A program made the translations under genes and the position numbers. A model generated the notes under the pieces. That model had not been told where the DNA came from and did no database searches. It saw nothing but the letters and a program-made list of their open reading frames with translations. From assembly GCA_010093705.1 (NCBI GenBank), contig MU006090.1, positions 1 through 64,000 on the forward strand: DNA of 64,000 bases, in the 5' to 3' direction. Positions 1 to 64,000 of the stretch are shown here, in pieces. How positions within the stretch are numbered: position 1 is the stretch's first letter; each line of letters starts with the position of its first letter. The stretch comes from Patellaria atrata CBS 101060 (taxonomy: Eukaryota).

Positions 1-26
1 GATTTCTACTATTGGGGGGGGGGTAA

Positions 27-298
27 TGTGACGACGTGTCACGATGCTGATCCCGTATTTCCTATGCTGAGTGTTTGGTTTATTTGCAAGAGATCTTTGC
101 CGGGTCGGACGCAGAAAAGATCTCTAAGCGCTGATTGGTTAAACGGAAGATAGTCGGGCCGAGGCTTGGCAAGGCGGGACTATTATATGCGGACATTCGG
201 CCCACGATATTATTGTTCCTTAACTTAATCTCCACACTTAGTAGTTAGTAATAGAGATAGTCAAAATACGATTACTACAGCTATACTACATTGTCACA
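27..298 (+). mobile_element. LTR of an LTR retrotransposon (family A, copy A1), probably a 3' LTR
   Basis: Starts TGTGAC (27) and ends GTCACA (298), a 6-bp terminal inverted repeat. Preceded by a G10 polypurine tract (14-23) plus TAA. Two more copies in the window. Confidence 0.8.
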
Positions 299-310
299 AA
301 TTTAATCTAG

Positions 311-582
311 TATAATAATGTAGTATAGCTATAGTAATCGTATTTTAACTATCTCTATTACTAATTACTAAGTATAGAGATTAAATTAAGGAATAATAAT
401 ATCGTGGGCCGAATATCTATATATAATAGTCCCGTCTTACTAAGCCTCGGCCCGATTATCTTCCGTTTAACTAATTAGCGCTTAAAGATCTTTTCCGCGT
501 CCGACCCGGTAAAGATCTTTTATAAATAAACTAAACACTTAGTATAGGAAATACGGGATTAGTATCGTGACACGTCGTTATA
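311..582 (-). mobile_element. Heavily RIP-mutated inverted solo LTR (family A, copy A2)
   Basis: Full-length reverse complement of 27-298 with many CA>TA and TG>TA changes (tgtgacaatg > tataataatg; gtcgtcaca > gtcgttata). Only 12 bp from A1. Confidence 0.85.
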
Positions 583-1089
583 ATAATTTACTAACTTCTT
601 AACTTCGGATAATACTTATAATAAGATAAGATATACTATATAGAAATAATATAATAAGTGAAGTTAAGTTTAAAACTATAATATCTAAATCTATAGATAA
701 GATTAATAGTAAGAATAACTATAAAGAATCTAAATATATAAGGGAAAGATTATTCTTAAATATTTATTATAACGGGAGTCTATACTTATCAAGATAGAAC
801 TAGATAAGTCTAGAAACGCGCCTAGCTTCTCACTTAACGTGGTCAACTATAAAGGTAGGTTTGGTAAAGTGATAGGATACGTATAATAAAGGCACTTCAA
901 GTTGTCGATACAACTTGCTAACTCCTTAACTTCGGGTACTGCTTATAATGAGACAAGACGTACTATATAGAAACAGTGTAACAAGTGAAGTCAAGTTTAA
1001 AACCGTAACATCCAAATCTATAGGTAAGATTGATAGTAAGAATAACTACGAAGAATCTAAATATATAAGGGAAAGACTATCCTTAAATA
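583..1089. repeat. Two tandem copies of LTR-like family B (truncated, strongly RIPed 583-762; longer copy ~766-1089)
   Basis: 583-762 aligns with ~910-1089 and differs mainly by C>T/G>A transitions. Ends tattataac...cttaaata fit RIPed TGTT...AACA termini. Confidence 0.6.
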
Positions 1090-1653
1090 TTCCTATCCTC
1101 TATAGTTAACTTGGTTACCTATACTCTAGTCGTTCCGGTCGTTGGTCGTTCTACGCGACTAGCACGACCAGCGACCACTATCTAGTCGTTTTAGTCGTTG
1201 GTCGTTCTACGCGACCAGCACGACTAGCGACCAACGTCTGGGTCACGTGATTCCTTATCACTCGTTTCATCCGCAGTTCTCCCGAGTGGTGTTCCTTTCT
1301 TCCCCTCACTCGTCGTCTACACGTTCCTATAACTTGTGGCCGTAACAATATTCTTATCCTCTATAGTTAATCTAGTTACCTATACTCTAGTTATTCTAGT
1401 TATTTAGTCGTTCGGTCGTTTCTCTCACGATTAAAACGTCTATACGTTTAAACGTCTAGGTCACGTGGTATCTCTTAGTCGTTCTAGTCGTTCGGTCGTT
1501 TAGTCGTTTCTCTCACGACCGAAACGTCCATACGTCTAAACGTCCAAGTCACGTGATTCGTTGTTACTCGTTTCCCCCGTAGTTCTCCCGAGTGGTCTTC
1601 CTCTCTTCCCCTCACTCGTTATCTACATGTTCCTATAACTTATGGCCGTAACA
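1088..1653. mobile_element. Two tandem solo-LTR-like copies (family C; 1088-1347 and 1349-1653)
   Basis: Both start tattc(c/t)tatcctctatagttaa (RIPed TGTT) and end cctataactt(g/a)tggccgtaaca. Both carry internal gtcgtt-rich sub-repeats. Confidence 0.7.
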
Positions 1654-2161
1654 CCTGACACTGGCCAGACCACCTAATCTTCTGTCATCGCAAATCCTTT
1701 AATGCCGGCCGTAAACTAGACCATCTCTCTCCTGCTTCTTGCGGTCAAGTGCGCATGCCTTGCTGCTAGATGTGTACTACACTGCGTCAGTAAACAGCCA
1801 ATCCGACACTCTCTACAGATTATAATGCCGTATCTTGATGCATAGTCGAAAAGCTGGTTGAACTAATCCATAATAATGATAACTCTAACTGATTTTCTTG
1901 CTAACTGCTCCGTAGAGGTATAATCGCTGGGAGAGAATACTTCTAGGGAGGCTTACTCTCCCCCTAGACTAGGAGATGGAGGTCCTTGGCAGTGCGCACG
2001 GATGGAAATTTGCCTTATCCAAAGAATTCCAACCTAATATATTAACATGATAGTCTAGCATCAAAAAACTAGCTAATAAACGAATCTAACTTTATTAGAA
2101 TATTCATCTAGGTCAATTGCACCCTTCTATCGGTTTGCATCGCAATATATCTGAAGATTTT

Positions 2162-2257
2162 GACCTTAAAACACTTTTGAAAGTAAGAAAGTGTTTTAAG
2201 CCCCCGGTTTTCAGAATCTTGGCGCCAAAAAAAAGTGTTTTAGACCTTAAAACACTT
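2162..2257. repeat. Cluster of short inverted/direct TAAAACACTT motifs, possible DNA-transposon end remnant
   Basis: CTTAAAACACTTT 2165-2177 / AAAGTGTTTTAAG 2188-2200 form a perfect 13-bp inverted repeat. Second inverted pair at 2233-2242 / 2248-2257. Confidence 0.45.
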
Positions 2258-2266
2258 AAGTATTGT

Positions 2267-2490
2267 AGTTAAGAACAATAATATCGTGGGCCGAATATCC
2301 GCACATAATAGTCCCGCCTTGCCAAGCCTCAGCCCGACTATCTTCCGTTTAACCAATCAGCGCTCAGAGATCTTTTCCGCGTTCGACCCGGCAAAGATCT
2401 CTTGCAAATAAACTAAACACTCAGCATAGGAAATACGGGATCAGCATCGTGACACGTCGTCACATTACCCCCCCCCCAATAGTAGAAATC
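2267..2490 (-). mobile_element. Truncated family A LTR (copy A3, 2267-2464) plus polypurine tract and flank
   Basis: Near-identical reverse complement of window 1-225, including the C10 tract (2468-2477) and agtagaaatc. Confidence 0.8.
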
Positions 2491-2785
2491 GGCCCCGATT
2501 TCCGTGGTGACGTTAGTAGCGTTCTATAACGCGATTAGTTCAAAACAGTGGTGAAAACAATGGTATGGAACGGTAGCTTGAGACAGAGCGTCAAACCGTA
2601 TTAAAACAGATCTCTGACGAGAGCACGGATCTGTGGTGTTTTATCTGTTCTCTTTCTGACCCAGTATCATTGTCAACTGTTCAGTATATAGTCCATATCT
2701 CTCTCAGTAGTTGCAAATCAAGCGATATATTCAGTGCACCTGCAGATCCAGTTTCCCTAACAGTATAGCATAAATTAAAGTATCT

Positions 2786-5700
2786 TTAAACCGTAATATC
2801 TACGTTTTCTGGTTGCCATTGATCCAGAATCGCAACCGATGATATTACGTATGGATGTTGAGGGCCGAGAATCTGTTTCTGTAGCTGAGAGCATTGTCTC
2901 ATTAATAAAATAGCATCGTCCTTACGGCCTTGAAGCTTAAACGTAAATGCGAGGTTGTTCATACTTGTCAGCGTGTCTGGATGCTCCTCCCCAAGCACCC
3001 TCTTTCTCGTCTCTATCACTTGCACCTCCAGCTCTTCGGCCTCCTTCCATCGCCCTTGATCCCAAAACGTCGACGCCAGGTTAGCCATGCTGGTCAGCGT
3101 GTCTGGATGCTCCTTCCCAAGCACCCTCTTGAACGTCTCCATCACTTGCACCTCCAGCTCTTCGGCCTCCTTCCATCGCCCTTGATTCCTGTACGTCGAT
3201 GCCAGGTTGGCNNNNNNNNNNNNNNNNNNNNNNNNNNNNNNNNNNNNNNNNNNNNNNNNNNNNNNNNNNNNNNNNNNNNNNNNNNNNNNNNNNNNNNNNN
3301 NNNNNNNNNNNNNNNNNNNNNNNNNNNNNNNNNNNNNNNNNNNNNNNNNNNNNNNNNNNNNNNNNNNNNNNNNNNNNNNNNNNNNNNNNNNNNNNNNNNN
3401 NNNNNNNNNNNNNNNNNNNNNNNNNNNNNNNNNNNNNNNNNNNNNNNNNNNNNNNNNNNNNNNNNNNNNNNNNNNNNNNNNNNNNNNNNNNNNNNNNNNN
3501 NNNNNNNNNNNNNNNNNNNNNNNNNNNNNNNNNNNNNNNNNNNNNNNNNNNNNNNNNNNNNNNNNNNNNNNNNNNNNNNNNNNNNNNNNNNNNNNNNNNN
3601 NNNNNNNNNNNNNNNNNNNNNNNNNNNNNNNNNNNNNNNNNNNNNNNNNNNNNNNNNNNNNNNNNNNNNNNNNNNNNNNNNNNNNNNNNNNNNNNNNNNN
3701 NNNNNNNNNNNNNNNNNNNNNNNNNNNNNNNNNNNNNNNNNNNNNNNNNNNNNNNNNNNNNNNNNNNNNNNNNNNNNNNNNNNNNNNNNNNNNNNNNNNN
3801 NNNNNNNNNNNNNNNNNNNNNNNNNNNNNNNNNNNNNNNNNNNNNNNNNNNNNNNNNNNNNNNNNNNNNNNNNNNNNNNNNNNNNNNNNNNNNNNNNNNN
3901 NNNNNNNNNNNNNNNNNNNNNNNNNNNNNNNNNNNNNNNNNNNNNNNNNNNNNNNNNNNNNNNNNNNNNNNNNNNNNNNNNNNNNNNNNNNNNNNNNNNN
4001 NNNNNNNNNNNNNNNNNNNNNNNNNNNNNNNNNNNNNNNNNNNNNNNNNNNNNNNCTTCGGCCTCCTTCCATCGCCCTTGATTCCTGTACGTCGACGCCA
4101 GGTTGGTCATGCTGGTCAGCGTGTCTAGATGCTCCTCCCCAAGCACCCTCTTTCTCGTCTCTATCACTTGCATAAACAGCTCTTCGGCCTCCTTCCATCG
4201 CCCTTGACTCCTGTACGTCGACGCCAGGTTGGCCATGCTGGTCAGCGTGGAAGGATGCTCCTCACCAAGCACCCTCTGACTCATCTCCATTGCTTGCACA
4301 AATAACTCTTCAGACTCGTTATACCGTCCATCACTATATAGCGTTATAGCATACTTCCATGCCAAGGTTGATCTATTCCCGATCTCTTGTTCAACGAGAC
4401 TATGTGATAAAGCGTATTTAGCATGCGGAAGTAATCGTCTCCACTTGCTTCTATTACCATGATCATGATCTGGGAACACCCTAAGCAGCCGTGTAATAGC
4501 ATTTCGGGTCCATTGGTCCAGCAACTCCTGCTTTCGAAGCCACTCCCGTAGAGCGCGATGTACTAGTTGGTGAAGATCAAGTGCGGATTCGGCAGGCCGC
4601 CTTACAATAAGCGCGTAGCTACTGAGAACTTTTATCGCATCTTCCCTTTCACGGAGCGACGATGCTTCCAGAAAATCCAGCGGGATGTCTTTTCGGTCTA
4701 CGCAGGCGGCAAGGAATAGATAGTCTGCTGCTAGCGTATCACTACGGTGGATCTGGTCCATGGAGACAAGTAGTGTGATAGCTATAAGACTTTTTATACC
4801 GTACTCCTGTAGCTTATCCTTAGACAATGCGCTGTCACGCTCGAGAGCTTCTTTCTTTCGCCTGACTAGTTGTGATCGGTACATCTGTAGCGTGACATTT
4901 CTGGTATTAATATAGGCTGCTGCTTGGACAATTGCTAAGGGAAGATATAATAGGTCTTGTAGTAAAAGCTTCGCCTCCTGCTGCTCACTTCTTAAAACCG
5001 GAGTATTTAAATAGTTTTCCAACGTCCTTTGGGCCATATCCGGTGCCATTTCCCCTAGCTTTACAATATTTTGCGATGCTAAACTCTTGGCTGTGTCACT
5101 GTTAGTTGTTGTGAAGATGATAGAACATAGTTCCGACTGTGGTAGGTAGTCGATCAAGTTGGCAGCTCGTGCCGTGGAGAACCCGCTGGACTCTAGAGTT
5201 ATATCCTCCGTGTTATCAAAAATTAGCAAACACTGCCTTGCATCCTTTCTACTTAGATGAAATTTTACCAACTGCATAATGTCTACCTTCTCATCGTCCC
5301 AACCAGGAATGTCGAGCTTTTGGGCAATACTTGTATACGATTGATAGAGACTATCCATGTCGCTTGCATCAACCCAGAAAACGGAGTAGTTCTTATTCTT
5401 TTGTCTTATTTTATACGCAAGCTCGAGCGCTAGCTGTGATTTGCCTACTCCTCCGGGTCCTACTATCGCTAAGGTTGTAGTTTGCTTGTCTCCTAGGAGC
5501 TTTGCTTCCAGTTCCGCGAGCTGTGACTCTCGACCCACGAAATGATCGTTTCGGGAAAACGGAATGATAGTTGGTGCGCCACCAGCTGCTTCCACTTCCA
5601 TCTGGAGTCTTCTTAATGCATTCTCCTTTCCTTCGCCATAGGAGGTACGCATAGAGACATCGAGAATTCCAAGAAGGCAGTATATATTATCTTCTTCTTC

Positions 5701-6309
5701 AGTTGTTTCGCGATTTCTGGCCCATTCCATTCGCTCGGATATAGTGAATTCGTCTAAGGAATGACCCCGTAATGCCTTAAGTGGAACGCCAGTAATTTCA
5801 CGTATCAGCGGTTCGAGAGATATTTTATCGCCTATCCGCCGTCCTTCACTGGAGAAGAACTCGACCGATACTGGAGCAATAAGTTCTTGAAGTGTCCAAC
5901 CTCGAGTAAACCATTCGCTTGCCCGGAAGGATACCTCCCAGGTACTTCGTTGGGGTATCTCTGTCGCAGTAGATACTGAAACATCCGACAGGAATACGTA
6001 GCATTTTGCCGCATTTCTATACCAACGAAACATCGAGTTGATCGCTTTCGAGCGCTCACGAAGGTTCCATTTATCAATACAACATGTGTCGATCCAGAAG
6101 TACTGCAGCTGATCCTGGGCCACCTGTTCGGCACAGAACTCAATCTTTCGATAACCATCCTTCTTTTTAAAGGTGTCGCTTCCTAGATCTTCGAAGAGAA
6201 CCTCGCCATCTCCCCATCTATGTGAAAGAATAGCATATGGCGGAATGCTCTTCCTGCCGAAGTCCGTCGAGATTAGTCCTCTAGAATAATCAAAGTGAAG
6301 AAGTCGCAT
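2786..6309 (-). CDS. Fungal NLR: HET domain + NB-ARC NTPase + TPR array (kinesin-light-chain-like); intronless, spans an assembly gap
   Basis: HET motifs YAILSHRW, WIDTCCIDK, INSMFRWY, WFTRGWTLQELIAP. Walker A GPGGVGKS, Walker B LLIFDN, YLPLAI. 42-aa repeats LGEEHPDTLTSMANLASTYRNQGRWKEAEEL on both sides of the gap. Stop at 2786. Confidence 0.92.
2940..4320 (-). repeat. Tandem 126-bp TPR-coding repeats; the middle is an N gap (3212-4055, 844 nt)
   Basis: Near-identical units (cttcggcctccttccatcgcccttga) recur at 126-bp spacing on both flanks of the gap. Confidence 0.9.
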
Positions 6310-6972
6310 CGCTATAACGGAAAACGTAAACGGTTCGGTGCAAGTGGTTGTTTAAAGCCGACCAAGATAGCGACTACGAATTATGGGGAACAATAGAAGC
6401 GGTTGATAGATTATAATAGCTAGGGACGGGGGTTACCTACCTATACTTGTTGACGCGACAGCCAAGTCTTCCGGTGAAGCGGAAACGGCATTATAAAGCT
6501 CACCAATAAAGTCTCTTTTTGTCGGCGTGCTACTTAGAGAATGAGACAAGGAACGCTCTATTATAATATTTGCATTGCTTCTAGCGACTTGATTAAAGCA
6601 GAGTGTGCTAAACGAATATAACTTGCTTCATCGGTACCAGACCACGGAGGCTGAGCCCGTTTAAGGCCTTCGCGTATACTGCCTCGACCGCTGCCTTCAT
6701 AGCCGGTCCGAAAGCGTCGGAATTCATGATTGAATACACTCAGGTATGAGCTAAGGTAGTAGGTAGAAGGGAAAGAGTGTTCAATTGTTATCCACTATCT
6801 GGAGTGGGTGCCTGTGCCTATCTTATAGTATTGCCTGCTCAACCACCTCACTTATCCTGGTCCCCAACCATCTGATATCCAGCCATGTGATATCCAGCCC
6901 CCTTGCGTGACCCTCAATTTCACCAACGTGCAATTCTCAGCAATTCCTTTCTCCTATACTAATGCTAGTTTT

Positions 6973-8919
6973 CTATATTCCCCTCCCGCGAAGATCTCTT
7001 AACATCATCTCTGCTGCCCTTTCTGCAATTGCATAAACAGTAGCGCTCAAATGCCCGCTAATCTGCCCAGGAATTACCGACGCATCTACGACGCGTACGT
7101 TCTGGGTCCCATATACCCTTAGCTCCGTATCGACTACACCTCCAAGCTCCCGAGCAGCAAGCGAGAGAATACCTAAGGGGTGCGCGTTGGGTGTATCTAC
7201 AGGATATGAGCTTTTCATTCAAGCACAGTACAGTGGCATCATTCGTCAGGGAATGTAAGCAAAAGGAGTAGATAGAATACGCACAACTTGATTTCAACCA
7301 ATTCATCCACACTGAGCTATTTGCGTTAAGTGGAACAGCACCTAATCCGGGGATTAGCTCTTTCCCAACATATTCCGCAATGGGATTCGTAGAGAACACT
7401 CTTCTCCCCAACTTAGCCAGCGCAACCAGGATATCCTTATCGAACTCTAGCATCAAAAATCTGGGGTCTATATCAGGTGCAGCTGTGGCTGTACGGGAGG
7501 CTACATGCACACTTCCCCGTGAGAAGGGTAGGAGAGGCCAAAAGGCGATGCCGATTCCACTTGGCATGGGAACCGTTATCAGTTCGCCGATGGTGACGTT
7601 ATGCTTAAATATTAGATCAGCTTGAAGCGAGTATATACGCTCCAAAGCTTCTGGATCAACGACCCGATTGGATGCAGCAGATATAGAAGCGGCGTATCCT
7701 TTGATCGCGGCACGCAACCTCGCCTCTTCGTCAGTAATGGCGGCGCCGAAGAGATCCGCAGCGGTCACGAAGGTGCAATACGCTGACTCTCCCGAAAACG
7801 ACACATTGGTGCTAGCCAGAATGAAGACGTTCGGCTGGTCCTGCAACCCTTCCCCTACTGCCGGAAGAGGGACTTTGGGGGGGATGCCATGCTTACGTAG
7901 AAGGCGGGGATCCCCTATACCACTGTGTTCGAGAAGGGAAGAAGAACGAATAGATCCCGCAGCGAGGATGACTTCTTGGATTGCAGTAAGGGTTGTCGTG
8001 GAGTTGTTAGAGAGTAGGACTTCCACGCCGGATGCTATAGCCCTACTACTGACAGAGGAGGAGATATTGGCCCACTTTAGCCGTAGCGCGAGTGTATTGG
8101 TGTACACTTTGAGGTTCGGTCTTCCAGCGATAGGGTAGAAATAAGCGCGTGCTGCGTCTTCGCGAATATCCAATGTCTTGTCAACCGTCGAGGGCCAGAT
8201 GTACAAACCGTGGGTACGTCCATTATTGGCATCGTGATTGTAGGGAATCTTTAGGTTGGCCCAGGTCCGATTGACCATGATGAAAATTTCTTGAGCCATA
8301 AGATGGTTGTTCCAGCCAATATTAACGGGCCCTTTGACACCGTGCGCTGCCGGGTCGAACGTTGCCCCTTTGTCTTCGTCATTATGGCTGGGGAACTGAA
8401 AGGTCTCACTCCGACGGTAGTAAGGAATGAGGGCTCTCCAGTTCCAGTTAGGACTCCCTAAGGATTCCCATGAATCGATTTGAGCAGCGTCGGCGCGGAT
8501 ATATGTCATGCCTAGGATGGTTTGAAATTAAAAACGCAACAGAATTCTATATGTTCCGACAAACCATTGATAGTACTGGTGCCCCCAAGAGCTTTTCCAG
8601 CGTTGTATGTTAGAATCCTATCGTTCGTATAGATCTGAGGTACAGTTCTATATTGCCAATCAATTGAGGAGTTCAGAGCTTGCCCAAAGCCTTGAGTAGA
8701 AGTCACATTAGGGTTATCAAAAACAGAATGTCCCGCCTCGACAACGGCGACGGAAATGAACGGTATTCGGGAGAGTCGGCTAGCAATTACAAGTCCTGCC
8801 GTACCTCCTCCAACGATTATATAGTCGAAAACATTGTCTCCATGATTCGGATGGTGACAGGAGACATATGAGCAAAGATAAAAGAACAGCGCGAGAAGGG
8901 GAAATGAAGGTGCCATCAT
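6973..8919 (-). CDS. Secreted GMC oxidoreductase (AA3_2; glucose oxidase/dehydrogenase-like); exons 8919-8565, 8511-7285, 7196-6973
   Basis: Signal peptide, FAD motif DYIIVGGGTAG, GKALGGTSTINGM, ILAAGSIRS, catalytic His pair NAHPLG / GHLSATVY, RVVDAS. GT-AG introns join the frames. Confidence 0.9.
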
Positions 8920-9477
8920 GAAGCAAACCCTACGGAAATATTTTTCTATATCAGCAATGACTTAAGATCAAGAGGCTTCTACATGCTTCTGCTCGCTCAC
9001 GTTATTGTTGATCGAAGTTGGTAGAGTACAATACGGGGGATGCAGAGAACATAAATGCGGAGAACCTAGTTGGCGATCATGAACTGAAGATCCAACAACA
9101 AGCTTGAGGATTTGGAGTCTCAAGGCTAACTCTGAATGTAAACCTACCTTATTAGGCCGACCGCCAGCGGACGACGAATATCAAGAGACAAGCCATGTTC
9201 ATTCCTATGAGAAGTTGAATATTGCTTAAGTTCGATGTTGATGATCGAAAATTGAAAGGTGTGAGAAAGACTGAAGTTATCCCACCACGTTCAACCCTTC
9301 CGCGAGAGGCACCATTATATGTACTCACCGACGAGGTATCATGGCCGAATCGCAAAGTGAAAGATGCATAATCATATCCGTATCGTATTATCATATCATA
9401 ATCACATCACCATATAAGTACCCAACCATCCCAAGCCCCATGAAAAAACACCCCAACACCAAGGCAAATGACAACTC

Positions 9478-12258
9478 TCACATCTTTCCCCCGATCCCCA
9501 GACTCCAATCTTTCAACTCCATCTTTGGAGCCTCGATCTGCGGCGGCTTTTCCACTCTCCCTCCCTTTCTGGGACTCTTCTTCGGACTCTCTACCTTCTT
9601 CTCTCCCATCCGTACATCTTTGACCTCCCATCCATCTTGTACTGCCGCAGCAACCCATGTCCTAAGCCCATCGTGGATGTGTCCGTAGAATTTCTCCTTA
9701 CAGGCGCGTAGGGAATCCCCCATGACTTTCTCGAACCCGGACGCCCGGAGCTCAGCTCGGAGAGCGTTGCGATCACAAGCGGTGGGTAAGGAAGCAAGCA
9801 GTCCATTCAGGAGATCAATGTGGGTAGCCATGTAGTTGGTCGCATCCCATTCAACGCCACCGACATATGGTGCGGCCGGAACCGGTGGACGAGGTTGAGG
9901 AAAGTGGAGGTCCATGTACGATTTGTTAGCAATGTCGGCCCTCGTAGTATTGGGTGCAGTATCGAGGGGCACGGAATCCGTTGATCCAGGTAACGGAACG
10001 ACGTTCAAATGGTGCAAGAAAATCCAAAAGACTTCCTTGCATACGTTGACAACTTCACGGCACCAAACACGATATGGACGTGGGGTGTGCATCTCAAGAA
10101 TGAAGTTCAATGGTTGAGCTGCCTCGGGCTTCTTCGGATCGGAAAGATATGACAGAATCATTCTCGCGCGGTCCGGACGTTGTCCGATCGGGGCTGCACA
10201 AAGGTGCATGACTGTGACCGATTGTTAGCATATCAAACCTCGACGAAACAGTAGAAGAAATACTCACATAATAGGCTCATGATGATACCACGCGTGGTGA
10301 ATTCGCTAGGACCTTTATGCTCATCATCGAATAACATTGCGACAAGAGCAGGGAATAGGGTTGATTCTAATTCACAAAGCTTCCGAAGAGCCCGGTCGGT
10401 TGTGCAAAGACCTTTGAGACATAGTAGTGCTTCATGCAAAAGTGCATCTTCATGCTCCTCACTAGTTCATTTGTCAGTTATGGAAACATATTCCATGGGA
10501 ATTTAGAGGAACGTACCGCCATTCGACCTGCATAATTCTATGGAGCAGGTTAACGATTTCCGTCATCCCACCTTGCTGAATGAAAGTATCTACCCATATA
10601 ACTGTCTCATTACGAAGAAGTAATCGTAACTTATGGATTTTGCCAACCTCTACCAATTCAGGTTTCTGTATCTTTCTCAGATAAGAGACAAACTCTTCGG
10701 GGACTGCCGGCTTTGGAGCCTTATGGAGAAACGAGGGTTTAGGACCGGTGGAGCTTGAGCGGAATGATTTTGCAGACGGAGACTTTGGAACATCACTAGG
10801 TTTGAAAGATTTTGCGGATGTATTGTTCGTGTCGAATCGGCTCTGTTTGGATGGAGAATCACTTTTGCTGAAGGTAAATGTACGGCTCCTAGGTCGTGAT
10901 TGCCTCGTATCAGTGGAGTCAATGTCCTCAGGATCATCATCAACCATTTTGTTGGCTGATCGCGCCGATCGACCCAAAGTTGGGCGTTTTGAAGTTGTGT
11001 CAATGCGAAGAGTAAATTTTGATGTCTCCCTCGGTAGCTTTAGCTCCTCAACTTTGTTCTGCTTGATGAATTCCGCTTTTAGCTTAGTGGTTAACGAACG
11101 CATTTTGGGGCGCATGTTTTCTGGAATGTTACGAGAATCCTGTATCGTTCAGCATAATGACACACATCGACAATAGGTGGGGAGACATACAAGAACTGAT
11201 TCAAATGCGGCATCTACTTCCTCTGGATTGAGATCTGGTTCTTTATCTTTAGTTGGGGAATCCTCAGTCTTCTCATTACGCCATTTGGATAAAGTCAAAC
11301 CGAACTTGAATTTCTCATTACTCATCGCATTGAGACGGCCTCGTGAGCGACTTCTCGTTCGGTCTTCGGATCGACGGTGCTTCAGTATATCTCCACTAGG
11401 TCCGCGATATGTTGATATCGGGCGTTCTTTACTACTTTTATGCAAATCTACCTCTATAAAAGAGGGAGTGGAGATACCAGTGGTAATATGATCGGAACGT
11501 GGTCTCTCCTTTTGCTGTCGATGCTCGGGCTCAAAGTTGTAGAAATTCCTCTGTTTTGACGGAGAGTAATCTTGAGGTGTATAGCGCGCAATTTCATCAT
11601 CAATAGATATCCGATCATTGAGAGGAATAGTCGTTGTAGATGTGTTAGGGAATTGTTGTGTCGCAAACTGCGCCCATATTGGCGTATGAGGGGTGTCAAC
11701 TCCAGATCTTGGAGGGGTCGTATTTTCCTTATCCTTGGGTCCCTCCTTGGTTTCTTTTGAAGGCTTAGATTTTATGAACATGCCGGCTATGCTAGTTGAC
11801 GATTTGGTTTTCTTCATCTTGACCGGCGAGCAACTTTTGTCCCGAGAGTTTGACTTGCTAAGAGCACGACCGGTCCTCTCTTCAGCTCCAGTCTTTTCTG
11901 CTACCTCTAGAGATCTCGACCCAGATGCAACCTTGTTCACTCCATCTTGTTTCAGAGGTCTCTGCTCGGTCGACTTTCTAGGAGAGGTGGCGACGCTCTG
12001 ATTATATATTTCGCCCAGCACCCGACCATTGGAAGCTGGAGGATCCGGAGGAAGCATAGGAGTAGAGGTTGGGTGTTTGAAAACTCCATATTGAACACCA
12101 CTGTTGTACTGCGGGCTGATAAGAGAAGTGCCGTCTGACGGCAACCACTTATTGTTCTTCGAGGGTAGAATTGACTTCAGAACTGAGGCTGATTTATTCC
12201 GCTTATGACCTGGCCTTTCTGGGGAAGCGTCGCCCCTGGGGACTGCGACATTGTTCAT
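9478..12258 (-). CDS. Formin GTPase-binding-domain (Drf_GBD/armadillo-like) protein, Rid1-like; exons 12258-11191, 11139-10517, 10461-10268, 10211-9478
   Basis: Disordered N-terminus, then AFESVLDSRNIPENMR, LRLLLRNETVIWVDTFI..GG, LHEALLCLKGL. No FH1/FH2 domain seen. Canonical introns. Confidence 0.75.
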
Positions 12259-12821
12259 CGTTTCGCTAAATTGTCAGTCAACTGTGCTCCTCAATCTTGT
12301 TCTAATGGTGCATGTCGGGTAGTTCTGGTAAATGTATTTGGAGAGATAAACAAACTTACCAACAGCGAGAATAAGGAACACAGCAAATTTATTGTCCAGC
12401 CCAGGTGTTGTAAGTTGGGGAGAGAGTAACTGAATAATATTCGAGGTAATATGTCCTTGGTCGTTTCTCGGATCCCTGTTTTGATTGTTTATAGCCGGAA
12501 ATTCCTCGGGTTGCTATGCGAGCTCGGACCCTCTGTGCTTGTCCGCTTGAAGCTTAGGTAAGCTTCGCCTTTTTCGCATCTTTCATAATAATGAATGATA
12601 AAATTAAATAAAACTCTGCTACCCTACCTTACAATAAAGAGAAGACCACCGCGCGACGACATGTATAGTGCTTCTTGAAGGATGCAGTGGAAAACTATTC
12701 CTGGACGGACTTCTTTGAAGATCGTCTGTTTTCATCCCTTAAGAGCTTCAATGATGATCATACAGAAATTATGAATAACAGTTACCATACGGGCGACAGG
12801 TTCTACGTCTCGACCTCGAAT

Positions 12822-13419
12822 TCATGCATTTCTTCCGCCGCCGCTGGTCCAATCTTTCTTCTCCACCAGCATCTCCTTCGCCGGCAACGTTGCAAACCTA
12901 CTCATAGCCTCCAAATTCATCTCTTTCGTATACGCCTGTCCGCTCTCCTGCATCTCCTTCAACAGTTTAAAATAGTTGATATAAAATGCCGGCGTATATG
13001 TGTTGAAGAACCTTGCTTCCTCGTCGAACGGATTAGAGAATGTATGGGGTGCTCTTGTCGGCACGACCACATAATCTCCCTCTTTAGCATCGATATGCTG
13101 TCCATCTGGGGCATGGAAACGAACAGTTCCTTTCTGGACAAGGAACGTCTCATCGTGCATTTCGTGCCAATGGGCGGGAGGACCCGTGGTTCGAGGTGGT
13201 ATTATGATTTCTGCGGAGCCGATGCGGTTGTCTAAGTAGAAGTAGTGAGTCTTGCTAAATTGATACGGAGGATCTACTTGAGGTACCGGTTCTACTTCCA
13301 TCCTCCATGATTCGAATAGTCATCTTTCCAAGCGCAAATGCTTCTCCTGCATGGACCGGTACAAAGTTTATAGGTCGTTTTGGCATCGCCATCGATCTCA
13401 TGGCAGCTTCTTCGTCCAT
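12822..13419 (-). CDS. Cupin_2 (RmlC-like) protein; exons 13419-13287 and 13231-12822 (true start upstream of the ORF-track start)
   Basis: Metal motifs PPAHWHEMHDETF and GDYVVVPTRAPHTF. A 55-nt intron (GTACCT...TTAG) joins MDEEAAM...RIMEDGSRT to DNRIGSAE. Confidence 0.8.
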
Positions 13420-14017
13420 CTTTACTCTCGCCACAGATGGAAGGATTCAGAACTGGGATAGTTCTAAGTCTTTTTTTCTCGCTCCCCCTTTCTCTCTCTC
13501 TCTCTTTTTACTTAGAAAATCCTCAGCTTGACAGTAACAATAAGTTTGGCTGGGTCTCCGCCTTCAAATAATGGTGAACTGCAGAGACCGCTCGTGGCAT
13601 ATGGTGGGGTCCCGTAGTCCCGGGTCGGGATGCGATGGAACTCCTCCCATACTGTAAGGTAATATTTAAAATATTTCGTTGTTAATGGATGCGAGTAATT
13701 CGCCTTGTATCAGTCACACTTCCAATTCACTGTATGTAAAACTTTAGCACCCGCTATTTGAAGATATTTAGATTGAAGATATTGTAAACTAGACCCTTGG
13801 TATTCGTAATTATTGTTGCCATGTAATCGGTTCCCATTTAATGACTGACACCTTGCGGAGCAGCACCGCCAGCACATCTAGACTCAGATGATATAAAGAA
13901 ACTTGTAGTTGCATCGTCTTTATGGAATGAATCATATCACCGTGAACCATTAACCGCATTCCATACCTTGTCACACTTTACACGTAGCCGCCCAAATGGG
14001 CCCATCTCTCCCCCCGA

Positions 14018-14506
14018 TCAACTTCCCCTATACGTCGTGTAGTTGTACGGCCCCAGTAGCACGGGAACGTGGTAATGCTCTTTCCTACTCCGCACTACAA
14101 ACTTGATCTCAACCTCCTCAAAAAAGGCCTCTATTTCCCTTTCACCAAAGTATCTCGACACGTCGAACTTCAGGCTCCAACGGGTAGCGCTGGATTCCGC
14201 ATCATGGAAGACTGTTTCCAACGATGGCGGGAAGCCTGACAGCTCCGTCGACCAAGCTGTCACGCGTCCGTCCGCATTCGTGATGCCGTTAAAACGTGGA
14301 CAAAAACCCGTGGTGGAGAGGAGTGTTAGGGACACGGGAATATTGCCGCCAGGGCGACCCAGAGTAGTATCTAGGACATGACAGGTGATCGGCGGTCGAG
14401 ATGCCATCGTCTGACCCGGTTTGTTGGTTTGCGACGTACTGGAGGAGAGGTGAGAAGTTAAGGTTGCAATACGATCAATGATCTTAGACGTAGAATTGGT
14501 TTGCAT
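14018..14506 (-). CDS. uaX: 5-hydroxyisourate hydrolase (transthyretin-like) with N-terminal PTS2
   Basis: ITCHVLDTTLGRP, TNADGR, HYHVPVLLGPYNYTT and C-terminal YRGS signature. PTS2 RI-ATLTS-HL. Confidence 0.9.
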   Translation of the reverse strand: MQTNSTSKIIDRIATLTSHLSSSTSQTNKPGQTMASRPPITCHVLDTTLGRPGGNIPVSLTLLSTTGFCPRFNGITNADGRVTAWSTELSGFPPSLETVFHDAESSATRWSLKFDVSRYFGEREIEAFFEEVEIKFVVRSRKEHYHVPVLLGPYNYTTYRGS

Positions 14507-15112
14507 TCAGCACTTCAATGGAGGACGAAATATCGAAAGTGGATTTTAAGGGGATTCGACTTCAAGTATCTGCGGGTTATTTATATGGTAAAATTCTGGT
14601 GAAGTAATCGCGGTGACTATCTATGTTCATCAATGCGGAGCCGACGACATCAAGTTACTTCGTCGTTCGTCGGCCAGAGGCGGTTGCCGATGAGACGCTA
14701 CCGCAGTTGGACTATCATACCGCATAACATTGTATTTCCGGCGATTCAGGTCCACGTGAATTAGAACAATTTGCATAAGGTTTGAATTGATTATACAGTA
14801 CTTTCACTATCTACTTTCGTACGTTAGAACTAACTAGGTACTTCCCCCCTTGCCCCATCGTGGTCCAACTGTCTTAACATACACCATCCGCAATCGATCC
14901 TATCAATGCTCATAAATCCAATGTAAATTACATGGAAAAGAAGCATAATAGCAAAGTAATCGAAAAGCCACCCAGGCTCTTTATTTTTAATCCCCCGCCC
15001 CATGAGAAGCTCACACGCAAACCTTCAATACCAACTGCAAGGGAAGAAATTTCACGATGTGGAAAGTAAGAAGATCAATTATGCGAGGTTATTATGTGTT
15101 TTGAACCCCCCT

Positions 15113-18100
15113 TCACGCCAATAACGCCTTGTAATATCTCAAGCTCAGCTGCAGCGTATGCTTGAGATAGGCATCTTCCGTGAGTGGAAGGCTGAGGACC
15201 TCATTCCCAGTCTGCAATTTTGTCTTCTGCATAACCGTTAGCCAATGCAACACACCAAGCACAACACCAAACTAGAAGGACTCACTTCGCCTTTGACACC
15301 CAACTCAGCCACCACCCTTGCCATCTCCCTGACGGCCGCTCTCTCCAAGAGAGCATCTCTACTCCCAGTACTAGTACCGGCTTCTACTCTCCTGCCCCAT
15401 CCCTCCAATGCCTTTCCTAGCCCTTTTCTAACCTCCTCTCGCTCGAGTTCCTCATCTCTACCCACTCTCAACCCTCCAACATCCACCAATCTTACAAAAT
15501 CGAAGAGCACCTCTCCTCCTTCATTCCAAGCCCTCACACCTCCTCCTCTCGCCTCCTCCAAAAAGCCACCTAGCAGAGTCCTCATCTCGTCATAATCCCT
15601 TTCAATGATGCATCTTGGCCCCACGATTCTACAAAGAACATCGTGCGCGTCGTTCCACTTCCCAGCACGCATGAGTGCTCGCGTCTCTTGTTCCGGTGAC
15701 CGTAGGACAGCACGCGCATACATCGCTTTGGCAGACCAGAGCCAGTCCGCCGGAAGCTTGAGTGTATCGACGAGAGGATCATAGGCGCTGGAGTTGGGAG
15801 ATGCATCTGGGGATTCTTGATCAGGGATGAGGTTCTGTGAGTGGAGGGGAAGGAGATCTTGGATCGCTTTCTGGCGCGCGTGTGGATCGGAAATGTGTGT
15901 CAAGACCCAGATAGCGGTGTTGAATGCGTTGCGGTAATTGTCGTCCGGGATTTTAGGCGGAGGCGTGCAGGCAGAGATGAGGGCATTAGCGTAGGTAACG
16001 GTGAGTTCGTCTGCTGTTGCCGAGATGCGCGATTCGACCGCTTTATTCTTTGACTTGCAGAGGATTCGCTTGGCACGGAGGAGATGAATAAGCTGGAAGC
16101 TGAGACGGGCGTCGAGGGGGTTGCCAGCAGTGTTTTCTGGTCTGAGAATCTCTTCCATGCGGTCATGGGTGTTGTTGGCGGTATGAGAGGTGTAAAGCTT
16201 GAGTAAACCCCAGAGGATGTCCTCTCGAGAATCAGGGGAAGAATCTATCCAGCCTTGATCGACTTTTTGTTCAAGGAACCAGGGGAGAGGTTTCAATTCT
16301 CGCATGTCGCCATTCCTAGAGTTGAGCTCCTCATTATAGGAGTGAACAGCTGCTTCTAGGCCCTCATCATCAAGTATACCATACCAAAGACGTACACCGA
16401 AGGATCGACGCCAGTCAATCTTGAACCGGCGAGAAAGTTTGAAAGACGGTACTTCATTCTCTGCACCGTGACCCTCCTGGCCTGTACAAACGCTGCAGTT
16501 TCCCGCTACCAGTTCATACAAGGCGCGTATCTCATCGACCATCTCGGAAAGAGTGTTCTGATGACGCCAATCCTCAATCTGCTTCCGCATATCTTCGTGA
16601 ACCTTTTCATTACCACCGATTTGAGCGACCATGGTGGCAAGCCTGAAGTTACGTCCAGCGACTAAAGCGGCGCACGCATCGACGACATTGTGGCCTGTGA
16701 GGTGGAATAGAGCCTTCTCCTCCTGGGTAGGCGCTTGGAAAGCCTGCTTATCCGCATCTGGCTGAACAACCTTAGCCCAGAAAGCTGACAACTTATCCTT
16801 CCGTAAGCGCCATTCGTAGCGCTCGTAGTCTTGAGGCAATACTCCCTTTGGAAACTCGCTGCTAACGTCATCGAAAAGGATGCTGGCCAATTGCCAAACT
16901 TGTTGTTCGTGAACACCAGCAGGAGTATCCGTCACAACAGCTTCAGCAATCTGTTCGAAGTCAAATTCTTCTTGGTTAATGACGGCTCCAGGTATATCGG
17001 CATTATTGGTACGTATCACTGTGAACTTCTTCTGCGCAACGATCGCATCAGGTACAAGCTTAGAGAGTATATTAAGCTTAGCGAACCGGACATCTTTGTG
17101 TTCAGAGACTATGGATCGGTTGATGTTCCTGAGCACGCCCGAGGTCAGAGACGGTGCACCCCCTGGGATTGTATATACCAAGGTACCATCGGGATTCCAG
17201 CTTGGTTTGTTGGACTCGTGAAAGGCTTTGTCATTCGCATTCATGGTGTCAACATCGGCAGTTTTAGGTTTCTTCGCATAGGGCCACTAGACACAAAAAT
17301 ATTCAGCAATATGTTCTCAATTTAGTAACTACATACATGAGCGGGCTCAACATCAGGCCCGTAAGGACACTACAAATTTCCGTCACGCATTCCAAGCCCG
17401 CTCATACTATAACTAAAGGATATTAGGGGAGTCAAACCTCGAAACCATTTCCTGCCGAACCCTGCCTCTTTCCCTTCGACGATGCGTTGCCAAAGTCCTG
17501 GCTGAAAAGCGACTTCATAAGATCAATACTTGTAGCAAAAGGCTTATCGTTCGACGCCGACCTCACAAGATCTTTCTCGTTGCGCGCCTTCAAAACATTC
17601 GCTTGACTCTCCCGTAATGCCTGTCGATCCTGTTTCTTAGGACTAATGGTCCGTTGTAATTGGTCTGCCCAGTTCGAATCAAACGCTGTTCGTGACTTTG
17701 CTGGAGTATCCAGAGCAGATTTACTAGCTTTAAGAATTGACTTGGGTATAAAGACACCGGTCCGAGAAGGATCGCCAAGGCTATTGACGCTTGATAGCAC
17801 CATGGTATGACCTGGCTGTGGAAAAGAACCGGCCACGCTCTGATCTTCAACCGAGCCCTGTTCACTGTCGTACACGGCGGATTCATCGCTGCCGTCCATC
17901 CCAACTGAACCCACGGAGCGCTCGTCTAGGAAAGACTCCGCTGAATGCTGAGTGTGTTCGGGCTCCCGCACAGCTGGGCTTCCTTGCTCATACAAACTTC
18001 CATCATCTCTGTCATCTTCCTCATCTCCGTCGTCGTATGGTATCATGGAATCCTCGTCGAACCCACCAGGAAGTGCAACTTTCTTGCATTTCTTGAATTC

Positions 18101-21100
18101 GAAGGTATCATCCGGACTCGATGCAGGTGGGCTTAGTAAAGAATCATCTCCTCGCAAAGAGGAGCTCGTTGGATGAGGAGTGCGACCAGCAGGCGTTGGT
18201 GAATCGGGTGGATCGGTGAGCATGGTTTCATCCTCATCATCGTCGTAGTCCAGCCCATAGGTGCTGTAGTGCTGCACTCTGAAAACCCATGTACCGGTCT
18301 TCTTTATGTAATCGATGTACTCCGTATTTGCGACTCGTCTGAGACGCTTGATGTGCTTTTCAACACGAGCACCAGTCATCTCAAAGACATGTATGTTACC
18401 ACCTTCAACCTTGGGCCACGAGTTTTCCAAATAAATTGTTGAGGGAACGTTGAGGCCTTGACCCTGAGGAGGCTTCCTAAATCCGCATGTGTTGCTGTAC
18501 ACGGTGGCGTGTCTAACCTCGAGCTCAATAATTGTTCCCAAAAGCTTTTCTAATGGAATATTGGTCAAGTCCACAGGATCAAACTCAATCCTTCCGACGC
18601 CTTGACGGCCGACAACGAGACTTACCCGTTTCAACTGGGAAGAATCCATCTTGCGCAGCTCATCTAGAGATGGCTTAGACCAGTAAGCTCCAGGTTTCTG
18701 ATCAACCTGATTCCGTTTAGCTTCCTCGTTGGCGGTAGTCAATTTGCTCGACGAGTTAGAGGAAGTTGATGAAGAGACATCTTCGGCAACAGATGCTAGA
18801 ATCCCTCCTCCCTGGCGTCTCGAGGAAGCTCCGTTCACCTGTTGGGATTTTGGTGTAGTCCTTGTCTGCGAAGTTGTTGTTCGCGCAGTGCTGACTGGCT
18901 CAGCGCTTATTGCTGGAGCAGAAGTAGAATCAGGAGTAACATCAGGGGTAGGACTAGGTGACTCGGTCCGGACCAAAGCAGTGCTTGTCTTAGCATCAGT
19001 AGATGACGTACCACTTGTTCCATGAGTATCGAAGCTGACTCGCTTCTTAGGAACTGCTGGGACAGCATCCTCCTCGGTGTCGTTCTCCTCACCAAACAAT
19101 GATGGCCTCGCGGTCCTCAGATTGCGATTGATGCTGAGGCGCTTCAAGCTATTAGATTGGTAACCACGGGATCCGTTCGCATTGAGGGCACCGGGGACGA
19201 GAATACTCTCCTCTGGATTCCAGGATTGACGCAAATTGCTAGTGGACAAGCTCTTGCCCAGGGATCTGCCGATACTACCGCCGAGTAAACTGCTCCCCAG
19301 AGGGCTGGATGTGGCGCTTCCGGGTGTGCCATACGTAGAGTAGGAGAAACCATAGCCGCCGGTCCGTTTTTGTGGGGTGATCAGCCTGGTAGATGCAGCT
19401 GGATTGATCTTATACTGAGGTATAATTGCACTCTTCCTCATCTTCTGAGCACTCGACAAGGGAGTGGCTAACGGGCCAACGGACTGACTAGGGGTATCCA
19501 AGCTTTGGAAAAGAGGGCCATTCCCGTAAGGGTTGTCCTGAAGTGAGGCTTGGAGTCGCAACCCTTGGTTTTGTTGCGGCCCTTGCTGGCTGGAAAAAAG
19601 ACCGTTGTTCATCTGCGGCTGCTGTTGCTGTTGATTTTGGGTGTTGGTAAAAAGCGAATTACCAAGGCCGCCTTGATTGTTAGCATTGTTTTGAGCTCCA
19701 AAAAGATTGGTACCGGTAGTTGTGGAAGGATTCGCATTCAGACCTCCGAAGAGCGAGGGCTTTTGTTGCTGGTTGGTATTGTTTGGAAAGAGCCCACCAG
19801 CCTGCTGCTGGTTGTTCTGATTGTTGTTCAAGTTGCCGAATAACGAGCTTGATCCCGTATTTGGAGTCGTTGTACTTCCGAATAACGTACCTGTCGCAGG
19901 TTTGTTACCGAACAGACCGCCGCTCTGTTGTTGTTGTTGGTTGTTGGTGTTGCTCCCAAACAGCCCTCCACCCTGTTGCTGGGTATTGTTCTGCGCCCCG
20001 AATAATCCACCTCCAGTTCCGGTGGTGTTGCTCCCGAAGAGGCCTCCTGGTTTCTGCTGGGTCTGATTGTTGTTTCCAAAACCTCCAAAGAGACCTCCGG
20101 TCTGATTTTGATTTTGGTTTTGATTCTGATTTTGATTCTGATTGTTCTGACCGAAACCACCGAAGCCAGACGTGGCTGTATTCTGCTGCTGATTTCCGGC
20201 GCCAAACCCAGTGTTGGTGTTGGTATTCCCTCCAAAGAGACCGCTCCCCGTGGTTGTATTTGTATTCGATCCGAAAAGGCCAGTCCCGGTAGAGGTGTTG
20301 TTGTTGTTGTTGTTGGTAGTCGCGCCAAATCCTCCAAAAGCAGGCTTGTTCTGAGTCTGGTTCTGGGCGCCAAAAAGCCCTGCACCGGTTGTGTTGGTTC
20401 CAAAACCACTTCCAGTACCACCGAATGGAGTAGCGGTATTGCTCCCACTTGTGCCAAATAAATTTCCAGTTTGTTGAGCGGACGTTGTGGTTGTGCCTCC
20501 AAATAAACTCCCAGCGGCAGGTTTTGCGCCAAAAAGACCTGTGGTAGAATTAGTGCCGCCAAATGCAGTATTGGTGTTCGTGTTGGCCTGGGTATTTCCA
20601 AAGAGCGGAGTTGCGGTGGTGTTATTATTGGAACCGAACATACCCGTCCCAGTATTGCTGGTCCCGAAGGCAGTATTTGCATTGGTGTTTGCGTTACCAA
20701 AACCTCCAAACGTGTTCGTGGCACCGAAGGCACCCGCCTGTCCATTTTGGTTGCCGTATCTTCTGCCTTGGTTGTAATCGGCCAATCTCAGCTCTTCCAG
20801 GGACCAAGTTGAATACGGTGGCATGCATGAAATAGTTTGGTATTGCGACGTCGCTCCGCTTTGCCCAGCTTCCTTCTCCGTATGCGGCTGAAAAGGTGTC
20901 GCGGCCGTACCTTGCGGCTGTGTCGCATTTGCGTTGTTCGCACCAAACCCAGTTGTACCGAATGCTCCGGTGGTCGAGGTATTGGTATTGGCATTCGCGC
21001 CTCCAAAAGTAGCGTTACCTCCGCCAAAGAGACCACCTGCAGTACCTGTGTTTGCTGAACCAAATGCTGGCTTGTTAGCATTTCCAAACAATCCGCCGCT

Positions 21101-21877
21101 CGTTGTGTTGGTGTTGTTATTGCTTCCTCCGAAGAGTGAAGTCCCTCCAGTATTCTGCGCACCAAAACCGGTAGAGCCAAAGCCAGAGCCCGACGTTGCA
21201 GTGGTGCCACCACCGAAAAGGCCCCCGCTGGAAGTGGTATTCGTTGCTCCGAAACCGGATTTGGTGCCGCCGAAGGCAGGTGTTGTGTTTGTTGAACCGA
21301 AACCTACTCGAATGATGTTAGAACCAGTCTTCGTGATGTACGTTTAGATGCAACTATCGCGAATCGATGAGAACACTCTTGTCGCGATGAATTTCTCGGG
21401 CCAGAGAACACGATAAAGCTTCCCGATGGATGCAATTGAGGCTAACCAGCTCTCGATGAGCTGGCCGCTGCGCAGCCGAAAACAAAAGGCGATAAGTATA
21501 AGATTGCAGGTCAACAAGTCACATACCTCCGAAGGCCGTTCCAGTGGTATTGTTATTATTGCTTCCAAAGAGACCACCACTGGTGGTGTTGTTGGTATTG
21601 GTGGCGCCAAAACCGAAGCCAGAGCCTGAAATGCAGGAGATGACCAGTTAATGTGAGGTTCAGATGCGTGCTGGAAGCAGACTCGATCGATCGCGGGAAA
21701 CCCAAGGTCTCGAGGTCGACAAGCAAGAAGAAAATGCAAAAGGAACTGGTTCGACTTACCTCCAGATGCGTTATTAGCGTTGTTATTATTGTTGGCACCG
21801 AATCCAGCAAAGGTGCTGCCGCTAGACTGATTGGTGTTGTTCACCCCGAAGCCAGCGAAGCCTCCACCGAAAGACAT
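15113..21877 (-). CDS. NUP98: Nucleoporin Nup98-Nup96 precursor (Nup145/SonB-like); exons 21877-21760, 21625-21527, 21303-17438, 17286-15286, ~15226-15113
   Basis: GLFG repeats, GLEBS motif SLEELRLADY, autopeptidase domain ending FRVQHYSTYGLD, Nup96 helical region, last exon LPLTEDAYL. Confidence 0.93.
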
Positions 21878-23087
21878 TATGGCGACGCGAGGATGTGCGC
21901 TGGATAAGTCTTGTCGATGAAGGTTGCGTTGGAGGGGATAGCAATTGCAATGGTTGACGGAGTCAAAAAAGTTGTCGAGGGGAAGGTACTTTGTAGTTAG
22001 TTGTAAAGTTCGCGACGACAAACGCGCTAAAAAGCTGAGGTGGACTTTGCTGTCTCCCGTTCGAAAGTTGCCACTTGCCAGCGAGTCGGCGCAGAAGGTA
22101 GGCAATTAGAAAATCGGGGAGAATAAATACTCAGACACAGGAGTCGGAGATAGTGTTGAGAAGAAGAAGGAAAGAGTGACGAGGGAGTAGGTAGAGATTG
22201 CTTTGGACTTGTTGTACTTGTATGGGGAGTTGGTTCGGACTTTTGAGAGCGACTGATTATCTTGGCATATTTGCACATGACTCAAATAGTATTAGACATC
22301 ACCAGCATTTATTGGAATTTTGCCCCCAAAATCATTATTGTTGTTAGTAACTTGCAAGATAATACGCAAGTTGATAGAAGTCTTTTTTAAGTTGGAAGAA
22401 TTCAATTGGAAGAATCGTCTTTATCAATATGTTTACGTCGTTTCACCTGAAGGCATCATACCTTACTACCTTTTAGGCACCTCTAGGCTTACCTTATCGC
22501 TTACTCATCTACATTGGTAGGCTCTTGCTGTTGCCTTCCGTCCCATCTACTGCATCTCTCCATCTCACTACCCTGCCTATACTCCGTATAAATATGAAAT
22601 ACAGTTCAGAACCGAGAGGATTGATATTCTGAAAGTTTCATAACAATCATTAAGCCATAGATATTTCCTAGATGTATGGTTTACCTTAGACTGGATAGTC
22701 CACCTCAGATGAACGAGAAAAGAGGTATGCCATATTCTCCACCTCAATGATACGTCACAAATATGGTATATCGTAGCTATATAAACCTAGGGTTTCCTGA
22801 GGGTAGGTATATTATTAAGATATCCAGAAACGTTCTTGCTACCTAATAGTAGAAGTCACCAAGGTAGTAGCTCTTAAAACTTGAATACCTTACCTACCTT
22901 GATGCTCAACTCGGTGGGTAGTGACTCAATATCTTTCTCAGAACTAAAGGTCAACGAATGGTCCAGATCAACGCTTCACCGCCTCCTCCACATAGAAGAA
23001 AAAATTGTTTCAACAGATGCATGTTTCTGTTTCACGTCAGGTGACCTGGAACCTCCATAGTGGGACAACCGAGGCCAAGCTTCATCC

Positions 23088-23112
23088 ACGCGTGTTTCTA
23101 CTGTAAACGCGT
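23088..23112. promoter_or_regulatory. Two MCB (ACGCGT) boxes upstream of centrin
   Basis: ACGCGT at 23088-23093 and 23107-23112, about 200 bp upstream of the ATG. Confidence 0.5.
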
Positions 23113-23252
23113 CTTCCTCACTCCTCCCCCGCCAAGTTCATTGTCTGAAATGTATAAAGCAATATTGAAATAAATCATTCTTCTTGTGCGAGAATACCCC
23201 AAACCTATTCATTTCTTGCTTCTTTCCACTTTCCCTCTCCCTCTCCACTATA

Positions 23253-23284
23253 CCTCGAAACCTCGAAACCTCGAAACCTCGAAA
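23253..23284 (+). repeat. (CCTCGAAA)4 tandem repeat just upstream of the centrin ATG
   Basis: Four perfect 8-mers ending 17 nt before the ATG at 23302. Confidence 0.9.
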
Positions 23285-23301
23285 CAATATCAGCTCCCGC
23301 C

Positions 23302-24083
23302 ATGGCAACCCCAGCATTCCCCTCCCGCCCCTATACCGCTGGCCTCATCAATCGAGGCGGGGCCTCCTCCTCTGCGGCCCAGCAACACCAACCCGTTAAA
23401 CAAGCTTACAACACCGGCACCTTCGGTACCGCACCAACTCAACAACAGCAGCAGCAGCAGCGTGAGGCGCAACGTCTGGAACAAGAACGCGCGGAGCGAG
23501 AGCGTCTCGATCGACAGGGTCGGGATGCCTTAAACGAATTAACGGAGGAGCAGAGAGAAGAGATAACCGAAGCGTTCAATCTCTTCGACTTGGACAAGGA
23601 CAATCACATTGACTACCACGAGCTCAAAGTCGCAATGAAAGCGCTGGGGTTTGATTTACCCAAGCAGGAGATTATAAGTATACTACAAACACACGGGTAA
23701 GACCCTTATGGATGTCCTCCGGATGACGTAGAACCTGATTGAAAATTGCATCCAGAGTTCCTTCCCCGTCGCCCACCGGTCCGCAGCAGTTAACCGCCCC
23801 TCAACCGCCGACAACGCGCTTACTCCTCCCACTCGCCACATTCCAGACTCTCATGGCGTCACGGATCCTCGCGCGCGACCCCCGAGATGAGATCCTCCGC
23901 GCGTTCGCCCTTTTCGACACCGATGGGAAAGGCAAGATAAGCCTCGCAGACTTGCGTAGAGTCGCGCGGGAACTAGGCGAGGGCCTCCAGGAGGATGAGC
24001 TAAGGGCCATGATTGACGAGTTTGATCTAGATGGCGATGGCTGCGTTGATCGCGACGAGTTTGTGGAGATTTGTTTAGGTTAA
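23302..24083 (+). CDS. CDC31: Centrin (EF-hand, spindle pole body); exons 23302-23696 and 23756-24083
   Basis: [79 protein letters not shown]. Confidence 0.93.
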
Positions 24084-24432
24084 GAAGTGCAGTGTCATAA
24101 TTCAAGGGTCTTTGGAAAGGGATTGAAGCTGGCGGGAGCATGGAAGTGGCCGCTTCTTGGGTTTGCTCTTGGTTTCTTTCATTGAAGCGCGGCGTCAAGT
24201 GCATGAGTAGGGACTGTTCGAACTTGGAAACTTCAGTTGAGCTGTATAATATTCGGTACCAGAATACACTTTCATCTATCCGGAAAACTGGACTCCACTT
24301 ATCAATTCACATGTAAGAATAAACAGCATTGAAGATGCACATACGCAACAAATGGAAAGCTCTGAATTCTATACAAAGGTCATCTTACTCCCGCTACTCC
24401 CCTCCTCTACTCCGTAGGTTTATTCTTACCGC

Positions 24433-26075
24433 TCACTGTCCAGGAGCGACCAATTGCCCCTTTTTGACAGTATCGTGGTCCCAGCCTCCTGCTAACGCTG
24501 ACCCACCCCTGGTCTCGGCATAATCCTTCATCCTCTGCTCCAGCTCCGGTCTAAAATGCCTGATCAGTCCTTGCAAGGGCCACGCAAACGCTTCACCGAG
24601 CGCACATATCGTATGGCCCTCGACCTGTTTTGTAAGCTCCTGCATCATATCAATCTCTCTGATCCTGCCCTGGCCCTTCTCAAACCGCTGCATCATCTGG
24701 TACGTCCACTTCGAGCCCTCGCGGCATGGGGTGCACTGACCACATGATTCGTGCTTATAGAATTTTGCCAAACGCGATATCGCGCGCACGACGTCAGTGG
24801 ACTTATCCATGACGATCACGGCGGCGGTGCCGAGGCCGGACTGAGAGTCCTTGAGCGCGTCAAAGTCCATGAGCTGATCCTCGCAGATATGTGCGGGTAG
24901 GATTGGCGTCGAAGAACCGCCAGGAATGACGGCTTTGAGGTTGTCCCATCCGCCACGAACGCCGCCGCAGTGCTTATCGATCAACTCTTTGAGCGGGATG
25001 CTCATTTCTTCTTCCACGGTGCAAGGGTTGTTAACGTGCCCCGAGATGCAGAAGAGCTTGGTGCCGGAGTTGCGTTCCCGGCCAAACGAGGCAAACCAGC
25101 TACCACCACGACGACAGATAGTTGGTGCGACGGCGACAGTTTCGACGTTGGCGACTGTGGAGGGGCAGCCGAAGAGACCGACAGCTGCCGGGAAAGGAGG
25201 TTTTAGACGTGGTTTTCCCGGTTTACCTTCCAGGGACTCGATGAGAGATGTTTCTTCGCCGCAGACATATGCACCCATTCCGCGATGAATGTAGATGTCA
25301 AAATCATAACCAGAGCCACAAGCATTCTTTCCGATCAAACCGGCTTGATATGCTTCTTGGATTGCGCGCTGGAGGACAGTAGCTTCATGGTAAAATTCGC
25401 CACGAATATAGATATAGGCAGCAGTACAGTTCATAGCTCGACCAGCTACCAAACAGCCCTCAACAAGCTTGTGAGGGTCCTTGCGCATGATCTCACGGTC
25501 CTTGCAGGTCCCCGGCTCCCCTTCGTCGGCGTTGACAACGAGATAGCGAGGTTTGGTATCTTTATCCCAGTCTTTAAAATTCATGAAAGACTAATAGTAT
25601 TAGTATTGAGCCATTGGGATCAAAATAGTATTGTACATACCCATTTCATACCTGACGGGAAACCGGCTCCGCCACGACCCCGAAGTCCTGAAGCCTTGAT
25701 TTCAGAGATGATCTGATGAGAACACATATCAGTATGGAGAAACCCATGTTAGAACTAACACGCGTAGCGCACCCAGTCATGGCCCTTCAACAAGATCTCC
25801 TTCGTCTTGTACCAGTCGCCATACTTCATAGCACTCTTCAGGTCCGCTCCATGATGCCCGTACAAGTTTTGAAATATCCTATCTTGATCCTTCAAGCTTC
25901 CAAATTTTGTCTTCTTCGGCGGTGGAGTGTCCTGTACGGTTGCAAGGCTTCTTCGCTGCTGTGACGCTGATAACGGCGATGTGGAGAGTCTGGTAACAGA
26001 AGTGGCGGATGGGAGGATGACGCGGTGAGAGACGCTTGTTAGCGCCTGGGATGATGGCGCATGCCTTGACAGCAT
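24433..26075 (-). CDS. NDUFV1: NADH:ubiquinone oxidoreductase 51 kDa subunit; exons 26075-25773, 25712-25641, 25590-24433
   Basis: Mitochondrial presequence, [48 protein letters not shown] (N3 cluster). Confidence 0.97.
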
Positions 26076-27343
26076 CTCCGATGAGAGCTGTAGGTTGTGT
26101 TAAAGAGCAATTGATATCCCTCGAGGGCGTTTGCGTTGGTGAGGGGGTGTTATAGGTCTGATGGAATTGTGTCGAGGTTGGCTTTGAGTGTAGATGATCT
26201 CGTAAGAGGTTTAGCGCCTTTGTCCGCATGAATCATCAACTCCGACGTCAATAATAGTTGATACCACTTCCATCCCAAAAACTACTTACTACCTACTGAG
26301 CATGTGAATGAAAAACAACACAGTCCTTCAAAACCACTAGTGTCACAGCTTCTCTGTTAGAGCATGTAGACTGAATAAGGGACTACTATTAACTGGAGTG
26401 ATACACGTATAGTTAGGATCGTCTGATCCCTTCTGAAAGCCATAAACTATATACTACAATTCCAAAGGTTATGAGAAGGTATCATGGTACAGTATCTAAC
26501 CCACCATTTCCCTAGTTTCATTCACCACTTTTACTTCTTCTGATGATTCCCTCCTTCTATTGGTACTTACGCAGTGTCATTTCGTTCTAAACTATCAATA
26601 TCAAAGCTCATTCGTCTAGCGGATATCAAACCATCAACTTTTCCCTTCAACCAGACTTATCGTACTGAGATCTAGTTTAACTTAATAGATGGTGCGAGCT
26701 ACCTTTGCTGATCGTTCTGAATTTCATATGCATGAGTGCTGTTAACTAGCGGAAAGGGAGTGGTCAGTGAAAGCTTCTTCGATTGCTTAAGATAGCAAAC
26801 GTACACTTCTCGTAACTGTTGATTTCTGCTTCCGCTTGTATTCGCGTATACGGTCATTGGTATACGTTGGCGGGAGCACTCCCAGCCTGTTCCAGTGCTG
26901 TATCGCTTTTGACAGAACCCGCTTCTAATTTGCACCGTACAACTCCAGCTTCCCCGTGGTACGGACGAAGATATCAATGATTAATTTGCTCGTGACCAGT
27001 CATATGTCATTCCCCGTTTGCATCGTATCTTCGTGCCATCGATCCCAAGTCCTGTGCTTATAATCTTCTCCCCAAACCCAGAATTGAGCAGCGTGTTCAG
27101 ACCCTAACTCACCAATTTCACACGTAATATCGACCCTGAGTAAGCATAAATCTGAAGAGGTACCAAAAGGTGAACCAAGCTGTACGCCCCTCTCAACAAA
27201 CTCTTGTCCGTCACCTGATACATTACGGACAGCGCACTTGGCAGTTGCTTTCGCGCCAGCATCCAGTCGCGTCTTCCACCACAACTCTCAACCTCCCTCA
27301 AACTCTTCAGTAGTGCCTCCCAAACGCAATCTTATACGCAAAC

Positions 27344-28870
27344 ATGAAGCGTAAGACGGAGCCTCAGATTTTCGACGGGAAGGCGATGCGCGAGATCTGG
27401 CAACCTCACGATCCCGATGGCGACGATGACCCACACATCATAGAACGCAATCGATACAACAATCAAGGCCACCCAACGTTCAAGATCTTCTGCAGCGACG
27501 TTGGCGAAATCATCATTGGCAAGAAGGAGCCTCCAAAATATTGTTATCTTGATGATAAAGCCGCCTGTGATATTCTTTTCTCTCCTCGTTACAGCGCGGC
27601 CGAGAAGGGCAAATATTGGCCGTATGACTTCGAACAACGTGGTATCATCCGTTCTAACCGCCCAAATCGCGGTCGCCCCGCTTTGGATGCCAATGGAAAC
27701 CCTCGTTCAGCTCCCAAGAGGGATGGTATCTATATATTCTCGGGCGAACCAGCGGAACTCATTGATCATTCTCGCCGTCGGGGTGCAAAGTTTATGACCA
27801 CCATCAAAGAGGTCAGGGATGCTGCAAGGGCGGCCGTTCTTCGGACAGCGCCTAGCACCAACGATTTCTGGCAGAAGTTCGATGAAGTGAATGATCCTGA
27901 TCAATCAATGAATACGGAAGATGATGATAAGTTTATAGAGATGGATGCTCATCAGTCCCACAAGGAATCGCCTCCTGGATCCTTCAATCTCGGAGAACCT
28001 TTATCTTCCAAACGTGTTCGTCGCACAGGCTTCAGCTCCCCATCCATCGAAGTTACCAGCTCTCCAGGGTATAGGCGAACCCGTGTTGACACAGATTTCG
28101 AAGAGCAGGCCAGGAGGATTGAAGCTTTAGAAGCTGAGAGCGAGACTCTCCGAACTCAGGTGGCATCGTATAAGCGTTCTTCCGAAGCTTTCAAGGCAGC
28201 AAATGATACCTTAAACAAGGACCTCGCCCATGCGAGAGATAGCTACGAGAACGCTACCGATAATCTCGCTGATCTCAGGGCACGGATTCATCATCTTCAA
28301 TCCCAGTACGACGATCTCAAGGCTGAGAAGGCGCGTCTCCAACAAGCGCTCAATGTAATCCAAACATCTGTTACTAGGAACAATACAGGTGATGCAGGCG
28401 TCCTCCAGAATTCTGAAGCTATTTCGGTGGATATCCAGGTCCTCCAACAGAATCTCGAAACAGCGCAAACCCAAGCCCACACATATCAGCAGCGTATTAC
28501 TCAACTCGAAAATGATATTACGTCAATGAAATCTACCTTAGCCGAATCTGAGACTAATCGCAACGCGGACAGCCGCCAGAAAGCAAAGGACCTTGTTCAA
28601 ACCAAGAAAGAGCGTGACGCATTCCGTGATGTTGCTCTCAAACTCTTCTCCGACAGGCATGATGAGGCCGTCAAGTTGCAAGTTGCATATCAGAACCTCA
28701 TAGCTGCGAATCCTGATATCGAAGCGTCAACTCCTAGGATAGGAGAGAGGGAGCTAATTGAAAAACATACCGAGATCAAGACGATGTTGGAGGAAATTGA
28801 AGCGAACTTTGCTGGCAAGGGTTTAGTAGATGAGTGGAAGGCTTTCGAAAATGATGCTCTCAATTACTGA
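27344..28870 (+). CDS. Hypothetical 508-aa protein: globular N-terminal domain + long C-terminal coiled coil
   Basis: Single long ORF with good start context (caaacATG). Heptad-rich C-terminal half. No family recognised. Confidence 0.75.
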   Translation: MKRKTEPQIFDGKAMREIWQPHDPDGDDDPHIIERNRYNNQGHPTFKIFCSDVGEIIIGKKEPPKYCYLDDKAACDILFSPRYSAAEKGKYWPYDFEQRGIIRSNRPNRGRPALDANGNPRSAPKRDGIYIFSGEPAELIDHSRRRGAKFMTTIKEVRDAARAAVLRTAPSTNDFWQKFDEVNDPDQSMNTEDDDKFIEMDAHQSHKESPPGSFNLGEPLSSKRVRRTGFSSPSIEVTSSPGYRRTRVDTDFEEQARRIEALEAESETLRTQVASYKRSSEAFKAANDTLNKDLAHARDSYENATDNLADLRARIHHLQSQYDDLKAEKARLQQALNVIQTSVTRNNTGDAGVLQNSEAISVDIQVLQQNLETAQTQAHTYQQRITQLENDITSMKSTLAESETNRNADSRQKAKDLVQTKKERDAFRDVALKLFSDRHDEAVKLQVAYQNLIAANPDIEASTPRIGERELIEKHTEIKTMLEEIEANFAGKGLVDEWKAFENDALNY

Positions 28871-31137
28871 GCGCCTGCTACCCTCGGCCACCAAGTTCAT
28901 TCTACGTTATATCCAGTTGATGTCAGGTTATAGGCTACATCGAGGACTCATACAGGGATTGGATTGATCTATTATAGTTCCGGGGCGGCTCCCCCTTTCT
29001 TCTTTTCTTGTTCACGGTTGGGTCAATTGCTCTTATTGAAATCCTCTCTTAATCTAGTTCCTGTACAAATATACTATCATATCCCCTAGCATTCCACTAC
29101 ATAATCTGACAAACACCCCAAAGGTTTCTTGATTAAAAGAGTATTAGCCCGGTATTTAATGTTAAAGTACCATTGAATAACATATAAAATTGGAGAAAAG
29201 TTGCCTTGGAGATGCAAACTAAAAAATATAGTGAAAGTAATACCTACTGACATGTTACGGAAGCCAGCCTATTTGAAACCAATAACGAGGGCAATTTACC
29301 ATATATTTTACAGTAGACACGAGACGACTTACTGAAAATCTCATTATTGTTTATTTTATATCTCGCAGCGCCCTGACGCATCGAAACGCTTTTCATGAGT
29401 TCTCAATTTCCGTCTTTACTAATACATGGCTGTACTAAACATGCATGGAGAAAAAAAGGATAAGTACAGTGAGGTGTGACATACAGGGCTGATGATATTG
29501 AACTTTAAGAAAGGGCAAGGTAGGCCATAAAAAGCATGGCATATAGCCATTCGCGGGTCCCGTCTTCTTTTCCTCCGCCTTGGATTGTCCATGATCTAGT
29601 AATCGAGAAGTCACCATCAGTAACCCACTTTATCAAAGCAGGCATTCTTGTAGTGCCGAACATCAGAATCAATCTAATAAAGAAACCGTAATGCTGATAG
29701 GGATGCTGTATATATGACTAGATGATTGTTATCTATGGGCTTTCGAGATACGTATACCGCTAATCTCATCGTACTGATAGATCTTAGTAAATACTTCATA
29801 TTTACCAACCACTGATTGGACGACCTATTTTATACTGATCATATAGTTAGTCTCTTTCCAGACTACCAACCTTTCGTAGGACTATATCCCACCCCCAGGA
29901 AGTAACTAAAGCTCTACTTCAGCACACCACCTTAATCACCCCCTCCTTTGGAATGGAAAAATGGGTTCCTATCCAACGGAAATTTCTATAGAACGTGACG
30001 TCGAGTGATCCAGAACGAATATAATCATAAGAGTTAGAACTTGATCACCAATCGCTATAAGCCACACCTATTTGCATGGTACGCTCCGAGAACATCGCCC
30101 CGATATGTGATCCAACGTAGATAAGACATGTAGGTTTCCTACCAACGAATGATAAGTGGTTGGTCCTTCTTTTCTTCTCCAGACAACGATTCTTCAAGAA
30201 TATTAGTACGGTCAAAATCCTCTCATACTTCGTGTCTCTTTCCTCATTAATACTATTCAGGATAAAACAATACGTCGGAGTCGAGCTAGAGCTTTTCGAA
30301 TATACCGCTTAGAAAGTTCAATTACTGCAATAGGGCGTTCTTGATGCAACTACTGATATTTGAGTTGGGATTAGACTTTACGCATAAAACAGCATAGTCC
30401 GCGCTCCCCTAGAATAGAAGGGAAATTATTGAAGGATATGGAATTGAGATTAAGTTAGAGGCCACTAAAAAGTTGACTCGTGAGGCAGCTGAATTGATAC
30501 TCGAGTATTAGGACAAAAATACTAGTACTCCAGTTACCAGCAAGACCGCGGACAGATATATCGAGAGTCGCTTTGAAAAGTGCTTCTTTGGGCTAAGTCG
30601 CTGTCTTGCGATCTCTCGTTCTGGAATTCATCTCTCCGTGTTTCTTCGCGGTCTTGTCGACTTGGTTCTTCATACCCTGTATTCGTAAGCAGCTGCTAGT
30701 GTGTCATTTGTACCGTATAACTGTACGGATAACTTGAAAGGGGAGATATCTGAGAACGGAGGAGGATGTTGGCAGTTTGCAGTCCCGATTGACATACGAT
30801 TACATAAGGTACGGGTACTGTACCGAATTTTTTATTACAGTACGCTATCTACGCTGCTCCGGGCAATGGTCCATCCACTGCCTCAACTCAATTATTTGAA
30901 GGTCAACATCCTTCCCGTCTCCTTCGCCTGTTCTCCATGTTGTCGACATACAACAGTCCCGTCACCCGTTCCACTCGTTCTCTGGTTCTCTGTTCCGCTA
31001 TCTGCTCTCATAGCTCGTAGCGAATCCGAATCCGAATCCGCTCGTCTGGTATCGTCTCGTCTCATTCGTATTCGTATATTGTATAAGTCCTTGTATATAG
31101 TCTTTCGTTTTCCAATGCCATTCTTCTTCATATAGTC

Positions 31138-33352
31138 ATGAGGGTGAGCAATGCCTCACATCTTCGTTGTGGTTATTATTGATGTTCTGACCTGAATATA
31201 ACAGTGTCTGCAGCTCCTCTTAGTACTGCTTGCCATCTTTAGCTTCCTCACGACTTCCACGGCTCAATACCCTCCCTCAGTATCGAATACAACTCGTATC
31301 AATTCCCCTATAAATCCCAACATCTCCATCATATATAAATCTCCGGATCCGGGAACATGTACCACAGTCTTCGATGCTCAGAAACAGTTCACTGGTTATG
31401 TACGCCTACCACCGTTTACGCTTGCTCCAATCCAACAGAACTATTCTATCAATACATTCTTCTGGTTCATTGAGGCAAGAGAGGATCCGGAATCAGCTCC
31501 TCTTACAATATGGTTAAATGGAGGACCTGGGTCGAGTAGCTTGATAGGGTTATTTCAAGAGACCGGGCCATGTGAAGTTGTTCAAATGGCAGATGGCAGC
31601 TATGGGACGCAAGCGCGGTTGTGGGGCTGGGATAGGAGCTCAAACATTTTATTCGTCGATCAACCAGCTCAGGTTGGACTTTCTTATGACTCTCTACACG
31701 ACAAAACCGTAGACTTGATTCAGAATAAGTACTTTGAGCCGCCCATCCGACGACCCGCTGGTGCTCCCTCGTGGAATTTCTTGAATGGTACCTTCAGCAG
31801 TGACAATCCATACTCGACTACAAACACCTCGGAGATATCAGCGCATGCGATTTGGCACTTTCTACAAGGCTTCTTGTCAACGTTTCCTCAGTACAATCCT
31901 GGGACAAGACCGAATGCTACCACAACATCCCCGACAGGAGTGAACCTCTTTGCGGAGAGTTACGGCGGCATGTACGGTCCAATTTTTGCCGATTTGTTCG
32001 AAGAGAAGAACCGTCAGCGCCTGGATGGTACGATCTCACTTAACAATACGCTAGAGATCAGACTTGTATCGTTAGGGATCATCAATGGATGTGTCGACGA
32101 TCTTGTTCAGGGGCCTTTCTATCCCCGGTTTGCTTTCAATAATACGTATGGAATACAAACGCTTGATAATACCGGAATGATTAATACCTTGTATGAATGG
32201 TCACGGAGTGGAGGCTGTCAAGAACTACTCAGGCGATGTCGTGCTGCTCTTATTCAACTTGATCCTGAAGGCCAGGGAGACATAGAAAGCGTCAACACTC
32301 TGTGTCGTCAAGCTACAAATCAGTGTTACACTAAAGTCACCTACCCCGGTATTGGCAATAAGAGTCCCTATGACATCCGACAGGACTTCCCGTCACCATT
32401 TCCCCCAAGCGATTTCTTAGAATACCTCAATACGGCGCAGGTTCAAAAGTCCATCGGTACCCCCTTGAACTTTACAATGACTAGCGGCGCAGTGTACGAA
32501 GCGTTTGCATTCAGTAGGTTTATGAAGCCGCTTCTAACATGTTTGGTACTAACCCTCGAAATAGCCGGTGACCACGCAACCAATGCTCCCCTTCCCGCTC
32601 TCGCCCGACTTCTAGCCTCCAACATCCGCATCGCCTTTGTCTATGGCGATGCCGACTATATCTGCAACTGGCTAGGTGGTGAAGCTATCTCTTTTTCTCT
32701 CGCTGACGCCATCCCCACCTACATGACGGCGTTTCCGGCGGCCGGTTATGCCGATATCATCGTGAACAGCTCTTACATCGGCGGTGCAGTACGTCAGTAC
32801 GGCAATCTCTCTTTCTCACGCATCTATGATGCTGGCCACCTCGTCCCGGCGTACCAACCTGAAACCGCATTTACAGTGTTTACGAGGATCATTACGGGCA
32901 CGGATATTGGGACAGGGGAGACTGTGGATCTAACAAATTTTAGAACCACAGGACCACGTAACGCAACATTCTTGAATAGCCATTCCGAAGACGCGAACCG
33001 TGATCCTGTATGCTGGGTCCGTGACTTTAACAGCACTTGCGACCCGACAGAGACGCTTGAGCTCATAGCGCAGAACAAGGGTGTTGTGCTGAACGGCATC
33101 TTATTCGAAGATGCTGATGATTATGAACCGCCAGCTTCGAGTGTGCGGGCCGGCGTGCCGGGGAGCCCTATCCTAAGCAGCACCAGTTTCACCGGTACTG
33201 TTACCAGCACGATTCCACCGACGGGAGTTTATGTTGCTACGGCGACGGCGAAACCAACGAGGACAGGCAGCCCGGCTGTCAGATCGGTCGTGGGAGTGGA
33301 TTGGGGTTGGCTAGGTTTAGGGCTGGGGTTGTTCGTCAGCATAGGTGTGTAG
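31138..33352 (+). CDS. Serine carboxypeptidase (S10), secreted, likely GPI/membrane-anchored; exons 31138-31143, 31205-32513, 32565-33352
   Basis: Signal peptide MRCLQLLLVLLAIFSFLTTSTA, WLNGGPGSSS, DQPAQVGLSY, AESYGG (Ser), GDADYICN (Asp), AGHLVP (His), S/T-rich stalk and hydrophobic tail. Confidence 0.9.
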
Positions 33353-34041
33353 AACTAACAGGAAACGGGAGCAGTTACATGGCGTTTGTTACTTTTTGTT
33401 TCAGTTCACGGGAATTATCAAGGGACAAAAGTTATATACCCTAGGCGTTGGACGTGGTTTTGTCGCTTCGCTGCTGTAAGCATGAGATGATTGCGTTGTA
33501 TATATTCCTTTGCTGGGCCACATGGACGATGACAATGACTGTACTGTACAGTCCACGCGGTGCAAGCTTCTCAGTAGAGTTGGGTGTTTATTACAAATAA
33601 CAACCTTTACCAAGCTATCTTGATTTACTTTGCGATTGAAGAAGTCTCCAAATTGTTCAATCCAAGCTTCCCAATCCTTGTTTTTAGAATGGGCTAAAAG
33701 TAATCCGCTGGAAGATACCAACCCCATATTAGACACGGACTAGACACAGTGAGGCTAGCATTATCCACCGTATCAGGATTTTCAAAGCAGATGACGTGAA
33801 ACAATCTTTGTGGGACATCTCCTCTTCCAGTTATTGGTACTTGAGTTTCTACTCACATTGTCCATACGAGCCGGGTTCGTCGTAGCACCAACGTATGGGT
33901 ATAGACAGCACCTTATCGCAGCGGCGAGAGCAGCACTTACGCTCTAGTCCTATAATACTACGACGGATGAGGCCATGCAACATCTGACGGAATAATAGTA
34001 AAAGCTGGCGTTTCTGCTACTTGACTGAACTTAGTTCCCTT

Positions 34042-35731
34042 TTAGGTCTTATCGCCGTACCCCATCTGTGCCAGCAGTCTGATCGCTGATGCTTGAGAGT
34101 AGCCAATGAAGACCGGACCGTTGAATACCATCTGGGGCGCTGTTGACTTCACTGCTTTGCCAGTTAAAGAGTCCTGCGGTGACTGTTCAGCTGGGTAGAG
34201 ATTAGAAATGAAGGCAGGTTGGGGCGTTGGCTGGCCCGGTGAATCAACACGCCGTAATCCTGGCGTTTCGACATGTTGAGTTGTGGAGGGTGTTGCAGCT
34301 CTCATCTTAGTATGATCAAAGGGACACTTCTGTGCAGCATCCGCCGCTTTTTCATCAAGGTCATTAGTGGGCTCGGGGAACCTTGTACCGGTGCTTTCTA
34401 GAATGTGATATTTAGCAGGAACGGATATTCCCCACGGGCGGCTAGGGGACTCTCCCACGCGAACCTCTTTCAGGGGCCGGTCAAAACGGGGTTGTCGATC
34501 TTCTTCCACACGGGGACTTTGCTCATCGTACTCATTTTGGCCGTTTTTAAGACTCGTACTGACATCATGCGCCCAGTCTCGAACCTTCTCGTTGGACTTG
34601 TCGTCTTCAACCGCCACCTCGTCTTCCAGTTTATCTGGCAGAAGAGACTGATGTTTCTCTCCGAGTCCTTGGATCATGCTGACCAGATTGCCATACTTTG
34701 CGTCCAGCTTACGTATGCTTTCTGCATTCATCTGATGGCTTTTTACACACACCTCGTGACTACGTGGAATCTCATGCTTGTGTTTCTCAAAGTACTGTGC
34801 CACCTCTTCCGGAGAGTGTTGGTCCAAGAATCGGATAGGACATACGGCAGCAGATCCATCTACAGAGGTGGCGGGAGATGCTGAGTCTAACCCGCAGATC
34901 TCAGCACGTATAGGATCATGGAAAGAAGCTCGTTTAGACCTTAACGTGCTTGATCCTCGTCGAGAATGAGAGCTTCGTGGGGTAGTGACACTCTGCCGAG
35001 TATATGTCGAGCCAGTCCGAGTATGAGGTCGGCTTTTATTGAGCTTATTGAAGGGGCATCTCAACCTACTGGGTGTTCCTGCTGTGGTAAAATCCTGCTC
35101 TAGGCCAGGAGATGCGAGGCCGTTATCGGTAGAATTTCCACCCCATATTGTTACGTCTACACCACTGTTCGGCTGTTCTTGACATTTACGCCCTAGAACT
35201 CCGATTTCAGCCTGACGTACTTTATACGCTCGCGTTCGAGTGTCCGGATCGTGGCTTTTTGTTAAATGTTCGAGCCAGTCGAGATTTCCATTCTGCTGCG
35301 ATGAGCCTGCTTGCTCTAACTCGTCTAGAAAAATTGGAAAATCTTGAGACGATGTCGCTGGAGATGCACTTTTCAGAAGCGTGAGGTACTGGATGGATAA
35401 TATGTTAGTTGGGACCATAGAACTTGTGATTCGACTGAAAGAGATAATTTGTTGGGAAAAAGGTCAGAGTCAATTTGATAATTCTATCATCGCTGCTGAG
35501 CAGCTACAGATCTAGAGCTAAAGTGTTTCATCATACAGGTAAATATAGAGGCAAAGATAAGATCTTCCATTTAATAATGAATCGCCTTACCTGCTGCTTA
35601 GCCCACGCGAGTTTGTTTTCCAGGTTGCGATTCTCTTGCCAAAGTAACTTGTACTCTTGTGAAAGCGCTTCAAACCCCTCTTGAAGCTGTTGCAGGATGT
35701 TATCCGATGCCTGAGCGCCAGCAGTCGCCAT
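34042..35731 (-). CDS. Conserved fungal hypothetical protein (N-terminal coiled coil; CPIRFLDQHSPEEVA motif); exons 35731-35591 and 35388-34042; snoRNA host gene
   Basis: A 202-nt GTAAGG...CTAAC...CAG intron joins LENKLAWAKQQ to YLTLLKS in frame. Confidence 0.75.
35460..35539 (-). ncRNA. Intronic box C/D snoRNA; 18S guide similar to U45/U44-region guides, second guide complementary to U6
   Basis: Box C ATGATGA 35534-35528, box D CTGA 35467-35464, C'-like GCGATGA after a gctg/cagc stem. 11-nt perfect antisense TTAGCTCTAGA to conserved 18S UCUAGAGCUAA. Box D lies ~75 nt from the 3' splice site. Confidence 0.8.
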
Positions 35732-36285
35732 ATGTAAAGATTGCGAATCTTCTTTTGTCGGGTGGCTGCGCCTGTCGTACGGTGACAAAGATGGTGGAAA
35801 AAGACTACATTTGTGGCAATAATAGTTTGTGGCTTAGAAGATGGACACAATACTGGTAATTGTATCACATTTGCGGTGATTCTCGAAAAAGATGATCGAT
35901 TTCGGGAGACGCGCGGAAGACAAAGATTGAAGAAGTCTATGAGGTATCTTGGAGTAGAATACCTTACTAAGCTTATCTCTAGGTCTAATCTAATATTACA
36001 GTACTGTAAGGTACTGTAAGGTAATAAGGTAATGGCCGCCTGCACTTTCCTTACCAATTTATTATATAACACAAACAACTTCCAACTTAGTTTATATCCT
36101 TCCATGAGTCTGGCCATACACTCTGATCACCGTCTTTTGCTGTAAATGCACATCAATCGAGAAGAGCTGGCCTCTATATATCCATTGACCTCCCAAGTTC
36201 CAGCATAGAGTCCCACTCGTTCCAGGAACCACCGTATTGTTTATAAAACGCCCATAAATATACCATAACATAGCTTTGCGGCCCA

Positions 36286-37533
36286 ATGTCTTCGCTCCAC
36301 CTCTCGAGATTCAGGAAATGGATACTACAGTCACCTCCTGTAGATTGGGCAATACAACAACTGAGGGAAACCCTTGTAGGAGCTTTGCGACAAGGTCCTA
36401 TACCTCAACATGTAGCATTCGTCATGGATGGAAACAGGCGCTTTGCAAGAAGCCACCACATTGAGACAGTGGAAGGACACAATTTAGGATTCGAAGCACT
36501 AGCTAGAGTATATGACTTCCCTTCTGCTATATTACGTGTGTTTGCTGACTGAGGTGTGTTCGTTCTAGATCCTAGAAGTCTGTTATAAATCCGGCGTCAA
36601 AGTAGTCACCATATACGCTTTCAGTATCGAAAACTTCAAACGTTCAAAGTACGAAGTCGACGCGTTGATGGACATGGCAAAAGTCAAACTATCTCAAATG
36701 GCACAGCATGGGGATCTACTAGAGCAGTACGGAGCGAGCATAAGAGTTTTAGGGCAGAAGGAATTGGTAAAACCAGATGTCCTAGAAGCTATTGACAGAG
36801 CTGTATCCCTAACAGCTGGGAATAAGAAGTATGTCGGGGAAGTAGAGTCGAAAGTACACATGATCAAGGACCTAACGTAACCCCTAGGGCAATCCTGAAC
36901 GTCTGTTTCCCGTACACTTCCCGCGACGAAATCACTACATCAATCCGCAACACTGTCATAGACTTCTCTAAGCCTGATCCACCACCACTTAGGCGTCCTT
37001 TCTCGGAAAGCCACATTACCCGCAACATCCGTCAACAGAACCTCGGCACTGTAACCGAAGAATCCCCCAACTTATCCCCCGATCCGTCCCCCTCGCTCAA
37101 TCTAGTCGAACACCGTAATGCCGACGGTGCAAACTCTTCCAACACGTCCATCGCTTCCGCGATCTTCAATCACTCCGCCAGCCACACAGCAAACTCGTCC
37201 TCAACAACCCTAGAATCCGTCCAACATGGCAACAGTAACCTCCCGGATCCCGAGAAAATCAATGCGCAAACATTGACTGATCACATGTTCACGACGGGCA
37301 CGCCCCCGCTCGACCTCCTGATCCGCACGTCAGGGGTGCAGAGGTTGAGCGATTTCATGCTTTGGCAGTGCCATGAAGAAACAGAAATTGTGTTTCTGGA
37401 TTGTCTGTGGCCAGAATTTGATCTTTGGCATTTCTTGCCCGTGTTGGTGGAGTGGCAATGGGGTAGGAGGAAAGCGGAGGAGGCTGAAAGGAGCAGAGGC
37501 AGGGGTAGAGGGAAGCAAATCAAGGTCGCGTAA
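36286..37533 (+). CDS. RER2: cis-prenyltransferase (dehydrodolichyl diphosphate synthase); exons 36286-36507, 36569-36828, 36888-37533
   Basis: PQHVAFVMDGNRRFA, YAFSIENFKR, PYTSRDEI, DLLIRTSGVQRLSDFMLWQ, LWPEF. Confidence 0.93.
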
Positions 37534-37813
37534 AACATTGGTGTGTGATGGCGATCGCTTTTATTCTTTGTTATCTTGTGGTGTGGATGGTTAGACAAAA
37601 TAGATTCGACTGGCGGATATACCCTCAACGCGCTCGAGCTAGAAAGGCTGGGAGCGTAAAATCATCGTGCATGGCATAGCGTTGTTCTATGGATCATTTC
37701 AGGAATAGGAGTAGGCTTAGGTTTTAGCAAGCAAATGAGTAAATGCATATCTCATTTACAATTTCACTCGCCTCCCCAATTTCGTTCTCAGTAACCCCTA
37801 TTGTCCTAATCTC

Positions 37814-38966
37814 TCACTTCTTCTTCTGCACCGCAATCCACATACGCACCCCTTTAGCACTGTCGTGCGCCGCGCGGAATACTTCTAATAATCAGCGACG
37901 CTAGAAATGATAAGAACGGGAAAATTGTTACTCACGCTGTCTTTCCGTCTCGTCCAACCCGCGCAGGAAATCCGCACCCTCCCCGATGGCGCCTCGAGGG
38001 TTGTGTGCTTGGTCAGCTATCACGGCCGCCCGTGTTTTGAGCGTCTGAGTTAGGTCTCAACGGTCAGGTTAACTCATTCTTGGTTGATGTATTCCCCTGG
38101 TTCCCATCGCGGTCGCTTTGTTGCCGGATTTGGCCCAAACTAACGCTGTAGAAGAGACCAAGGGGATAAACTGTGGTGGAATTTGATGGAAATAGACTCA
38201 CGTCAGAGAGCGTATCTATCAAGTCTGGGTAAGGGTAGAGTTCGAGCATGCGCGCGCCGAGACCGTAAAAATGAGGCGCTAGTGCGCGGAGGTCCACAGT
38301 TTTTGGGTCCGCTTTCAGGGCGTTGAGGACACGGGGAGAGAGACAAGAAGGGTTATCGAGCGTAATATTATTACTAGTAAGATTAGTGAGAGTATTCAAG
38401 GTCTAGAAAAAGAGAGAGGGGATGAAAGGTGCAAGAGAAACAAAGGAGAACTTCAATTAAGATTTTAGGTAGGTTGGGTATGCCGCTATAGTTGACGGGA
38501 GGATTCCAGTCCACGCTACTATTATTTTGAGTTGAGTTGAAAAAATCAAGGAAATGGATGGATCTCTGATAATCTTGGGGAATATGGGGAGTTCTAGACC
38601 AATCGTCCATGTGATCATGTTCTAGAAAAGGAAATATGAAAGGGTTAGAGGATAGGGAAGAGAAAGGAGGCATGAATTACCTGACCGCTAACATTTCACC
38701 CAGCCATAATGGAAGCTCAACTTTCGTGCCTTGCTTCATCTGGCGGAGAGAGGTCAGCGATATGCCTGGCTTATCGGTCCCAAAGTCTCACATCTTGCCC
38801 CAGATTACCGTCGATGTAACCCAGTCCGGGTACCGTGAGCTCGAATGTGCATGGTACTTTCTATTATAGATATGAGCCACCGGTAGGAGTTGATTGGCTG
38901 GGAAGGTTGATCTGGTCATACTTGGGCGTCGGTGAGGATAGAATCTATGTCATAGTACGACGACAT
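37814..38966 (-). CDS. PSF3: GINS subunit Psf3; exons 38966-38922, 38860-38792, 38739-38681, 38373-38202, 38044-37936, 37881-37814
   Basis: MSSYYDIDSILTDAQKVPCTF, KVELPLWLGEMLA, RVLNALKADPKTVDLR, FLRGLDETERQLFR. Mostly absent from the ORF track. Confidence 0.88.
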
Positions 38967-39205
38967 GGCAACAAGGCCCTCGAACTGAACTTCTCCCATC
39001 CACCATCAGCGAGGATGTCTTTTTGCCTTTGTTGCCCTCTTAAGCGCCGGTTGTCCAGTGCATCTTGCTGAAGTACCACTGCCAGCCGGAGATCCTAGCT
39101 CTTGATGCGTTTACAGTACGAGTTACTGTATTGACAAGACGAAGGAGACAAAGCAATTGAGCAGTTGGAGAATCGTTCAAACTTACCTAGAACTATCTGG
39201 TTACG

Positions 39206-39211
39206 ACGCGT
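39206..39211. promoter_or_regulatory. MCB box upstream of PSF3
   Basis: ACGCGT just upstream of a putative 5'UTR donor (GTAAGT at 39186, minus strand) of a replication gene. Confidence 0.4.
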
Positions 39212-39977
39212 CAAATCACTGTCTATTCATACAGCAAACAGGGCAAAGTGAGGCGATAAATATTCGGTATTGTATGTCCCCTGGCTGGCGCGTAAGGCTA
39301 CTGCCTGCTCTTGAATGCTACCGTGTGAAAATGAATGCCCTAGTTAATGAGATACTCGTACTGAGGCGTAAGCATGAAGATCATGTCCCCTTCTCACCTT
39401 CCTTGAGAATCAAGAAATACTGAGGTGTACTGTATCTTCCATCTTCAAGATCCATCCCTTTGTGCATTTTGTCCGAATATATTTTGAAAGAGATCTTTCT
39501 TGGCGACATCCATCATTGAATACCTACCGAACATCAGCGGTTACTCGCAGACGGGAAACTTCTTTGTACATCCAACATCGGGCGAACCATTTACACTGAG
39601 CATTCACATTATTGCCCTGTCAAGTACGTGCGACCAGAAAATCTGGCCCACCGAGTCCCACCTTAACCACGCAAGGCTCCATCTACAGTCTACATCCTAC
39701 AGTCTACAGTCCCAAACCTGTGGTGTGAGTGAGTGACCTCCGGCCATTATCAAATATTTCCATCTTGTCCTCTATATAATCCTTGAACGAGCCATATTTA
39801 CTTTGACAAAACTGATCCTTTCGATTTTAGGCGTCGTGCGTAACAAGCTCGTAGCTCTCTCAAATAACCCGTAAAGCATTCGGGTCTTCGTCTTCTCTCC
39901 GCCCCAAACCCAAACTTCGCATGCCGAATGCTCAACCGTCGGAATAGAGATATTCCCTTACTATCGCGGGCGATAAC

Positions 39978-42900
39978 ATGGCACACCTCCTAAGCGCGAT
40001 GGATATTCCGAATGGGAACGATATATCGCGTGCTACCTCCCCTGGTGGAGCGTACAGGGAGGCCAACGGAGCACCAAATGGTTACGATCCAGATAAGCTC
40101 GCGCGAAGTCGCCCACGAACTTTCCCTTACGAACGATACCTACCCTACAAGACTGAAGAGCCGAGTGTGAGGGAAGAAAGCCTGGAGGTCTTCATAAAAC
40201 ATCTTTACATAGCGGTATCAGCTGGCGATTTCGCCCCTGGAGCTGTACACTGGACGAGAGAGATCCGCGGCTGGTTACAATTGAAATTCGACCTTCCAAA
40301 AGATATAAGGATAAAGTTGGCTAAGTTATACTATGAGCTTGCTCTTGCTCCGGGGCTTGATTATCTTGTCGCCGAGCGTTTTGCGAGCATGTTTATGGTC
40401 CTCACGAAGTAAGTTCCATTCCTCTCGCTTGCTCCCAAAATACGCTACTGATAATACGTCGAACAGGCGCAAACATTACCTTCGCCCCGGAAAAGACTTG
40501 GTACTAGATTGGAGACCGCTTTATCGCGAGCTTAAGCTTTTCGTCTTGCCGACCGAGACCGGCTCAGGGCAGACCAGTGGCTCAAAACGCAATGTGCGAA
40601 CACTGACGAAGCTCTGCACCTTTGCTCAGCTATACTTCGATCCTAGAGAAGCGCCCGCGATACTAAAAGAGTTCCTGCCTTTTTTCAGTACCTCGTTCAC
40701 GGAGCATGCTTATGTTGTGGTTGGGCTTATCAATCTGTTGTTGCCTACTTATCCCGCACCGGCTGAGCAACCGGCATTGTTGCCACAGGAGTATCTCCCA
40801 ACGTTCTTTCACCTTTGGTCTTTAGTCAATCGCTCAAGGCTCTTTGATGTACATTTCATCGATATATTCTCCAGACTTGCAAGAGACTCTCTATCTTCAG
40901 AACATGTTCCATTCTCGCAGTACGGCATCTATACTAGGGAGCAAAACTCTCTGATCTTCACCGCGATTCTAAGATTATTAGAGATACCTGTAGGTCAGTC
41001 GACTTCTCCTTACAGCAATAGCGTGGATGTATCGGCCGGGTTCGCATTGTACCTAGATCGAGATCAGAGGAAACATCCAATTGCTCATCACATCGCTCGA
41101 TGGATAGTGATGTCATTGTCTCCCAAGTGTCTTGATCACACGGATTCCGTGTTGAGCTACTTAGAAGGACTCATACAAGCTGTCGAGACCTTCTTCCACC
41201 CGTCGAATTCCGGCAGTTGGACGAAGACCTTATCTCAGTTAGTGTATTATCTCTCTGACTTCTTCGTCATGCGCTGGAACCGAGAGCATAACGGAGAGAT
41301 GGAGGTACCAGAAGATAGGAGACTGAATGATGAAGTGAAGCGTCGCTTCGTCTTATGCCTACGCGAAGTCATCTTTATGGGTATCTTTGCAAAGAGCGGG
41401 ACCGCAATGAATTTCTCTCTGTCGACTCTCCAGAGTCTTGCCTTCCTGGAACCAAATCTGATTCTACCGCGTGCGTTACAACAGATATATCCCGCCATAC
41501 AAGGTCTCGTCGAGGTCCACCGCACAATATCCGCAATTCGGTCTTTGCAAATGCTGTCGAGAGTTATGGCTCGATCAAAAGGGTACAGGTGTCATATTAC
41601 CTCGCTTATCGGTCTTGCGTTGCCAGGTATAGATGCTAATGACCTCGAGAAGACCTTACATACACTGGCGTTCATTCAAGCTGTATGCTACAATATACCA
41701 TTTCATGACTTGACGAAGGAATCCCCAAGAGATGAAACTGTGTCTGTAGAACGTGAGGGAGCTCAAACACCCATGGAAGAAGACAACACGGGCCTAGCTG
41801 TTAGCTGGATAACAGAGCAGGTAGAACGTCTAGAGAGAGAAGGAGCTGGTGTCCAAATAGACTACAATGCAGAACTCACGGATGAGGAAGAAGAAGCTAT
41901 TCTTCGGTCCTCGACTACTGGGCTCGCAGAATTTCTCATGTCATTTCTAGGGCGCGTCTTCACTCTCTTGGAGAACCTCCCGGATGCGTCCCGCGTTCGA
42001 AGTGGCTCTCCAGAGGAGAATGTCGTGAATACACTGCCAGCGACTTTTACCCCCTTGCTTGCGGCTTTATCACCTGAGCTATTCGACATCGCGTTGAACA
42101 AAATCGCTGATTTCGTTTCGAACCATGTCATACATCAGGCACGGGATGCGATGGCCTTTATCTGCAACGGGTTGGTCAAAATTCGACCACAAAAAGCTCT
42201 GAACAGGCTTCTTCCCGACCTCATTGCGGGGATTCGTACCGAGATCGATGATAATGGAGCGGGATCTACACGTACAACCGGCTCCGAAGTCTTACCTCGA
42301 GATAGGGCGTTGGTGTGGAATATCAGTTTGCTCAGCATGTGCATTGTGCACGTCGGGGATGCTGTTCTGGAATGGGAGGAAGAGCTCTTCAGTATTGCAA
42401 CCTTTATGCAAGAGAAATGTAAAGGAATTCCTACTGTCCATGTATCGAACTTCATCCATCATCTTCTTCTGAACTTGACCGTCACGTATACGATAGACTA
42501 TTCGAACTATGAGACGCAGGAATTGGAAAGAGGCCTTAACACCAGAGACTGGGGTAAAATCAGTCATCCACAAAGTTTGCACGTAAAGTGGCACAAGCCA
42601 AGCAAACCAGAGATTGATTTTGCCGTGGAGCTATTCAAGTCCCAAGCGGAGAGCGCAATCAATAATCTCAATGCTTTGACTGGAGATAACCCGCACATCA
42701 AGCGTGATGGCACCGGCAAGGACTGGTCAGATGAAGTTTCGAGGAATCTCGTTCTCCTTCGGTTGATCATATCGGGTCTTTCCGTTCTCTTCGATCCTAA
42801 GTATAATTCCGGAACATCCGATGTTCTTTCCTCGGGGAATGATGTGCAAATGGAGGATGGGATTGATGAAGACATTCCAGACGCAGCGGACGAGAGTCTC

Positions 42901-45900
42901 GGTGAGGCTGAAGATGAGGAAGTGAAACCGACATTTCAATACGAGACGGGCTATCCCTTGGATAAGGAGTCAGCACAGTATCATGTAATACACCAACTTC
43001 GTCAGACCGTGGGCGAAACTTTACATCGAGTGCATCAATTTCTTATTGAGAGACAAGAAGATGATGTCCCGTGTTTCAACTCTCTCTACAATGCATACAG
43101 GTCATGGTTCGTGGACGTCGGGATCGAGCGATCTGCACACGTCCTTGACCGTGTGACGCGGTTACTGGCAGCTGATATCCACCCGTTCAAATTCAGTGGG
43201 CTCAGAAAGGAGTATCCACGACCGCTCCTGGTGCGACGTGCAAATGTATACCATCTTCAACGCCTACGCCATAACGCAAGTCCGAGGATCAAGAGTGAAT
43301 TGGACAAGCAGCTTTTGTTAGATCTCGCGCAATCAAGCGTGTCTCTCTATACCGAGATCCGCCGAACAGCACAATCCGCGAATGAGTCCGCGGTTAAGTG
43401 CATCATTGGTGCTAGGCCACTCGTTATTCCACCTCTCCTAGAAGCCCTTGGAAAATCCATCAAGGAAAACAATTACCCTCGCATGAAAGGTGCAATGTTT
43501 TCTTTACTCTTTGGGAGCCTCGCGAAGACCATCTCTAGAGACTGGAAGTTTACTCCTCAGTTGATAAAATACTTCATTGAGGTCACGGGCGCAGACAAAC
43601 CATCCGTTCAGAAACTCTCTGCAAACGCGACGTTCCAAGTCATGGACATGGGCAGATCCATAGAAAAGATGGTAATCCTAGATGAAGACACGGTCCAGGC
43701 GATTTCCTTTTCGGTAAGGGAAGAAGAAGCGGAGCACATAAAATCAAAGATCTCTAAGAAGCAGAGCTTAATTAAGCAGAAGCGGTCAAAGATAGAAGCG
43801 AAGAAGACCGAATTATCCTCCGATCTGATTGAGTTGGCACGCACATCGCATTGGAAGAAAGCAAGTCGTACAGCAGCCATTGTCGTCAACCTCGGCATGC
43901 GTTACGATACAATAGCGACAGAGAGTATGATCGATTTGGTTACCCAAGGCTCGATTGATTCTCATCCAAGTTTGCGAGGCTTATATGCTGGCGCGCTCGT
44001 GGCCATATTCTCCTTAGTCACTAACCGTGCACTCACTCAACATAATTATGAGAATTACCTTAAGAATATAGAAGTTCTACCTGATAAGATTTTGATAGAT
44101 ACGGTGAAGGAACGAGAGAAGAACCCAAACTGGACTCAAGACTATCTCGCCAGCTTCGCTAAGCCAGAAACCGCATACTATATCGACTATGATTATCCTG
44201 GTTGGCTTGTCTGGAATGACACTATGCCAGCATTCCAACCCGAAGCAAGCGATCTCGAATTCGATAAGGTTGAGGAAGACGTCCGTAAGAAGATTGGAGA
44301 ACACCTTGATCGACACTGGTTCTCTACCTACTTTGCGTTCATGAAACAAGAACCACGTGATTCCAGCGCTGACCGATTCCGGATGTCGAGCGCGACCATG
44401 CTGACCAATGCATTCGACCTTGTTTTCGATGGTATCGCCGTAGCAACATTTGAGGATATCAAAGATCTTACCCAATCTGTGTATGGAGATGGCAGTGATA
44501 AGCATCAGCATCGAGCAACGGCGGAGATTATGGGGGCCTTGTTTTCATGCGCTGCCGAATATAAGCAAGAGAAGAGGGAAATGGTGTGGGACTTTGTCTT
44601 TCCTATTGTAAGAGGTATCTTTCAAGACGGACTAACCCCTGAAAATGCCTCGTACTGGACAACGTGCCTACGAGTTGTATTACAGGGGAAAGATCCGAGG
44701 AAAAATTGGCCACTTGTTGATTGGCTTGCTAGTTTCCGCCTTGATATGAACTCGAACGCCGCATTCAAGGAAAGCTCGAAGATCCATCTCCTCCAGCAAT
44801 GCATCGCTGATCATGGATGGCATTTTCAACTGGAAAAGCCCATCCTTGAGGATTTCTTAAAGCACATAGACCACCCATATAAGGGAGTCCGTGAAGCAAT
44901 GGGCTCCACCATTGCTGCCATACATCGTACCAGATATCATGAATCCTACGCGAACGTTGACGCCTTACTCCAAGCCCAGAAAGCAGCGTCCTCGATAGGA
45001 ACTCGTCCTTACCAGCCAACCGAAAGCTATTCGAGCACTATCACAGAGGTTTTTGACAGGTTGGAGACATGGCGCAAAGAACGCCCCACTGGCCAACAGA
45101 CTCCTTCCTCATACACCCAAGGGGGTAAGACAGTTCTTCTTTGGCTTGACTCTACGCTATCATCTTACGAATGCATACAACTCGTCCAATTCTTTCCCGA
45201 TGTATTCATGGAGCAGCTTCTACACATGATGGACATTAAAGAAGACCCAGAACTCCAGTCACTTGCCTACCATGTTTTTCGCCACCTACCTAACATCCCC
45301 CACCGCATGGGTGAAGACTCTGGCTTCATCAATGCCCTCATCCGCATTGGCCGAAACTCCACATCCTGGCACCAACGCCTACGGATCCTCATCAACATCC
45401 AGGTCATTTACTTCCGCCGTCTATTCCTCATGTCCGAAGCACAGCAGCAGGATCTTTTTGATTGCGTGTCTGCTATGCTCGGTGATAGTCAGCTCGAGGT
45501 CCGGGTAGGTGCTTCAACTACCTTATCAGGAATGATTCGCTGCTCTCCAGTTGACTTCCGTAATCGCACTGTTGAGGTTCTCAAATCACGCTTCACGGAT
45601 ATGCTTGCTCGGAATCCTCTACCGAAGCGCCGAATGCCCGGAACACCGACGCCGGAGCAGAATAGGCTTGTCCTCGTACGCCATGCAGCGGTTCTCGGTC
45701 TAGGCGCCTTGATTCAAGCATTCCCATACATGTCACCACCTCCACCGTGGTTACCAGAGGTTCTCGCAACACTTGCACTGCGTGCCGCTGCAGATCCGGG
45801 GATTGTGGGAAAGAGCGTCAAGACTATATTGGCGGACTTTAAAAAAACAAGACAAGATACTTGGCATGTTGATATGAAGGTTAGTCTATAGTTACACACG

Positions 45901-45997
45901 GTTCACTACCCAAGCTTTGCTAATCAGATCGCAGGCGTTTGCCCCTGAACAACTAGAGGATCTGGAAGGTGTTTTATGGAAGAGTTACTTTGCTTGA
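39978..45997 (+). CDS. BLM10: Proteasome activator Blm10/PA200; exons 39978-40408, 40467-45879, 45935-45997
   Basis: Large HEAT-repeat protein; FFHPSNSG, LPGIDANDLEKT, FKKTRQDTW. Spliced C-terminus LEGVLWKSYFA ends in an HbYX-like motif. Confidence 0.93.
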
Positions 45998-47409
45998 GCT
46001 TTTTACACGAGTGTTCCTGATCATGACCCTGTGAGTAAATCCTTCCAGCTATTTGCGCTGCTCATATTTCTGTTATTGGGAAAAAGACCGGTTAGGTCAT
46101 ATCACAGATTAGCCCGTAATATAATTAAGACCCAACTCTCTTCACTTAGGTCGTTTGTAGCCTCCTTTGCTCATCGATGGCGCCAGGGAGGGATCTAATT
46201 ACGGGTCTTTTACTTCTCTCATGACGCATGGGACGGCGCTGGCTGCATACCTCCAATATTGTTTATACTGTACTTCGGACTGGATAGTAAATGTGCTACA
46301 TAGATGTAGAGTTTCGACCATGCTTTTCTGGTCCTACTCTTTACTTTATTTCGTTTCTTGCTGCGAGATAGGTTTTAGTAACAAATAGTGATCTAGAGTC
46401 CAGTATTATTGAGCTGGTTTTAATTTTCTTCAAATCAATCCTCTCTCCGTTGTGCTGTGCAAGTTCCCTTTCATATCCTGATACAAGTACTATGGATACA
46501 TTAAGAAGAATTAGCGGTGTAAAACCACCGGCTACTATAAGCGACCTAGTGAAATTCATGATTTCATGCCATATATATTCTGTTCGCACACACTTCTTTT
46601 CCATATTTCATTAAACTGTTCTGTTTCTGAGACTAGACTGAGGCAAACATTAAACATTCGGTGAAGACTTAGCAGGTACCCGTTATCTTGCGTTACTCCC
46701 ACTTCGCTGTTGAAATGGTGGAAGGTTCGGATCTCAAGTCTGAGATTGTTACTTTTAGACCCGTTGTACAGTACAATAAATATGCATGGCCTGAATCCCG
46801 TTTAAGCATAGGGGGATGATGCTTTCAACAAGATTTCAAGAGAATCATAACCTCCTATCCTAGGAAGAAGCCTGGAGTACAGTCTAGTTGGTCCACTCAT
46901 ACCTACAATCGTGCTTCTCTTTATTCCATTTCTCACCTTCACGAAAGGAAATACTCGCCCGTCACCATTTGAGAGAAAACACAAATCCAGAGATCTGCAT
47001 CTGAAGAATCATATTTTGAATGATCAGATTGGAGGGGATAGGGGTGAAAGCTTTTCATGCACCATACTGCATGATAATGCAAGTCTTTTAGGCTGAGATG
47101 CAGAGGCGCAGGATTTCTGTCGCTAAACAGTACGGTGAACGGAGTATAAACTAACTACACTTCATAAGCTCACATTTCTGGGATTCGGAAAGAGTAATTT
47201 GAATGCGAGTAGAAAAGCATCTGTCTTATCCTATCGAAAGTGAACGGTTTCTTTGGTATAATAACCTTCACATATCACCTATATACATATTCCGCCCCTT
47301 GTGACTAAAAGAGACGAGCGTCCTAAGCCTACCATACCATTAAATCCATCACATAACAATCATATGTGCCCCCCCCCGGAAACAGCGACCCATGCGTCCC
47401 CCGAATTGT

Positions 47410-49290
47410 CTACAGCCCAGAATCATTCTCCGCAATATTATTGTCGAGCTTGTACTGCTTCCACGCCTTACATCCATTCTTAAAATCTCCTAAATCACCG
47501 ATCGAGCCTAAGATTTCCGACCTACGTTCCAGGAACTGCAGTCCTAGACCCTGGCTGATGTGAAACGGAATATGACAATGCATGAGCCACGCGCCTGGGT
47601 TGTCCGCCTCGAACGCCAGAGCGAGCCAGCCTTGTGCGGGGAGCGTCGCGGTGTCCCTACGGATCGGGTTGTCGTAGTTCAAGCTATCGGCATTACCATC
47701 CCAGGTGCCGTTTCCGTGGCCTAGGACGTAGAAGTCGTGGCCATGGAGATGGATAGGATGAGGTAGGGGTGGCTGCTTCGTGTCTGCTTGGATGAACCAG
47801 TAGGTCCAGTCGCTGTCAACAAGGTAGACGTTGTCGCTCATTGGGAACTCTTCAGTGCCGTCGACGACGTACTGGAGGGTGGGTCTCTCCCAGTTGATCT
47901 TCATTTGGGAGTCATTAATGAACCATTGGACGAGCGGTCCATTGGCACCAGTACCGTTGAAGGTAAGCTCAAGCTCTTCAATGTCCCCCTTTGGAACAGT
48001 GGATTTAACGTAGGGAATAATTACTTCATCATAGCATCCGCTCGGTAGGGTTCCTTCGGAAGTAGGTTCACCCTCTTCGGCTCCGACATAGCTAAAGATG
48101 CCGCGGATATTCTCGGCTTGGGCGTTCGGCCCGTCACAAAGACCACCACCGGTTCCTACACGAAGCCAGTAATTACCCTTGGGTTGGTCAGCATGTATTA
48201 TTACATCGTATCTTTGACCTGTTGTGTCGTGAGTATTGGTGCTAACCAAGGGAGGCTTGGGCAACATACCGACGCCAAGAACAACAGAGTCAGTCTCGTA
48301 CGGAACAATAGGTACGAAATCGGCGGCAACAACAGTGAACTTATGACCGTCAAGGCCTACATGGAAATATTGGTTGATGCCGGTGTTGACTAAGCGGAGT
48401 AAGTGCTTTTTTCCGGGTTTCAGTACTGTCTTCTCATAACTTCCACCAGAGCTGGAAACCATTTTGCCGTTCAACAAAACCGTGTCCCCTGTTGGTGGAC
48501 CAGCGGCGTGGGCAGCAGCAGCATCTACCGTGAAAAATGGTGTATAGAACCAATCGGTCATTACGTATGGACCAAGGTCAATGTCATAGTTCGCAGTGGT
48601 GGGACCGTGAATCACAATGGGTCCAACGAGTCCTTCAGCATATTGCGCCGAGAAATGGCTATGATACCATGACGTACCATACTGAGTTGCCCTGAAAGTA
48701 TAAGTTTTACTTGTAGCCGGAGCGATGGGGCACTCAGTAAGACCGTTCGTGCCGTCCATTTGACACGATCCCAATTGACGAAGACCTTTCTCAGGTTAAT
48801 GTCGGCATCTTTCGTAGAAGATCAGATATAACTAACCGTGCCAATGGATACCAGTCCCATTGTGGTTCTTCAGATTGTTTGTAACAGTGATCTGAACGGT
48901 ATCACCCCAGTTTGCCTCAATCAATGGTCCTGGATATTGCCCGTTGAATACCATCATTTTTCTTTCAACGCCGTCTGGCGCCAACACCCTTTCCGAGACT
49001 TCTAGATTGTACTAAGTGAAGGGTTAGTTATACGCGTAAAGGCGCGCAAAAGTCCCGATTCTTACCTTTACCGTCCTTCCGTAACTCCCCGGAGGGGAAT
49101 GGTGCCCCGGCCAATTCTGATCCATATCCGTGTCAATATCGCAGCCATCTCTCCACCCGCCCCGCGAATGTGGTGAATTAATCGTGGTGTTTAAGTACCG
49201 GTAGCCCCGAGAATGAAGAGGGAGCACATTAGCAGTAGTAGCCGAGAACAATGCTACTAAACACGAGGCTTTTGTAACCAAGTGCAACAT
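47410..49290 (-). CDS. Laccase (AA1 multicopper oxidase); exons 49290-49066, 49011-48837, 48785-48270, 48218-47410
   Basis: Signal peptide; L1 HWHG, L2 WYHSH, L3 HPIHLHGH, L4 HCHIPFHISQGL (axial Leu); ascomycete C-terminal plug DSGL. Confidence 0.95.
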
Positions 49291-51690
49291 TATATATATG
49301 AAATAATGATTGTACAGATGTAACGAAAGACTAGGCCGTGAAACGAAGGCGACGCGACACAACTGAAAGGGACTCGACGCAGAACGAAAACAGGGAGCGA
49401 GTTTGAAGCAGGAGCAGGATATGTACTATTTCAGATACACAAGCCCAAGCTGAACCTCGAGAGCTGCAACTTTTCGATAAACTATGCATGACCGCAAGCC
49501 AAGCGCGTTTACGAGAAGAAAGTTTGGATTGACAAGGCCAGTCCCGTTTCCGGTGAGACGGCACAAATAGAGGAGCGTTGCCAATCGTGGGGATATGGCT
49601 GAAGCTACAAGTATTCAAGTACCGTAATCAAGACGAGAAACCGAAATACCAGATAAGCTAAGAAGATCGACTCTGAATCTGATATCTCTAGTTTAGTAAC
49701 TAATATAGTGCATACGGAAGATGAACACGGGAATAGAACCACATGGGGATAGAACAATATGGTCTCCAACTGGTGTCTATGTCCAAGGGGCCCAAGACTA
49801 GCTGAGAAGTGTTCTTTGTAAAAATGCGTGTCTGACCCAGCAAGATGAACCATCGCACAGATAGCTGTTAACCCAGATGCCGCGGAATATTCTGTTCAAA
49901 CACATGACAGGTAAGCCACTGACAGCGTGGAGGCGCGGTAATAGGCGGTGATGGATAGGTAGTTTCTTATTCTCATATCAGCAACAGCGTAAACCAAGCT
50001 CGAAAGAAAATGGCTTTCAAAATGCGGCTGAGCGGCATCAAAACGGAAGAGATTACTTAGGATAGGAAAGGTGTTCTTGGGCCTTGCAGGCAACCATATC
50101 GTCTTCACGAATCGTTGATGGACGAGATGATGTTGTTGTAAGACGCCCCGACGACATGTGGGGTGTTCAACATATCAGTTGAGCGCCCTGTCGTATCTGG
50201 AAAGCATAGTTCTATCCCAAGAAGCCCAAGCGTTTCCAAGCTTCGATGATCTCTGCAAGACGGTCTTCTGTGGGATAGAGGTTATTCTAGTTATAGACGT
50301 TTTGGTCTTTGGCGGAAGTTAGGTCTGTAGTTGGACCTTTTAAACTTAGCGGCTTGTGTGCTTCCTTGCTGTGATCTACGAAAAGGGGTATCTCTATTGG
50401 CTCGTGTTACGGCTCTCCTCTATATTCCCCGAGATGCACCACCACTAAACTCACTACAACTCATAAGAAGCCGGATTTCCTGGCAGTTTGCTGTCAGATT
50501 TTGAGCCATTACGGCCATCTCCAGACCGTCATCACGACTCACGGGATAACACGAGAGAGAACTTCTTGGAAATGCGGTGATGATGCTCGCCTTTCGCTTT
50601 TGGTCTCTGCTCGGTATGAAAGCTCACAAGGGCAACTGTTCATGGCTCTTTTCCTCACTGCTCTAGGCTTCTTACCCGACTGGAAACCCTTTCTCAAAAC
50701 TCCGATCTCGAAACCCTGAGACTGTAGCGGTTGTCAGAATCTGCTTCACTCCATCGGTTGGGTAGGGCAGAACTAATGAAATATTCGTACTGTAGAACTG
50801 CCATTTCCGTGTTCAGCCGTGGCTTAGAACTAATTCCTCACCAATGAATGACCAACGAGTTTTTGTTGTCATGTCAAGAAATACGCAAGTATTGAATCTC
50901 AACGCTTCGGACTCAGCCCACGGGAGGTTTTACTTTGAGACTTTGACAAGCGACAGATCGCCGATAAGAGTACACGCAGTATCCTAGGTAAGGCTGAGAG
51001 GAGAGGAAACTTCTTACAGCTCTCCGGATGCGGTAAGCTTCAAACGCCACAAGCTTCGGAAGAAGAGGACGTTCCTAATAAGGTACAGACTATGGTAACC
51101 AAAGGTAGAACCGCGGTAAGGTAAGGTATAATTTTCTAAGTTAGGCTCGTACTTTTATACACTCGCTACCTTAACTCAAACCTGAGGCTCTTTGAACTTC
51201 ACATTGTCCTAAGATGGGAGACAGGATACCAAAAGAACAGTTAGTCTTAGTTAGTTTTGGATAGAATGGGTTAAATACAAAATAAAACTTCATTCCTTAT
51301 CTCAATTACACCAGGCATCTTGGTGTCGAAACAGTCATCACTCAATAATAACCATATCTGAATGGGATCCATATTGTAGTGTGTATCGTTTCACGAGAAC
51401 AATCCCCTTTCCCCCTCCCTTCCCATTTCCACACATGCAGTTCACGCTTAGGATCCAGCATATCATCCCATTACTTTAAATGCTCTCTCAGTATAACAAC
51501 AAATTTAGACCTGAGACTCCCCTAAAAGCACATTGTGGGGCAATGATGAAGAATATATACATATCTATATACAAAACAAACTATACGAATAGAAGGCTAT
51601 CTCTAATACAAACCCATAATGCTACCCACCTTTCGTACAGTACCGCATCCAAACTACCTTCACTAAGACATTACTGTCTCCTAGCTATAT

Positions 51691-54039
51691 CTACATAGCC
51701 CCCATCACCACTCCAACCGTCACCACCGCAATTCCCGACGTAACCCACCGTCCTAAACTCCCCACACTCATTGCTGCACCCTCATGCTCTACTGGTCTCC
51801 TTGTCATGCCCCCACTCCTCCCCGGCCTTGCTGATGGATGTCCCGTCGAACCTGGCACGCACTGCTTGTTCCCCCACTGCGTATCCGCGACCGACTTCCA
51901 CACCTCCACAACATCTGAAATCATAGACGGTGTATACCAGATCCTACAATCTGCGGCCTCGTACACGAACTCGAGTGGCAGTTCTTGCGGATCGCCTTGA
52001 CGAACTGCATCGAGTACATTGACTGTGGCCTGTGGTGAGCCGTCGAGGCCGTAGTTGGCGCGGAGGAGGGCCTGATTCGCGAACACGAGACGACCGAGCG
52101 CGGTACCGTTATAGTGTGCTTGTTCGGCATCTGTCCCGGCGTAGTAAGCTTGATAGGCGTACCCGTGTAGCTGTGCAAAGTTGAGGACGCGGGAACCTTT
52201 TGTGCCTCCGATCGCTTGAGCGGGCCGGGCAGCGGGAAGGCCGCCGATGAAGATGCTTTGGACCTTGCCCTGCTCTTTCATGAGCTCGGAAAAGATGGCG
52301 CAGGAGGAGGAACAGTAACCGTCCTGGAGGAGGACAATGTTCTCGGCGTCGAAGGGCTGCGGAGGTGGGTTGGAGTTTTCTAGGTAACCTGTAACAGAGA
52401 ACCCTTCGTAGGTGTAAGAGAGTGGATCACTGAAATTATAACGAAAGAGGGAAGTGAATTCGTCGCCGTTGAATTCATGGGGTCCGTAGTACTCCTCCAA
52501 GGATGCAAAATTTTCCAGCTCCTCGTTGAGAGGTATGGTGTAGTCAAACTGACTGAATTCCGCCCTGACGCTATTGTAAGACACGGTATTGGCCTGGTTA
52601 GTCTCGTTCGTGAGAAATTCCTGAACCTCTGATACGATCTGTTTGAAAGCTTCGTGCGCACGCCATTTACTAGCTCCATATGGCACTTCCGTCGGAAATA
52701 GCTGAGCGAATGTATCAAAAGGTAGAACAGTAGCTCCTCCTGCATTGCCACGCATGTCAAGGATGAGTTTCTTTTTACCGGCTGTGATGGCCCTAGCTAG
52801 AAATTTCCGCAGCGCAACCTGGAAATTGATCTGGACGTCGGGAGCTGGCCCTTGGGGTAAGAATGAGGGAATGGCTACGATGGCGATGTCATCATAGCTC
52901 GTCCCATTCAAGAAATATCCTTGGAGGATCTTATCGTCTGTCTTTATTACTGGATACGGATAACCAGTTCCCGGAGGCTCAAAGGTAAATACCTGTCTTG
53001 CATCTACGGTAGTTTCGGTAGGAGCAGATTCGATCCCTGATGGCACTTCTCCGCTTCCTAGGTTCGGTCCGGAACAAAACTTTTGAAAGAATGATAGACC
53101 GCTATCCACCCCAGTGAAATCTTTCATGACAAAAGCTTGGTTTGGAAGCTCTGTCTGAGTTCCATTTTCAAAGGTGATAACTGTTGAATCTCCATCGTAG
53201 TTACCGAAAGCAAATATTCCAGGACTTATTTGACCCATAGACATTACTGCTTGATTGGGAAACATTGCATTGTATCGAGTGTCTGCGTCGTGGAATTGGG
53301 CCTGGGCGGATACTGCACCGAGATATTGTACAGCTGGTCTACCATTGATGGTGGATATAGGCGAAACATTTGTGTTAGAGAGAGAGATATCCACTAAACA
53401 AATTGGCTGTACTTAGCAAGGAATAATGTGGAAGAACTGGGGTTACTTACAGAAGGAGAAGACCTTAGGAAGTGAGTCGCCGTCTTCAGAGACTGACACT
53501 AGGGCTAGATCTCTTGTGAAAGAGAATACGGACATAATATCTGGATTCCACACTAAATGATTGTCATAGCCGAGAGTAAAAATACTGGAAAGTGTGAACT
53601 GCACGTCAAATTCGTTTCTGTAGCCGCCGTTACGAAGCCTCGCTTGTACTTTATTCAGCTCTCCAATTATATCAATTGGAGCTTCTGTGTATTCCTCTGG
53701 TGGATTCTTCAAGTAGGCCGTATTCGAATTCCATTCTATATAGGCCTTCAGATCGTCAATTAACTGGATATCACCAGCCCGATCCACAGAGACGGAGGTA
53801 AGGCAGGAATATGCGAGCGAAGCAGGGACAACGGGAGCAGCTGATGGGTTTATCTCCGCAATTGCTACCAAGGCAGCATTAACTGAAGCGCAAGCGTTAT
53901 GGGGAACTAAGGTGGGAGTAGGGTTCGGATATGATGTAGCAATAACGCTGGATACTGGAGGAATAGATGAGTAGCGGGTTGTTTGCGCAGAAGCTACTGC
54001 AAGTAGCGTCTTGAGGGCAATCCAGCCAGCAGGTCTCAT
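51691..54039 (-). CDS. Secreted peptidase S41 (CPAF-like) family protein, likely GPI-anchored; exons 54039-53451 and 53393-51691
   Basis: Signal peptide MRPAGWIALKTLLAVASA, AYLKNPP, ILDMRGNAGG, DGYCSSSCAIFSE, EAADCRIWYT, hydrophobic C-terminal tail. Confidence 0.85.
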
Positions 54040-55328
54040 AGTAGAGAATTTAGATATCTGTATGCCGTCTTGTAATACTTCCGAGAGAGTATGCGATGCG
54101 ATTGAGTGTCTATTTGGTAGGCAGAGGAACAGCAGGGACAAAATCTACTGAATAGGGCAACTGTGAAGGAAAGACGGAAAGGTATACGCAGATAGACTAC
54201 AACTTGTAGTTCTATCCGTTTTAAAGTCAATCGCGACTGACATTAAACATTGAAAGATGTCACCTTGTACTTATGTACATACTAGGATACGAGCATAAGC
54301 TGAGGATACGAAGACTCGCTTGACCAAATCCCCTACGGCTTTACATAAATTGATTAGCGGTTCAATGACACCTTGTAAGGCGAAGCAAAAGGTTGTGAGC
54401 TGAGGGACGTACTGTAAGTGTTTTCTCCAATTGTTCACAAGTCAAGCCCCCCTTGGTCCAGTTCTGAAGCGCACTTGGGTCGTGCTTTGGATTGAACGCT
54501 GAGGCATAGCCATTATTGGCCATACATCCATCAGGTCAAAGTTTCAACAGCGGTGAAGGTATCATCAAAGTATCGTAGACAGTGTCTGGACGACTTCGCC
54601 AGTTCTTCCATTGCAATTATATATAAAAGACTGTTCATATAATGGTCAGATGGAAGCATAGCAAAGCGTCAAATTCCTCTGATGAGTGCTCGCTGTTAAG
54701 GCGGTGTCGTCCATATTTCAGAAAAATATATACAGTCGTTGGCGAAATAGGAGAAGCATGAACGGTGAGGAGCTAATAAATCTCAGCTCTGCTTGCCCCT
54801 ATTAGGGAGAGTTCGAGTATTCCTGTCGTGTCGGCGCGCTTTGTCACCTTTGTGTTACTATTCTTAGGTCGACTGCAGCTATCGCCAAATAGTCCTAGCT
54901 TAGTATTATGGCTTTATACCCAGTTTTGCGCCTCAAGTGGCTTGCAAGCTCCAGATGAGGTGTTACCTTAAAGTATTAAGGTAGGTTGTTTATCAATCTC
55001 AACGTTCAGCTTGAGAGCAATTCAAGATTTCTTTGGTCTGAACGAACCTGAAAGCTAGATGACTGTACGTTTGAGTTGATCAGTATTACCAATCAAAGTT
55101 TCTCTCTGTTCCCGAGTAATCTAATGCTTCATCGAAGACTATATGTGACAGGTAGGATAGTTCTACCTTCTAATTTTTAATCTCTGTCTTAGCTTTTTAG
55201 AGCCCATTACGCCGTGTTGAATGCTCGCTAAGTCCACGTGAAGAAATCTTCGTTTCTATATTGAGTGCGGAAAGCGGTTAACCCGAGTTTTAAAAAAGAA
55301 AAGTGAACTCTAAGGTTGACAAGAGCAA

Positions 55329-58300
55329 TTAAAAGAGGCCATCAATCTCTCCCGTTTCGACGTCCACATCAACATTGAGATACCCAGGTGCAGTGGGGAG
55401 TCCGGGGATGGTTTGGATGTCTGCTGCTAGGGCATAGCTGATGCTCAGTTAGTATAAGTCTTTTCTGTACATTCAAGGAGAATTGACTTACAGATACCCA
55501 GCACCTGCAGCCATACGGACGTCTCTAATTGGTACAGTAAAACCTTCGGGGGCTCCTTTCAATGCTGGATCATGAGAGAGAGAGTACTGAGTCTTAGCTA
55601 TGCAGATCGGTAGATTCCCGAATCCTTGTTTAACATATGTATCAACCTTCTTTTGGGCGAGTTCGCTGAACTCAACCTTTTCAGCACCATACATAACTTT
55701 ACCTATCTTTTCAATTCGTTCTTGTACAGATCCTTCCAGGTCATAGAGAAGTTTGAAGTTCTTCTCTCGTCCGCTAGCGGTGATGACACCTCTTGCAAGA
55801 TCTACAGCACCCTTTCCGCCTTCCGCCCAGTGATTAGCTGGAATGGCATCTTCGGCCCCAGCAGCAATTGCCTCTTCCTTGATGACTTGGATTTCAGCGT
55901 CGGTATCCGTCTGGAACTTGTTGATGGCCACGACAACGGGTACGCCGAATTGTTTGGCGTTTTGGATGTGCTTCTTAAGGTTAATGCAACCTTTCCTGAG
56001 TATTTCCACGTTCTCGGTACGGTACACCTCATGCAACTGACCCCCAGGTGTGATCTCAGGACCTCCGCCGTGAACCTTTAGCGCTCGGACGGTCGCAACA
56101 ATCACAACGGTATCCGGTATGAGTCCGGAAGACCGACATTTGATGTTGAAGAATCGCTCTCCACCCATAGTAAAATCAAAGCCAGCTTCTGTGATCACGA
56201 ACCCGGTTTTCTCGTTATGATCCTCATCGGATTCAGTGCCCGCAAGCTTCAATGCCAGTTTGTCCGCGAGAATGGACGAAGCGCCGATACTAATGTTAGC
56301 AAATGGTCCCGCATGTACGAAGACCGGAGTGCCTTCCAGAGTCTGCATGAGGTTTGGTTTAATTGCATCCTTCATTAAAGCAGTTAATGCACCGGCGATA
56401 CCGATATCATCCACAGTAACAGGGTCGCCACTCTTGGAACTTGCAACCACTATACGGCCAAGTCGTTCCCTCATATCTTTGAGACTGTTACTCAGCGCTA
56501 ATACGGCCATACATTCGCTAGCAACGGATATATCAAAACCCGTTTCTCGCGTATTACCTTTTTCGGTCGGGGCCTGTCCAACCGTGATCCCTCTGAGGTG
56601 TCTGTCGTTAACATCAAGAACGCGTCTCCAAGTGATCGTCTCTGGATCTATGTCCAAACGTGCAAATCGCCGAATCTCCTCCTCGGTAAGTTCATCCGGA
56701 GTTTTTTTATTGATTCCCAACCTCTTCAATCTCCGTAACATACTAGAGATAAACTCCCTTTTCCCCTTCTTGACGGGAACTAGACGCTTGTAGAGGGCAC
56801 CATCCTTTTGAGTATTCTCGTGGAACATGCGCGTATCGATGGCAGCAGCAAGGAGATTATTTGCCGCAGTTATCGCATGAATATCTCCAGTCAAGTGGAG
56901 GTTGAATTCATCCATCGGTATAACCTGACTGTATCCTCCACCAGCTGCACCTCCCTTGATCCCAAACGTAGGACCTTGACTGGGCTGTCGCACATTTGCG
57001 AAGGTCAAGCGGCCGAGTTGAGCAGCAAGAGCTTGGGACAAACCAACCGTTGTTGTGGACTTACCCTCACCAAGTGGGGTTGGTGTTATCCCAGCAACTA
57101 GTATATATCTTCCGTTACGACGATGTTCCAACCTCCGAAGAAGGGTAAGGTCGACTTTAGCTTTGTACGCGCCATAAGGTTCAAGTTCATGTTTAGCAAT
57201 ACCGATCTCCTCTGCGATCTGCGAAATATGCCTTGGATGTTGTGCTCGCGAGATGACAATATCTGAAGGAACAGGTTGGAGGAGTTTCAGTGGTAATGGT
57301 GAGATATGACGAGCCTTCTGTCGCTCGAAGTACGCAGTTGTTGAATCTACAACATTCTGGAGCAGCATTGCAACGGTCATTGGACCCACACCCCCGGGAA
57401 CGGGGGTTATATGTGAAGCAACCTCTGCTGCAGAATTGTAATCGACATCCCCAACAAGACGTTGTCCCGACTTTTTGGACTCGTCCGGGATGTAGTTCGT
57501 ACCGACGTCGATCACCACGGCTCCTCGTTTTAGCCATTCTCCTTTCACGAAGCCAGCTTTACCAATAGCGGCGACAACAACATCAGCATTTTTGAGATAT
57601 TCTTCCAAGTTTGGTGTCTTCGAATGGCACACGGTCACAGTAGCATCTGCATTCTTCAGCAGATAACTCACTGGACTGCCCACGATATCACTTCTTCCTA
57701 AAACGACCGCTTGCTTCCCACTGAGATCCACACCAGTCTCTTCTAAAAGGACCATTACACCTTTCGGTGTGCATGGTGTAAATAACGGCTTTCCCCCCCT
57801 CTTTGCTAGCTCGCCAATGTTTGCGATTCCAAACCCGTCAACGTCCTTCTCATCCGCAACTGCAGATGTGATGGCATGCTCAGATATATGCTTAGGTAGT
57901 GGTAATTGAACGAGGATGCCGTGGATATTAGGGTCGTTGTTGAATTGGGAGATGTGCTGTAGGAGTTCTGGCTCTGTAATATCCTCGGGATAATTCTCGA
58001 GCTTACAAATTATTTGAGCCTGGAATTGGGACGAGTCAGCAGATTCAGACAAAGAAGCTCTTTTTGTGTCATTCTACGAACCTCCTCCGCCGCTTTCAAT
58101 TTCATGCGCACGTAGGTACCTTACGACAGTCAGAGGAGGCCATGCTTAATGTAGCTTTATAAAATAGGAGGTGATATACTTGAATCTGAACGATCGCCAA
58201 CTGTAGTTGGTGTTAGATGAAAGACCTTCTAAAAATATATTGGCTATCTACATACCTTGTATTATAGTTAGTGAAGGCTTATACCGAGGATTCGTCTCCT

Positions 58301-58379
58301 GCTTCTGTTTGATCTCGGCGTGAAGTCGTTGTCGTATATTCTTGGCAATAGCAGTGCCGTCAATTTTGTTTGCTGTCAT
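55329..58379 (-). CDS. ADE3: C-1-tetrahydrofolate synthase (trifunctional); exons 58379-58256, 58200-58180, 58119-58082, 58019-55492, 55437-55329; possible mitochondrial isoform from ATG 58586
   Basis: [48 protein letters not shown], final PGLPTAPG...IDGLF. Confidence 0.96.
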
Positions 58380-59032
58380 ACTGGCAACACTGTGGGAGAA
58401 CTGCCTTGATTGACGGAAATTGAGGGGATGGAGGAGATAATTGGAAGTTTTGGCATAGAGATTGAAAGGAGAGTTTGAGGCGGGATGCTCTGTGGTACGA
58501 TCTCCGTCGAGTCGTGTGCCCCGCGGCCAGCTGCAGGTGGAAACTGGAAGGGAGCATTTGGCTCGGACGCGCCTACAGATCAGCATTTTGAACCTAGGAA
58601 TAAATTTCCGTGTGTTGAATTACTAGAACTAGTACATTGGATTTGACCGATGAGAAAAGCAGGCCGCACCATTACCAGAAGATGCCACATCATGACCAAA
58701 ATTTCAAAAGTTCAAATGACTCGATTTTTCTTTTTTAATGGTCATCCATACCGGTAGACGGCGAGGCTAAGGAGAGCACGGGGAGGGTATAATAATAATT
58801 ACAATATGGGTAATACGACTACCCGAAATTTCGGATCCCACGCCAAGAATGTAAATTTTTGTTGTTGAGGCGTGGGGAGTGGAGAGGCCCGGCGGAACTT
58901 GACGGAGCGGGGTGGAATTACGTGGGGCCTGGTGGAGGTTCACGACGGGGTTTGCTCGGGGAATCCCACTTCGGTTCGTTCAAAATATTTCGCATTCGAC
59001 CCACATACCTTATACACCATAACACAACCAAC

Positions 59033-60212
59033 ATGAGACCCATACTATTATCGGGTCACGTAAGTAATAATCATGTTCTTTAGGCTCAAATAGAGAATTG
59101 AATATTCTGACTTCATCCCTAGGAACGTGCCCTCACTCAGGTGAAGTAGGGCAAAGCCGATATCCAGACCCCAGAATTAGCTCGACTAACGCCCCTTGTA
59201 CAGATATTCGAGAGATGGAGATATCATATTTTCAGTCTCAAAGGATCATGTAATTTGCGCGTGGTTCTCAATCAACGGCGAAAGGTTAGGCACATACCAT
59301 GGGCACCAGGGCGCTCTCTGGACGGTTGATGTCGACCCAAGCACAACACTATTAGCCAGTGGCGGTGCAGACAACACAATCAGGTTATGGGAGGTCAAGA
59401 CCGGAAGGCTGTTAAAGACATGGGACTTCCCCACCGCCATAAAGAGAGTCGAGTTCTCTCCAGATGGAAGAAGGCTTCTCGGTGTGACAGAGAAGCGAAT
59501 GGGGTATCTCGGCACCATTGTCGTGTTCGACATCATCCTAGAGGTAGACGCGGATCAAACAAACGAACCGTCACTGCGGATAGAATGCACGGAGAGCAAA
59601 GCGACGGTCGCCGGGTTCAGTTACGTAGGAAAGTACATCATCGCTGGACATGAAGATGGCACTGTGTCACAATACGATGCTAAGGTATTCTCCTCGCAAC
59701 TCATGTTCCTATGCATAACTAATAGAGCTTTTTAGACGGCAGAACAATATCTCAACCTTACAGTCCACGAACCGGACATACCCATCACAGACCTCCAATG
59801 GTCCGCCGACCGCACCTACTTTATTACCGCGTCCAAAGATAAAACCGCGAAACTAGTCTCCGCTGTTGACCTCGAAGTCCTGAAGACATACGTGACCGAT
59901 ACACCACTTAACAGCGCTGCAATCACCCCAGTTAAAGACTTTGTCATTCTCGGTGGTGGTCAGGCCGCTATGGATGTGACCACCACCAGTGCCCGCCAAG
60001 GAAAGTTCGAAGCACGCTTCTACCACAAGATTTTCGAGGAGGAAATTGGCAGAGTGAGAGGTCACTTCGGCCCACTAAACTATGTGGCCGTGCATCCAGA
60101 GGGTACCGGCTATTGTAGCGGTGGTGAAGACGGGTATGTGCGCGTGCATCATTTCGACAAGGCATACTTCGATTTCTTGTATGAGGTGGAAAGGGAACAG
60201 GCGAAGATTTGA
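59033..60212 (+). CDS. TIF34: Translation initiation factor eIF3 subunit I (WD40); exons 59033-59059, 59123-59145, 59204-59684, 59736-60212
   Basis: [67 protein letters not shown]. Confidence 0.96.
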
Positions 60213-60688
60213 TGCTTCATACGTTATTGCTGCTGCATGTTTAGGCGTTTGCCAGCGGGATGCGCTAGGCTTGGTGAAGGTCTTGTTACTACCTTATGTT
60301 GGTACAGTGCTCATCACGGACGAAATCCGACTCCTGTAAGGTGGAGTTTAAAATGTATCTGCAATGCCATGACATTATTTACATGAAAGAGTTCTCTGAA
60401 TCTCTTGTATTATTATTCGTCGGTACAGTTACATTACCTACTAAGACCAGCGTCCATGTCACGGTCAGCCATACGTTATGCTCATGCCACAGCAGAAACA
60501 CACCTTAACGAGTAACTCGATCGTTCTCCGGGAAATTGTAATGCAAGCATACTATATAACCAGTGGATAATTTCTGTCTCATGTCTATCATCACACCAAC
60601 GAATTGCTCATGCCACTTTATTTCCTTGCTAGATTCTTCTAGAAAACCAATTCCAAATTTCAGGAGGTAATCTACTCACCTCTCTTAT

Positions 60689-62400
60689 TCAAAAAATACT
60701 TCTTACCTGGATGGCTGTAGCTCTCAAAGTCGTTGCTCCTCTTTCCGAGATGGAACCCGCATAGTAGGTCAAATAAAAGACCGCCTCGTGAGCCATGTTT
60801 CGACTCAAAGGAACCTAATCATGCAGAAAATGAGCAAATTCAAAGCGCAGAGCGACGTAATTCATATATCCGAATTTAAAAACTTCATCCGTTTACCATT
60901 GCTGGACCAAAATGTCTTCCCAGAACGCCCCGAAATCTTTGATGGAATACACTATAATCTTACATGTACAACTCTAATGGGGACTGTCTTCACTCCGTGA
61001 GGAAAAAATCTACAAAGTAAAACTCAAAGCATTCTAACCTTAATGTTTTCGACCACTTGATCAGCCAATGCGATGCCTCAGTTATACCCTCCACGCCCGG
61101 AATATCGGTGCCCCGTCATTTGGGTTGTCGTTTTCCAACGTCTGTGATTTACCGCACTGATGGTTCAGATTCTACGTTAGTATAAGCTTGGTCATGCTTC
61201 GATCAGGGAGTAGAAAACCAGATGACGTACGTAGAGATTGATTAGATGAGTCACGATTTGACGTGATCGAGCGTCCGAGGAAGACTCAAGATTTATAGAC
61301 ACGATTAAAATAATCTCCATAAGGGGTGCGGCGATGAATTCCCCACAATATACCGCCGTTATTTAATCGATTCCGTGCTAGTTTTCGAACTTATGAACTT
61401 ATCAACAAGTCAGCTATTGAGATTTCCACAGTACTAAACAGGCTTACATAGAGAGTCTTCTATATTGAATATTAGAGCGCATGCCTAGATGAAAACGGAG
61501 TAAAGTCATCGTAGGACTCCCCTCTTATATATACTCTGTCTACTGTTCTTTATACCCAAATTGGTAAGAGGACTGGACAACCCCATAAGTATAAAGCCAG
61601 GGAACGAGGGCAGTATCATCGTTCCCCAAGGGCACAAACTCGAATTTGTTTGGGGTTAGGGTCGTTATGTGACTGTGAACCAAATATAACGAGTTCCGGT
61701 GAGAGTTGGAACCCAGTGGCGTGGGCTCGGATGAAGGTACCATCAGATTGGAGGAGTGCCGGCACATAATTGATCAATATTAGATTCGAGACTCTGTGGT
61801 CTCGGTAAGTTCTCATTCCCAGATTGGATAGACGATACTGGCGCAGATTCGTGAAGTATTGTCCCAGGACTGCCCTGACAATGATAAACTAAATCGGACT
61901 ATTAGTGACTGAAAGTCAATCCACCATATTTAGTTCTCATGAAAACGGTTCACAGAGACTAGGGGGTGAACAGGGAACGGGAATCATAGATTGCTCGAAG
62001 GCATTAAAGCGAACTATTAGGGAATACAAAAGTCACCACAGAACGTTGATCTTTGGTTTCAGGTATTCTAGTATTACAGATAAAAGTCGGCCCCCAACTT
62101 GTGCTTTGCCCCGTGGGTTATGGAAGTTGAATGCGGATTAATATATCTCTAGACTTGGCAGCTGAGTATAAGGTATGGATAACATGATAGAAGGCCGGAG
62201 AGATAGCAGCGTTCCCAGAAAAGATGGTGACACATCGTCTCCTGAGGAAAAGAGTTCCCCGAATGAGCCTGATGAGGTCTTCGGCAGTCCGTAAAATGTA
62301 CTGCGAAATGCGGACTCTTAAGTTCCAGGAGAGTCGGGATATTGCCCGAGCCCCCAATCTGAGTAACTGAGCAACATATGCTATCATTGTTAGGAAGCTG
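60689..62400 (-). ncRNA. Candidate telomerase RNA (TER); 5' end unknown
   Basis: No coherent ORF. Template-like ACCCUAACCC (61662-61653) with an adjacent 7-bp hairpin and a long-range enclosing helix. Sm-site-like AUUUUUUG (60697-60690) followed by AUAAGA. CR4/5 P6.1 not identified. Confidence 0.35.
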
Positions 62401-62739
62401 TAAATATTAGGTAGGGCGGAAGATGAATAGCTTAGTAGAAGTCATTCCACAATCACTCTCTAAGTTATCAACATCACATCTGATGTTTACCTTAGATGAT
62501 CTTTCCGGTTGCTTTGTTATTCCAGGGAAAATGTTGTAGTTCTAAAAAGTCCGGCAGAACCATCACCGCTTCCAGCTCACCGCTTAATAGCATCCACAAG
62601 CGATCCCACAACCTCAAACTTACGATCTCGCAGTGAACTTCCCTCCGCTCGCGCACGACTTCAACCTGCATAATTCAGCGAGCAACACGCCAATCTCCTC
62701 AAATACCACACTAAGAGTGTTACTCGACACTTTGCAATA

Positions 62740-63374
62740 ATGACGAAGAGGGTATGTAGCTTCGAAAATTGTAAATGATTAACCGCCGGCTGACCAACAT
62801 ACCCTCAATAGACAAAGAAAGTAGGCGTGACAGGAAAGTGTACGTACTCGATCGCATAATGTTCTCGAATTCATTAGACGTAAACACTGACGAACATCTG
62901 TAGACGGAACCCGTTATGGTGCATCTCTCCGTAAGCAGGTTAAGAAAATAGAGATTACACAACGTAAAAATCTTACTCAAAAAGCCACATACCGAAGAAA
63001 CGCTGATTGAGTGAAAAGATGCCCGGTACACATGCACCTTCTGCGGAAAGAACACCGTGAAGAGACACAGTGTCGGAATCTGGAGCTGTGGGAGCTGCAG
63101 GAAGACAATTGCTGGAGGAGCATGGACGGTCTCGTGAGTTTATACTTTCTCAAATACACGGGTAGAGTAATGGAGGCTTTCACGGAAGAGCTGGAAATAC
63201 GAAAGAAGTTCATGATATGGGAGTTTTGCGAAAGATTAAGCTACAAAGCTCTCAGCGGCGCATGATATCAGTGTCTAGAACGCGGATAATCGCTAACGAT
63301 TAATGGATAGAACCCCTGCTGCCGCCGCAACCCGCTCAACAATTCGTCGTCTGCGTGAGATTGCGGAGGTCTAG
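62740..63374 (+). CDS. RPL43: 60S ribosomal protein eL43 (L37a); exons 62740-62751, 62812-62839, 62904-62963, 63019-63133, 63311-63374
   Basis: Spliced product [44 protein letters not shown]...WSCGSC...[20 protein letters not shown]. Missed by the ORF track. Confidence 0.96.
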
Positions 63375-64000
63375 GAAATCTGTGGGGCCTGGGGTAGCAT
63401 CAGTGGAAATGGAATTCTTCAATCGTGGCTTTGCGGGGTGTTTACAGCATCTGTGCCTTTGGGCACATTAACGGGACGGGACGGCGAATGTTTGATAGAC
63501 CAATCAGGCAAAATCAAAATACTTTCATGCTCTATCGCTGATTCAAATCAACATATGGCTATTGATGTAAGTAAATATGGAATCGTGCCCCTTTTACGGA
63601 CCCTCTCTCCTTCAGATCTTGCACATACAATATCTTGAAACGTATTATTCTCACTATATGGGCACTATTTATGCTTCGTAGTGACTGCTCTACAAGCCTC
63701 GTTCAGAGATGAATTCATATTCTCTCATCCTTTTGCTCTCGCCCTTACGGAATCCCCTTCAAGCTTCAACAACTTTCCAGGAGATTGTTCTCTTCCTCTG
63801 ATCTAACATAAGTCTACAATAATTCTCCTTCGTAGGTATGCATTGCTCTCCCTCGGCTTCGGCTTTAGAAGTCCTCACCGCATCAACGCGCCTAGTTCCA
63901 AGTTTCCTTCAAGCCTTTAGTCTTCTTCCCTCTTCATCTACACTTCTCCCCTTGCTATACTCACTTCTCACACAGATTCTGCCTATAATAAAGGCACCTT

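Follow-up and report, generated by a model that had tools for sequence, protein, structure and literature searches.

How can a fungus supply its nuclear pores with more Nup98 than Nup96 when both proteins are cut from one polypeptide? Pores have been reported with more copies of Nup98-type proteins than of Nup96, and many fungi encode the two in a single self-cleaving precursor, which imposes a 1:1 ratio. In human cells and fission yeast, Nup98-only transcripts overcome this constraint; a literature search found no paper on how filamentous ascomycetes adjust the Nup98:Nup96 ratio. In the Nup98-Nup96 gene of Patellaria atrata, a conserved weak intron with a stop in its donor lies exactly at the border of the folded Nup96 part and provides a concrete, directly testable candidate. 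Even if this intron were constitutive, it would be an unusual case of splice signals held off consensus over several fungal classes.

The intron at the border of the Nup96 fold

The DNA studied comprises positions 1-64,000 of contig MU006090.1 from Patellaria atrata CBS 101060 (assembly GCA_010093705.1), hereafter the window. Translation and Pfam place the Nup98-Nup96 gene on its minus strand, with the following parts:

17438..21303, minus strand: exon A, with FG/GLFG repeats, GLEBS, the S59 autopeptidase domain, then an acidic, Ser-rich linker of 276 aa with GFE at its end (from translation, Pfam and reading of the acceptor)
18263..18271, minus strand: putative autocleavage tripeptide H-Y/S, located within PF04096, with the Ser codon at 18265-18263
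17287..17437, minus strand: intron of 151 nt, phase 0, between GFE and WPY (from the frame, the orthologue junction and spliced contigs)
15286..17286, minus strand: exon B, the structured Nup96/Nup145C part, with first residues WPY and carrying the Nup96 domain (from translation and Pfam)
15227..15285, minus strand: ordinary intron of the same gene, 59 nt, used for local comparison (GTGAGT, CTAAC, CAG)

The 151-nt intron (17437..17287) has the borders GTTTGA...CTAG and interrupts the frame as GGT TTC GAG/GTT TGA. Because the donor is GTTTGA, the frame entering the intron reads GFE-V-stop. Removal at the GT...AG borders restores the homologous reading frame, as for a U2-type spliceosomal intron. 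The resulting GFE/WPYAKK junction was found to align without gaps to 17 of 47 full-length annotated orthologues, and in all three transcript-like contigs of relatives (L076, L078 and L079) the intron is absent precisely at GFE/WPY, the outer donor having been used. The frame, the orthologue junctions and the spliced contigs thus confirm the intron with weak donor and in-frame stop proposed in a preliminary description of this locus.

The intron sits at the start of the structured Nup96 part, where the disordered linker ends; in the structure 4ycz, WPY is likewise where Nup145C begins within the Sec13-Nup145C fusion chain, a weak visual match. Cleavage at H-Y/S is expected for this protein from knowledge of the family. 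The intron had been placed downstream of this site, which is correct, but it lies 828 nt (276 codons) away from HY/S and not at the cleavage junction. The claim that no Nup96 fold is possible when the intron is left unspliced also held. Its length had been put at three times the local norm; this is true against the 59-nt 3' intron, but not against the putative first intron of the gene, which measures 223 nt.

The signals within the intron are as follows:

17432..17437, minus strand: weak donor GTTTGA, with the in-frame TGA at 17434-17432
17425..17431, minus strand: pyrimidine block CTCCCCT directly after the donor, kept as YYCCYY in alignments
17329..17337, minus strand: inner motif TGTATGTAG, containing a consensus-like donor GTATGT (17336-17331) 50 nt before the intron 3' end
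17313..17323, minus strand: A-rich block AAATTGAGAAC, kept as AATNGARAAY in alignments
17302..17306, minus strand: likely branch site CTGAA, of the form CTRAR found 11-22 nt from the 3' splice site in all 40 intron versions described below

At the other introns of the gene, the donor is GTGAGT or GTATGT and the branch site is CTAAC. The 151-nt intron contains no CTRAY 10-40 nt from its 3' splice site, the only in-range candidates being CTGAA and CTAAA, in which the A is 16 and 35 nt away from that site, respectively. The earlier statement that a CTRAY branch point is missing therefore holds for the usual range but not for the intron as a whole, which carries CTAAT at nt 12 and, at nt 82, CTGAT, with its A 66 nt short of the 3' end. 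Since CTGAA is a near-consensus branch site, the sequence still counts as an intron. The pyrimidine block CTCCCCT may have a TIA1/Nam8-type role.

Orthologous introns across fungal classes

Of 80 metagenome loci, 62 yielded an intron at GFE/WPY with identical position and phase, and these collapse to 40 distinct versions with that of the window counted in. Its taxonomic spread takes in Dothideomycetes, Eurotiomycetes and Lecanoromycetes as a minimum. L032 and L066 cluster with Aureobasidium, and L060 clusters with Arachnomyces, in the Eurotiomycetes, with a local support of 100%; for Lecanoromycetes, a Pleopsidium protein ends in FEV. In Aureobasidium-like species the intron measures 153-155 nt and its donor is GTTTGA, and Ascochyta and Venturia are among the other relatives with the intron. 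Coniosporium apollinis, at 51% identity, was the closest named relative in the comparison. Among the short open-reading-frame calls of relatives, 46 of 72 terminate exactly at ..EV. The stop-in-donor intron explains several public gene models that end in ...GFEV or use odd splice sites. BLASTN with the intron sequence matches orthologous introns (59 nt at 80% identity, for example) in genes where the flanking linker protein is just 35-54% identical. A crude comparison of the intron with its flanking exons gave identities of 65% versus 63-64%, figures that come without a random baseline and were set aside.

The orthologous introns have a median length of 142 nt, with at least 110 nt in 38/40 versions. 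The next downstream intron of the same genes served as control; its median length is 62 nt and most of its donors are GTRAG, under a picking rule that favoured consensus signals. At donor position +3, T is found in 38/40 versions and C in the other two, with a purine in none, while +5 is G throughout (40/40). The triplet TGA occupies donor positions +4 to +6 in 20/40 versions, and the first stop falls at codons 6-10 in the remaining 20, such that an early in-frame stop occurs in every version. All 40 have a CTRAR branch site; just two have an in-range CTRAY, and none has a branch site ending in a pyrimidine at the usual place. An inner module is also conserved, consisting of a TGTAYNTAG block followed by the A-rich block; TA[CTA]NTA[GA] is found in 30/40 versions and GTAYGT in 16/40.

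The retention of these odd features across fungal classes argues for an intron that is selected and inefficient. Conservation of the weak signals in part reflects shared ancestry, and GTTTGA and GTTGGT may represent just two old haplotypes. By hand count, T at +4 was associated with A at +6 (20/23 versus 4/17); this probably reflects two old haplotypes and was therefore not counted as selection for TGA.

An alternative that we consider possible, if on the unlikely side, is an ordinary, always-spliced intron, in which the conserved blocks are splicing enhancers that offset old weak signals and the hairpin described below is a neutral small inverted duplication of the adjoining block. All three transcript-like contigs are indeed cleanly spliced at GFE/WPY. 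Such an intron is harder to reconcile with the absence, across classes, of both a +3 purine and a pyrimidine-ended branch site at the usual place, though single changes would improve either signal. The universal early stop and the maintenance of a length of ~140 nt, against ~62 nt for the neighbouring intron, also argue against it.

The distribution equally bears on whether the intron, or its extra 45 nt, could be a member of an introner-like or miniature inverted-repeat family. Dothideomycetes are known to carry introner-like elements, reportedly described by van der Burgt et al. in 2012 as multi-copy recent gains. The P. atrata intron resembles them in fungal class, in being longer than normal introns and in its stable predicted structure. 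It differs in being single-copy within the 64-kb window and orthologous across classes; the common position and phase mean that the intron is not a recent gain. An introner-like origin, raised in the preliminary description, is thus hardly credible.

A hairpin and an exon-to-exon helix in P. atrata

The following elements of predicted RNA structure were located in and around the window's intron:

17395..17405, minus strand: hairpin 5' arm ATGAGCGGGCT, intron nt 33-43, in a stretch absent from eight aligned orthologous introns
17337..17347, minus strand: hairpin 3' arm AGCCCGCTCAT, intron nt 91-101, the conserved block upstream of the inner motif
17321..17417, minus strand: whole extended hairpin as folded, with lower stem tttagt/actaaa and inner stem
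17441..17458, minus strand: end of exon A, complementary to the start of exon B
17255..17272, minus strand: start of exon B, complementary to the end of exon A with 7 + 6 perfect pairs

The two arms (17337-17347 and 17395-17405) form a perfect 11-bp inverted repeat. A 101-nt fold reached -34.4 kcal/mol compared with -23.2 ± 2.9 kcal/mol for shuffled sequences (z -3.89, none of 200 shuffles as good), and the whole 151-nt intron gave a z of only -1.5. Repeat search and folding bore out the perfect 11-bp core and the inner stem, which had been noted before. The main stem, given previously as roughly 28 bp, comprises 23 pairs in the minimum-energy fold, with a contiguous run of 13-14. The duplex between the arms has an energy of -23.0 kcal/mol versus -10.7 kcal/mol for shuffles, none of 300 being as good. 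For the block upstream of the inner motif, the unpaired probability is 0.00, lower than in any other of the 30 introns compared, and the inner motif itself is partly covered by the extended stem (0.31 versus a mean of 0.51). Looping out the ~97-nt hairpin leaves ~54 nt. The exon-to-exon helix was noticed after the fact; its duplex has an energy of -24.9 versus -16.7 kcal/mol, a value reached by 2 of 300 shuffles, and a 241-nt fold contains both helices.

In budding yeast, intron helices are said to draw the branch point close to the 5' splice site, and this has reportedly been tested by mutation (work attributed to Goguel and Rosbash in 1993 and Rogic et al. in 2008). The stem in the window would similarly loop out most of a long intron, ~97 nt, leaving ~54 nt, with the exon-to-exon helix in addition. 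Unlike those helices, it is a prediction and is unconserved.

Pairing of the long stem beyond chance was found in none of 36 orthologous introns (duplex test, lowest p 0.09), the test having left out the 10 of 47 unique introns in which the motif rule found no inner motif. Of the same 36, 32 are less structured than their shuffles (z > 0), and p-values combined by hand over eight orthologues with the conserved block gave roughly p 0.2. Covariation, proposed earlier as a check, amounted with RNAalifold to a 6-pair mini-stem common to nine sequences with one compensatory pair; for the long stem, no helix kept by compensatory changes was found. By eye, L022 and L071 seem to carry compensatory changes in a possible outer stem RYGAG/CUCRY. 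This is not claimed, because chance alone gives a 5-mer a partner within 40 positions in about 1 of 4 cases.

Both the hairpin and the exon-to-exon helix are absent from the relatives compared, and both could be neutral. The 5' arm repeats the 3' block in inverted form, and the stretch that holds this arm is missing from the eight closest-matching orthologous introns. As the long hairpin is unconserved, the earlier proposal that an RNA structure tunes the Nup98/Nup96 choice lacks comparative support beyond the P. atrata genome. The lack of conservation, the generally low structure of the orthologous introns and the origin of the 5' arm all fit the always-spliced alternative.

The partial cover of the inner motif is also what would be expected if two 5' splice sites compete, with the hairpin occluding the inner one. 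The inner GTATGT and the last 50 nt would make a normal small intron, the use of which would leave 101 nt carrying the TGA and lead to Nup98 only or to decay. A second donor-like site does lie at a workable distance from the same acceptor, both in the window and, as GTAYGT 40-62 nt before the 3' end, in the 16/40 versions that have this motif. In many lineages, however, the inner +5 G is lost (GTATCT, GTACTT, GTAATT, GTATTT, CATACATAG) while the following TAG is kept, and the inner-donor junction appears in no contig, which makes competing donors improbable.

A stem-loop of ~97 nt and conserved sequence within an intron could likewise indicate a hosted small RNA, with a snoRNA and a microRNA-like product of the hairpin as the candidates. 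A weak SNORA29-like match was found (16.8 bits, E 6.5), far under the gathering score of 50. No Rfam family matches the orthologous introns of 20 loci, Box C/D or H/ACA arrangements are not common to the introns by eye, and the hairpin is found only in the window. We consider a small RNA very improbable.

A possible gate on the Nup98:Nup96 choice

The reading that we favour, with a probability of roughly 45%, is that the 151 nt are the P. atrata copy of an ancient, deliberately inefficient intron that yields Nup98-only transcripts, in which the inner module most likely directs intronic 3'-end formation and the hairpin pushes toward the full-length product. Use of the outer donor GTTTGA would give the full Nup98-Nup96 precursor. 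Where this donor is unused, the frame would close immediately at the TGA within it, and the unspliced product would be Nup98 with a 277-residue tail, removed by self-cleavage, and no Nup96. TGTAYNTAG, the A-rich block and the weak branch site would most likely direct 3'-end formation within the intron and so produce a stable short mRNA. Plain intron retention would serve as the fallback route; with a 3' UTR of ~2 kb, such an mRNA would likely be degraded. The 13-bp hairpin and the exon-to-exon helix, both lineage-specific, are predicted to bury the conserved inner block, and the hairpin may cut the effective distance between outer donor and branch site to about 54 nt, shifting the balance toward full-length mRNA. 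Taken alone, an effect of the hairpin on the choice is doubtful. None of the transcript-like contigs supports a short isoform; all three are spliced at the outer donor.

The suggestion of 3'-end formation comes from the resemblance of the inner motifs to fungal poly(A) vocabulary. For S. pombe this is described as UAG, GUA and an A-rich element at -20 (PMC11368178), and for A. oryzae as words of the AAUGAA type (PMC3111234). As far as these accounts of A. oryzae (PMC3111234) and of S. pombe and S. cerevisiae (PMC11368178) describe them, the signals follow the same order as in the intron: a UGUA/UAYRUA/UAG-type word, an A-rich AAUGAA-like word and a U-rich stretch. Poly(A) hexamers of A. oryzae occur in the 3' part of 17/40 introns compared with 11.0 ± 2.7 in shuffles, a modest enrichment in the relatives (~2.3 sd; largest shuffle 20), and the 3' part of the window's intron has 0 of the ten. 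Compared with the A. oryzae signals reported in PMC3111234, the window's intron thus lacks the top hexamers. Four contigs, which may be RNA or DNA, end just past the A-rich block.

The closest known case is S. pombe nup189, in which one gene gives a full-length and a Nup98-plus-tail product by alternative splicing (Asakawa et al. 2015, PMC4483485). There, the full-length product arises when a 65-nt intron is translated as part of the frame, and it is splicing that yields the short form, with a 33-aa tail. In human cells, a short NUP98 mRNA specifies Nup98 followed by a short tail that is cleaved off, but not Nup96 (reference 6 of PMC4483485), and this separate transcript means that Nup98 is made in excess. 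The Nup98-only transcripts mentioned in the preliminary description for both organisms are thus stated in that paper. In nup189, as described there, the choice falls to an intron located downstream of the self-cleavage site, and autocleavage removes the tail, which we infer for the window's gene as well. The logic is reversed relative to that account, since in the window splicing is required for Nup96; the stop is in the donor, the predicted tail is 277 aa and 828 nt separate the intron from the cleavage site. The human gene has an animal architecture unlike that of the window's gene.

A broader version of the favoured reading, which we hold only tentatively and think unlikely in full, extends the gate to Pezizomycotina as a whole: an old intron with a crippled stop-bearing donor, a crippled branch site and a UGUA/UAG plus A-rich module would give a polyadenylated Nup98-only mRNA and set the Nup98:Nup96 ratio, and P. 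atrata would have added two RNA clamps, the 13-bp hairpin over the module and the exon-to-exon helix, that retune it toward full-length mRNA. Against a gate stands the Aureobasidium-like clade, which has the same intron plus an 80-nt exitron (present in L032, L066 and L067) that already gives a Nup98-only frame, so that a gate may be unnecessary there. At the homologous FKK site, the window yielded no exitron candidate, and an S. pombe-type exitron switch is ruled out for its intron by the stop at intron codon 2.

Several further readings were discarded. L004 resembled an intron-retaining transcript in its uninterrupted 713-aa downstream frame, but the genomic L032 and L066 share that open frame and L004 is therefore not informative. 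TAG as a frame-specific stop for exon B was rejected by eye on two introns: it lies 45 nt before the 3' end in the window and 40 nt before it in L019, and so is not in a fixed frame. A nested (twin) intron or recursive splicing was likewise rejected by eye, there being no split donor and no general AG/GT. The sequence TAG/GTAG does occur, only in the L023-type and L057 introns.

The intron and its place in the gene

The feature lies in a Nup98-Nup96 gene (SonB/Nup145/Nup189-type) on the minus strand. Reading of the frame across both borders, GGT TTC GAG|GTT TGA ... TGTGTCTAG|TGG CCC TAT, places the intron and its flanking frames as follows:

21343..17432, minus strand: frame of exon A, the upstream coding part, with FG repeats, GLEBS motif and S59 autopeptidase domain
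17437..17287, minus strand: intron, 151 nt, phase 0, from the junction reading
17286..15238, minus strand: frame of exon B, the downstream coding part, with the Nup96 domain

Read-through of the 151 nt leads to a stop at the second codon, and the borders and frame thus confirm the preliminary description of an intron with an in-frame stop in its GTTTGA donor. Among 47 full-length annotated orthologues, 17 join GFE|WPYAKK without a gap; the remainder are gapped at this point in a manner resembling alternative gene models. The intron had been placed at the Nup98/Nup96 junction; instead, 828 nt (276 codons) separate it from the HY|S cleavage site upstream. In PDB 4ycz chain A (a Sec13-Nup145C fusion), the Nup145C part from residue 337 begins WPYQQRPK..., a stretch that alone is a weak match. 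As this part starts at WPY, Nup98 and a disordered tail lie upstream of the intron and folded Nup96 downstream, and the intron marks the border between disordered and folded parts. Its position fits a splicing choice between the full precursor and a Nup98-only product.

Two further early claims held in part. Consensus CTRAY, said to be missing, occurs twice, both copies being distant from the 3′ end, while CTGAA occupies the usual branch position. A length of about three times the local norm agrees with the 59-nt intron in the same gene (GTGAGT/CTAAC/CAG) but not with a putative first intron (21304-21526, minus strand, 223 nt, GTATGT/CTAAC/TAG), which is longer than the intron studied; with both in one gene, the norm is not uniform.

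Orthologous introns and their conserved features

A search with the linker region returned 942 proteins (best 50% identical), the named matches belonging to Dothideomycetes and a few Eurotiomycetes and Lecanoromycetes. An exact ...(G)FEV ending in 46 of 72 short open-reading-frame-type proteins gave a first hint that the intron and its immediate stop may be widespread. Several NCBI gene models among the related proteins P0042, P0059, P0096, P0100, P0023, P0011 and P0017 end ...FEV or ...FEVRA at the intron, and others in that set use a different splice site just ahead of WPY; for Ascochyta lentis both 1264-aa and 2019-aa models exist. Gene prediction seems to have been misled by the weak donor.

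Scanning of metagenome contigs yielded 80 loci. The intron was cut out of 62 and is absent from three (L076, L078 and L079); in seven the contig ends upstream of exon B, and in eight the border rule failed, with six of these exon-A frames meeting a stop straight after ..EV, ..QV or ..KV. Collapsing near-identical introns left 40 versions, the window's included. BLASTN with the window's intron recovers orthologous introns (59 nt at 80%, 34 nt at 88%), the surrounding linker protein being just 35-54% identical. At one locus, a 5S rRNA gene (L005:6889-7008) is found on the downstream side of the nucleoporin gene, ~2.7 kb away.

Intron length has a median of 142 nt (range 74-203) and is at least 110 nt in 38 of the 40 versions. 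For the next downstream intron of these genes (23 unique sequences) the median is 62 nt and most donors are GTAAG or GTGAG, although its picking rule rewarded consensus signals, so that only the length comparison is unbiased. Donors are GTTTGA (18), GTTGGT (10) or close variants; position +3 is T in 38 and C in 2, never a purine, and +5 is G throughout. An in-frame TGA occupies +4..+6 in half of the versions, the other 20 reaching their first stop at codons 6-10. A conserved pyrimidine block (CTCCCC, TTCCT) follows the donor. All 40 carry CTAAA, CTAAG, CTGAG or CTGAA as branch site, at a distance of 11-22 nt between its A and the 3′ end, and CTRAY falls within the usual branch-site range in only two. 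An inner motif, TGTAYNTAG (scored as TA[CTA]NTA[GA]), is found in 30/40, with a median distance of 47 nt from the start of its TA core to the 3′ end, and is followed by a conserved A-rich AATNGARAAY block. In a sub-family of nine, near-invariance extends over ~35 nt ahead of the motif (RGGGCC-N4-GTTGMGCCCGCTCA). That every lineage has non-consensus signals and an early stop, together with the conserved length and inner blocks, argues for an intron that is selected and probably inefficient.

A FastTree phylogeny built from 37 rows of the Nup96 part puts the window nearest to Coniosporium apollinis (51% identity). Loci L032 and L066 (GTTTGA, 153-155 nt) group with Aureobasidium, and L060 (GTTTGA, 142 nt) with Arachnomyces (local support 100%); L027 is close to Pycnora, where the fork is unresolved. 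An annotated Pleopsidium flavum protein ends ..SFEV. These genera span Dothideomycetes, Eurotiomycetes and Lecanoromycetes.

The hairpin in the window and in relatives

The perfect 11-nt inverted repeat reported earlier is found exactly at 17337-17347 / 17395-17405. For the 101 nt of 17320-17420 the fold energy is -34.4 kcal/mol, compared with -23.2 ± 2.9 for dinucleotide shuffles (z -3.89; 0/200 as good); the fold of the complete 151-nt intron is weaker (z -1.5; 8/200). In the minimum-energy fold, the proposed stem of roughly 28 bp shrinks to 23 main-stem pairs with a contiguous run of 13-14, and the inner stem is present. No second copy of the hairpin arm or the intron exists within the 64-kb window. 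Introner-like gain was rejected for this intron, whose position and phase are common to several classes of fungi.

Pairing between the upstream intron and the 14 nt that precede the inner motif reaches -23.0 kcal/mol (shuffles -10.7; 0/300 as good). The unpaired probability of this conserved block is 0.00, the lowest value among 30 introns, and that of the motif itself is 0.31 against a mean of 0.51. The same 14-nt test in 36 orthologous introns gave p values from 0.09 to 0.95, and whole-intron folding z was positive in 32/36. All that RNAalifold retained in the nine-member sub-family was a mini-stem of 6 pairs (GGGCCG/..GCGCCC), including one compensatory and one G-U pair. In this alignment the window's 5′ arm falls within extra sequence absent from the other eight, and the conserved block itself makes up its 3′ arm. 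The hairpin is local to the window's genome, and conservation of the stem by covariation is not borne out.

Complementarity also suggests a helix between the exons:

17441-17458 (end of exon A) and 17255-17272 (start of exon B), minus strand: strands of the exon helix

Between the final 35 nt of exon A and the initial 50 nt of exon B, 7 + 6 perfect pairs can form (UCGGCAG/CUGCCGA and GGUUUC/GAAACC); such pairing would draw both splice sites together. The duplex reaches -24.9 kcal/mol, compared with -16.7 in shuffles (2/300 reach it). Folding of a 241-nt region (overall z -1.7) gives both hairpin and exon helix, in the minimum-energy structure as well as in the centroid. The exon pairing is not conserved, with p < 0.05 in only 1/39 orthologues.

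Possible route to a Nup98-only product

Nup98-only mRNAs are known in human and S. pombe, as the preliminary description had it and as stated in excerpts of PMC4483485. Literature searches, at the level of listings apart from the papers cited here, turned up no description of this intron for filamentous fungi. The idea of a switch has real but indirect comparative support, whereas its tuning by RNA structure is unsupported outside this genome. We prefer 3′-end formation inside the intron as the route to the short product. The order of its elements matches that described for fungal poly(A) sites: UGUA/UAYRUA/UAG, an A-rich word and a U-rich stretch, in S. pombe and S. cerevisiae (PMC11368178) and likewise in A. 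oryzae (PMC3111234). In the 3′ part, 17/40 introns carry words from a set of ten A. oryzae hexamers, a modest excess over shuffles (11.0 ± 2.7), and in the 5′ part 6/38 do; the window's own copy contains none of the ten.

Alternatively, an inner GTATGT, which begins 50 nt before the 3′ end in the window, could rival the outer donor. This fits the window and suits 16/40 versions overall, but the +5 G of the inner donor is lost in many lineages while TAG is kept. Under 3′-end formation and donor competition alike, the hairpin would hide the inner module and loop out ~97 nt, which, we infer, would favour the outer donor.

L076, L078 and L079 look like spliced transcripts, as L076 (6336 nt) is a single 1962-aa frame and L078 and L079 are without four or five segments found in the related genomic locus L032 (~87% identity). 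All three join GFE|WPY using the outer donor. Inner-donor use was seen in no contig, and in contigs a retained intron looks the same as DNA. Four contigs, L023, L043 and L075 (1.07-1.13 kb) and L057, end inside the intron, 3-20 nt past the A-rich block. Transcript 3′ ends would fit; assembly breaks are just as likely, since L023, L043 and L075 begin at almost identical 5′ positions as well.

S. pombe works the other way round: there, read-through of a 65-nt intron gives the full-length product and the spliced form the short one (PMC4483485). An 80-nt segment of the Aureobasidium-like loci (L032:3636-3715, also L066 and L067; GTCCGT...GCTGAC...CTCAG) lies in the coding linker ~70 codons past the HF|T cleavage site. 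Genomic read-through is in frame; the segment is removed in both L078 and L079, giving a frameshift and a stop 16 codons on. These features mark it as an S. pombe-style exitron, which yields a Nup98-plus-tail frame. Among loci with a locatable FKK motif it is confined to these three, and the window has no equivalent. L079 has a 95-nt exon near its 5′ end (L032:266-360) that L078 is without, a difference that may reflect exon skipping in the same gene.

Follow-up and report, generated by a model that had tools for sequence, protein, structure and literature searches.

An intronic box C/D snoRNA of the fungal CD15/Afu-199 family with a predicted 18S rRNA guide and a putative U6 guide

The 64-kb stretch of DNA analyzed here (the window) carries on its minus strand an intron in which the original prediction had placed a box C/D snoRNA guiding 2′-O-methylation of both 18S rRNA and U6 snRNA. 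The locus raises the question of whether such an RNA is a true double guide, or a snoRNA of a described kind whose second guide region has another use. Taken as a whole, the locus is in all probability best explained as a member of the CD15/Afu-199 family with a D′ guide for 18S UCU[A]GAG. U6 is a reasonable candidate as a second target, and guiding it is a putative function to which we give the smaller share of our belief.

Anatomy of the locus and its host intron

The following features were assigned.
35461..35539, minus strand: box C/D snoRNA of about 77-79 nt, homologue of Nc CD15 and Afu-199 (from sequence and the Rfam Afu_199 match)
35534-35528, minus strand: C box AUGAUGA, which fits the RUGAUGA consensus
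35521-35511, minus strand: D′ guide TTAGCTCTAGA (RNA UUAGCUCUAGA), complement of 18S UCUAGAGCUAA
35509-35506, minus strand: degenerate D′ box CUGU, following the guide after a single-U spacer (from sequence)
35504-35492, minus strand: stem GCUGC/GCAGC (loop UCA) that separates D′ from C′ (from sequence, by eye)
35492-35487, minus strand: C′ box cGAUGA, five of six positions as in UGAUGA (from sequence)
35486-35468, minus strand: entire D-side region, TAGAATTATCAAATTGACT (from sequence)
35486-35477, minus strand: 5′ half of the D-side region, UAGAAUUAUC, complement of 18S GGUAAUUCUA, which adjoins the D′ target
35478-35468, minus strand: D guide UCAAAUUGACU, the 3′ half of the D-side region, complement of U6 GGUCAAUUUGA
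35467-35464, minus strand: D box CUGA (from sequence)
35389..35590, minus strand: host intron 1, 202 nt, phase 0, with 5′ GUAAGG (DNA GTAAGG at 35590) and 3′ AG
35409-35404, minus strand: branch site ACUAAC (DNA ACTAAC; from sequence)
34042..35833, minus strand: host gene, from its open reading frames; conserved protein with a coiled-coil-like N terminus

The C box lies near the 5′ end and the CUGA D box near the 3′ end, and guides of at least 10 nt stand beside the D′ and D boxes, with a target nucleotide at the fifth pair in 18S rRNA and in fungal-type U6, respectively. Every element named in the original prediction was recovered at its place on the minus strand, and the boxes C, C′ and D, the guide and the intron position support the call of an intronic C/D snoRNA. 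We found no Watson–Crick pairing between the flanks of the snoRNA (..CCUGU against CCUUU..) that would form a terminal stem; the flanks printed for Nc CD15 likewise lack one. The GCUGC/GCAGC stem was not singled out by the minimum-free-energy fold. Judged by its sequence, the locus is an intronic box C/D snoRNA gene on the minus strand, whose product presumably accumulates as a stable RNA.

The intron is flanked by an exon 1 frame that ends in ...AKQQ at 35591 and an exon 2 frame that begins with YLTLL at 35388, and the D box stands 59 nt from the branch A. The host protein has 2,027 homologues, the best of them ~52% identical and found in Dothideomycetes, and exon 2 of the gene matched no Pfam family. 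The host gene is conserved, without an assigned function.

The D′ guide and membership in the CD15/Afu-199 family

The D′ guide forms 11 bp with the 18S segment given by Liu et al. (supplement 4, PMC2780460), at -16.6 kcal/mol, and is identical to the guide of the Neurospora crassa RNA Nc CD15. Counted from the degenerate D′ box CUGU, the D+5 rule selects UCU[A]GAG, the equivalent of N. crassa Am159. What had been proposed from the sequence, namely an 18S guide, a degenerate D′ box and the target site, agrees with the drawing of Nc CD15, where the D′ guide is placed on 18S-Am159 (UCU[A]GAG) with D′ box CUGC and a 1-nt spacer (PMC2780460, supplement 4). A search of the text of PMC2780460 found no mapping of 18S-Am159; the site is a prediction in N. 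crassa. We consider the D′ guide for 18S sound, and methylation at UCU[A]GAG is predicted from it.

The likeness to Nc CD15, an RNA that was cloned, detected by northern blot and listed as 'Intron' (Liu et al. 2009, PMC2780460), extends beyond the guide. When the two were aligned by eye, the 15 nt UUAGCUCUAGAUCUG, which comprise the D′ guide, the spacer and the start of D′, were identical, and the same order of elements followed the guide: stem, C′-like box, D guide and CUGA. Nc CD15 has a GCUG...CAGC stem where the locus has GCUGC/GCAGC, and it measures 73 nt compared with about 79 here; both are intron-encoded. The Aspergillus fumigatus RNA Afu-199, known from 26 clones and an 80-nt northern band, lies in sense orientation within intron 1 of a protein-coding gene and was classed as an orphan by its authors (Jochl et al. 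2008, PMC2377427). Alignment to the Afu_199 consensus showed the same D′ guide as here. The locus carries the D′ arrangement of this family, UUAGCUCUAGA followed by one U and a degenerate D′ box (CUGY or CAGG), and like Nc CD15 and Afu_199 it sits in a sense intron, here intron 1.

Covariance searches agreed in part. The original prediction had proposed a check against Rfam, and in a 401-nt search the best match was Afu_199 (RF01501; 30.8 bits, E 9e-4), but the score did not reach the gathering score of 45; over the whole 64-kb window, Rfam gave no hits at gathering and none at E <=0.05. A search with a pattern of C box plus guide gave nine matches in genome contigs and three in viral contigs. 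None of these 12 had the downstream stem, C′ box or D box, and their number fits chance, so we count no orthologue among them. On this sequence evidence, the locus is a member of the Pezizomycotina CD15/Afu-199 family and not a new kind of RNA.

The missing terminal stem, the degenerate D′ box and the Rfam score under gathering could also be the marks of a decaying or unexpressed snoRNA copy. We consider this very improbable: none of the C, C′ and D boxes is damaged, a cloned homologue has exactly the same 11-nt guide, and the intron is well formed, with 59 nt between the D box and the branch A. The cloned RNAs of N. crassa and A. fumigatus have degenerate D′ boxes too.

Two complementarities in the D-side region

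The D-side region holds two complementarities, each of which, like that of the D′ guide, exceeds chance when judged against shuffles that preserve base composition. Its 5′ half, UAGAAUUAUC, forms 10 bp including one G-U with 18S GGUAAUUCUA (-10.8 kcal/mol), and an accessory 18S run of equal length arose in 184 of 50,000 shuffles. An accessory pairing of 11 pairs had been claimed for this segment, of which 10 fall within the 18S sequence compared. The overlap with the D′ duplex amounts to 4 nt (UCUA), so that only about six further pairs are added. Pairing of this kind would fit the 'extra base-pairing' class of van Nues et al. (2011, PMC3116282), elements of the second guide region that are reported to raise methylation up to five-fold. 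Those elements likewise lie beside the methylation target and off the D box, and share a few nucleotides with the canonical duplex.

The same segment also resembles a canonical guide. By eye, UAGAAUUAUC has the complementarity and register of the D guide of Nc CD17 (Am154; human A159, SNORD45 type), so that the D+5 rule would fall on the Am154 A if CUGA directly followed. Unlike the Nc CD17 guide, UAGAAUUAUC stands 9 nt from the D box and therefore cannot select an Am154-type A by the D+5 rule. The segment appears to be either an extra base-pairing element or a displaced Am154-type guide.

Two alternative registers were considered and rejected. Taking UUGA (35473-35470) as a D box would place D+5 on a G-U pair of the 18S duplex, and an 8-bp match in yeast 18S would place it on a mismatch.

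The 3′ half, UCAAAUUGACU, pairs with a fungal-type U6 (locus L054) over 11 bp, 10 Watson–Crick and one G-U, at -13.0 kcal/mol. The pairing starts with the base immediately 5′ of the D box, and D+5 points to GUC[A]AUUUGA. The target A lies 13 nt upstream of ACAGAGA, at position 22 in N. crassa-type numbering. With U6 as the target, a single RNA of 110 nt, nine shuffles in 50,000 gave a D-box-anchored Watson–Crick run of at least 10, and 10 in 3,000 attained an equal or lower energy; the original prediction was free to match any RNA known to it, which introduces a look-elsewhere factor of roughly 60 and brings the chance of such a match to about 1%.

The complement had been described as one of fungal U6, which is correct for a majority of the genes compared. 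Among 119 fungal-type U6 matches from metagenomes, environmental genes rather than the organism's own U6, 71 carry the motif GGUCAAUUUGA; it is absent from the other 48, of which 12 read GGTCATTTGAAAC. The U6 pattern had no matches in the viral contigs or the genome contigs. Reading the D guide as a U6 guide stands or falls with a U6 that carries GUCAAUUUGA, and the GGUCAUUUGA form would contradict it.

Conservation of the D guide, on which the original prediction had asked to be judged, was not observed. Each of the three species compared has a D guide of its own: the one found here is kept neither in Nc CD15, whose D guide AACUUCUAAUGU lacks both the 18S-adjacent and the U6 complementarity, nor in the Afu_199 consensus (..caUGUAUUAU before CUGA), which instead fits 18S UAAUACAUG, where Nc CD32 has its Um167 site in N. 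crassa. Since the D guide is unlike in both published homologues, the outcome is, at the level of fungal classes, the one that had been named in advance as speaking against a U6 guide.

It is possible, if somewhat doubtful, that the RNA is nevertheless a true double guide, which methylates 18S at UCU[A]GAG and U6 at GUC[A]AUUUGA, a site undescribed in fungi. The geometry is favorable, with a canonical D box, a guide flush against it and no mismatch near D+5. The match is rare in shuffles, and the motif is the majority form of fungal-type U6. U6 is a regular snoRNP substrate, and CD_11 and Nc_CD_54 are U6-directed C/D guides predicted across Pezizomycotina (Canzler et al. 2018); methylation upstream of ACAGAGA has a precedent in plants (PMC8053127). 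Against this reading, neither N. crassa nor Aspergillus has this D guide, and the duplex is AU-rich and no longer than the minimum. Conservation confirmed only 10 of the 16 target predictions made for single N. crassa sequences (Canzler et al. 2018). The site falls in a single-stranded stretch of U6 for which the passages covered here report no fungal, human or other animal methylation, nor any fungal methylation elsewhere upstream of ACAGAGA. According to those sources, S. pombe U6 has a single 2′-O-methylation outside the internal stem-loop, at A41, human U6 has its sites between A47 and C77, and the U6 of S. cerevisiae carries no methylation. A literature search by sequence motif returned no related report.

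Alternatively, the D guide may lack a separate target, with the D-side region either serving only 18S through extra pairing or persisting as an Am154-type remnant pushed 9 nt off the D box; the U6 match would then be a chance likeness of two AU-rich sequences. We put this close to an even chance. The Nc CD17 register of the UAGAAUUAUC/GGUAAUUCUA pairing argues for it, as does the turnover of the D guide between lineages. For the N. crassa 'tRNA' guides, among them that of CD15 (Table 1 of PMC2780460), Canzler et al. (2018) found the D-side elements to have no rRNA or snRNA pairing that is conserved, and many snoRNAs use the second guide region solely for extra pairing (PMC3116282). However, the U6 match is rarer in shuffles than the 18S accessory match, and a canonical CUGA is kept beside the U6 complement.

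A target in some other RNA (25S, 5.8S, another snRNA, a tRNA or an mRNA) seems improbable. The D guide of Nc CD15 was assigned to tRNA-Thr by prediction (PMC2780460), but conservation lent the tRNA predictions no support (Canzler et al. 2018). By eye, the D guide found here matches none of the target strings in supplement 4 of Liu et al. (PMC2780460), and within the 64-kb window the only copy of its 10-mer complement is the opposite strand of the snoRNA gene itself.

A working model and its relation to known guides

On the observed anatomy, homology, complementarities and shuffle statistics we build a model in which we infer expression of the RNA, both methylations and an own U6 that carries the motif. 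Once the first intron of the host gene has been spliced out, the snoRNA would be freed from it and join a box C/D snoRNP. The D′ guide would carry the conserved task: UUAGCUCUAGA would pair with 18S UCUAGAGCUAA, and fibrillarin would be set on the A in UCU[A]GAG by the fifth pair, counted upstream from CUGU. The D-side region is lineage-specific and falls into two halves. UAGAAUUAUC, paired just 5′ of the 18S target, would most likely help a guide whose D′ box is weak, and UCAAAUUGACU, directly against the canonical D box, would be the candidate U6 guide at GUC[A]AUUUGA.

As a tentative evolutionary account, a CD15-family snoRNA in a Dothideomycete-like lineage could have acquired a D guide for 2′-O-methylation of U6 at GUC[A]AUUUGA, a scenario we hold possible without thinking it likely. 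In that account, about 9 nt may have displaced an older Am154-type guide for 18S; the old guide would live on as extra pairing with 18S, and the sequence now next to the D box would have captured U6.

For now the gain is one more member of a known fungal snoRNA family, together with support for an 18S site that had been predicted, and its value lies mainly in annotation. Were the U6 guide real, U6 would gain a methylated position in the segment from its 5′ stem-loop to the ACAGAGA box. The snoRNA would also illustrate guide turnover clearly, a single family having a different D guide in each of three fungal classes, and be a testable case in which a displaced rRNA guide is reused as extra pairing while an snRNA guide forms at the D box.

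That one RNA links ribosome and spliceosome modification, as the original prediction suggested, is not in itself new; the idea has precedents, and only the U6 position would be. Nc CD11/snR53 is already published as a predicted dual guide for 18S and U6 in fungi. Mammalian mgU6-77, a guide of U6 methylation, also guides a 28S site. In S. pombe, formation of U6 Am41 needs snoZ30. Like the RNA proposed here, Nc CD11, snR53 and snoZ30 (mgU6-47 type) are fungal C/D RNAs with predicted 18S and U6 guides, but they belong to a different family, use one D′ element for both targets and address a U6 site at or after ACAGAGA rather than 13 nt upstream of it. The nearest parallel in position comes from Arabidopsis, where U27 of U6 is a RiboMeth-seq site with the guide SnoR167 (Wu et al. 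2021, PMC8053127, Table 3). It is likewise C/D-guided and, by our own count, upstream of ACAGAGA; the guide is a plant RNA unrelated to the present one, the modified nucleotide is a different one, and it lies ~4 nt downstream of the equivalent position, an offset that assumes a plant-like U6 (locus L112) numbered as in Arabidopsis.

Family assignment of the intronic box C/D RNA

The element layout predicted for the minus strand matches the sequence exactly. The RNA lies in a 202-nt, phase 0 intron, at which the reading frames end with ...AKQQ in exon 1 and resume with YLTLL... in exon 2.

Box C/D RNA and host intron, read from the sequence
35590, minus: host intron 5′ splice site, GUAAGG
35534-35528, minus: C box, AUGAUGA, followed by six spacer bases
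35521-35511, minus: D′ guide, UUAGCUCUAGA
35509-35506, minus: D′ box, CUGU, one U between guide and box
35504-35492, minus: stem GCUGC/GCAGC, 5 bp, loop UCA
35492-35487, minus: C′ box, cGAUGA
35486-35468, minus: D-side region, UAGAAUUAUCAAAUUGACU, 19 nt
35467-35464, minus: D box, CUGA
35409-35404, minus: host intron branch, ACUAAC
35390-35389, minus: host intron 3′ AG

The D box ends 59 nt upstream of the branch A. The flanks of the RNA offer no terminal stem, and folded alone the RNA does no better than its own shuffles, as is usual among C/D snoRNAs. Host-gene exon 2 matches 2,027 homologues (E ≤ 1e-5), and among the best 120 of these, mostly from Dothideomycetes, none is closer than those of Coniosporium apollinis and Glonium stellatum (∼52% identical); the host protein falls in no Pfam family. 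A divergent cis-prenyltransferase gene (∼36274-37533, plus strand; Pfam PF01255, E 2.5e-30 and 5.9e-21 for two exons) starts ∼440 bp from the host start codon. Positions 1-4000 of the window are far more AT-rich than the remainder (GC 0.33 versus 0.44-0.50) and could represent a repeat or a region of RIP type.

At the gathering score, Rfam gave no match over the window. The top match in a sensitive search of 401 nt was Afu_199 (RF01501; 30.8 bits, E 9e-4), a match that falls short of the gathering threshold (45) and is lost at the whole-window E cut of 0.05. Stronger evidence comes from published homologues. Nc CD15 of Neurospora crassa, a cloned, northern-positive, intronic RNA of 73 nt (Liu et al. 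2009, PMC2780460), has 15 nt, UUAGCUCUAGAUCUG, in common with the P. atrata RNA, followed (aligned by eye) by a GCUG...CAGC stem, a C′-like box, a D guide, and CUGA. Supplement 4 of that paper draws UUAGCUCUAGA-U-[CUGC] on 18S rRNA with site Am159, the same choice of D′ box and target A as in the original prediction. Afu-199 of Aspergillus fumigatus was reported as an “orphan” C/D RNA, represented by 26 clones and by a northern band of 80 nt and located in sense orientation in intron 1 of Afu7g02320 (Jochl et al. 2008, PMC2377427). On the likeness to these two RNAs, we place the P. atrata RNA, as a new member, in a Pezizomycotina family already described; this assignment and the predicted 18S function are well supported and very probably correct.

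Pairings with 18S rRNA

When overlapped, the target strings of Liu et al. (PMC2780460, supplement 4) spell out the N. crassa 18S sequence Am154-Um167, with four predicted sites within 14 nt: Am154 (CD17), Am159 (CD15), and Am161 and Um167 (both CD32). With this sequence the D′ guide forms an 11-bp duplex (−16.6 kcal/mol). Directly 5′ of the D′ target, 18S GGUAAUUCUA pairs with UAGAAUUAUC, the 5′ half of the D-side region, over 10 bp including one G-U (−10.8 kcal/mol), a run reached by 184 of 50,000 shuffles. In this pairing, put forward as an accessory element in the original prediction, the D′ duplex competes for the final four pairs (UCUA). The arrangement agrees with a class that van Nues et al. 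2011 (PMC3116282) call “extra base-pairing”: such elements sit in the second guide region without adjoining a D box, can overlap the canonical duplex, and boost methylation up to five-fold.

By eye, UAGAAUUAUC stands in the exact register of the Am154 guide of Nc CD17, and CUGA placed straight after it would put D+5 on the Am154-site A; in the P. atrata RNA, however, 9 nt separate the two. Because the register is kept while these 9 nt intervene, we suspect that UAGAAUUAUC is an older guide that was displaced.

The D guide and its candidate U6 target

Whereas the D′ guide is kept in Nc CD15, the D guide (UAUCAAAUUGACU) is, on sequence comparison, not conserved across N. crassa, the Afu_199 consensus, and the P. 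atrata RNA. In N. crassa, CUGA is preceded by AACUUCUAAUGU, assigned to a tRNA-Thr by Liu et al. (PMC2780460); the Rfam consensus instead has ..caUGUAUUAU, which shares its core with the Nc CD32 D′ guide for 18S-Um167. Together with its Am159 guide, which is the CD15-type D′ guide, the consensus of this “orphan” of Jochl et al. (PMC2377427) has two guides to adjacent 18S sites, Am159 and Um167.

As a stand-in for the organism's own U6, metagenome contigs were scanned for the fungal-type U6 core, leaving the bases 5′ of the leading TGAAAC free (at least 117 loci; 119 matches listed).

U6 forms before UGAAAC among the 119 matches listed
GTCAATTTGA: 71 (65 with preceding G, 6 with A)
GGTCATTTGAAAC: 12
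GGTCAATTGAAAC: 4
GGTCAAATTGAAAC: 1
Intron-like junction: about 10
Other forms: the remainder

Many environmental fungal-type U6 genes have mRNA-type introns (GTAAGT or GTGAGT) downstream of the AGC triad, at several different positions (L002, L044, L049, L034, L065, L079, L037, L053, L094, L039, L072, and others), and about 10 further genes among the matches listed have an intron-like ..CAG junction straight before TGAAAC. Repeated U6 intron gain is reportedly the title subject of a fungal U6 gene survey. The environmental introns agree with that survey, by Canzler et al. (2016), to which a U6 review refers (PMC5855946). At three loci (L020, L089, and L096), U6-like copies are in tandem or closely spaced; there, ..GGCCAGGTTACTGGTGA replaces the stretch from the 5′ stem-loop to TGAAAC, and the GUCAAUUUGA motif is therefore missing.

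With the commonest form (locus L054), the D guide forms 11 bp, 10 Watson–Crick plus one G-U adjoining the D box (−13.0 kcal/mol). The predicted D+5 nucleotide is the A of GUC[A]AUUUGA, 13 nt upstream of ACAGAGA, as in the original prediction. With ACAGAGA taken as 35-41, a numbering implied by the N. crassa U6-Am47 duplex of Liu et al. (PMC2780460), the candidate site would be position 22. A D-box-anchored Watson–Crick run of at least 10 arose in 9 of 50,000 composition-preserving shuffles and an energy as low or lower in 10 of 3,000; allowing for the ∼60-fold larger set of RNAs in which a match might have been sought, the chance of such a U6 match is still about 1%. The main rival reading, nearly an even prospect, is that the D-side region serves the 18S site alone and that two AU-rich sequences, the D guide and its U6 counterpart, match by coincidence. 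A target in another RNA, beyond those examined, is improbable. A search of the main text of papers for the guide sequence gave no match.

Several points favor a U6 site of this kind: nucleolar snoRNPs modify U6, with human guides known (PMC5855946); Pezizomycotina guides to U6 are predicted (CD_11/snR53 for 18S and U6, and Nc_CD_54 for U6-55); and Arabidopsis RiboMeth-seq reports U6-Um27 with guide SnoR167 (PMC8053127, Table 3), the equivalent of which lies 9 nt before ACAGAGA (counted on the plant-like U6 L112, assuming Arabidopsis-like numbering). Other points count against it: the human 2′-O-methyl sites span A47 to C77, S. cerevisiae U6 has none (PMC5855946), and a literature search found no RiboMeth-seq map of a filamentous-fungus U6.

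The U6 of P. atrata probably carries a GTCAATTTGA-type motif, and we put the prospect that a canonical but minimal, lineage-specific D guide is in use a little below one half; taken together, these make the predicted U6-guiding role in P. atrata rather unlikely. Mammalian mgU6-77 guides a 28S site. It also guides U6 methylation (PMC5855946), and for fungi the idea of a single snoRNA acting on both rRNA and U6 has already been published (Liu et al., PMC2780460). The linking of ribosome and spliceosome by one RNA, as originally put forward, is thus not new in concept; if true, only the U6 position and the way in which the D guide may have arisen would be new.
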